NCBI RefSeq assembly: GCF_041886205.1 | Contig: NZ_CP169029.1 | DNA from: Escherichia coli | GTDB taxonomy: Bacteria; Pseudomonadota; Gammaproteobacteria; Enterobacterales; Enterobacteriaceae | Direction: 5' to 3' (one strand) | Length of the DNA stretch: 64,000 nucleotides | In this document: piece after piece, positions 1 to 64,000 of the stretch | How positions within the stretch are numbered: the first letter of the stretch is position 1 | Layout of the letters: each line of letters opens with the position of its first letter | Position numbers and translations under genes: made by a program | The notes under the pieces: model-generated | What the model was told of the DNA's origin: nothing | The model's input: only the letters and a program-made list of their open reading frames with translations | Databases searched by the model: none

Positions 1-35883: not shown

Positions 35884-36940
35884 GGCTTTGTTGAATAAAT
35901 CGAACTTTTGCTGAGTTGAAGGATCAGATCACGTATCTTCCCGACAACGCAGACCGTTCCGTGGCAAAGCAAAAGTTCAAAATCACCAACTGGCCCACCT
36001 ACAATAAAGCCCTCATCAACCGTGGCTCCATAACTTTCTGGCTGGATGATGAAGCTATTCAGGCCTGGTATGAGTCAGCAACACCTTCTTCACGAGGCAG
36101 ACCTCAGCGCTATTCTGACCTTGCCATCACGACTGTGCTGGTCATTAAACGCGTATTCAGGCTGACCCTGCGCGCTGCGCAGGGCTTTATTGATTCCATT
36201 TTTTCTCTGATGAACGTTCCGCTACGCTGCCCGGATTACAGCTGTGTCAGCAGGCGGGCAAAGTCGGTTAATGTCAGTTTCAAAACGCCCACCCGGGGTG
36301 AAATCGCACACCTGGTAATTGATTCCACCGGGCTGAAGGTCTTCGGTGAAGGCGAGTGGAAAGTCAAAAAGCATGGCCAGGAACGCCGCCGTATCTGGCG
36401 TAAGCTGCATCTCGCCGTTGACAGTAAAACACATGAAATCATCTGCGCTGACCTGTCGCTGAACAACGTTACGGACTCAGAGGCCTTCCCCGGGTTAATC
36501 CGGCAAACCCACCGGAAAATCAGGTCAGCCGCCGCCGATGGCGCTTACGATACCCGGCTATGTCACGATGAACTGCGGCGTAAGAAAATCAGCGCGCTTA
36601 TCCCTCCCCGAAAAGGTGCGGGTTACTGGCCCGGTGAATATGCAGACCGTAACCGTGCAGTGGCTAATCAGCGAATGACCGGGAGTAATGCGCGGTGGAA
36701 ATGGACAACAGATTACAACCGTCGCTCGATAGCGGAAACGGCGATGTACCGGGTAAAACAGCTGTTCGGGGGTTCACTGACGCTGCGTGACTACGATGGT
36801 CAGGTTGCAGAGGCTATGGCCCTGGTACGAGCGCTGAACAAAATGACGAAAGCAGGTATGCCTGAAAGCGTGCGTATTGCCTGAAAACACAACCCGCTAC
36901 GGGGGAGACTTACCCGAAATCTGATTTATTCAACAAAGCC
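35884..36940 (+). mobile_element. IS903-like (IS5-family) insertion sequence, 1,057 bp, 18-bp terminal inverted repeats GGCTTTGTTGAATAAATC, 9-bp target duplication TTTTACAGG (35875-35883 and 36941-36949)
   Basis: IRs and duplication read directly; the left-end sequence matches the IS903 end as I remember it from Tn903-derived vectors. Confidence 0.85.
35961..36884 (+). CDS. IS903-type DDE transposase (about 307 aa from GTG 35961; the open frame starts at TTG 35916)
   Basis: IS4/IS5-family Y-2-R-3-E-6-K signature (YNRRSIAETAMYRVK) and DGAYD motif present; exact start uncertain. Confidence 0.8.
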   Translation: MAKQKFKITNWPTYNKALINRGSITFWLDDEAIQAWYESATPSSRGRPQRYSDLAITTVLVIKRVFRLTLRAAQGFIDSIFSLMNVPLRCPDYSCVSRRAKSVNVSFKTPTRGEIAHLVIDSTGLKVFGEGEWKVKKHGQERRRIWRKLHLAVDSKTHEIICADLSLNNVTDSEAFPGLIRQTHRKIRSAAADGAYDTRLCHDELRRKKISALIPPRKGAGYWPGEYADRNRAVANQRMTGSNARWKWTTDYNRRSIAETAMYRVKQLFGGSLTLRDYDGQVAEAMALVRALNKMTKAGMPESVRIA

Positions 36941-38043
36941 TTTTACAGGCCGTATTCGACAAAGGCACATCAAAATTTCAGCTAACTTATGATGACAGAG
37001 CGCTACAATTTTTTCGTACTTTTGTCCTTGCAACCGAACAATCAACCTATTTCGAGATCCCTGCCGAAGATTCCTGGCTTTTTATCGCTGACGGATCTGA
37101 TAAAGAACTTGATTTCTATACCCTTTCACCAAATATAAACGACCGCTTTGCCTTTCATCCAATTGTCGATCCCTTATCGCGGCGGATAATCGCTTTTGAA
37201 GCCATTGTGCAAAAAAATGAAGATAGCCCATCAGCTATAGCGGTTGGGCAGCGTAAAGACGGGGAAATCTACAAAGCGGATCTCAAAAGTAAGGCGCTTG
37301 CATTCGCGATGGCACACGCACTTGAGCTCGGTGATAAAATGATTTCAATCAATCTATTACCTATGACCCTGGTTAACGAACCTGACGCAGTCTCTTTTTT
37401 ACTTAATGAAATAAAGGCCAATGCTCTGGTGCCTGAACAAATCATCGTTGAATTTACTGAAAGTGAAGTCATATCTCGGTTTGATGAGTTTGCCGAAGCG
37501 ATTAAATCGCTAAAGGCTGCTGGTATCAGTGTAGCAATTGATCATTTTGGCGCAGGTTTTGCTGGTTTGTTACTCCTGTCACGCTTCCAGCCTGACAGAA
37601 TTAAAATCAGTCAGGAATTGATTACCAATGTTCATAAAAGTGGGCCACGGCAGGCAATTATTCAGGCGATCATAAAATGCTGTACATCACTTGAAATTCA
37701 AGTCAGTGCTATGGGCGTGGCAACACCAGAAGAGTGGATGTGGCTTGAATCCGCAGGAATTGAGATGTTTCAGGGGGATCTGTTTGCTAAAGCTAAATTG
37801 AATGGTATCCCTTCCATAGCGTGGCCGGAGAAAAAATAATTTTCAGCACATTCTTTCACATGATTTCAGTAAATCATCGTGAAAATGAATACGTTATGTT
37901 TAAATTTAATCCACATTAAAAATAATGTTTCATCCAAATTAGCTGAAATCTTATTTATACTTTGTACAATTTTAGCGTATATTGTACAAAGTATTATTGG
38001 GTCGTGTACAGGCGACGGAGATTTATGACCGCAAGGAGGAATT

Positions 38044-38775
38044 GTGGCTTATTACAGCATTGGTGATGTTGCTGAACGTTGCGGGATTAATCCTGTCACT
38101 CTCCGGGCCTGGCAACGCCGCTACGGTTTGTTAAAACCACAGCGCAGTGAAGGCGGACACCGACTCTTTGATGAAGAAGACATACAACGTATCGAAGAGA
38201 TCAAGCGTTGGATAAGTAATGGCGTCCCTGTAGGCAAAGTTAAAGCATTACTGGAAACCACCAGCCAGGATACGGAAGATGACTGGAGCCGCCTGCAAGA
38301 AGAGATGATGTCAATTCTTCGTATGGCTAATCCTGCCAAACTACGCGCAAGAATTATTTCACTGGGTCGAGAGTACCCAGTAGATCAATTGATTAATCAT
38401 GTTTACCTTCCTGTTCGCCAGCGTCTCGTGCTTGATCACAACACCTCCCGCATTATGAGCAGTATGTTTGACGGCGCATTAATTGAATATGCAGCAGCCT
38501 CGCTTTTCGAAATGCGCCGTAAGCCCGGTAAAGAAGCCATTCTGATGGCGTGGAATGTTGAAGAGAGAGCACGATTGTGGCTGGAAGCATGGCGTTTATC
38601 ATTGTCAGGATGGCACATTTCTGTTCTTGCTGATCCCATTGAATCGCCGCGCCCGGAACTGTTCCCGACGCAAACATTGATTGTCTGGACAGGCATGGCA
38701 CCAACAAGAAGGCAAAACGAACTTTTACAACATTGGGGTGAGCAAGGTTATAAAGTCATCTTTCATGCCCCCTAA
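38044..38775 (+). CDS. bluR: MerR-family repressor BluR (YcgE), 243 aa, GTG start
   Basis: Translation recognised ([32 protein letters not shown]...). Confidence 0.9.
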
Positions 38776-38994
38776 TTTCACCTTTATCCCGCCCCTTAGA
38801 CAGAATGTTATAATCTGAACCCACAACAGCGTTTGTACCGGAGCTGGTCCGTTGCAAAATGCTCACCGGACAATTCAGGTAATCCCCCTTTCACACTTTG
38901 TACATATCACAGCCAAAGGACAGACCAGATTGAAGTGGTAAAACCGATCGTGCACACTACGCAGTCTCACAACTAACAAGAGGTTATTATCCTG

Positions 38995-39399
38995 ATGGAT
39001 CAGGTCGTTGTTTTTCAAAAGATGTTTGAGCAAGTGAGAAAAGAGCAAAACTTCTCCTGGTTTTATTCAGAATTAAAACATCACCGTATTGCACATTACA
39101 TTTATTATCTGGCTACGGATAACATCAGAATTATTACTCACGATGACACGGTTTTGTTATTAAGAGGAACCAGAAACCTGTTAAAAGTTAGTACGACCAA
39201 GAACCCTGCTAAAATAAAAGAGGCCGCATTGCTTCATATTTGCGGAAAATCTACATTTCGGGAATACTGCTCAACACTGGCAGGCGCGGGCGTTTTCCGT
39301 TGGGTTACTGATGTTAATCATAACAAACGCAGTTACTACGCCATTGATAATACGCTTTTATATATTGAAGATGTAGAAAATAATAAACCATTAATCTAG
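38995..39399 (+). CDS. ycgX: DUF1398-family protein YcgX, 134 aa
   Basis: Synteny and translation. Confidence 0.8.
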   Translation: MDQVVVFQKMFEQVRKEQNFSWFYSELKHHRIAHYIYYLATDNIRIITHDDTVLLLRGTRNLLKVSTTKNPAKIKEAALLHICGKSTFREYCSTLAGAGVFRWVTDVNHNKRSYYAIDNTLLYIEDVENNKPLI

Positions 39400-40024
39400 C
39401 TAAAGTTGGATGCTTAAGAAATGCTTCATAATTCAGTAAGGCATTAGCATAATGGGAATAAAAGTGCAGAGACCATTCCTATGGTTCTAATACTGCCTTT
39501 TTATTGCCGCCCATAGATGTTCAGTACACCAATACTATAAAATTGATATTGAAATGTACTCCCTTGCTTATTGATACATTATTTTATACGGTTAGTTTGC
39601 TTTTAAAAACAACGGGCGTGCTATACGCCTGTTTCATGGCTTAACCCATATTAATTTTGCTTTATTTTTCATCGCGTTATAAGTTTTTAACCAGCAACGA
39701 GTTATCCTTTACTATAAAGTTCAATAGTTGAGACCTTACCCTCATGTCATGCGTATATTCATTATAATGCTCCTTAGACAAAAAAAGCCAACCATGATGG
39801 TTGGCAAAGTGGCACAAAGTAGCATAAAGGCTATGCTTTAATTACAGAAGGTTCAGTCATTTAAATGTATATCGTTTTATCTAAACAGAACTAAAACGAA
39901 GTGAATGATTTCACTTTTCCACTAAATCTCATTTTGTTTAATCTCTGTTGAGATTCCTTGCTTTAAATTTTGTTTTATAAAACAGTAGCTTTATTTTTTA
40001 ATTGATTTTTAGGTAATATAAAAA

Positions 40025-40279
40025 ATGCAAAATCAAGAAATGAATATCCAAATTAAACTATACGCTTATTTAAATAAATATGACACTCGCCTTACAGAAG
40101 AAAAAATTGCGATTGATAAAGCTATTAGAGAATTACATTTTAGCAGCGAGCATGTTGATAACAAAAAAATAATACTGAAGTTACTTTCATTTTTATCATA
40201 TACAGATGATGTTGTTGAAAAAGACATTATCAGAAATACATTGGAAGTGGTTCTTCTTTTTACTTCCGATGATATTTAA
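40025..40279 (+). CDS. AriR/YmgB-family small protein, 84 aa (paralog of ariR)
   Basis: C-terminal half aligns by eye with AriR (NKKIILKLLSFLSYTDDVVEKDIIRNTLEVVLLFTSDDI versus [39 protein letters not shown]); AT-rich surroundings. Confidence 0.6.
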   Translation: MQNQEMNIQIKLYAYLNKYDTRLTEEKIAIDKAIRELHFSSEHVDNKKIILKLLSFLSYTDDVVEKDIIRNTLEVVLLFTSDDI

Positions 40280-40522
40280 TTGGATTCACTAACTTTATTA
40301 TCAAAATTATTGTCCGAACACTACCTTTCTTACTTATGTTTAATAATAATCACTGCGAATGAGGGGCGCACAACTATATTTTTCTCACACCTGTGATGTA
40401 AAAACACGAGAAAATCCAAATAAAGAACAACATTTGCAATTCCCACCAGATGGATTGCATCACACTTTATTATTCAAAATATTTATCAGCATCATTAAAA
40501 GCCGAAGGATAAGACAAAACAA

Positions 40523-40846
40523 ATGAAGTGGATAGTAATTGACACGGTAATTCAACCTACATGTGGTATATCTTTTTCAGCCATATGGGGTGATATGAAA
40601 ATGATCATCTGGTATCAATCTACTATATTTCTCCCTCCTGGTAGTATATTTAAACCGGTTAAATCTGGTATTATCCTTAAAGATAAAGAATATCCTATTA
40701 CTATTTATAACATCGCACCATTCAACAAGGATTTATGGAGTCTACTCAAAAGCAATCAAGAGTGTCCTCCAGGAGAAAGCAAAATAACAAATAAATGTTT
40801 GCATAATAGTTGCATTATAAAAATATGCCCATATGGGCTCAAGTAA
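40523..40846 (+). CDS. iraM: Anti-adaptor protein IraM (stabilises RpoS under Mg starvation), 107 aa
   Basis: Translation recognised ([23 protein letters not shown]...). Confidence 0.85.
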
Positions 40847-40897
40847 AGGGTTTAATATAAATATGCTCGATATGCTATTAATAATACCTACATAAAT

Positions 40898-40925
40898 AAA
40901 ACAACGGGCGTGTTATACGCCCGTT
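40898..40925. terminator. Hairpin (AACGGGCGT-GTTAT-ACGCCCGTT) between convergent iraM and icd; a near-identical copy lies at 39605-39633
   Basis: Perfect 9-bp stem read directly; A-rich upstream, weak T-tract. Confidence 0.45.
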
Positions 40926-40948
40926 GCAATATTAAACACATGTAGTGA

Positions 40949-42199
40949 TTACATGTTCTTGATGATCGCATCACCAAATTCTGAACATTTCAGCAGTTTA
41001 GCGCCTTCCATCAGACGTTCGAAGTCATAGGTTACGGTCTTGGCGTTGATTGCGCCTTCCATACCTTTAACAATCAGGTCTGCGGCTTCAATCCAGCCCA
41101 TGTGGCGCAGCATCATCTCAGCAGAGAGGATGATAGAGCCAGGGTTTACTTTGTCCTGACCGGCATATTTCGGCGCAGTACCGTGGGTGGCTTCAAACAG
41201 GGCGCATTCGTCACCGATGTTTGCGCCAGGGGCGATACCAATACCACCAACCTGCGCTGCCAGGGCGTCAGAAATGTAGTCACCGTTCAGGTTCATACAG
41301 GCGATAACATCATATTCAGCCGGACGCAGCAGGATCTGTTGCAGGAACGCATCAGCGATCACGTCTTTAATGACGATCTCTTTGCCGGTATTCGGGTTTT
41401 TAACTTTCAGCCACGGGCCGCCGTCGATCAGTTCTCCGCCAAACTCTTCACGCGCCAGCTGGTAGCCCCAGTCTTTAAACGCGCCTTCGGTGAACTTCAT
41501 GATGTTGCCTTTGTGCACCAGGGTCACAGAGTCACGATCGTTAGCAATTGCGTATTCGATCGCTGCACGAACCAGACGTTTGGTGCCTTCTTCCGAACAC
41601 GGCTTAATACCGATACCGCAATGTTCCGGGAAGCGAATTTTCTTCACGCCCATCTCTTCACGCAGGAATTTAATCACTTTCTCGGCGTCGGCAGAGTCAG
41701 CTTTCCATTCGATACCCGCATAAATGTCTTCCGAGTTTTCACGGAAGATAACCATATCGGTCAGTTCAGGGTGTTTAACCGGGCTTGGAGTGCCCTGATA
41801 GTAACGTACCGGACGCAGGCAGATGTAGAGATCCAGTTCCTGACGCAGGGCAACGTTGAGAGAACGAATACCGCCACCAACCGGAGTGGTCAGCGGGCCT
41901 TTAATGGCAACGCGATATTCACGAATCAGATCAAGGGTTTCAGCAGGCAGCCAGACATCCTGACCATAAACCTGTGTGGATTTTTCACCGGTGTAAATTT
42001 CCATCCAGGAGATTTTACGCTCGCCTTTATAGGCTTTCTCGACTGCAGCGTCGACCACTTTCAGCATGGCTGGGGTTACATCTACACCGATTCCATCACC
42101 TTCAATGTAAGGGATAATCGGATTTTCAGGAACGTTGAGTTTGCCGTTTTGCAGGGTGATCTTCTTGCCTTGTGCCGGAACAACTACTTTACTTTCCAT
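40949..42199 (-). CDS. icd: NADP-dependent isocitrate dehydrogenase, 416 aa, full length
   Basis: Translation recognised throughout ([38 protein letters not shown]...). Confidence 0.97.
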
Positions 42200-42369
42200 T
42201 CACCTCTCCTTCGAGCGCTACTGGTTTGCTCGTCTGCCACCACGTTGCATATGCGTTTGCGTCCTGCGATACGGATGCTTTAGAGCAATTTTTGTTAATG
42301 ATTTGTAATTGGCTTGTCAATACTACCCTATTGTTTGCCGTCATGAAAGATGCGCGTTATTAGGCTATA

Positions 42370-42420
42370 ATGCGGCAATTCATAATCTGTGAAAATACCA
42401 TGCAAAAAACTTCTTTTAGA
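42370..42420 (+). pseudogene. rluE: Displaced 5' end of rluE (first 17 codons, MRQFIICENTMQKTSFR) separated from the rest of the gene by a 1.5-kb insertion
   Basis: In-frame continuity with the downstream rluE body across an 11-bp direct repeat; -10-like TATAAT at 42366-42371. Confidence 0.5.
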
Positions 42421-42659
42421 CCAAAGACAGTATTTTTCAGACCTTCAAATAAGGTATTAAATATCAATAATTTACACCAGATTTTAAGCAATAAAAAAAA
42501 CCACCAGAGATAACTAACAGGGTGCTATTTGGTCAAAATTTGACATTACTCGATTCAGCGACTAACTCACTTTGAGCACTATTGGGAAAATTATCAAAAG
42601 TCATGGTTGAAGCGACAAGCAACGAGTAAATTATGGCATCCACCCTTTTTGAGGTTCAC

Positions 42660-42752
42660 ATGAAACGCTTTGCACTGATAGCTGTGACACTCGTTGCCTT
42701 TACTGGTTCTAGTTCTGCATCTGCTGCAACCGAAGAAATCAACTTCAAGTAA
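42660..42752 (+). CDS. Micro-ORF, 30 aa, signal-peptide-like (MKRFALIAVTLVAFTGSSSASAATEEINFK); possibly a decayed N-terminus
   Basis: SD GAGG 5 nt upstream; same frame as the next gene but separated by two stop codons. Confidence 0.25.
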   Translation: MKRFALIAVTLVAFTGSSSASAATEEINFK

Positions 42753-42785
42753 CAGAAACACTATATAACAATGAAGTGTTGAAAA

Positions 42786-43235
42786 ATGGATACTACCGAA
42801 GAACGCAATGGAACATATTTCTACAGAGGACACCCGAACCTGTCCAAAATAGAACTACTCAACGTCATATTCCTTGAAGAATTCTGTAAGGAATTGGGGA
42901 TTGATTCGGTATCAGGTGCAGCAATCTTATCTGGTCAACCTTGGCTGGGTACAAGAGCGAAGCCGCAAGGGGCAACCCTGGGAACAAGTGTTGTCTCAAA
43001 GTATGCGCGTATACTGATGAGAGATGCACGCATGCCTTTTGGTATTTCTGTTCATACACCAGTGGGGGTAAGGATGCAGAAATCTAATAAGCTTGCTGCA
43101 ATTATCGCTCGTTGGGTCCCGTGGATTGGTTGGGCTTCACTGTCGATGAGTCTTTACAGGGTTTCGACTCGTACCCAGGAAAAATACAATCTGATTGCCA
43201 AACCTCAAGACCGTATTAAGTGGACTTCCTTCTAA
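42786..43235 (+). CDS. Hypothetical protein, 149 aa (gene A of inserted cassette); unrecognised family
   Basis: ORF track; AT-richer than flanking core; stop overlaps start of next gene (TAATG). Confidence 0.6.
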   Translation: MDTTEERNGTYFYRGHPNLSKIELLNVIFLEEFCKELGIDSVSGAAILSGQPWLGTRAKPQGATLGTSVVSKYARILMRDARMPFGISVHTPVGVRMQKSNKLAAIIARWVPWIGWASLSMSLYRVSTRTQEKYNLIAKPQDRIKWTSF

Positions 43236-43570
43236 TGGCGACAACAATCACAGACGAAGTTTTAGCACTGTTCCGTGATGAGATTCCAGGTTATCAGGAT
43301 GACCACGGGAAGGAAATTCCGTTAGAACTGGACTCTGATTTGTTCGACTATCCACGAGATGATATAGAGGACGCTATACGGAAATACAAAGAGAGGTTTG
43401 GGATTAACCTGGATAATCTGGACTGGTCTTTGTACCTTCCGTGGGAGTCTGCACCATTGCTTCAACGATGGTTCAAGCTCAAGCGGGAAGAGGTAGAAAC
43501 AACACGTTTACCGTTAACTGTACGGATGTTTGCAGAATCAGCAGAAGCGGGAAAATGGCTGTATCAGTAG
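43235..43570 (+). CDS. Hypothetical acidic protein, 111 aa (gene B of inserted cassette), translationally coupled to gene A
   Basis: ATG overlaps gene A stop (TAATG); track ORF starts at upstream GTG 43220; hairpin terminator-like sequence immediately downstream (about 43575-43600). Confidence 0.6.
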   Translation: MATTITDEVLALFRDEIPGYQDDHGKEIPLELDSDLFDYPRDDIEDAIRKYKERFGINLDNLDWSLYLPWESAPLLQRWFKLKREEVETTRLPLTVRMFAESAEAGKWLYQ

Positions 43571-43902
43571 AATAAAAAAGAAGGCTGCGATGCCCTTCTT
43601 ATTACTGCTGATGATGGTAGTGGTAAAGCATCATCCTGAACTTGAACAGTGAAGTGCTGTCACCCATCAGTAATACAGAAACACTATTTTTCATACCAGT
43701 ATTTATTCAATTCATCAATGTAAAATGTGTTCATTGGGCCATATTTATCACCATGCAGCCACACAACCGCTGCTCACTAACCCAGGTATTGATGAAACCG
43801 CGCTGAAGAGCCTGAACCCTGAACCTCTAATGAGTACCTTCAAAGTCCAATGCAATCCGACACTGTGCTACCCTCTGCGTATAGCTCTATTTGGAATTTA
43901 CT

Positions 43903-44541
43903 ATGAAATACTTTAGCGATTCTAAATCTTCTTTTAGAAAAAAACAGGTTAGTCGACTAAACTCGCAACACTCCACTAAGCGTAAACCTGAAAACCAGCC
44001 CACGCGGGTGATCCTGTTCAATAAACCCTACGATGTTCTTCCGCAGTTCACCGATGAAGCCGGACGCAAAACATTAAAAGAATTCATCCCGGTTCAGGGC
44101 GTTTATGCAGCAGGTCGTCTTGACCGCGATAGCGAAGGGTTACTGGTGCTGACCAATAACGGCGCGTTGCAGGCGCGTTTAACCCAGCCGGGTAAACGCA
44201 CCGGAAAAATCTATTATGTGCAGGTGGAAGGTATTCCCACACAAGACGCACTTGAAGCCTTGCGCAATGGCGTAACCTTAAATGATGGCCCTACCCTGCC
44301 CGCAGGCGCGGAGCTGGTTGACGAACCCGCGTGGTTATGGCCGCGGAATCCACCAATTCGTGAACGCAAAAGTATTCCCACCAGCTGGCTAAAGATCACC
44401 TTATATGAAGGACGTAATCGCCAGGTGCGCCGCATGACCGCCCATGTTGGTTTCCCCACGCTGCGACTGATTCGCTATGCGATGGGTGATTACTCTTTGG
44501 ATAATCTTGCCAATGGCGAATGGCGAGAAGCGACAGATTAA
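43903..44541 (+). CDS. rluE: 23S rRNA pseudouridine(2457) synthase RluE with a substituted N-terminus (212 aa from ATG 43903; alternative TTG 43891)
   Basis: Body of the protein recognised ([27 protein letters not shown]...[17 protein letters not shown]); N-terminal 13 residues come from insert DNA. Confidence 0.75.
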
Positions 44542-44550
44542 GGATGCAAA

Positions 44551-46172
<1,622 letters not shown>

Positions 46173-46207
46173 TTATTATCTTTACTTAAAACAAGGAAGC
46201 AGTGAAC

Positions 46208-46849
46208 GTGGCAAAGAATTACTATGACATCACCCTCGCCCTGGCCGGTATTTGTCAGTCGGCACGCCTGGTGCAACAACTCGCTCACCAGGGGCATTGT
46301 GATGCCGATGCGCTACACGTCTCACTTAACAGTATTATTGATATGAACCCCAGCTCGACGCTGGCGGTTTTTGGCGGTAGTGAAGCCAACCTGCGCGTCG
46401 GGCTGGAAACCTTGCTCGGCGTGCTCAATGCCAGCAGTCGCCAGGGCTTAAACGCCGAATTAACCCGCTACACACTCAGTCTGATGGTGCTTGAGCGCAA
46501 ACTCTCCTCAGCGAAAGGTGCGCTCGACACTCTGGGCAACCGGATCAACGGCCTGCAACGCCAGCTCGAACACTTCGATTTACAGTCCGAAACGCTGATG
46601 AGCGCGATGGCTGCTATCTATGTTGATGTGATTAGCCCGCTTGGCCCGCGCATTCAGGTCACCGGTTCCCCTGCTGTACTGCAAAGCCCACAAGTGCAGG
46701 CGAAAGTTCGCGCAACCCTGCTGGCAGGCATTCGCGCCGCCGTGCTCTGGCACCAGGTCGGCGGCGGACGTCTGCAACTGATGTTTTCTCGTAATCGCCT
46801 GACCACTCAGGCAAAACAAATTCTTGCTCATTTAACCCCGGAGTTGTGA
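46208..46849 (+). CDS. hflD: High-frequency lysogenisation protein HflD, 213 aa, GTG start
   Basis: Translation recognised ([23 protein letters not shown]...). Confidence 0.9.
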
Positions 46850-48223
<1,374 letters not shown>

Positions 48224-48314
48224 ACCTCGTATCAGTGCCGGATGGCGATGCTGTCCGGCCTGCTTATTAAGATTATCCGCTTTTTATTTTTTCACTTTAC
48301 CTCCCCTCCCCGCT

Positions 48315-48331
48315 GGTTTATTTAATGTTTA
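48315..48331 (+). promoter_or_regulatory. PhoP box (direct repeat GGTTTA-N5-TGTTTA) upstream of phoPQ
   Basis: Matches the (T/G)GTTTA-N5-(T/G)GTTTA consensus about 60 bp upstream of the phoP start; phoPQ is autoregulated. Confidence 0.6.
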
Positions 48332-48391
48332 CCCCCATAACCACATAATCGCGTTACACTATTTTAATAATTAAGACAGGGAGAAATAAAA

Positions 48392-49063
48392 ATGCGCGTA
48401 CTGGTTGTTGAAGACAATGCGTTGTTACGTCACCACCTTAAAGTTCAGATTCAGGATGCTGGTCATCAGGTCGATGACGCAGAAGATGCCAAAGAAGCCG
48501 ATTATTATCTCAATGAACATATACCGGATATTGCGATTGTCGATCTCGGATTGCCAGACGAGGACGGTCTGTCACTGATTCGCCGCTGGCGTAGCAACGA
48601 TGTTTCACTGCCGATTCTGGTATTAACCGCCCGTGAAAGCTGGCAGGACAAAGTCGAAGTATTAAGTGCCGGTGCTGATGATTATGTGACTAAACCGTTT
48701 CATATTGAAGAGGTGATGGCGCGAATGCAGGCATTAATGCGGCGTAATAGCGGTCTGGCTTCACAGGTCATTTCGCTCCCCCCGTTTCAGGTTGATCTCT
48801 CTCGCCGTGAATTATCTATTAATGACGAAGTGATCAAACTGACCGCGTTCGAATACACCATTATGGAAACGTTGATACGCAATAATGGCAAAGTGGTGAG
48901 CAAAGATTCGTTAATGCTACAACTCTATCCGGATGCGGAGCTGCGGGAAAGCCATACCATTGATGTACTGATGGGACGTCTGCGCAAAAAAATTCAGGCA
49001 CAATATCCGCAAGAAGTGATTACCACCGTTCGCGGCCAGGGCTATCTGTTCGAATTGCGCTGA
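48392..49063 (+). CDS. phoP: Response regulator PhoP (OmpR family), 223 aa
   Basis: Translation recognised ([19 protein letters not shown]...). Confidence 0.97.
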
Positions 49064-50523
49064 TGAAAAAATTACTGCGTCTTTTTTTCCCGCTCTCGCT
49101 GCGGGTACGTTTTCTGTTGGCAACGGCAGCGGTAGTACTGGTGCTTTCGCTTGCCTACGGAATGGTCGCGCTGATCGGTTATAGCGTCAGTTTCGATAAA
49201 ACTACGTTTCGGCTGTTACGTGGCGAAAGCAATCTGTTCTATACCCTTGCGAAGTGGGAAAACAATAAGTTGCATGTCGAGTTACCAGAAAATATCGACA
49301 AGCAAAGCCCCACCATGACGCTAATTTATGATGAGAACGGGCAGCTTTTATGGGCGCAACGTGACGTGCCCTGGCTGATGAAGATGATCCAGCCTGACTG
49401 GCTGAAATCGAATGGTTTTCATGAAATTGAAGCGGATGTTAACGATACCAGCCTCTTGCTGAGTGGAGATCATTCGATACAGCAACAGTTGCAGGAAGTG
49501 CGGGAAGATGACGACGACGCGGAGATGACCCACTCGGTGGCAGTAAACGTCTACCCGGCAACATCGCGGATGCCAAAATTAACCATTGTGGTGGTGGATA
49601 CCATTCCGGTGGAGCTAAAAAGTTCCTATATGGTCTGGAGCTGGTTTATCTATGTGCTCTCAGCCAATCTGCTGTTAGTGATCCCGCTGCTGTGGGTCGC
49701 CGCCTGGTGGAGTTTACGCCCCATCGAAGCCCTGGCAAAAGAAGTCCGCGAACTGGAAGAACATAACCGCGAATTGCTCAATCCAGCCACAACGCGAGAA
49801 CTGACCAGTCTGGTACGAAACCTGAACCGATTGTTAAAAAGTGAACGCGAACGTTACGACAAATACCGTACGACGCTCACCGACCTGACCCATAGTCTGA
49901 AAACGCCACTGGCGGTGCTGCAAAGTACGCTGCGTTCTCTGCGTAGTGAAAAGATGAGCGTCAGTGATGCTGAACCGGTAATGCTGGAGCAAATCAGCCG
50001 CATTTCACAGCAAATTGGCTACTACCTGCATCGTGCCAGTATGCGCGGCGGGACATTGCTTAGCCGCGAGCTGCATCCGGTCGCCCCACTGCTGGACAAT
50101 CTCACCTCGGCGCTGAACAAAGTGTATCAACGCAAAGGGGTCAATATCTCTCTCGATATTTCGCCAGAGATCAGCTTTGTCGGTGAGCAGAACGATTTTG
50201 TCGAGGTGATGGGCAATCTGCTGGATAATGCCTGTAAATATTGCCTCGAGTTTGTCGAAATTTCTGCAAGGCAAACCGACGAGCATCTCTATATTGTGGT
50301 CGAGGATGATGGACCCGGTATTCCATTAAGCAAGCGAGAGGTCATTTTCGACCGTGGTCAACGGGTTGATACTTTACGCCCTGGGCAAGGTGTAGGGCTG
50401 GCGGTAGCCCGCGAAATCACCGAGCAATATGAGGGTAAAATCGTCGCCGGAGAGAGCATGCTGGGCGGTGCGCGGATGGAGGTGATTTTTGGTCGCCAGC
50501 ATTCTGCGCCGAAAGATGAATAA
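49063..50523 (+). CDS. phoQ: Sensor histidine kinase PhoQ, 486 aa
   Basis: Translation recognised; overlaps phoP stop (ATGA). Confidence 0.97.
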
Positions 50524-50598
50524 ATATGTCCATACTTCACGCATTACGTTAAGCATCCGTTATAATCGGTTGCAGATACCAGCCTGTGGATGCTTAAC

Positions 50599-51720
50599 AT
50601 GGAATACCAACTCACTCTTAACTGGCCCGATTTTCTTGAACGTCACTGGCAGAAACGCCCGGTGGTGTTAAAACGCGGCTTTAATAATTTTATTGACCCG
50701 ATCTCTCCAGACGAGTTGGCGGGTCTGGCGATGGAAAGCGAAGTCGACAGTCGACTGGTCAGTCACCAGGATGGCAAATGGCAGGTCAGCCACGGTCCGT
50801 TCGAAAGCTACGATCATCTCGGTGAAACTAACTGGTCATTGTTAGTGCAAGCAGTAAATCACTGGCATGAGCCGACCGCCGCGCTGATGCGACCGTTCCG
50901 TGAACTACCGGACTGGCGTATTGATGATCTGATGATCTCTTTTTCTGTACCTGGCGGCGGCGTCGGCCCGCATCTCGATCAGTACGACGTGTTTATCATT
51001 CAGGGTACCGGACGTCGTCGCTGGCGAGTGGGCGAAAAGCTGCAAATGAAACAGCACTGCCCACACCCGGATCTGTTACAGGTCGATCCGTTCGAAGCCA
51101 TCATCGATGAAGAGCTGGAGCCTGGCGATATTCTTTATATTCCGCCAGGATTCCCGCATGAAGGCTACGCGCTGGAAAATGCGATGAACTATTCCGTGGG
51201 TTTTCGCGCGCCAAATACGCGGGAATTAATTAGCGGATTTGCCGATTATGTGCTGCAACGTGAACTGGGCGGCAACTACTACAGCGATCCTGATGTTCCA
51301 CCTCGCGCTCATCCTGCGGACGTTCTGCCGCAAGAGATGGATAAACTGCGTGAGATGATGCTCGAATTGATCAACCAGCCGGAACACTTTAAGCAATGGT
51401 TTGGCGAGTTTATATCCCAGTCACGTCATGAACTGGATATCGCGCCGCCAGAGCCGCCTTATCAGCCGGATGAAATCTACGATGCGCTGAAACAAGGTGA
51501 TGTGCTGGTGCGCCTTGGTGGTCTGCGCGTATTGCGCATTGGCGACGACGTGTATGCCAATGGTGAGAAGATCGATTCCCCGCACCGTCCGGCACTGGAT
51601 GCACTCGCCAGCAACATTGCGCTGACTGCGGAGAATTTTGGCGATGCGCTGGAAGATCCGTCATTCCTCGCGATGCTCGCGACGCTGGTCAATAGCGGGT
51701 ATTGGTTCTTCGAAGGGTAA
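50599..51720 (+). CDS. roxA: Ribosomal protein L16 arginine hydroxylase RoxA (YcfD; JmjC/cupin), 373 aa
   Basis: Translation recognised (MEYQLTLNWPDFLERHWQKRPVVLKRGF...). Confidence 0.9.
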   Translation: MEYQLTLNWPDFLERHWQKRPVVLKRGFNNFIDPISPDELAGLAMESEVDSRLVSHQDGKWQVSHGPFESYDHLGETNWSLLVQAVNHWHEPTAALMRPFRELPDWRIDDLMISFSVPGGGVGPHLDQYDVFIIQGTGRRRWRVGEKLQMKQHCPHPDLLQVDPFEAIIDEELEPGDILYIPPGFPHEGYALENAMNYSVGFRAPNTRELISGFADYVLQRELGGNYYSDPDVPPRAHPADVLPQEMDKLREMMLELINQPEHFKQWFGEFISQSRHELDIAPPEPPYQPDEIYDALKQGDVLVRLGGLRVLRIGDDVYANGEKIDSPHRPALDALASNIALTAENFGDALEDPSFLAMLATLVNSGYWFFEG

Positions 51721-51768
51721 GTTTGGATTTAAGCCGGATGCGGCATCACATGCCGCATCCCTTTTCGC

Positions 51769-52995
51769 TTACTTCCGTTGCGCCGTTAACTCGGCAATAC
51801 GGACGATCACCTGCACCGCTTTTTCCATACCTTCCAGAGTCACAAACTCATGCTTACCATGATAGTTGTAACCGCCAGTGAACAGGTTCGGGCACGGTAA
51901 TCCCATAAACGACAACTGCGCGCCGTCGGTACCGCCGCGGATCGGTTTCAGTTCCGGTTCAATATCGCAGTCACGCATCGCCTGCTGGGCGATATCGAGA
52001 ATATGCGGATGCTCAACCACTTTCTCGCGCATATTGTAGTAACTGTCTTCAATCACCAGTTCAATGTAGCAATCAGGATGTAACCCTTTGCCCACTTTTT
52101 TGGCGATCTCCATCATTTTACGTTTACGCGCTTCAAACTGTTTACGGTCGAAATCACGGATGATGTAGTGCATATCGGCTCGGTCAACGGTGCCTTTCAT
52201 GCTCGCCAGGTGATAGAAACCTTCATAGCCTTCTGTCATTTCCGGGCTTTCATCCGCCGGAACTTCCGCATGAATACGTGCCGCCAGCGACAGCGCATTT
52301 ACCATCACTCCTTTCGCCGTGCCCGGATGAACATTGTTACCGACAATTTTGATATTGACCGATGCGGCGTTGAAGTTTTCAAACTCCAGTTCGCCTACGC
52401 CACCACCGTCAACAGTGTAAGCCCAGCGGGCATCGAAGGCATCAACATCAAAATGTTTCGCCCCTTTGCCCACTTCTTCATCCGGGGTAAAGGCGACGCG
52501 AATATCACCATGCGGAATGTTTTTCTGTTGCAATACCGCCAGCGCGGTCATGATTTCTGCAATACCGGCTTTGTCATCGGCACCTAACAAGGTTTTACCA
52601 TCGGTGGTAATCAACGTCTGACCCAGTAGCTGATGCAGCACCGGGAACATAACCGGTGATAAAACTTCATCGCCGATACCCAGCGCAATATCGCCACCGC
52701 GATAGTTTTCAACAATTTGCGGATTAACATTTTTGCCGCTGCAATCCGGTGAGGTATCCACATGAGAAATAAAGCCAATCGCCGGGATATCGCCAGGGAC
52801 GTTAGCCGGTAACGTCGCCATCAAAGTGCCCTTCTCACTTAAGGTCACATTGATAAGCCCCATTTCTTCGAGCTGCTCTTTCAGCAGATGCAATAACTTC
52901 CATTGGCCTTCCGTGCTGGGAACCTGTCTCACCCCTGCTTTTGATTGGGTATCCAGAGACACGTAGTTCAAAAATCGCTCAAGTAGTTTATCCAT
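51769..52995 (-). CDS. pepT: Peptidase T (tripeptidase), 408 aa
   Basis: Translation recognised ([21 protein letters not shown]...). Confidence 0.95.
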
Positions 52996-53244
52996 GTAGT
53001 CACCCTCACTTTTTGTGACAACATTATTAAGAAGCAAGAAAAGACAAATATTGCGTCAGGTCACTTTTACCCCTGCAAGCGGGAATATTTATCAGCATTA
53101 CCTTAATGAATATAAAGCTAAGCCAGTAATTCACAACAAAGATTGGCGATTCAAGCGGTTTGCCGTAGAATTACCGCCCTCATTAAGAGTCACCAAGGTG
53201 GTTAACCACAAACCCCGCATCGGTAAGCCATCCGTTGCGTTTAC

Positions 53245-54381
53245 ATGGGACAGAGTAAAAAATTGAATAAACAACCGAGTTCGCTTTCACCGCTGGTGCA
53301 ATTGGCGGGAATTCGCAAATGCTTTGATGGTAAAGAGGTCATTCCCCAGCTGGATCTGACTATCAACAATGGCGAGTTCCTCACGCTGCTTGGCCCTTCT
53401 GGCTGCGGTAAAACAACCGTTCTTCGCCTGATTGCAGGTCTGGAAACTGTTGATTCCGGACGCATCATGCTGGATAACGAGGACATCACCCACGTTCCGG
53501 CGGAAAACCGCTATGTGAACACTGTTTTCCAAAGCTACGCACTTTTCCCCCACATGACCGTGTTCGAAAATGTGGCCTTTGGGTTGCGCATGCAAAAAAC
53601 CCCCGCTGCTGAAATTACGCCCCGCGTGATGGAAGCCCTGCGGATGGTGCAACTGGAAACCTTCGCTCAACGTAAACCGCATCAGCTCTCTGGTGGTCAA
53701 CAGCAACGCGTCGCCATTGCTCGCGCGGTGGTTAACAAGCCTCGTCTGTTGTTGCTGGATGAGTCGCTCTCAGCGCTGGATTACAAACTGCGTAAGCAAA
53801 TGCAGAACGAGCTGAAAGCGTTACAGCGTAAGCTTGGTATTACCTTCGTCTTTGTCACTCACGATCAGGAAGAAGCGCTCACCATGTCAGACAGGATTGT
53901 GGTGATGCGCGAGGGTCGTATTGAGCAAGATGGTACACCGCGCGAAATTTACGAAGAGCCGAAAAACCTGTTTGTTGCCGGCTTCATTGGCGAAATCAAT
54001 ATGTTTAACGCCACTGTCATCGAACGTCTAGACGAGCAGCGCGTACGCGCCAACGTTGAAGGCCGCGAATGTAATATCTACGTTAACTTCGCCGTTGAAC
54101 CGGGGCAAAAACTGCATGTTCTGCTGCGCCCGGAAGACTTACGTGTTGAAGAGATTAACGACGACAACCACGCTGAAGGGCTGATTGGTTACGTTCGTGA
54201 GCGTAACTACAAAGGCATGACGCTGGAGTCGGTTGTTGAACTGGAAAATGGCAAGATGGTGATGGTCAGCGAATTCTTCAATGAAGACGACCCTGACTTT
54301 GACCACTCTCTCGACCAAAAAATGGCCATTAATTGGGTAGAAAGCTGGGAGGTCGTACTGGCTGATGAAGAACACAAGTAA
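53245..54381 (+). CDS. potA: Spermidine/putrescine ABC transporter ATPase PotA, 378 aa
   Basis: Translation recognised; Walker [10 protein letters not shown], signature LSGGQQQR. Confidence 0.95.
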
Positions 54382-54394
54382 GTTCCAGAATGTA

Positions 54395-55222
54395 GTGATT
54401 GTCACTATTGTCGGTTGGCTTGTGTTGTTTGTCTTTCTGCCCAACCTGATGATCATTGGCACCAGCTTTTTGACCCGCGACGACGCCAGTTTCGTCAAAA
54501 TGGTCTTTACGCTGGATAACTACACGCGTCTGCTCGATCCGCTCTATTTTGAAGTGCTATTGCACTCGCTGAATATGGCGCTGATCGCCACCCTCGCCTG
54601 CCTGGTGCTGGGCTACCCGTTTGCCTGGTTTCTGGCGAAGCTGCCACACAAGGTGCGTCCGCTGCTGCTGTTTCTGCTGATTGTTCCCTTCTGGACCAAC
54701 TCACTGATTCGCATCTACGGGCTGAAAATTTTCCTCAGCACCAAAGGCTATCTCAACGAGTTTTTGCTCTGGCTGGGCGTTATCGACACACCAATCCGTA
54801 TCATGTTCACGCCCAGTGCGGTGATTATCGGTCTGGTTTACATTCTGCTGCCGTTTATGGTGATGCCGCTGTACTCCAGTATTGAAAAACTGGATAAGCC
54901 GTTGCTTGAGGCGGCGCGCGATCTCGGTGCCAGCAAGTTACAGACTTTTATCCGTATCATTATTCCACTGACGATGCCGGGAATTATTGCCGGATGTCTG
55001 CTGGTGATGCTGCCAGCGATGGGCCTGTTCTATGTATCCGACCTGATGGGCGGTGCGAAAAACCTGCTGATCGGTAACGTCATCAAGGTACAGTTCCTCA
55101 ATATTCGTGACTGGCCATTTGGTGCAGCCACCAGCATTACGCTGACTATCGTAATGGGCCTGATGTTGCTGGTTTACTGGCGCGCTTCTCGTTTGCTGAA
55201 TAAGAAGGTGGAACTGGAATGA
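54395..55222 (+). CDS. potB: Spermidine/putrescine ABC transporter permease PotB, 275 aa, GTG start
   Basis: Translation recognised; start trimmed to (M)IVTIVGWLV. Confidence 0.9.
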   Translation: MIVTIVGWLVLFVFLPNLMIIGTSFLTRDDASFVKMVFTLDNYTRLLDPLYFEVLLHSLNMALIATLACLVLGYPFAWFLAKLPHKVRPLLLFLLIVPFWTNSLIRIYGLKIFLSTKGYLNEFLLWLGVIDTPIRIMFTPSAVIIGLVYILLPFMVMPLYSSIEKLDKPLLEAARDLGASKLQTFIRIIIPLTMPGIIAGCLLVMLPAMGLFYVSDLMGGAKNLLIGNVIKVQFLNIRDWPFGAATSITLTIVMGLMLLVYWRASRLLNKKVELE

Positions 55223-56013
55223 TCGGTCGACTGCTTCGCGGCGGTTTTATGACCGCTATCTACGCGTACCTGTATATCCCAATCATTATTTTGATTGTGA
55301 ACTCCTTTAACAGCTCGCGCTTTGGCATCAACTGGCAGGGTTTTACCACCAAATGGTATAGCCTGCTGATGAACAACGACAGCCTGTTACAGGCAGCGCA
55401 GCATTCACTAACAATGGCGGTGTTTTCGGCAACATTTGCTACGCTTATCGGTTCACTGACGGCAGTTGCGCTGTACCGTTATCGCTTTCGTGGTAAGCCG
55501 TTCGTTAGCGGAATGCTGTTTGTGGTGATGATGTCACCAGATATCGTGATGGCGATTTCGCTGCTGGTACTGTTTATGCTGCTGGGAATTCAGCTTGGCT
55601 TCTGGTCGCTGCTGTTCTCTCATATCACCTTCTGCCTGCCATTTGTGGTGGTGACGGTGTATTCGCGCCTGAAAGGTTTTGACGTGCGGATGCTGGAAGC
55701 GGCGAAAGATCTCGGTGCCAGCGAATTTACCATTCTGCGAAAAATCATACTGCCACTGGCAATGCCAGCGGTGGCGGCGGGCTGGGTGTTAAGCTTTACC
55801 CTGTCGATGGACGATGTGGTAGTTTCTTCGTTCGTCACCGGACCAAGTTATGAAATTCTGCCGTTAAAAATTTATTCGATGGTCAAAGTCGGCGTATCGC
55901 CGGAAGTTAACGCGCTGGCAACCATATTACTGGTGCTGTCGCTGGTGATGGTTATTGCCAGTCAGCTTATTGCTCGTGATAAAACGAAAGGTAACACAGG
56001 GGACGTTAAATGA
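55219..56013 (+). CDS. potC: Spermidine/putrescine ABC transporter permease PotC, 264 aa
   Basis: Translation recognised. Confidence 0.95.
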   Translation: MIGRLLRGGFMTAIYAYLYIPIIILIVNSFNSSRFGINWQGFTTKWYSLLMNNDSLLQAAQHSLTMAVFSATFATLIGSLTAVALYRYRFRGKPFVSGMLFVVMMSPDIVMAISLLVLFMLLGIQLGFWSLLFSHITFCLPFVVVTVYSRLKGFDVRMLEAAKDLGASEFTILRKIILPLAMPAVAAGWVLSFTLSMDDVVVSSFVTGPSYEILPLKIYSMVKVGVSPEVNALATILLVLSLVMVIASQLIARDKTKGNTGDVK

Positions 56014-57056
56014 AAAAATGGTCACGCCACCTGCTCGCGGCGGGTGCTCTGGCACTGGGCATGAGCGCCGCTCACGCCGATGACAACAACACGCTGTATT
56101 TCTACAACTGGACCGAGTACGTGCCGCCAGGACTGCTTGAACAGTTCACCAAAGAAACCGGTATTAAGGTTATCTATTCGACTTACGAGTCGAACGAAAC
56201 CATGTACGCCAAGCTGAAAACGTACAAAGACGGTGCGTATGACCTGGTGGTTCCTTCAACCTATTACGTCGATAAAATGCGTAAAGAAGGGATGATCCAG
56301 AAGATCGACAAGTCGAAGTTAACGAACTTCAGCAATCTCGATCCAGACATGCTCAACAAGCCTTTTGACCCGAATAACGACTACTCCATTCCGTATATCT
56401 GGGGTGCGACGGCGATTGGTGTTAACGGTGATGCGGTGGATCCGAAATCTGTCACCAGCTGGGCCGATCTGTGGAAGCCAGAGTACAAAGGCAGCCTGCT
56501 GTTGACCGACGATGCCCGTGAAGTGTTCCAGATGGCGCTGCGTAAGCTGGGCTATTCCGGTAACACCACCGATCCGAAAGAGATTGAAGCTGCATATAAC
56601 GAGCTGAAAAAACTGATGCCAAACGTCGCAGCGTTTAACTCCGATAACCCGGCTAACCCGTACATGGAAGGCGAAGTTAACCTCGGCATGATCTGGAACG
56701 GTTCTGCTTTCGTTGCACGCCAAGCGGGTACGCCTATTGACGTGGTGTGGCCGAAAGAAGGCGGCATATTCTGGATGGACAGCCTGGCGATCCCGGCAAA
56801 TGCCAAAAACAAAGAAGGCGCGCTGAAATTGATCAACTTCCTGCTGCGCCCGGATGTGGCAAAACAGGTTGCTGAAACTATCGGTTATCCAACGCCAAAC
56901 CTTGCGGCGCGTAAGCTGTTAAGCCCGGAAGTGGCGAACGATAAAACGCTCTACCCGGATGCTGAAACCATTAAAAATGGTGAATGGCAGAATGACGTTG
57001 GCGCAGCCAGCAGCATTTATGAAGAGTATTATCAGAAGCTGAAAGCAGGACGTTAA
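56010..57056 (+). CDS. potD: Spermidine/putrescine-binding periplasmic protein PotD, 348 aa
   Basis: Translation recognised; signal peptide. Confidence 0.95.
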   Translation: MKKWSRHLLAAGALALGMSAAHADDNNTLYFYNWTEYVPPGLLEQFTKETGIKVIYSTYESNETMYAKLKTYKDGAYDLVVPSTYYVDKMRKEGMIQKIDKSKLTNFSNLDPDMLNKPFDPNNDYSIPYIWGATAIGVNGDAVDPKSVTSWADLWKPEYKGSLLLTDDAREVFQMALRKLGYSGNTTDPKEIEAAYNELKKLMPNVAAFNSDNPANPYMEGEVNLGMIWNGSAFVARQAGTPIDVVWPKEGGIFWMDSLAIPANAKNKEGALKLINFLLRPDVAKQVAETIGYPTPNLAARKLLSPEVANDKTLYPDAETIKNGEWQNDVGAASSIYEEYYQKLKAGR

Positions 57057-57063
57057 TTCAGCA

Positions 57064-57096
57064 AGCGGGCGGTGGTATTACCGCCCGTTTTTTATT
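57064..57096 (+). terminator. Rho-independent terminator of potABCD (CGGGCGG-loop-CCGCCCG then TTTTTTATTT)
   Basis: Read directly, 8 bp after the potD stop. Confidence 0.65.
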
Positions 57097-57170
57097 TAGC
57101 AAGGATGTGGCTAATGAGTCAGGACAGTAAAGTTTTATCCCGCTCTTTCGTCGGTATTGTGGTCCCCTTG

Positions 57171-57198
57171 TAGGCCTGATAAGCGTAGCGCATCAGGC
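57171..57198. repeat. REP (repetitive extragenic palindromic) element: TAGGCCTGATAAGCGTAGCGCATCAGGC
   Basis: Matches the E. coli REP consensus as I remember it; sits between potD and cobB. Confidence 0.55.
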
Positions 57199-57211
57199 AA
57201 TGCTTCCTGCT

Positions 57212-58033
57212 TTATAAGCCCTTCAGCAACTTTTCAACAAATTCTGGCACCACCTGACTTGCCGGGCCGTAATATTTCTCGGCAAATTCATTACCGACCT
57301 GACTTGGTTCGAGATTCAGTTCCACGGTGTGCGCGCCATGCAGTTTCGCTTCGTGAACAAACCCAGCCGCCGGATAAACATGCCCGGAAGTACCAATGGC
57401 AATGAAAATATCGGCCATCGACAACGCCATATAAATTTCATCCATGCCGAGCGGCATCTCACCAAACCATACTACGTGTGGACGTAGCGGTGCCGGGAAC
57501 TGGCAGCAATGGCATTTATCTTCTGGGGTAACGTCTCCGGTCCAGTCGAGAACCTGACCACTTTGTGAACAACGAACTTTCAGCAGTTCCCCATGCATAT
57601 GAATGACATTGGTATTACCTGCGCGTTCATGCAGGTTGTCTATATTCTGCGTCACCAGCAAAAAGCGATCGCCGAGAGCATCTTGCAGTTTAGCCAGCGC
57701 AAGATGCGCGGCGTTAGGCTGAATTTCTGGCTGCTGCAGCTGTCGACGACGGGCGTTATAAAACGCTTGCACCAGTTCAGGATCGCGATCGAAACCTTCC
57801 GGCGTTGCCACATCTTCAACCCGATGTTCTTCCCACAGGCCATCTGCGGCGCGAAAGGTACGAATACCTGATTCCGCAGAAATTCCTGCCCCTGTCAGTA
57901 CGAGTACTCTTGGTTTTTCCATTGCTTCCGGCACCACTTTATCTCTGAAAAAAATACGCTGACGCAAACGCTCGCGCAGGCGGCGTTTATTTTTACGAAA
58001 ACGACTTAACCGATGACCCCGACGCGACAGCAT
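57212..58033 (-). CDS. cobB: NAD-dependent protein deacylase (sirtuin) CobB, 273 aa here
   Basis: Translation recognised (long isoform N-terminus [18 protein letters not shown]...); see finding on C-terminus. Confidence 0.9.
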
Positions 58034-58048
58034 AGCAACCTCTGTTGT

Positions 58049-58960
58049 TTAATCGGTTAGATGTAGGAAGGCCGCACCACGCATTCCTCCCGCATCACCG
58101 TGGCGCGCGCGTTCAATGCGCGGAACACGAGCTACAGGTAAGAGATGACGAGGCAGCCTGTCCGCCAGTTGCGTTGTGATTGCCGGGAAATTCGATAAGC
58201 CACCACCAATGACGACCAGGTCAGGGTCAACAATGGTCAGGATATTTCCCAGACAAACCGCTAATAAATCCAGATAACGCTCAACGTGCGCCCTTGCCTG
58301 CTCATCGCCTTGATTATAAAGCGCAATAATTTCGGGAGCCTGCAACTGTTGATGATAATAGTGTTGATACAGCCACGCAAAACCGCGACCAGACAGATAA
58401 TTCTCAATGCAGCCATGCTGACCACAGCCGCAGCGGCGTAACGGGAAATCCAACCCCATCATGGTTAACGCATCAACCGGCAGACGCATATGGCCAAACT
58501 CGCCGGTAATGTAGCTTTTACCGGTAATCGGTTTGCCGTTGAAAATCAGCCCGCCGCCAACGCCGGTGCCGAGAATCAACCCCATCACCAGTGGATATTG
58601 AGTAAATTCATCATCCCAGGCTTCTGAAAGGGCAAAACAGTTGGCATCGTTATCAAGGCGTACATCGCGATCAAGACGTGCGCTCAGGTCGGCACGCAGC
58701 GGTTTACCGCTGGCAGCGGGGACATTGGCGGCATACAGCGTACCATCTTCTGTTTCCGGCATTCCCGGAATACCGATGCCGACAGAACCTTTACAGCCAA
58801 AACGTTGGTCAGCTTCAGCTACCAGCTCACACACTGCATCTAAAAATGCGTCATAGCTGTCACGCGGTGTCGGCACCCGCTTTTCCCACTGCAACTGCCG
58901 ACCGCTATCAAACACGCCAAGCGCAATTTTTGTTCCACCAATATCAAACCCGTAATACAT
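58049..58960 (-). CDS. nagK: N-acetyl-D-glucosamine kinase NagK, 303 aa
   Basis: Translation recognised ([17 protein letters not shown]...); start trimmed. Confidence 0.9.
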
Positions 58961-58988
58961 TGCCGCTCCTTGTTTTAATGTACTGCCT

Positions 58989-62237
<3,249 letters not shown>

Positions 62238-62387
62238 TCAATCGGCTAAATTGCCATGTTTTATCATCAATCTTGCCGCCTGATCTTAATCTGAAAAATC
62301 ATCCAATACAGACAGATACCCATTACACCTCGGGTCATAACCCACAGGATCAACCGCATGTAAATTAAAAAAGAGCATGTTGTCCTG

Positions 62388-63461
62388 ATGAAACAAAAAG
62401 AGCTATGGATTAACCAGATCAAAGGGTTATGTATTTGTCTGGTAGTAATTTATCACTCGGTCATTACCTTTTATCCGCATCTGACCACTTTTCAGCATCC
62501 GTTATCGGAAGTCCTGAGCAAATGCTGGATCTATTTCAATCTTTACCTTGCCCCCTTTCGTATGCCGGTTTTTTTCTTTATATCCGGCTATTTGATTCGC
62601 CGCTATATCGACAGCGTACCATGGGGAAATTGTCTCGATAAACGGATCTGGAACATCTTCTGGGTGTTGGCGCTTTGGGGCGTGGTGCAGTGGCTGGCGT
62701 TAAGTGCGCTGAACCAGTGGCTGGCACCTGAGCGCGATTTAAGCAATGCCTCCAATGCCGCTTATGCCGATTCCACCGGTGAGTTCCTGCACGGGATGAT
62801 CACCGCCAGCACCAGCTTGTGGTATCTGTATGCGTTAATTGTCTATTTCGTGGTATGTAAAATTTTTAGCCGTCTGGCGCTGCCACTATTCGCCTTGTTT
62901 GTACTGCTGAGTGTGGCGGTTAATTTCGTTCCCACGCCGTGGTGGGGAATGAACAGTGTGATCCGCAATTTGCCTTATTACAGCCTTGGCGCATGGTTTG
63001 GCGCAACAATAATGACCTGTGTTAAAGAGGTGCCGTTGCGCCGCCATCTGCTGATGGCTTCTTTGCTTACCGTTCTGGCGGTCGGTGCCTGGTTGTTTAC
63101 TATCTCGCTTCTGTTGTCGCTGGTATCGATTGTGGTGATCATGAAGCTATTTTATCAATACGAGCAACGTTTCGGTACGCGCTCCACCAGCCTGCTGAAT
63201 GTGATAGGCTCCAACACCATTGCTATCTACACCACCCATCGCATTCTGGTTGAAATATTCAGCTTAACTCTGCTTGCGCAAATGAACGCGGCACGCTGGT
63301 CGCCGCAAGTCGAACTGACACTCCTGCTGGTTTATCCCTTTGTCAGTTTGTTGATTTGTACTATTGCGGGCTTGCTGGTAAGAAAACTTTCACAGCGCGC
63401 ATTCAGCGATCTGTTGTTCTCCCCGCCTTCACTGCCCGCTGCCGTCAGTTACTCCCGCTAA
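62388..63461 (+). CDS. ycfT: Inner-membrane acyltransferase-family protein YcfT, 357 aa
   Basis: Translation recognised; multi-TM. Confidence 0.85.
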   Translation: MKQKELWINQIKGLCICLVVIYHSVITFYPHLTTFQHPLSEVLSKCWIYFNLYLAPFRMPVFFFISGYLIRRYIDSVPWGNCLDKRIWNIFWVLALWGVVQWLALSALNQWLAPERDLSNASNAAYADSTGEFLHGMITASTSLWYLYALIVYFVVCKIFSRLALPLFALFVLLSVAVNFVPTPWWGMNSVIRNLPYYSLGAWFGATIMTCVKEVPLRRHLLMASLLTVLAVGAWLFTISLLLSLVSIVVIMKLFYQYEQRFGTRSTSLLNVIGSNTIAIYTTHRILVEIFSLTLLAQMNAARWSPQVELTLLLVYPFVSLLICTIAGLLVRKLSQRAFSDLLFSPPSLPAAVSYSR

Positions 63462-63588
63462 ACCATCGCCCCAGCCGGGGCGATTCAATTTGCTAAACCA
63501 TGTCGATTACGGATAATGAACAGCATTGCTTATCAGAGATATGCCCCCATATGTTGAGGCATATCCTAACGAGAATCTGACAACCGTT

Positions 63589-64000: not shown

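Follow-up and report, generated by a model that had tools for sequence, protein, structure and literature searches.

A probable remnant of an element integrated at icd carries iraM between two terminator hairpins in Escherichia coli

The ycgX-icd interval

The window, which is the whole 64-kb stretch of Escherichia coli DNA analysed here, carries along its + strand bluF, bluR (38044-38775), ycgX (38995-39399), a first hairpin (copy 1, 39605-39633), a gene of the YmgB/AriR family (40025-40279), iraM (40523-40846) and a second hairpin (copy 2, 40891-40927, with its 28-mer at 40898-40925); icd follows on the - strand (40949-42199). The ycgX product is a DUF1398 protein and its gene, located outside the segment enclosed by the hairpins, is found also in genomes that lack iraM. 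The RssB anti-adaptor is encoded by iraM and the NADP isocitrate dehydrogenase, of 416 amino acids, by icd, a gene targeted at its 3' end by integrases of the e14 and phage 21 types. Across the 2.1-kb region used as query the window is identical (100%) to E. coli strain 6EVA.

The segment between the two hairpins (39634-40897, + strand), called the module below and read as the probable remnant of an element integrated at icd, has a GC content of 0.25-0.35 compared to about 0.5 in icd and bluR. The preliminary description of a very AT-rich 1.3 kb with iraM and a paralog of ariR is accurate in this respect. Only two genes are annotated there: iraM and the YmgB-family gene of 84 codons, which is intact (Pfam PF10798, E 1.4e-15) and codes a protein 40% identical to the product of ariR, 5 kb away. 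No integrase, excisionase or recognisable phage structural remnant was found inside the module of the window, which is therefore classed as a decayed remnant and not as an element.

At the upstream end of this gene cluster bluF (ycgF, 35484-37839) is split into a BLUF-domain ORF (35484-35894) and an EAL ORF (37207-37839) by an insertion of ~1,057 bp (roughly 35884-36940). The insertion encodes a transposase-like ORF of 322 amino acids (35916-36884) and presumably belongs to the IS5 family, being probably IS903-like.

Sequence and fold of the two hairpins

Copies 1 and 2 are identical at 26 of 28 positions and in direct orientation, as first described, and no others exist in the window: a pattern with Y at both variable positions has 2 exact matches on the + strand of the 64 kb while 0.00 are expected (100 shuffles). 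A third, older copy was found neither upstream of ycgX nor elsewhere in the 64-kb window. The next-best match to the hairpin unit (57053-57097) was rejected as an unrelated terminator.

Both copies fold into GC-rich stem-loops of 9-11 bp. Copy 2 lies 23 nt 3' of the icd stop codon and has an 11-bp stem with 7 GC pairs and a 5-nt loop (40901-40927), followed on the - strand by the tail TTTTATTTAT (40891-40900). The free energy of its - strand fold is -27 kcal/mol (z -5.5) and was equalled by 0 of 200 shuffles. The 23-mer of copy 2 is located 3' of icd also in E. albertii, E. whittamii, Escherichia sp. E1V33 and three Citrobacter species. These features identify copy 2 as the predicted intrinsic terminator of icd, in working order. 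Copy 1 is a stem-loop (39611-39633) followed by GTTTTTAAAA, and its stem has one A.C mismatch on the - strand that corresponds to a G.U pair on the + strand. In both copies a T-run follows the stem on the - strand only and the + strand is devoid of a U-tract, so that the two hairpins are terminator-like on the - strand. Judged from its sequence, copy 1 is probably a decayed duplicate of the icd terminator, a fossil that has probably no function. The two hairpins were said to lie downstream of ycgX and of iraM, which is right for their position but not for a role as terminators of these genes, because both are oriented on the - strand as expected of the icd terminator and its stranded duplicate.

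Like bidirectional intrinsic terminators, copy 2 is flanked by two convergent genes, iraM and icd, and its symmetric stem has an A-run on one side. Unlike such terminators, it is without a proper U-tract on its + strand side, GCAATATTAAAC. Copy 2 may perhaps also terminate iraM, though weakly. A match of the Rfam small RNA family tpke11 to the - strand at 40874-40944 was dismissed (26.4 bits for a gathering score of 43, E 0.008) and most likely results from the terminator shape alone.

No minus-strand gene is seen 5' of copy 1, the sole ORF upstream on that strand being an unannotated one of 46 amino acids (39677-39817), and a stronger - strand terminator (39787-39805) separates copy 1 from the module and this ORF. 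On the - strand the ~60-nt block 39787-39845 comprises this strong terminator, GCCAACCATCATGGTTGGC plus T7, preceded by a second small hairpin, AGCATAAAGGCTATGCT. The block is roughly 90% conserved between two haplotypes of the module while the surrounding sequence is about 75% conserved, and its terminator stem is degenerate in K-12. Rfam gave no match to the block, in which an unannotated small RNA could have its 3' end.

Distribution in E. coli and module haplotypes

The population comparison covered 5,426 complete E. coli genomes, 3,936 of which (72.5%) have iraM of the window type. The full module as found in the window is present in 10 genomes. The majority carry a K-12-type module with a ~430-bp deletion in the ariR paralog, and the K-12 gene annotated as 'ymgK' (14 codons, L002:2304-2348) is the start of the 84-codon AriR-family gene whose remainder was lost in this deletion.

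A single perfect hairpin joins the ymgL flank to the icd 3' end in 1,037 genomes (19.1%), including the B2 strain E2348/69. The interval between ycgX and icd had been proposed for comparison in strains lacking iraM, and exactly one hairpin copy is what these genomes have. Their representative locus reads ycgX-ymgL-one hairpin-icd, with continuous outer flanks and the module absent at a precise junction. Copy 1 of the window is homologous to this single hairpin together with its flank.

The search for further copies, also suggested in the preliminary description, used a 59-mer around copy 2, which was found 1-5 times per genome (median 2) in 5,415 of the 5,426 complete genomes. All copies that were located lie either between ycgX and icd or, where a prophage has integrated at this place, at its icd-proximal end. 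This distribution makes it extremely improbable that the hairpins belong to a dispersed REP-like or common terminator family and surround iraM by coincidence, the contrary case envisaged when the repeats were first described. Such a family would share with them the palindromic shape only, while the two copies in 64 kb where none is expected, the low copy number confined to the icd locus and the single sub-threshold match returned by Rfam are all at odds with it.

A second haplotype of the module, about 25% diverged, occurs in 19 genomes (loci L019-L026) and is represented here by L024. Its gene order is ycgX, copy 1, a paralog of ariR coding for 86 amino acids, iraM, a prophage-type trkG, a gene of 455 codons, an e14-type arm, the hairpin and icd, the arm being thus beside the icd-side hairpin. 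The 86-aa protein is 74% identical to the product of the window gene and was found in 19 of 5,426 genomes, and iraM has in this haplotype its own, different + strand terminator. The L024 island holds in addition an inverted IS remnant related to the insertion in bluF (77-81% identical). The existence of two haplotypes ~25% apart suggests that the module is old, and the single-hairpin genomes may therefore be secondary deletions that occurred via the repeats.

Extent of the duplicated unit

The repeat was first described as ~28 bp long, which holds for the hairpin while the true repeat is longer. The overlap of the two copies amounts to 47 bp in K-12-type genomes (query positions 156-202) and comprises the hairpin, the A-run and ~18 nt of the spacer between icd and its terminator. 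This spacer (40928-40948, - strand) separates the icd stop codon from copy 2 and is part of the duplicated unit. In the window its remnant adjoins copy 1 (39634-39652, - strand), where the alignment continues beyond the hairpin; it is decayed in this strain and better kept in K-12-type genomes. In the L024-type haplotype the match of copy 1 reaches about 37 nt past the hairpin, through the icd stop codon and the last four codons of the gene: TAACATATTCTTGAT aligns to icd TTACATATTCTTGAT with a score reached by 1 of 1000 shuffles (p about 0.001). An IS3-family transposase fragment follows directly after this stub, which retains 15 nt of icd. The repeat thus matches the 3' end of the target gene, namely terminator and spacer and, in L024, also the stop and last four codons of icd. 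The L024 sequence indicates that the duplicated unit is the icd 3' end with its terminator, which was later truncated.

Beside copy 1 of the window no significant icd-like sequence was detected past the spacer (flank-only local alignment, equalled by 456 of 500 shuffles), and the displaced 163-bp icd 3' pseudogene is absent there, L024 having the 15-nt stub only. A decayed icd 3' pseudogene at this position of the window was for this reason dropped as a candidate, since only the L024 haplotype retains a significant stub.

An explanation that requires no insertion is that the two hairpins arose by local duplication or convergence and are kept as functional terminators for the + strand genes, copy 1 for ycgX-ymgL and copy 2 for iraM. 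Both are found 3' of genes of this strand and both fold on it, with -17 and -20 kcal/mol. Three copy-1 haplotypes (window 39611-39633; L024:5369-5391; L042:19154-19176) feature one stem transition each, all different, and every one of them makes a G.U pair on the + strand and A.C on the - strand. Three wobble-preserving transitions out of three have, however, a chance probability of 0.125, which is at most a hint of + strand use, and copy 1 of K-12 is mismatched on both strands. Neither stem is followed by a T-run on the + strand, the run being on the - strand, iraM of L024 has a terminator of its own, and the icd spacer and last codons included in the repeated unit would be superfluous for a terminator of ycgX. 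Duplicated terminators in the service of the + strand genes are accordingly an improbable account of the two copies.

The flank on the other side of copy 1, which is part of the ymgL region, holds a putative decayed attachment-site arm of the e14 type, made of TTGATA-type repeats (39563-39595, no strand assigned) and recognised by local alignment immediately beyond the hairpin. The flanks of K-12-type and iraM-less alleles align to e14 arms, in register with the hairpin, with z values of 3.4-6.9 (0-2 of 400 shuffles equal). The window allele gave a weaker signal (z 1.6-2.7; 8-33 of 400 shuffles equal), and the control flank, beside copy 2 of the window, has no TTTTGATAA-type arm (z about 0). 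Either copy 1 would have been brought by an earlier e14-like element, of which ycgX would be leftover cargo, or ancestors of e14 would have taken up the host flank. Both origins of the arm-like flank imply that copy 1 once directly adjoined icd. The ycgX product is 30% identical to a prophage DUF1398 protein and belongs to a phage-associated family, and its gene is possibly cargo of this older layer.

Prophages and nested terminator copies at icd

Missing from the preliminary description is that the icd 3' end is already known as a hot spot of phage attachment and that the phages attaching there carry the same hairpin. Element e14 separates 163 bp of icd and provides their replacement (PMC6379469), and the lambdoid phage NC-SV integrates at the phage 21 site within icd (PMC12803456). 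Strains EDL933 and Iso00225 have a lambdoid prophage with xis-int and GTTTTGGGGAA repeats directly beside the hairpin. Next to the integrase gene these prophages carry the spacer and a 23-nt hairpin identical to that of the window, and their similarity to the window starts at 40896, 2 nt from the left end of copy 2 (40898). In Iso00225 the far end of the prophage, 49 kb away, consists of ycgX, a ymgL-like gene, the original hairpin and an icd 3' pseudogene. This layout indicates that such phages integrate inside icd and bring a replacement 3' end with spacer and terminator.

At megablast sensitivity, only the part from copy 2 onward of a ycgX-to-icd query matches the O157:H7 strain EDL933 (L004). 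The icd terminator of this strain is adjoined by a partly degraded lambdoid prophage (xis, int, P, ren, emrE, ybcK), and ycgX and iraM are absent or too diverged for detection at the megablast level.

In elements of the e14 type the hairpin is diverged, AACGGGAGCGTTACGCTCCCGTT, and is accompanied by an arm made up of TTTTGATAA repeats. Since phages that integrate in icd have their own icd 3' end, spacer and hairpin, K-12 with e14 displays three nested copies: the one borne by e14 adjoins icd, the original follows the icd pseudogene next to iraM, and the decayed copy 1 is found next to ymgL. The same stack is found in WCHEC035125, with a degraded prophage whose xis and integrase genes are next to icd. 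The prophage-borne terminator of WCHEC035125 (L042:33483-33505) has its central loop inverted, GTATAACAC for GTGTTATAC, and an unchanged stem.

Divergence between strains is 3-4 times higher in the ~300 nt at the 3' end of icd than in the other ~940 nt of the gene; relative to C600, the window has 19 differences in the last 300 nt (40949-41250) and 17 in the other 940 nt. This divergence fits what is expected from repeated replacement by phage-borne copies.

It has been stated that iraM is 'found on the e14 prophage' (PMC4045071). The gene is outside e14 and is present in e14-free strains, and it is to be regarded as a separate layer.

The repeat that encloses this layer might also be the duplicated att core of a small element that recombined within the terminator and stop codon region of icd through a core some 47-65 bp long and without any larger icd 3' pseudogene at any time. 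Islands that target tRNA genes recombine by a short att core at the target gene. The present repeat spans only 47-65 bp and ends four codons into icd, its outer edge is sharp and the 163-bp stub has left no trace. The sharp outer edge is, however, also the end of the segment carried by the icd phages, the IS3 fragment that adjoins the L024 stub suggests truncation, and the prophages inspected at icd carry the displaced icd 3' pseudogene at their far end. The literature places the crossover inside icd for e14, 163 bp from the 3' end, and for the phage 21 site (PMC6379469, PMC12803456). An att core of this kind is for these reasons rather unlikely. The hairpin is probably the outer end of a duplicated icd 3' segment and not the crossover site itself, a role that the pseudogene at the far prophage end of Iso00225 renders less likely. 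The choice originally offered between duplicated terminators and recombination scars of an insertion is then essentially one event seen from two sides, in which the source of the repeat is icd and the crossover probably occurred elsewhere than in the hairpin.

Phage relatives of the module genes

Homologues of IraM (50-75% identity) were found in Escherichia only. Those whose context was inspected are all located in lambdoid prophages (46 phage records and three chromosomal prophage types), where their slot in Stx2 and other lambdoid prophages is between Q/stx2 (or lpxR, ORF6N) and the nanS-p esterase gene. The DNA similarity between the chromosomal and the Stx-phage iraM is limited to the ORF and 43 bp upstream, and the hairpins are outside of it. 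The cargo of the module has a foreign composition (GC 0.25-0.35) and, in the case of IraM, phage-borne homologues.

The prophage genes of the IraM family (L008:5001-5324, L009, L027-L035) occupy a fixed slot on the opposite strand, from stx2AB (or lpxR, ORF6N) to nanS-p. All have a precomputed Pfam match to PmrD (PF11183), and no PmrD (PF11183) match to the IraM protein of the window was obtained by hmmscan at E<=0.01.

The ariR paralog has no relative in phage records or viral contigs. Its resemblance to the neighbouring chromosomal ariR suggests that part of the module may not be phage-derived. The non-coding DNA of the module gave no match among phage records.

Proposed origin of the iraM module

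The most probable history, to which we assign a probability of roughly 0.7, is that an element integrated at icd and then decayed, so that iraM and the ariR paralog now lie between two icd terminators, one stranded and one working. Direct observations on which it builds are the single-hairpin state of iraM-less genomes, the homology of copy 1 to that hairpin, the presence of the hairpin in living prophages at icd and the three nested copies of K-12. Both hairpins would be copies of the icd 3' flank, composed of the last codons, a short spacer and the Rho-independent terminator. Temperate elements that integrate in icd would carry a replacement 3' end with this terminator, so that each integration leaves the element-borne copy at icd and pushes the previous one outward. 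An element with iraM, a gene of the phage 'moron' type, is proposed to have integrated in this manner. Its integrase, its body and most of the displaced icd 3' stub would have been deleted later, in one haplotype next to an IS3 fragment. About 1.3 kb would remain between the fossil terminator and the working one; the former would be decaying and probably functionless, the latter terminating icd and perhaps, weakly, iraM.

This history has a close parallel in e14 and icdC of K-12. There, too, icd is the target gene and receives from the element a new 3' end complete with spacer and terminator, and the displaced original persists at the far end of e14 as a direct repeat whose hairpin is immediately beside iraM. 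The difference is that e14 retains an integrase, an excisionase, a body of about 15 kb and an icd pseudogene of 163-168 bp, while the iraM layer is without these and has the 47-65-bp repeat only. The lambdoid prophages at the icd site of EDL933 and Iso00225 differ in being full-length or recently degraded and in their GTTTTGGGGAA-type arms, whereas copy 2 of the window has no arm. Duplications at the 3' end of tRNA or protein genes, such as the 47-bp argU repeat of DLP12, share the direct repeat of the target's 3' part, the AT-rich foreign DNA bracketed by it and the empty site with one copy (PMC6379469). In the iraM layer, by contrast, the repeat is mostly terminator and spacer of a protein gene, and two small genes are all that is left of the element.

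Several findings speak against the proposed history: the module has no integrase or recognisable phage structural remnant, copy 1 of the window has no icd stub and copy 2 no arm, and neither the ariR paralog nor the non-coding DNA matches phage records.

No informative outgroup for the polarity of gain and loss was found among Citrobacter, E. albertii, E. whittamii and Escherichia sp. E1V33. In Citrobacter bluF-bluR is in a different neighbourhood, without ycgX or icd. In the other three the hairpin is accompanied by integrase or attachment-arm sequence, and ycgX is not found within reach. A tblastn search of the outgroup loci with two icd-site integrases gave nothing beyond known integrases, and E. 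fergusonii, E. marmotae and E. ruysiae were not among the species returned by the exact-match scan for the 23-mer. Homologous recombination between the 47-65-bp direct repeats could itself lead to loss of the module.

Significance for E. coli

The mechanism of insertion proposed here is already known from textbooks and amounts to an ordinary prophage scar; what is new is its application to iraM. The product of this gene is a regulator with a stabilising effect on the stress sigma factor RpoS, and iraM would gain a concrete origin in an old layer of its own at the icd hot spot. Bounded by a fossil terminator, such a layer would explain why about one in five E. coli genomes lacks iraM and has a clean junction with a single hairpin. 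A consequence for annotation is that 'ymgK' of K-12 is what remains of an AriR-family gene found complete in the window strain.

Stranded terminator copies could mark and count past integrations at icd. The stacked terminators might, in a quite unlikely but broader scenario, form a readable record of serial phage integrations, with a possible ycgX layer, the iraM layer and e14 or lambdoid prophages, in which the repeats may act as a cassette for repeated loss and regain of iraM that retunes RpoS stability, or in which copy 1 may have been co-opted as the + strand 3' hairpin of ycgX-ymgL.

Follow-up and report, generated by a model that had tools for sequence, protein, structure and literature searches.

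An unoccupied e14 and phage 21 attachment site at the 3' end of icd in Escherichia coli

The attB of e14 and that of phage 21 reportedly lie in E. coli icd, as Hill, Gray & Brody (1989) and Wang et al. (1997) are said to have found. Phages that use this site bear, beside int/xis, a copy of the final 165 nt of icd and of its terminator. In the proposed mechanism, a tyrosine integrase would cross over at the left edge of the phage-borne icd copy; after integration the phage copy would complete icd, and the native end would persist as a pseudogene fragment on the distal side of the prophage. The use of icd by prophages is well known, and the attP carries replacement sequence (PMC10111431, PMC6379469, PMC12803456). 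We found the icd 3' end in 28 Escherichia phage records, including phage 21, ev017, 4A7, Perceval and 1H12, and in the three phages inspected (phage 21, ev017 and 1H12) the icd unit adjoins int/xis. Occupied examples were found with an e14-like prophage (MB06102) and with a phage 21-like prophage (SCU-485).

In the K-12 MG1655 record, e14 is annotated at 1196209..1211412 and icd (b1136) overlaps its first 165 nt. The icdC pseudogene (b4519, 165 nt) lies just beyond the far end of e14 and is followed by iraM, which in K-12 is thus the host gene after icdC. The earlier note on this DNA had described e14 in K-12 as lying at the 3' end of icd and supplying a replacement end; the K-12 annotation and our alignment agree, with the displaced native end present as icdC at the far side.

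We compared these systems with the icd locus of a 64-kb stretch of E. coli DNA (64,000 nucleotides), referred to below as the window, in which the gene order is umuDC ... minCDE ... bluF-bluR-ycgX-iraM, icd, rluE-nudJ-mnmA-purB-phoPQ ... lolCDE. The window very probably holds, inside the 3' end of icd, an unoccupied attB for e14, phage 21 and related lambdoid phages, with an icd end of the host type. In terms of the mechanism outlined above, integration here would either never have happened or have been cleanly reversed. The features of the locus are as follows.

40949..42199, minus strand: icd, NADP-dependent isocitrate dehydrogenase; 416 codons plus TAA, uninterrupted (ORF list; RefSeq annotation of E. 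coli wlxctx60).
40901..40927, minus strand: icd intrinsic terminator hairpin with an 11-bp stem and a 5-nt loop (terminator scan).
40896..41113, minus strand: attB homology unit of 218 nt, made up of 165 nt of coding sequence (codons 363-416 and the stop), a 21-nt spacer in the 3' UTR and the terminator (aligned to K-12 attL/attR and to attP of phage 21, ev017 and 1H12).
41103..41113, minus strand: left-boundary 11-mer ATGCTGCGCCA, the probable crossover (core) segment; identical to K-12 attL and attR.
40847..40895, no strand assigned: host flank from the terminator to iraM; its sequence is that of the flanks in K-12 attR and in E. coli B.
40523..40846, plus strand: iraM (anti-adaptor), convergent with icd (ORF; K-12 and wlxctx60 annotations).

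The 416-codon icd ORF aligns end to end with K-12 icd as a full-length gene with one continuous 3' end. Its TAA stop lies at 40951..40949 and, as the earlier note had observed, the gene runs straight into a hairpin, here placed at 40927..40901 and separated from the stop by a 21-nt spacer. The predicted RNA fold of the terminator has a minimum free energy of -27.3 kcal/mol (z = -5.0 vs shuffles); TTTTATTTAT follows directly after the hairpin, and the T-rich tail reaches approximately 40891. Because the T-run sits on the icd strand, the hairpin belongs to icd and not to iraM: it is icd's own intrinsic terminator and no iraM element, which corrects the former description of it as an iraM-side structure. 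The stop codons of the two convergent genes are 102 nt apart. The region 40874..40944 (minus strand) also gave a sub-threshold match to the Rfam tpke11 sRNA family (26.4 bits, where the gathering score is 43; E = 0.016); the match probably reflects mere terminator resemblance, and the tpke11 identity was set aside. In the borrowed terminator of phage 1H12 (at about 2690..2712), the loop and inner stem are in inverted orientation compared with every other copy, with GCGTGTTATACGC in place of GCGTATAACACGC, a hairpin flip.

Relative to K-12 icd, the gene carries 39 nucleotide differences, which result in T370I, D398E and E414K in the protein. E398 and K414 also occur in other host alleles and in phage alleles; K414 (codon 414, 40958..40960) is common to E. 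coli B-type host and phage 21-family alleles and is absent from K-12, which has E414. I370 (C-to-T at 41091, codon 370) is private to the lineage of the window among the sampled alleles. On the other side of the gene, an insert of ~1.5 kb between icd and rluE (42421..43924; 36-46% GC) is absent from K-12 and contains two overlapping genes, one for an STM2901-family protein (42786..43235, no Pfam match) and one for a DUF1493 protein (43220..43570).

The relationship of the window to the occupied K-12 locus is defined by two alignment blocks, one between window positions 40898..42420 and K-12 icd/attL and the other between 40494..41113 and K-12 icdC/iraM. The blocks are collinear and overlap exactly on the duplicated unit; therefore, the window is the K-12 locus with e14 precisely removed. 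The 5' part of icd, iraM, ycgX, bluR and bluF are collinear with K-12 MG1655 icd::e14 (attL = icd b1136; attR = icdC b4519) at 94-96% identity, but in K-12 15.2 kb of e14 lies between two copies of the unit, whereas the window has a single copy and is free of e14 DNA. The coding part of the attB unit spans 165 nt (40949..41113), and the unit (165 nt plus terminator) was found once in the window, with no displaced fragment. The earlier note had given the site as 40949-41110; the location stands, but 3 nt are missing from this span on the 5' side and the terminator part is left out.

Downstream of the icd stop, the window tracks K-12 attR, with the host terminator and flank, and not attL, where the e14 terminator and the GTTATCAAAA arm repeats are found; this is the outcome of the alignment of the icd end with K-12 icd and icdC that had been proposed as a check. 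The flank following the hairpin is identical or near-identical to that of K-12 attR, E. coli B, RM10042 and S1. Compared with the e14-supplied K-12 copy, the window unit has 15 coding and 18 downstream differences, and its terminator and flank are of the host type. The 15-kb interior of e14 (K-12 1196374..1211412) had no match in all 64 kb by blastn and tblastx; likewise, neither int or xis similarity nor any e14 gene was detected in the 64 kb by these two methods, in agreement with the earlier note's remark that integrase and phage genes are missing. When the phage 21 int/xis region was compared with the 64 kb, matches were confined to the 3' unit of icd and to a second terminator copy, described below. 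The arm repeats of e14 (GTTATCAAAA) and phage 21 (TTCCCCAAAA) are absent from the whole window. The window thus contains neither intE/xisE with other e14 genes nor an e14-type icd end with a distal icdC, the features of an e14 carrier, and the central claim of the earlier note, that the e14 site at the icd 3' end is unoccupied, holds: the locus is K-12 minus e14, with the unit present once, a host flank, and no e14 match in 64 kb.

The window covers only 64 kb of the source genome, and e14 might reside elsewhere in it, for example after a rearrangement or through integration at a secondary site. Genome-wide absence was therefore read from a near-twin, the closest complete genome, that of E. 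coli wlxctx60 (NZ_AP045833.1), which was isolated from the faeces of an Asiatic black bear in Japan and is 99.90-99.99% identical to the window over 41 kb. With megablast, one unit copy was found in wlxctx60 and one in strain 6EVA, and the same query scored two copies in K-12 derivatives; therefore, an e14-supplied copy is detectable with this query. Because the unit is part of the attP of every e14 or phage 21-type element and wlxctx60 has one copy, this genome is free of e14 and phage 21-like elements throughout. The finding of e14 genes next to an icd fragment elsewhere, which would have spoken against the earlier reading, was sought in wlxctx60 and did not occur, there being exactly one unit copy. 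In addition, only 9% of complete E. coli genomes have e14-type int/xis, and of the 504 records that match, 283 show >=99% identity to those of K-12. Residence of e14 outside the window is thus extremely improbable, and the statement that the strain lacks e14 stands, directly for the window and, for the rest of the genome, through the near-twin. A 234-nt query holding the unit matched only 2 of 5426 genomes at >=99% identity.

The sole large difference between the window and wlxctx60 is a 1057-bp IS903-type element (35884..36940) inserted in bluF, which encodes the blue-light antirepressor. Inverted repeats GGCTTTGTTGAATAAATC form its termini, 9 bp of target sequence (TTTTACAGG) are duplicated, and an ORF at 35916..36884 encodes a DDE transposase; the element is absent from wlxctx60, in which bluF is intact.

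Homology between the window and the phage-borne copies begins at 41113/41112 (or 41107) and ends at 40896. The unoccupied allele of strain S1 matches K-12 attR at every one of the 218 nt, and the first position at which K-12 attL differs from this allele is unit position 12. The e14 crossover would therefore fall within unit positions 1-11, that is, in ATGCTGCGCCA (window 41113..41103). A previous placement at unit positions 13-23, which read position 12 as a host-specific C, was dropped when this position proved polymorphic in four more unoccupied host alleles. The last 10 nt of ATGCTGCGCCA are identical in phage 21 and ev017 attP, and the 10 nt to its left in the window are identical to K-12 attL. 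We infer that the site is available for integration by phages with a core matching ATGCTGCGCCA; the 'free target' of the earlier note would be apt in this sense, because the window agrees with K-12 attL throughout ATGCTGCGCCA and the 10 nt to its left, and its core is identical to that of e14 and phage 21.

The boundary 11-mer occurs in three types: CTG in the window, K-12, S1, phage 21 and ev017; TTA in E. coli B, RM10042 and 1H12; and TTG in strain 2824. These variants are synonymous (Leu codon CTG, TTA or TTG) and are found alike in unoccupied host sites and in phage 21-like attP. Comparison of the host and phage sequences suggests matched core types. If the integrase overlap covers the variant bases, e14, phage 21 and ev017 would find a matching target in the window, and 1H12-type phages would not. 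The T370I change at 41091, 12 nt to the right of ATGCTGCGCCA, could lie in an integrase core-binding site.

Compared with the attB of E. coli B or e14-cured K-12, the window has the same gene, position (codon 363 onward), terminator and host flank to iraM. The left-boundary 11-mer is listed as the same as that of the known e14/phage 21 attB; at the level of alleles the window is of the CTG type and E. coli B of the TTA type. The window and the site of E. coli B C2566 have 4 nt differences over the 218-nt unit and share an identical flank. The distinctions from the known attB are allele details only: C instead of T at unit position 12, T370I at 41091, and K414 vs E414 of K-12. Phage 21-like (Jouyvirus) prophages at icd, such as those in SCU-485 and NC-SV in NC101 (PMC12803456), use the same attB, and their attP units are 92-96% identical to the unit of the window. 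In such lysogens icd is followed by TTCCCCAAAA arm repeats and then by int and xis, whereas the window is without all three.

The source of the icd 3' end in the window was assessed by comparing its unit with host and phage copies. It shows 5 coding and no downstream differences from the host fragment displaced in the e14-like lysogen MB06102, 4 differences in all from unoccupied E. coli B and RM10042, 7-13 coding and 2-6 downstream differences from phage 21-family copies, and 12 coding and 4 downstream differences from K-12 icdC. Because the differences from the displaced fragment of MB06102 and from unoccupied E. coli B and RM10042 are few, the window unit appears to be a common host-type allele. 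Measured against the native K-12 copy, divergence in the unit exceeds that in the rest of icd by a factor of 3.3 (12/165, 7.3%, vs 24/1086, 2.2%; Fisher p = 0.0013). Phage traffic is said to shuffle the 3' segment of icd (Wang, Whittam & Selander, 1997), and the elevated divergence agrees with this long-standing view.

The same divergence could be read as the mark of a site that was once occupied, by a phage 21-like or e14-like prophage that was later lost through Int/Xis excision or RecA recombination between the 218-nt copies, leaving a 3' end that is wholly or partly a phage scar. The window allele is nearer to some phage 21-family copies (7-8 coding differences from SCU-485 attL, ev017 and p21_EC38) than to K-12 icdC (12), and it joins a CTG-type core to an otherwise E. 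coli B-type unit, a combination present in 0 of the 4 other sampled unoccupied alleles; moreover, e14 excision with recombination between icd and icdC has been documented (bioRxiv 10.64898/2026.06.14.732165). However, near-identical alleles exist as a host-derived displaced fragment (MB06102) and in unoccupied E. coli B and RM10042, and a phage origin is therefore unneeded, while the capture of a host allele by phages is equally possible. Precise excision is traceless, and the present unoccupied state is the same either way. We regard a phage scar as unlikely and favor the host-type allele.

A second copy of the icd terminator region, in the same orientation, lies at 39606..39649 (44 nt, 80% identity with 40898..40941). 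The two copies share a 28-mer with 2 mismatches, for which 0 matches are expected by chance. This orphan copy is 1.29 kb beyond the real icd terminator and has no same-strand gene upstream. The segment between the copies has 30% GC vs 48% for the window and carries iraM and an AriR/YmgB paralog. The latter is an intact 84-aa ORF at 40025..40279 (plus strand), between ycgX and iraM, with a full-length match to the YmgB/AriR family (PF10798, 57 bits); window positions 40057..40494 have no K-12 counterpart, K-12 annotating only tiny ymgK and ymgL nearby, and in wlxctx60 an extra A in a homopolymer run (~40163) frameshifts the ORF.

Such geometry is what attL...attR would leave, and the empty site may itself sit on an older, decayed insertion, with the 1.29-kb AT-rich iraM segment as the remnant of an ancient icd-integrated element and 39606..39649 as the displaced original icd terminator. 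The paired terminators, the lack of a same-strand gene upstream of the second one and the low GC content between them all point in this direction, as does the adjoining ycgX, a DUF1398 gene of a family known from prophages. Yet no icd coding remnant was detected beside the second copy (local alignment score 11 vs a shuffle mean of 11.5), int, xis and arm repeats are all absent, and a terminator duplication may arise otherwise. The arrangement is also present in K-12, which makes it old and unrelated to e14. On balance, an ancient insertion is improbable. We consider it quite doubtful, further, that the 30%-GC segment with iraM and the AriR/YmgB gene is a domesticated old icd-integrated element, in which case the PhoP-regulated IraM would have entered E. 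coli via the same attachment site.

Across complete E. coli genomes, icd and iraM are contiguous in 3013 of 5426 (55.5%), and the icd unit occurs 7350 times in 5424 genomes. e14-type intE/xisE is found in 503 of the 5426 genomes and phage 21-type int/xis in 1679. The absence of e14 is thus the rule, and phage 21-like phages use the icd site more often. A scan of outgroups with an exact 26-mer recovered six loci: five occupied sites, in E. albertii, E. whittamii, Escherichia sp. E1V33, C. braakii and one E. coli, and one contig binned as a Sutterella MAG, which ends at the icd stop. The occupied sites outside E. coli are in type or representative genomes: E. albertii NBRC 107761 has a phage 21-type arm and Citrobacter braakii ATCC 51113 an e14-type arm, while a third type of arm, TTAGCACGTCAATAGTTATCAAAAC, is present in E. 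whittamii and in Escherichia sp. E1V33.

Thus, the window contains an unoccupied copy of a textbook attachment site, an already known and ordinary state in over half of sequenced E. coli. For the strain, which is closely related to an isolate from a wild bear in Japan and has the common e14-free and phage 21-free icd, this matters little: its icd is no phage chimera of the K-12 kind, and the site would be open to lysogeny by the icd-targeting lambdoid phages that occupy it in ~40% of sequenced E. coli. Where the last 165 nt of icd enter MLST or phylogenetic analyses, phage-mediated replacement of this segment should be allowed for.

Follow-up and report, generated by a model that had tools for sequence, protein, structure and literature searches.

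The question raised by this locus is how rluE can be split close to its 5' end by about 1.5 kb of DNA and yet retain an annotated start codon. In the window, by which we mean the whole 64-kb stretch of Escherichia coli DNA that was analysed, the 11-mer CTTCTTTTAGA occurs only at 42410-42420 and 43928-43938 (0.01 copies expected from shuffled sequences), which confirms both copies of the direct repeat reported in a first-pass annotation of the sequence and adds no further one. The 1,507 bp between the repeats (42421-43927) have a GC content of 31-48% as compared with 50-55% in the flanks, and alignment with uninterrupted rluE places the left junction at the exact end of the first 11-mer, so that the size, the AT-richness and the left junction of the insert after rluE codon 17 were described correctly. 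The open reading frame 42370-42513 starts with MRQFIICENTMQKTSFR and consists of the 17-codon rluE stub followed by island DNA, and the downstream rluE frame extends from 43891 or 43903 to 44541. Joining of the halves over one repeat copy yields the 217 codons that had been predicted, which correspond to the annotated rluE of strain HS-02, where the same joined sequence is found, and the proposed new in-frame start supplied by the insert is the ATG at 43903 from which PGAP annotates rluE. Although an 11-mer pair is by itself not improbable within 1.9 kb, this pair carries weight because it is located at independently mapped junctions and recurs in every related element. That the insert is bounded by the repeats holds for the exact left junction but not for the right side, where non-native DNA continues past the second repeat (43939-43981). 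The features of the locus are given below.

42343..42371, plus strand: native rluE promoter-like site (-35 ATGAAA, -10 TATAAT; 10 of 12 consensus matches)
42370..42420, plus strand: displaced native rluE 5' stub of 17 codons, MRQFIICENTMQKTSFR, in an open frame that runs to 42513
42410..42420, no strand: attL core C-TT-CTTTTAGA, with the probable crossover TT at 42411-42412 as suggested by dyad symmetry
42421..42764, plus strand: left-end backbone of the island, recognized by homology, with the P' arm CCAAAGACAGTATTTTT, a leader and the start of a small secreted-protein gene
42752..42764, plus strand: 13-bp direct repeat ACAGAAACACTAT, copy 1, read as QKHY in the frame of the secreted-protein gene
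42786..43235, plus strand: gene for an STM2901-family/DUF8209 protein of 149 aa, candidate type VI secretion system (T6SS) toxin (NF045926, 156 bits)
43235..43570, plus strand: gene for a DUF1493 protein of 111 aa, candidate immunity protein (PF07377, E = 1e-29)
43581..43596, no strand: G+C-rich hairpin past the gene pair, terminator-like mostly on the minus strand
43675..43687, plus strand: 13-bp direct repeat ACAGAAACACTAT, copy 2, which extends to about 22 bp when imperfect matches are included
43767..43863, minus strand: remnant of a large serine recombinase (LSR) 5'-end pseudogene (tblastn, HMM, identity to L031)
43903..43927, plus strand: P arm of the former attP, AAATACT-N8-TCTAAATC, which is the replacement rluE start M-K-Y-F-S-D-S-K-S
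43928..43938, no strand: attR core C-TT-CTTTTAGA
43939..43981, plus strand: diverged 43-nt patch in the rluE N-terminal tail, which replaces NHQVKRFSSQRSTRR
43903..44541, plus strand: rluE as now expressed, 212 aa (NF008487, 470 bits; PGAP start)

The insert was detected in 374 of 5,426 complete E. coli genomes, and the empty sites that had been proposed as a check were found in the form of a continuous rluE in about 5,050 of them. The left flank is near-identical to K-12-like, HS-02, TR01 and 042 sequences, from which it is distinguished by one T-run indel and one substitution. The segment 42200-44100 is 100% identical in NZ_AP045833.1, a genome that was rejected as a stand-in for the whole window because it differs outside this segment, which is why the window itself served for checks of features distant from the insert. 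No relevant Rfam match was obtained for the insert region. Phage and plasmid collections searched with the insert flanks returned E. coli chromosomal fragments only, and both ON470584.1, a 100% "phage" match, and the "plasmid" CP088590.1 turned out to be host chromosome.

According to the first-pass annotation no integrase was present, which does not hold, as a pseudogene remnant of an LSR lies at 43767-43863 on the minus strand. It reads GTG-SDCIGL*RYSLEVQGSGSS, followed by a frameshift and QRGFINTWVSEQR, and thus comprises about 32 codons with an in-frame stop, a frameshift and a Ser>Leu change in the conserved serine-recombinase motif YxRxSS. Matches in tblastn searches are collinear with LSR residues 5-20 and 24-36, and when the six frames of the 64-kb window were searched with an HMM of the LSR N-terminus, the two pieces of the remnant were the two best matches, adjacent and collinear, each of them singly marginal (E = 0.11 and 0.22 against the 64-kb window). 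The remnant shares 79.5% DNA identity with that of the related island L031, 39 nt separate its start from the rluE ATG, a spacing also seen in L033, L035 and L044, and a weaker but collinear similarity may extend to about 43700. At the left end, the aligned parts of 42421-42764 are 76-87% identical at the nucleotide level to the left ends of L027, L031, L035 and L038. The secreted-protein gene in this segment, which was identified by protein and DNA comparison with a gene of 116-125 aa in L035/L036, starts with ATG at 42660, retains the first 30 or so codons and has been hit by a nonsense change (TAC>TAA) at 42750-42752; the segment ceases to be homologous to the backbone of L035 at copy 1 of the 13-bp repeat (42752..42764). 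An intermediate stage of decay is seen in Citrobacter CP056421.1 (L027), which keeps 66 LSR codons with 91% identity, truncated and then followed by IS-derived sequence. The pseudogenized LSR 5' end and the left-end backbone bear out the suggestion of a decayed islet, and we conclude that the insert is very probably the fossil of a small LSR-mobilized island with its attB at the rluE 5' end. Comparison with the related islands shows that it has been eroded to 1.5 kb, with the LSR cut to about 32 broken codons and the secreted-protein gene truncated.

A larger element with an integrase at the same site, which had been proposed as something to look for, was found in the form of LSR islands of at least five recombinase lineages. 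Islands of 6 to >11 kb occupy the same point of rluE in Citrobacter, Enterobacter, E. coli drafts and metagenomes, and each of them carries an intact LSR gene (555-579 aa) about 39 nt from the rebuilt rluE start and divergent to rluE. All these LSRs at the identical rluE position are located between icd and rluE, and their hosts are Citrobacter-like bacteria, Enterobacter cancerogenus, E. coli drafts and other enterobacterial contigs. The proteins P0312, P0313, P0314 and P0317 are 94, 70, 65 and 48% identical, respectively, to the LSR of L033, and the intact LSRs of L033, L035, L038, L041 and L044 contain PF00239 (Resolvase) and PF07508 (Recombinase), with or without PF13408; Zn_ribbon_recom is on record for P0312 and P0314. 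Among the 5,426 complete E. coli genomes none has an intact LSR, so that the case for LSR activity in E. coli comes from contigs of drafts and metagenomes. A scan of IMG/VR for the LSR gave no matches, and the closest phage LSR is 26% identical. Phage_integrase was found neither in the insert of the window nor in the related rluE islands, and the Phage_integrase genes seen nearby belong to prophages beyond the other side of icd. As these same-position islands share the core and have homologous arms, the proposal of a site-specific element that regenerates its target gene is well supported. The gene pair and a foreign rluE 5' end might instead have been imported by illegitimate or homology-facilitated recombination, anchored at one end in the conserved body of rluE and joined at the other across 11 bp of microhomology, with no site-specific recombinase involved, as the window lacks an intact integrase and the foreign tract passes the second repeat to 43981, replacing 43 native nucleotides. 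However, the same junction, core and arms are present in independent islands with intact LSRs from several genera, both flanks of the insert are homologous to LSR islands, and a remnant is found at the expected place. We consider such an import very improbable, and the family comparison largely refutes it.

The window and the related islands have the att core in common, and their element arms are homologous. In all elements attL consists of the stub up to AAC-TT-CTTTTAGA and continues to ATAGTATTTT, and attR consists of AAATACT, a spacer and TCTAAA-C-TT-CTTTTAGA, followed by host sequence. The attP arms P and P' are conserved and mutually inverted (AAATACT/AGTATTT and TCTAAA/TTTAGA), and the reconstructed attP, AAATACT-N8/9-TCTAAAxC-TT-CTTTTAGA-N8-AGTATTT, is dyad-symmetric, whereas the attB in rluE reads ...AAATACC-ATG-CAAAAAAC-TT-CTTTTAGA... 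By inspection, the AAATAC motif lies 16 nt from the TT in both attP arms and 11 nt from it in the left arm of attB, in agreement with the 5-bp offset described between the attP and attB half-sites of LSRs. Symmetry suggests that the central TT is the probable crossover dinucleotide and also points to the putative half-site motifs. LSR att sites are short, about 40-50 bp, and excision needs a separate directionality factor (PMC12286644). The length of the repeat varies from 11 to 15 nt across elements with the extent of identity between attB and attP; the repeat is thus the attB/attP identity around the crossover and not a target-site duplication. An 11-bp target-site duplication by a transposon or IS could be imagined in view of the direct repeats at both ends of a compact insert, but terminal inverted repeats and a transposase are lacking in the insert, and the repeats are in-frame homologous gene sequence whose length changes between 11 and 15 nt from element to element, which makes this origin extremely unlikely.

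For LSR-mediated integration, the anatomy of the att sites suggests that the LSR would have paired a dyad-symmetric attP with the attB of rluE and that strands would have been exchanged within the core that the two sites have in common, with the central TT as the probable point. The outcome is directly visible in the sequence: the native promoter and the first 17 annotated rluE codons are stranded at attL, where the promoter-like site faces into the island, and the left arm of attP is joined in frame to the remaining rluE, giving a new start. The new RluE N-terminus is the attP arm itself, the left arm encoding K-Y-x-x-D-S-K. The catalytic domain of RluE is intact and the N-terminal tail alone is replaced. 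The pseudouridine synthase should still be made because the changed tail can be removed without preventing folding, as in the construct of PDB 2oml, which lacks the first 28 residues of RluE.

In L027, L031, L033, L035, L038 and L044 the host DNA to either side of the insertion is unaltered, whereas for the insert of the window the left side is native and 43 nt right of the core have diverged. This patch (43939-43981) differs at 13 positions from the K-12 and the 042 allele, is strictly linked to the insert type of the window, is missing from every other element and is not predicted by simple integration into a K-12-like attB. An effect of the patch in raising the accessibility of the start codon was considered and rejected (0.48 with the patch versus 0.55 without it). 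It is possible, although we rate it somewhat below an even chance, that the LSR integrated in another Escherichia-like host with a patch-type tail and that homologous recombination then brought the insert, perhaps already decayed, into E. coli. When a serine recombinase exchanges strands, whatever lies right of the attR core is DNA of the host in which integration took place, and the patch would therefore be the tail of the previous host. Transfer between lineages by homologous recombination is in fact seen in Escherichia sp. E1V33 (L008) and the host of L026, which have the same insert with differing right-hand recombination end points, and the cassette genes of the window and of E1V33 differ with a pS of only 0.04 as compared with a 9.5% difference in the body of rluE. 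Against a previous host, all native RluE retrieved keep (N/K)H.V(K/E)RFS, which is broken by the patch, and none has the patch tail, the codons directly after the patch (KPENQPTRV) are of E. coli type, and the right crossover would have to lie within a few bases of the patch end in E. coli and E1V33 alike. When a donor was searched for, a short N-terminal protein query gave fragments only and a full-length RluE query uncovered Citrobacter variants. A previous host is a variant of the main account and concerns only how this lineage gained the insert.

As for the fossil LSR island itself, the insert has lost its recombinase, is now immobile and passes on by vertical inheritance. It is transferred among Escherichia lineages via homologous recombination in the flanks and is occasionally deleted through recombination of the short att-derived repeats. 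In HS-02 and in O157 TR01 the insert is gone and the patch is retained, and TR01 also retains the CC of the P' arm of attL. Such deletions across the repeats are the one observation in favour of the reverse polarity, in which the ancestral site was occupied and a deletion gave rise to the K-12-type gene, but both of these deletion products still carry the patch, one of them has also kept an attL base pair, and they therefore differ from the common allele. The retrieved uninterrupted RluE sequences of Salmonella, Citrobacter, Kluyvera and Enterobacter begin in the manner of the stub and run on unbroken. ENTMQKTSFR is conserved in the retrieved native N-termini from E. coli, Salmonella and Citrobacter, and one or two residues differ in this region in Kluyvera- and Enterobacter-type RluE. 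As native RluE N-termini of other genera are uninterrupted, the insert is the derived state, and an ancestral occupied arrangement can be given next to no credence.

The only intact genes in the insert are the STM2901/DUF8209 gene and its DUF1493 partner. PF26636 is on record for an orthologue of the STM2901 protein. The DUF1493 gene is always located immediately 3' of the STM2901 gene, in the window with the overlap TAATG. The STM2901 gene directly follows hcp in L031 and in 10 of the 12 loci of other genera, and in the long proteins P0074, P0165 and P0179 the STM2901 domain is C-terminal to the ends of Rhs/YD cores. Between genera, the pN/pS of the putative toxin is 0.12-0.35, indicating purifying selection. 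Between the window and L031 the toxins are 48% and the partners 33% identical, as compared with 78-80% identity of the backbones. No hcp remnant was detected in the insert by tblastn, and the match to the hcp-toxin spacer of L031 is confined to some 20 nt in front of the toxin start codon in the window. A role of the gene pair in anti-phage defence was considered and dropped, as no PADLOC match was obtained. A fold search with the toxin model against the PDB gave nothing with E < 0.4, and an experimental link of STM2901 or DUF1493 to the T6SS was not found in the searchable literature. From gene order and domain context, the gene pair most likely encodes a T6SS effector and a predicted immunity protein of the DUF1493 family, and might be kept for interbacterial competition or self-protection.

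These results make rluE a dedicated attachment site for a family of serine-recombinase islands in Enterobacteriaceae, and they account for the "STM2901 family protein/DUF1493 family protein" insert in about 7% of complete E. coli genomes and for the differing RluE N-terminus of insert-bearing strains. The att arm is constrained twice, as a predicted protein-binding site and as coding sequence, and the uncharacterized STM2901/DUF8209 and DUF1493 families become linked to polymorphic-toxin systems. The attB site of rluE would be available and empty in K-12 as well as in most Enterobacteriaceae, and the islands provide candidate recombinase/attP/attB triplets for native E. coli K-12 sequence; if the LSRs are active, they could serve directly for marker-free integration, for which laboratory E. 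coli already has a natural landing site. The rluE attachment site was found neither in the list of E. coli defence hotspots that was checked nor in the searchable literature, and the neighbouring icd corresponds to the ycgX-icdA hotspot of that list, with integrases seen adjoining icd. Whether the LSRs constitute a previously undescribed clade dedicated to a site of about 40 bp at the 5' end of rluE, with an attP arm evolved as a replacement start and N-terminus, that shuttles defence-like or T6SS mini-islands of 6 to >11 kb which then fossilize, is a proposal that we regard as evenly balanced.

Known LSR elements include SCCmec, with CcrAB, in rlmH/orfX and those of the phiC31, Bxb1, A118 (comK) and SPbeta (spsM) integrases. 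The rluE islands resemble them in the LSR of 555-579 aa with Resolvase and Recombinase domains, in the recombinase gene that abuts attP, in short att sites that are dyad-symmetric around a central dinucleotide, in the lack of a long target duplication and in the use of a defined point in a housekeeping gene, rluE being, as rlmH, an rRNA-modification gene. They differ in that the 5' end of the gene is targeted and the attP arm encodes the replacement start codon and N-terminus, in that the islands are only 6 to >11 kb with defence-like or T6SS cargo, and in that the copy in the window has lost its recombinase. Islands specific for dusA employ tyrosine integrases and insert at the 5' end of a gene for RNA modification, to which they bring a new 5' end and promoter, so that it remains functional. 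Such islands of Vibrio are the subject of at least part of a preprint (10.1101/2021.06.18.448947). The rluE island has the same kind of entry point and should likewise leave its target functional, but its recombinase is of the serine rather than the tyrosine type and its target and att architecture differ. As in the case of e14 and phage-21-type prophages in icd, a target gene end is regenerated and a displaced gene fragment is left; those, in contrast, are full prophages with a tyrosine integrase directed at the icd 3' end and share no ancestry with the rluE element. In its cargo, a small toxin-domain gene followed by an overlapping small partner gene, the insert is similar to Hcp-linked T6SS islets and Rhs C-terminal toxins, but unlike the Hcp-linked islets it carries no hcp.

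The 1,507-bp insert interrupts the 5' end of rluE in the following setting (window positions):

40949-42199, minus strand: icd, E. coli chromosome
beyond icd, plus strand: rluE, nudJ and mnmA
42410-42420 and 43928-43938: the 11-mer CTTCTTTTAGA, the only two copies in 64 kb

The expected number of copies of the 11-mer in shuffles of the 64-kb window is 0.01. The ORF starting at ATG 42370 reads MRQFIICENTMQKTSFR and then enters unrelated AT-richer DNA, and alignment with uninterrupted rluE places the left junction exactly where the first 11-mer ends. The second repeat, where the rluE frame picks up again, is preceded by in-frame TTG 43891 and ATG 43903; in a genome identical to the window over 42200-44100 (NZ_AP045833.1), the NCBI pipeline annotates rluE from 43903. 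As ORFs, repeats and junction alignment all check out, the repeat pair, the broken and resumed frame and the replacement start codons described in the first-pass annotation are real features.

A search for empty sites among 5,426 complete E. coli genomes detected continuous rluE in about 5,050, versus 374 with the 1,507-bp interior at 98-100% identity. The insert occupied the rluE site in every locus inspected and, among the matches listed, nearly all were annotated as STM2901 family, DUF1493 family and rluE. The native RluE sequences retrieved for Salmonella, Citrobacter, Kluyvera and Enterobacter all have an unbroken N-terminus of the type left in the stub at attL, the left end (ENTMQKTSFR or a close variant), so the insert is the derived state. 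IS3-family insertions within the insert were seen in IAI39, strain 100117 and L020 (CP088590.1); the putative toxin gene of the insert is split by the IS in IAI39 and truncated in L020, and strain 100117 has its IS in the interval from the DUF1493 gene to rluE.

Related islands were found by searching with the window's RluE for proteins with related replacement N-termini:

P0199 (Citrobacter): N-terminus MSNARKYSSDSKTSFR, tail after SFR Citrobacter-native
P0201 (Citrobacter-like host): N-terminus MSNARKYYNDSKTSFR, tail after SFR Citrobacter-native
P0200 (metagenome contig L031): N-terminus MRYYNDSKSSFR, tail after SFR Citrobacter-type
L027 (Citrobacter CP056421.1): icd, same stub, left flank, two small ORFs, IS110, 66 recombinase codons, rebuilt rluE
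L031 (gut metagenome): icd, stub, small ORF, hcp, DUF8209 gene, DUF1493 gene, short recombinase remnant, rluE

The left flank of L027 is 79% identical to window 42200-42682. A third contig of this set, L033, encodes a 555-aa protein that is intact and carries the Resolvase and Recombinase domains; its gene starts 39 nt from the rebuilt rluE ATG and is divergent from it. The homologues examined (94, 70, 65 and 48% identical) all occupy this position, with icd on one side and rluE on the other: in Enterobacter cancerogenus (L035/L036), in draft E. coli (L038-L040) and in further metagenome contigs of enterobacteria (L041-L045); no intact recombinase was found in complete E. coli genomes. These large serine recombinase (LSR) islands measure 6 to over 11 kb and their cargo varies. 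In the E. coli island it comprises a candidate defence gene (PDC-S64 in PADLOC), a small serine recombinase and several ORFs that could be assigned to no family. Proteins with a TMP_3 domain and with DUF4145 are encoded by another intact island, of more than 11 kb.

Remnants of such an island are present in the window:

42421-42764: island left end, with ~30 codons from the start of a small secreted-protein gene
43863-43767, minus strand: LSR remnant, (GTG)SDCIGL*RYSLEVQGSGSS, frameshift, QRGFINTWVSEQR

The secreted-protein gene is intact in L035/L036 (MKRFSLMALVLLASSASAATEGINFKYQKHY...) and is interrupted in the window by TAC>TAA. Intact recombinases read M-C-V-A-I-G-Y-M-R-Y-S-S-K-L-Q-G-G-G-S-T...Q-K-S-L-I-N-K-W-V-E-D-Q-K, and the lesions of the remnant are a stop, a frameshift and a Ser>Leu change in the conserved serine motif. 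In a search of the 3,158 fragments from six-frame translation of the whole window, an HMM built from five LSR N-termini scored the two pieces of the remnant highest; these matches are adjacent and collinear, with E values of 0.11 and 0.22 that are each weak alone. The remnant DNA is 79.5% identical to that of L031, and its distance to the rluE ATG, 39 nt, is the same as in L033, L035 and L044. The remnant pieces combined, with the intermediate L027 added, make the assignment secure enough for the insert to be named a decayed LSR island. The earlier statement that no integrase is present thus applies to an intact one, the remnant having escaped it, and the earlier reading as a decayed islet is borne out by the remnant, the island left end and the related islands with intact recombinase.

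The ends of all elements share a layout. At attL it is ...ATG(C/A)A(A/G)AAAAC-TT-CTTTTAGA-N2-AA(A/T)(G/C)A(T/C)AGTATTTT..., and at attR, the right end, ...AAATACT-N8/9-TCTAA(A/G)(A/T)C-TT-CTTTTAGA-[host-native rluE]. The attP rebuilt by joining the element arms has clear dyad symmetry, as in L038 (AAATACTATTATGCA-GTCTAAAAC-TT-CTTTTAGAC-AAATGATAGTATTT). In attP, a distance of 16 nt separates AAATAC from the central TT in either arm, and in attB AAATACC stands 11 nt from TT on the left side; a 5-bp offset is expected from crystallography of serine-integrase half-sites. The common layout and the symmetric attP indicate that the 11-mer is the stretch of attB/attP identity around the crossover, a stretch that reaches 15 nt in L027 and L038. 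By symmetry, the exchange point would be the central TT. The K-Y-x-x-D-S-K conserved in the new RluE N-termini is the attP arm translated as codons.

To the right of the attR core, a patch of rluE tail (43939-43981) has 13 of its 43 nt changed against the K-12 and 042 allele, both flanks being otherwise near-identical. It is strictly linked to the insert, since identity over 43928-44010 is 95% or more in 376 genomes and below 90% in all the rest. Two genomes have the patch without the insert, HS-02 (L003) and O157:H7 TR01 (L004), the latter being the only O157:H7 record seen with the patch allele. HS-02 is an exact join across the 11-mer. TR01 reads CTTCTTTTAGA-CC-AAAAACAGG, and because it retains the CC that follows the left repeat, i.e. 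the attL element arm, its sequence marks a deletion with the crossover a few bases further right. Judged by their junction sequences, the two deletions arose independently, each at its own point in an imperfect repeat (18/21), so the repeats are recombinogenic, and at least the TR01 loss is not at the position expected of a site-specific enzyme. Given serine-recombinase exchange, the patch should be host DNA at the time of integration, and in every other rluE-LSR island this region is native. Import from an unsampled host is possible, but a matching tail is absent from all native RluE retrieved, whose conserved (N/K)H.V(K/E)RFS motif the patch breaks; divergence in situ is also possible. A test for an effect of the patch on mRNA accessibility gave no support. 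The patch holds an imperfect palindrome centred on GTCGAC (43946-43963).

As for the product, the crystallised construct 2oml is without the first 28 RluE residues, and the catalytic domain should therefore be unaffected, the N-terminal tail alone being changed. Since a perfect -10 hexamer, TATAAT (42366-42371), overlaps the annotated K-12-type start at ATG 42370, the true native start is probably ATG 42400 (MQKTSFR), as in many Citrobacter annotations. In the window this promoter-like site faces into the island, and the cargo gene pair may be transcribed from it:

42786-43235: STM2901-family protein (NF045926; Pfam DUF8209 recorded for an orthologue)
43235-43570: DUF1493 protein, overlapping the STM2901-family gene at the stop/start TAATG

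Loci of the pair in other genera occupy various chromosomal places, none adjoining rluE, and hcp is directly upstream in 10 of 12. In a search of 1.8 billion representative proteins, the STM2901/DUF8209 domain was detected at the C-terminus of long proteins, following Rhs/YD core-end motifs such as ...YDPxxGRxxxxDP...NDPxNxxDPDGL, which points to a widespread candidate polymorphic-toxin domain. P0074, P0165, P0179 and other metagenome proteins are Rhs/YD-repeat proteins that end in this domain, with a glycine-rich linker before it. The STM2901-family gene has a pN/pS of 0.12-0.35 between genera; within E. coli, no amino-acid difference separates the proteins of the two divergent lineages compared, those of the window and of strain Ecol_545. 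The pair has the anatomy of a polymorphic toxin and its immunity partner, T6SS being the most likely route of delivery. An AlphaFold model of the putative toxin (pLDDT 77) had no PDB match, PADLOC gave no match for the pair, and no role for STM2901/DUF8209 or DUF1493 was found in the searchable literature, outside which much literature lies. A 13-bp perfect direct repeat, ACAGAAACACTAT (about 22 bp with imperfect matches counted), flanks the pair at 42752-42764 and 43675-43687; as the first copy belongs, in frame, to the codons of the truncated secreted-protein gene, the arrangement suggests that the pair inserted into this gene or that two paralogue fragments remain.

The insert is also present in Escherichia sp. 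E1V33, 95-98% identical and bounded by the same junctions; the E1V33 rluE body is only 90.5% identical to that of the window, divergence beginning within about 8 nt of the patch end. In the metagenome contig L026, the insert is followed by window-type rluE for about 165 nt and then by rluE of a different species. These differing right-hand end points indicate transfer of the insert by homologous recombination. L026 also has an extra 312-aa ORF without Pfam match between rluE and nudJ (7473-8411). The record of Escherichia phage vB_EcoM-689R6 (L006, ON470584.1) spans, in this order, an icd-site prophage integrase, icd, rluE insert, rluE, nudJ, mnmA and hflD, so that it contains about 6 kb of host chromosome. 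Two plasmid-labelled records are chromosomal DNA: L020, a 175-kb E. coli piece with bluF-icd-rluE-purB, and L007 (CP125156.1), a 5.37-Mb Klebsiella replicon.

Elsewhere in the window, 5614-7801, between cvrA and dadX, encodes a 322-aa leucine-rich-repeat (LRR) protein similar to the LRR portion of SlrP/SspH2-type effectors, with an IS3-family transposase after it; in the near-identical genome NZ_AP045833.1 the LRR protein at this place has 478 aa and the IS is absent. Two autotransporter adhesin genes or fragments (BafA/Ag43/AIDA-like) lie at 24561-28106 and 29324-30820, the second apparently the C-terminal barrel part only, with a counterpart that carries a frameshift in the NZ_AP045833.1 annotation.

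Neither the use of rluE as an attachment site nor the rluE recombinase clade turned up in the searchable literature, much literature lying outside it. The window copy itself is an ordinary fossil; what is of interest is the family that it revealed, whose mechanism belongs to a known class, that of serine-recombinase islands in housekeeping genes and of islands that rebuild a gene's 5' end.

Follow-up and report, generated by a model that had tools for sequence, protein, structure and literature searches.

Positions are counted from the first letter of the window, the whole 64,000-nucleotide stretch of Escherichia coli DNA that was analysed, in which the gene order is bluR, ycgX, iraM, icd (minus strand, 40949-42199), rluE, nudJ, mnmA, hflD and purB. 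At the 5' end of rluE lies a pair of coupled genes, here called A and B, on a segment of imported DNA. The features of this region are as follows.

42343-42371, plus strand: sigma-70-like promoter of the original rluE, ATGAAA-17-TATAAT, with 10/12 consensus matches
42370-42420, plus strand: start remnant of rluE, its first 17 codons (MRQFIICENTMQKTSFR), cut off by the insertion, as seen in the alignment to K-12 rluE-icd
42406-42420 and 43924-43938: 15-nt direct repeat AAA(A/T)CTTCTTTTAGA, which flanks the insert and marks both junctions
42421-43923, no strand assigned: insert carrying the A-B pair, 1503 bp, horizontally acquired, missing from K-12
42786-43235, plus strand: gene A, STM2901 family/DUF8209, 149 aa, 16.8 kDa, pI 10.0; putative toxin (type VI effector domain)
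43233-43237, plus strand: TAATG stop/start overlap of genes A and B, translational coupling
43235 (ATG) to 43570 (stop), plus strand: gene B, DUF1493, 111 aa, 13.2 kDa, pI 4.5; putative immunity protein
43566-43609, no strand assigned: hairpin after gene B, -12.3 kcal/mol (z = -3.25) on the plus strand and -9.7 on the minus strand
43903-43985, plus strand: foreign 5' end of the present rluE, with a new start at 43903, imported with the pair

The preliminary description had proposed a translationally coupled gene pair, with a basic protein followed by a small acidic one, and the sequence agrees with it. Two coupled open reading frames lie at these coordinates; the protein of gene A begins MDTTEERNGTYFY... 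and that of gene B begins MATTITDEV.... As had been claimed, gene A ends and gene B starts in a TAATG, with one base common to the stop codon TAA (43233-43235) and the start codon ATG (43235-43237). The same two coding sequences are called by the RefSeq annotation of an identical genome, where they are named as STM2901 family and DUF1493 proteins. We observed that an overlap of the type T[AG]ATG or ATGnTAA is kept in 45 A-B pairs of other Enterobacterales, and comparison with orthologues in other genera gave dN/dS ratios of 0.04-0.18 for both genes. Genes A and B are far beyond chance open reading frames and are under purifying selection. The hydrophobic C-terminal third that had been ascribed to gene A was recovered only as a region of moderate hydrophobicity, with a maximum 19-residue Kyte-Doolittle mean of 1.24 at residues 103-121; no clear transmembrane segment was found by this measure over the whole protein.

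Comparison with K-12 also bore out the location of the pair inside a cassette in rluE and its presence on horizontally acquired DNA. The spacing between rluE and icd in K-12 is 171 bp; here, the 1503-bp insert has been placed within the 5' end of rluE, and its GC content is 42%, as compared with 51-53% for the flanks. The cassette is found at this single site in 374 of 5426 complete E. coli genomes, in which it is 98-100% identical, and it is also present in one cryptic-clade Escherichia. E. coli LHM10-1 and IAI39 are among its carriers. The rluE insertion is an accessory islet in approximately 7% of complete E. coli genomes, and homology with other genera covers the two coding sequences only and not their flanks. 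The remnant of the rluE start opens a 47-aa out-of-context open reading frame (42370-42513). The region of the old rluE promoter is 99% identical to the sequence upstream of rluE in K-12, and the predicted promoter now points into the inserted cassette. The 5' end of the present rluE is approximately 79% identical to the K-12-type allele over approximately 67 nt, the remaining part of the gene being near-identical, and this foreign 5' allele occurs only in the roughly 374 cassette-bearing genomes. The hairpin that had been described 3' of gene B is present. Its plus strand has no U-tract, and the sole terminator-like call of the region is on the minus strand (43596 to 43572), with a T-run. The hairpin resembles a terminator on the minus strand alone, so it probably does not halt transcription from A-B, which is likely to run on into rluE.

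The insert contains an imperfect 22-nt direct repeat (18/22; 42422-42443 and 43676-43697), whose left copy begins at the first imported base, and an exact 13-nt repeat, ACAGAAACACTAT (42752-42764 and 43675-43687), for which 0.14 chance matches are expected in the window. An older insertion unit may have had its ends at these repeats. Shortly before gene A is a 30-aa open reading frame, MKRFALIAVTLVAFTGSSSASAATEEINFK (42660-42752, plus strand), with a signal-peptide-like N-terminus; a 38-aa version of it is annotated in one GenBank phage record, and it is not conserved outside Escherichia. A second 30-aa open reading frame, MKNSVSVLLMGDSTSLFKFRMMLYHYHHQQ (43602-43694, minus strand), runs into the terminator-like site at 43572-43596 on the same strand, so the hairpin may belong to a minus-strand transcript. 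A search of Rfam with positions 42200-44000 returned no matches. K-12 has the e14 prophage integrated in the 3' end of icd; in the window e14 is missing, and positions 38995-40846, directly downstream of icd, hold ycgX, an AriR/YmgB-family gene and iraM. The partial genome deposited as 'Escherichia phage vB_EcoM-689R6' (ON470584.1, locus L059) ends in icd, the A-B pair, rluE, nudJ, mnmA and hflD, and this host chromosome end adjoins an e14-like integrase. Because the record ends in host chromosome, its 100% match to the pair represents prophage-flanking host DNA and not a phage-borne copy.

Gene A matches the NCBIfam profile NF045926, 'STM2901 family protein', with 156 bits (curated cut-off, 110 bits), residues 8-142 aligning to profile positions 1-140 of 140. 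The Pfam family PF26636 (DUF8209) is precomputed on a 99%-identical cluster representative (P0001) and on all of the homologues; our search of Pfam-A profiles with gene A gave no PF26636 match and only a chance match to KELAA. The Pfam and NCBIfam searches placed gene A in no housekeeping enzyme family, an outcome that leaves the toxin proposal of the preliminary description standing, and a sequence search of the PDB with gene A or gene B alone returned nothing significant. When a profile of the gene A domain was searched against 1.84 billion representative proteins, 368 relatives were obtained. Long relatives with a near-complete domain (at least 200 aa; 200-787 aa, n = 25) carry it 0-3 residues from the C-terminus in 25 of 25 cases, and their N-termini are of two types: RHS repeats with a YD-shell and the core-end motif ...YDPxxGRFxxxDP...NPxxxxDPxG, or unrelated lipoprotein-like regions. 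Likewise, relatives in AFDB are labelled 'RHS repeat-associated core domain-containing protein', one of them being a 1128-aa Flavobacterium Rhs protein, and AFDB also holds stand-alone copies of A in Burkholderia, Paracidovorax and Pseudomonas. Polymorphic toxins are recognised by one and the same C-terminal domain recurring on different carriers, and by the architecture of these sequences the A domain is a C-terminal cassette of predicted Rhs/YD polymorphic toxins. In contigs of Bacteroidota, Myxococcota-like and other origin, the Rhs core-end motif is followed by DUF8209 as the final domain, and in several of these contigs a DUF1493 gene comes next. Unlike these Rhs proteins, E. coli gene A stands alone: it begins at a start codon of its own, its N-terminus MDTTEE is conserved, and neither an Rhs shell nor PAAR or any other trafficking domain is attached to it.

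An AlphaFold2 model of gene A, of medium confidence (pLDDT 72), consists of two beta-hairpins, short helices, a disordered conserved loop (TRxKP...GTS) and a 35-residue C-terminal helix, and we found no structural relatives of this model outside its own family. The residues conserved across the family are Y13, L24, G38, D40, G50, G66, T67, S68, S71, R109, P112, G115 and Y134, among which there is no obvious catalytic triad or metal site. The predicted phosphate-binding GTS helix cap and amphipathic helix are the sole hints at a putative activity of A.

Gene B matches the Pfam family PF07377 (DUF1493) with E = 9.6e-30, residues 4-110 aligning to positions 3-107 of the 108-position profile. It has no hydrophobic segment (maximum 19-residue Kyte-Doolittle mean, 0.34), no signal peptide and no transmembrane segment. 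Its predicted fold is a four-helix bundle like that of an acyl carrier protein (ACP), and it shows weak similarity to ACP profiles. The column aligned to Ser36 of AcpP, the phosphopantetheine position, is occupied by P, D, T, L, G and other residues in 22 DUF1493 sequences, with a single Ser, and E. coli gene B is non-Ser there. Gene B also differs from ACPs in a further conserved motif at the C-terminus, PLTvrMf.ESAkAGkWLYD. No DNA-binding domain of the HTH, RHH or AbrB type was detected in gene B, which matches DUF1493 only.

Genes A and B are closely linked in their relatives. In the 51 Enterobacterales loci compared, B comes after A wherever A is intact, which gives 45 overlapping pairs, and the divergence of A is correlated with that of B (r = 0.93). 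Two or three divergent A-B pairs occur in several genomes, as do tandem arrays and fragments. DUF1493 genes were also found directly downstream in three of the five long-protein loci examined: the Rhs-type locus L003 has two copies, the first of which abuts the stop codon, the lipoprotein-type locus L006 has one, and the Rhs-type locus L007 has two. Downstream of the Rhs-type loci L004 and L005 there is no detectable DUF1493, the small open reading frames there giving no significant match to a DUF1493 alignment (hhalign). A fusion of the two proteins through a linker, A-(GGGGS)6-B, modelled with AlphaFold2 from a 31-row paired alignment, had a pLDDT of 66 and a pTM of 0.50, with no gain for A; it gave no confident complex and so lends no computational support to binding.

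We observed a linkage between the pair and hcp in the same 51 Enterobacterales loci. In 26 of them, 12-15 nt separate the end of an intact hcp from gene A, hcp fragments occupy the same place in three, and hcp lies elsewhere within 5 kb in eight, making 11 loci beyond the 26. The upstream open reading frame is Hcp/TssD (TIGR03344, 135-142 bits; cut-off, 58.9 bits). The order in Enterobacter cloacae is tssA - x - A - B - hcp, and on plasmids of Rahnella and E. kobei an Hcp gene adjoins the pair in the independent RefSeq annotation. The usual position of the pair in Enterobacterales is directly behind an orphan hcp or within a T6SS cluster. Islets of the form hcp-A-B, present for example in Klebsiella michiganensis DSM 25444 and Citrobacter amalonaticus, are found between different core genes (copA, mutS, ppsA/ydiJ, yejM, dinG and cyoB), and the A/B cassette in them changes between types of approximately 70/68% and approximately 47/37% identity, with hcp itself remaining approximately 80% identical. 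The two closest relatives outside Escherichia (L011 and L013) and Salmonella STM2901-2902 have no hcp, and a tblastn search with Hcp found neither hcp nor a remnant of it in the 64-kb window. In two 50-kb stretches of the identical genome NZ_CP037903.1 that were read for type VI secretion (T6SS) genes, the region is heavily rearranged.

In 42 other E. coli genomes we observed an hcp'-'DUF1493 remnant, in which a pseudogenised N-terminal part of hcp is joined to the C-terminal end of DUF1493. In E. coli E16 (NZ_CP119726.1; L066, 6789-7111), for example, such a remnant is found, and remnants of this kind adjoin a His-Xaa-Ser (hxsDBCA) cluster in a mobilisable element. As read from its sequence, the remnant is an hcp-toxin-immunity module from which the putative toxin has been deleted.

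The pair is also carried by mobile elements. It occurs on 153 plasmids, 54 of them conjugative, mainly in Serratia, Pantoea, Salmonella and Rahnella. The P2-like Erwinia phage EtG (NC_047833.1; L061, 4001-4761) has a 32%-identical A-B pair between its tail-fibre assembly and tail-sheath genes, which we take to be the slot where P2 carries the accessory gene Z/fun. PHROGs holds both proteins as families of unknown function.

The toxin-immunity layout suggested in the preliminary description is thus supported by the fusion of the domain to the C-terminus of Rhs proteins, by downstream DUF1493 genes and by the linkage to hcp in relatives, and we consider it probable that A-B is an orphan type VI effector-immunity module of the Hcp-cargo type. 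Gene A would encode the DUF8209/STM2901 toxin domain as a small, basic protein in its own right, and gene B its cognate immunity protein, an acidic, cytoplasmic DUF1493 protein of ACP-like four-helix fold that would be made by coupled translation and would neutralise A by direct binding. In the ancestral hcp-A-B arrangement, the toxin would occupy the lumen of the Hcp ring and be shot into adjacent bacteria, and cells with gene B would be protected from it. Since the immunity protein has no export signal, the target of the toxin is most likely cytoplasmic. The E. coli copy would have come without hcp, the start of rluE being replaced by the incoming 1.5-kb foreign segment. The old rluE promoter probably drives transcription of the copy, with read-through into rluE, and the copy may either use an Hcp encoded elsewhere in the genome or persist mainly as protection and addiction. 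Several observations count against this type VI reading, namely the lack of hcp in the window, in the two closest relatives and in Salmonella, the two Rhs-type loci with no detectable DUF1493 downstream, the presence of the pair on 153 plasmids and a P2-like phage with no obvious T6SS genes, and the A-linker-B fusion model, which brought no gain in confidence.

Gene A, at 16.8 kDa, is within the range of known Hcp-lumen cargo, for which sizes of 17.7 kDa (Tse2) and 19.2 kDa (Tse4) have been given (PMC8262886). The putative effector-immunity pair resembles Tse2-Tsi2 of P. aeruginosa, an Hcp-loaded cargo system, in that a small effector is followed by a gene for a cytoplasmic immunity protein. 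Bicistrons of this type can sit away from the main T6SS cluster, and the relatives of A-B are likewise genetically tied to hcp. They differ from A-B in that no similarity of sequence or fold is seen between them and in that the E. coli pair has no adjacent hcp. A second comparison is with Ssp6-Sip6 of Serratia marcescens, a small enterobacterial effector outside the main T6SS cluster whose immunity gene overlaps it by a few nucleotides and for which 'silent' paralogous pairs exist (PMC6889166). Ssp6 forms ion-selective pores, and Sip6 is a 67-aa membrane protein with two transmembrane helices (PMC6889166). A-B belongs to an unrelated family, with a soluble ACP-like immunity candidate in place of a membrane protein, and membership of the Ssp6/Sip6 family was rejected because Sip6 is a different type of immunity protein.

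Within the type VI explanation there is a sub-case, not an exclusive rival, in which the E. coli toxin is silent or cannot be delivered and the locus is kept for immunity against the DUF8209 toxins of Enterobacter, Klebsiella, Citrobacter and others. The lack of hcp in the window is consistent with it, as is the H that E. coli A has where 84% of the family has P. 'Silent' effector homologues with functional immunity have been documented for another small Serratia effector family (PMC6889166), which provides a precedent, and the deletion remnants in other E. coli indicate that such modules decay. If immunity alone mattered, however, loss of A would be expected, and gene A is intact in approximately 370 genomes at 98-100% conservation; the A-B overlap, moreover, ties the translation of B to that of A. 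We regard this sub-case as possible and hold it tentatively, on the doubtful side. Less likely still is a toxin that acts on membranes, by forming pores or by depolarisation, and is not a cytoplasmic enzyme or binder. In the model of gene A, the C-terminus forms a long amphipathic helix (residues 103-137) that contains a small-xxx-small/GxxxG-type motif and conserved W, P and G residues, database submitters have labelled relatives as 'membrane protein' or 'phage membrane protein', the family has no conserved acidic or His catalytic residues, and the Rhs versions of Bacteroidota have glycine-zipper-like linkers. All of these observations would suit a membrane-active protein, but the top hydropathy value of gene A falls under usual transmembrane values, and B is soluble, acidic and unexported, unlike the membrane-embedded immunity protein of Ssp6.

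The pair could also be an intracellular addiction or abortive-infection module that stabilises mobile DNA or kills phage-infected cells and that needs no secretion system. No T6SS gene adjoins the E. coli islet, Salmonella STM2901-2902 or many of the plasmid copies, the pair is found on plasmids, conjugative ones included, and in an accessory slot of phage EtG, and the coupled, toxin-first layout fits such a module. Like type II toxin-antitoxin systems, A-B consists of two coupled genes, for a basic and an acidic protein, and is found on mobile DNA such as plasmids and a phage. It differs from type II systems in that the toxin comes first, in that B has no DNA-binding domain typical of type II antitoxins, and in that the A domain is also fused to secretion-associated carriers such as Rhs and linked to hcp, which is directly upstream in half of the loci. 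The toxin-antitoxin and anti-phage alternatives that the preliminary description had put beside toxin-immunity pairs did not gain from the searches: PADLOC-DB v2 models gave no matches to gene A or gene B up to E = 1, which, together with the missing DNA-binding domain of B, gives no pointer to a classical toxin-antitoxin or catalogued anti-phage system. On balance, we judge an addiction module to be improbable. Much more improbable is a non-toxic pair, with B as a true carrier protein that works together with A, an enzyme, in a small pathway of biosynthesis or modification. The ACP-like fold and weak ACP profile similarity of B would accommodate it, but the phosphopantetheine Ser is missing from B and replaced across DUF1493, and the C-terminal Rhs fusion of A, the hcp linkage and the cassette-like co-divergence of the two genes also count against it; a true carrier-protein role of B was rejected on account of the missing Ser. 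Classical toxin-antitoxin, catalogued anti-phage and true carrier-protein readings fit less well than a type VI effector-immunity pair. The ACP-like fold could instead be that of a decoy: DUF8209 would be a toxin of a fold not seen before that hits ACP or ACP-dependent lipid synthesis, and DUF1493 a decoy that mimics the ACP recognition surface (acidic helix II) and carries no prosthetic group. We think this version improbable, to about the same degree as an addiction module; if true, it would add a new cellular target for contact-dependent toxins and a new immunity logic.

In the searchable literature we found no functional or experimental study of STM2901/DUF8209 or DUF1493; STM2901 appears there only as a landmark beside invH/SPI-1, and DUF1493 only in gene lists. 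Members of both families carry the annotation 'unknown function' in thousands of enterobacterial genomes, among them the Salmonella genes next to SPI-1 from which STM2901 has its name. The comparative evidence places DUF8209 and DUF1493 in type VI/Rhs interbacterial warfare, and A-B is an uncharacterised pair within a well-known kind of system. It would provide one further putative toxin domain for the catalogue, paired with an unusual ACP-like immunity fold, and the E. coli copy is such a module dropped, without its hcp, into the coding start of the housekeeping gene rluE.

Two other arrangements of the pair were observed. IncFII plasmids of Serratia, as seen in S. marcescens pSMC2 (L060, 4340-4975), have a DUF2913 gene immediately before the pair in the place of hcp. 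In Mangrovibacter (L039 and L040, approximately 270-8050), several A-B pairs, A fragments and two or three copies of hcp lie in tandem and in both orientations within 8 kb, in what looks like an effector-immunity array.

Follow-up and report, generated by a model that had tools for sequence, protein, structure and literature searches.

Sirtuins are defined by an NAD+-binding motif and a catalytic histidine. The same residues are named as defining in PMC10965786, which also assigns Cys155 and Cys174 to the Zn site. According to the same source (citing Tucker and Escalante-Semerena 2010), the Salmonella enterica enzyme occurs in a long form of 273 aa (CobB-L) and a short form of 236 aa (CobB-S), both of which are active. 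In the K-12 strain Escherichia coli MG1655 (NC_000913.3), b1120 is a coding sequence of 840 nt, with CobB-S as a second product, and its full-length translation (NP_415638.3), which we obtained from the fetched locus L008:3521-4360, comprises 279 aa and terminates with KGLKAGSIA, as the original prediction had stated. Repetitive extragenic elements (REP) are imperfect palindromes of approximately 30–35 nt, with arms of the type GCC(G/T)GATG...CATC(A/C)GGC, which form hairpins. A REP located at most 15 nt from a stop codon has been reported to stall terminating ribosomes and to reduce expression (Liang, Rudd and Deutscher 2015, Mol Cell 58:431, as summarized in PMC12306157).

In the window (the whole 64,000-nt stretch of E. 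coli DNA analyzed here), the cobB reading frame starts with ATG at 58033 and runs on the minus strand to 57212. It encodes a product of 273 aa that ends with VEKLLKGL and is followed by TAA; the plus strand across the end of the gene (57210-57220) reads CTTTATAAGCC. The upstream neighbor on the same strand is nagK, while potD (56010-57056, plus strand) is convergent with cobB. The following features of the region are referred to below:

57212..58033, minus strand: cobB coding sequence (CobB-L, 273 aa plus TAA), from the list of open reading frames, NCBIfam NF001755 and Pfam SIR2
57920..57922, minus strand: intact ATG (Met38) at which the short isoform CobB-S begins; CobB-S of MG1655 is annotated from the homologous codon
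57212..57214, minus strand: TAA stop immediately 3' of Leu273, the probable ancestral stop
57214..57214, minus strand: polymorphic base (minus-strand T, plus-strand A), missing from K-12-type genomes and corresponding to the single gap of the alignments
57193..57213, minus strand: 3'-UTR stretch (AAAGCAGGAAGCATTGCCTGA), untranslated in the window; its in-frame equivalent in K-12 is AAA GCG GGA AGC ATT GCC TGA (KAGSIA and stop)
57170..57198, minus strand: REP (GCCTGATGCGCTACGCTTATCAGGCCTAC) between cobB and the ymfA remnant, a single exact copy in the window
57114..57157, plus strand: ymfA remnant comprising the first ~44 nt of the gene (ATG at 57114), from BLAST against the K-12 locus
57063..57090, plus strand: intrinsic terminator of potD, given for context

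An open reading frame of 82 aa on the plus strand (57157-57405), antisense to cobB, was dismissed; it is unannotated in all fetched records (D7, OK1, M10, ST131 and NCM3722).

The region beside cobB also differs from K-12 by a deletion, which we regard as genomic context separate from the polymorphism at the end of the gene. The window lacks about 1.29 kb (about 1,291 bp), a segment that ends beside the REP and comprises ymfA and ycfZ; K-12, M10, ST131 and E. whittamii have both genes between potD and cobB. BLAST places the junction at 57157/57162, with window position 57157 corresponding to L002:209 of the K-12 locus and 57162 to L002:1501. An identical junction is present in D7 and O157:H7 OK1, and a query spanning it was covered over at least 80% of its length in 564 of the 5,426 complete genomes. 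Judged from these matches, the loss of ymfA-ycfZ looks like a derived deletion common to ~10% of genomes. K-12 carries a second REP of the Y type (ATTCCGGATGGGGCGCGAACGCCTTATCCGGCC, L002:1440-1475) downstream of the cobB-proximal one, the two forming a BIME-like pair; comparison of 57157-57170 indicates that the window retains only the cobB-proximal element, since the ymfA-ycfZ deletion took the Y-type REP with it.

The protein encoded in the window carries all the features expected of a sirtuin. It matches the NF001755 equivalog with 597.9 bits (cut-off 318), residues 1–272 aligning to positions 1–272 of the 278 in the profile, and the Pfam SIR2 domain (PF02146) covers residues 48–221 with the complete profile (positions 1–180 of 180, E = 4e-54). 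The NAD+-binding motif begins at residue 48, His147 stands in the context HMHG, and the zinc cysteines Cys155, Cys174, Cys176 and Cys177 are all present. K-12 CobB shares with it the SIR2 domain, the catalytic His147, the Zn cysteines and the internal start of CobB-S, and the two proteins are identical over residues 1–273. The SIR2 domain occupies 48–221 in both forms, in agreement with the original prediction, which had placed the tail beyond the sirtuin core, and the six additional K-12 residues contribute only 1.9 bits to the NF001755 score. The length of that profile implies that some family members have longer tails, and it does not fix a C-terminal end for the family. As for the available structures, the solved archaeal Sir2 chains align to the query only up to residue ~272; PDB entries 6RXJ-6RXS, which represent the K-12 form, contain KAGSIA, and the chain of 1S5P comprises residues 40–274. 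From the complete identity to K-12 CobB over residues 1–273, together with the activity of the 273-aa Salmonella enzyme, we infer that the 273-aa protein of the window should function normally as an NAD+-dependent sirtuin deacylase. The KAGSIA tail is probably functionally neutral.

At the DNA level, the alignment of the window with K-12 contains one single-base gap, which falls in the K-12 sequence opposite the T of the window TAA (57214). At this point the codons are TTA-AAA-GCG-GGA-AGC-ATT-GCC-TGA in K-12 versus TTA-TAA-AGC-AGG... in the window, and the one-base difference at the end of cobB postulated in the original prediction is real. That prediction had named a K-12 protein stopping at the same position as the outcome that would speak against it; the check was run, and K-12 CobB ends six residues later. 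The plus strand that it gave for K-12 was right in lacking the base and wrong in the codon of Gly272, which is GGA and not GGC, so that the actual sequence is CTTTTAATCC rather than CTTTTAAGCC, a synonymous difference. The GGC codon found in the window also distinguishes it from O157:H7 and M10, both of which have GGA. The 3' part of cobB (window 57190-57300) is unusually divergent from K-12 at synonymous sites (94.6% identity over 239 nt); 28 substitutions separate the two genes, clustered in the second half, while the protein is identical. This clustering of synonymous divergence suggests that the haplotypes of the cobB locus are distinct and possibly recombinant.

To determine how common the two forms are, we counted exact matches to three 32-mers in 5,426 complete E. 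coli genomes. The prefix common to the alleles is shorter than 28 nt, and no 32-mer can seed a megablast match on the other allele. The counts were as follows:

701 genomes of 5,426 (exact 32-mer): window haplotype (GGC + T)
2,974 genomes of 5,426 (exact 32-mer): GGA + T
1,707 genomes of 5,426 (exact 32-mer): K-12 type (no T)

The three 32-mers classified 5,382 genomes and left 44 unclassified. The T allele is thus present in 3,675 of the 5,426 complete genomes (68%) versus 1,707 (31%) with the K-12 allele, a split that differs from a population frequency, the collection being rich in laboratory strains and clinical clones. Carriers of the K-12 allele include the K-12 and B laboratory strains and their relatives, among those listed BLR(DE3), HB101, MC4100 and an ST167 strain. 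The sequence TTA-TAA of the window recurs in D7, O157:H7, M10 and ST131, and also outside E. coli, in E. whittamii and Escherichia sp. MOD1-EC7003. The RefSeq annotations reflect the same division: cobB measures 822 nt in D7 (from a dog), O157:H7 OK1, M10 (from a mouse) and an ST131 strain, versus 840 nt in K-12 NCM3722. A protein search recovered two E. coli CobB clusters, one of 273 aa (3,707 member sequences) and one of 279 aa (904). The coding sequences of D7, O157:H7 OK1 and M10 labeled WP_000952736.1 (Sir2 family NAD+-dependent deacetylase, 273 aa) have translations identical to the window protein, a comparison made with these translations and not with the sequence deposited under the accession itself.

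The direction of the change follows from the outgroups. A pattern scan across species-representative genomes recovered the sequence TTATAAAG, with the T present and the stop directly after Leu273, from both E. whittamii and Escherichia sp. MOD1-EC7003. The degenerate pattern, which tolerates both alleles, matched only these two loci and not the E. coli representative; either that representative differs from the pattern or the scan misses matches, and absences from it should be treated with caution. Among the 120 best CobB cluster representatives (90% identity), the column of L273 is the C-terminal end in 110, typically as ...LLKGL, so that relative to the family the C-terminus of the window protein is complete. 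The genera of these representatives include Trabulsiella, Kosakonia, Enterobacter, Cronobacter, Franconibacter, Siccibacter, Klebsiella and Raoultella, and the KAGSIA tail occurs in only one of the 120, the K-12-type cluster (P0001). Salmonella CobB, an orthologue from another genus that we liken to the window protein by its reported length and not by its sequence, agrees with it in total length and in the 37 N-terminal residues by which the isoforms differ (PMC10965786). Since the T is present in outgroup Escherichia, the L273 end recurs across genera and the Salmonella enzyme has 273 aa, a single-base deletion towards K-12 and B is the parsimonious solution. The Escherichia outgroups are close enough to E. 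coli to exchange alleles in principle; such exchange is irrelevant to the direction of change, because the C-termini of proteins from other genera are concordant.

We regard it as highly probable that the cobB end in the window is the standard, ancestral form, encoding a complete and normally functioning deacylase, and that the K-12 tail is specific to its lineage and arose by a one-base deletion. In the K-12/B lineage, the loss of one base would have removed the T of the ancestral TAA, after which translation would run through six codons (KAGSIA) of the former 3'-UTR and stop at a TGA within the REP. K-12 CobB lacks the T of TAA, and its additional residues correspond to what in the window is the 3'-UTR and the first bases of the REP: bases 1–6 of the element are, in K-12, the last alanine codon GCC (Ala279) and the TGA stop. 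The cobB-proximal REP is an imperfect palindrome, and its predicted hairpin (-13.9 kcal/mol) starts 13 nt 3' of the window TAA. Elements of this kind are widely dispersed: a 301-nt query including the REP yielded 87,124 matching places across 5,425 genomes (median 13 per genome), and one such match (H40) covered only query bases 69–100 (window 57168-57199), i.e. the REP part. The exact subtype occurs once in the 64-kb window, and among Rfam families the REP-derived naRNA4 scored below its threshold (22.4 versus 59.5 bits). Judged from the alignment with the window, the K-12 tail was recruited recently from non-coding sequence, in keeping with its absence from all other clusters.

A less probable interpretation, which we consider doubtful, accepts that the form in the window is ancestral and holds that the polymorphism is nonetheless not neutral, the shift of the stop into the 5' arm of the REP, or the KAGSIA tail itself, altering the abundance or stability of CobB, so that K-12-type strains would have a deacylase level unlike that of wild-type strains. 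It draws on the limit of 15 nt between REP and stop reported in PMC12306157: the spacing in the window is 13 nt, within the range said to influence termination, and the K-12 stop lies within the stem. Both alleles, however, satisfy this limit, which leaves the predicted direction of any difference ambiguous, and the 273-aa Salmonella and 279-aa K-12 enzymes are both active. A search of the literature, in which Liang et al. 2015 was represented by a summary, found no evidence for regulation of cobB by the REP-stop spacing; cobB is absent from the RepRanger supplements, and no paper containing "KAGSIA" emerged from a search of full texts. There is a slight chance that the level of CobB differs between most E. 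coli, which terminate 13 nt upstream of the REP stem, and K-12, B and their relatives, which terminate within it and carry the tail, through effects on protein stability, trans-translation or the stalling of ribosomes. If this were true, the acetylome studies and the structures based on K-12 CobB would describe an atypical allele.

Much less probable is a gain of a base in the lineage of the window, creating a premature stop that shortened an ancestral 279-aa CobB by six residues. The window is indeed one base longer at this site than the K-12 reference and its product is shorter, which is how the original prediction arrived at an additional base and an early stop of CobB. The majority allele and the outgroups reverse this direction: the T is found in 3,675 of the 5,382 classified genomes, in lineages as diverse as O157:H7 and ST131 and in two Escherichia other than E. 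coli, while 110 of the 120 related enterobacterial CobB clusters share the C-terminus and KAGSIA is confined to one. It is the K-12 lineage that lacks the base and stops late, and the bias of the prediction came from taking K-12 as the reference. Single-base indels are the commonest type of assembly error, but an error of sequencing or assembly can be dismissed almost entirely as the origin of the T. The site (TTATAAAG) is not a homopolymer, the T allele is common to thousands of genomes, and positions 50000-64000 of the window (14,001 nt) match the independent complete genomes of two strains, 6EVA (human) and wlxctx60 (Asiatic black bear), with 100.0% identity, which shows that the base is no artefact.

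The cobB gene of the window is therefore an ordinary allele that has already been catalogued. Its biological import is small: CobB is intact, and an identical protein of 273 aa is encoded by the RefSeq coding sequences of three sampled strains. What the locus does provide is a clean case of reference bias, in which the K-12 sequence, the source of all solved E. coli CobB structures, has a lineage-specific tail of six residues that is absent from other Enterobacteriaceae and from approximately two thirds of the E. coli sequenced. We also suggest that a CobB of 273 aa should not be flagged as truncated, either by annotation pipelines or by readers.
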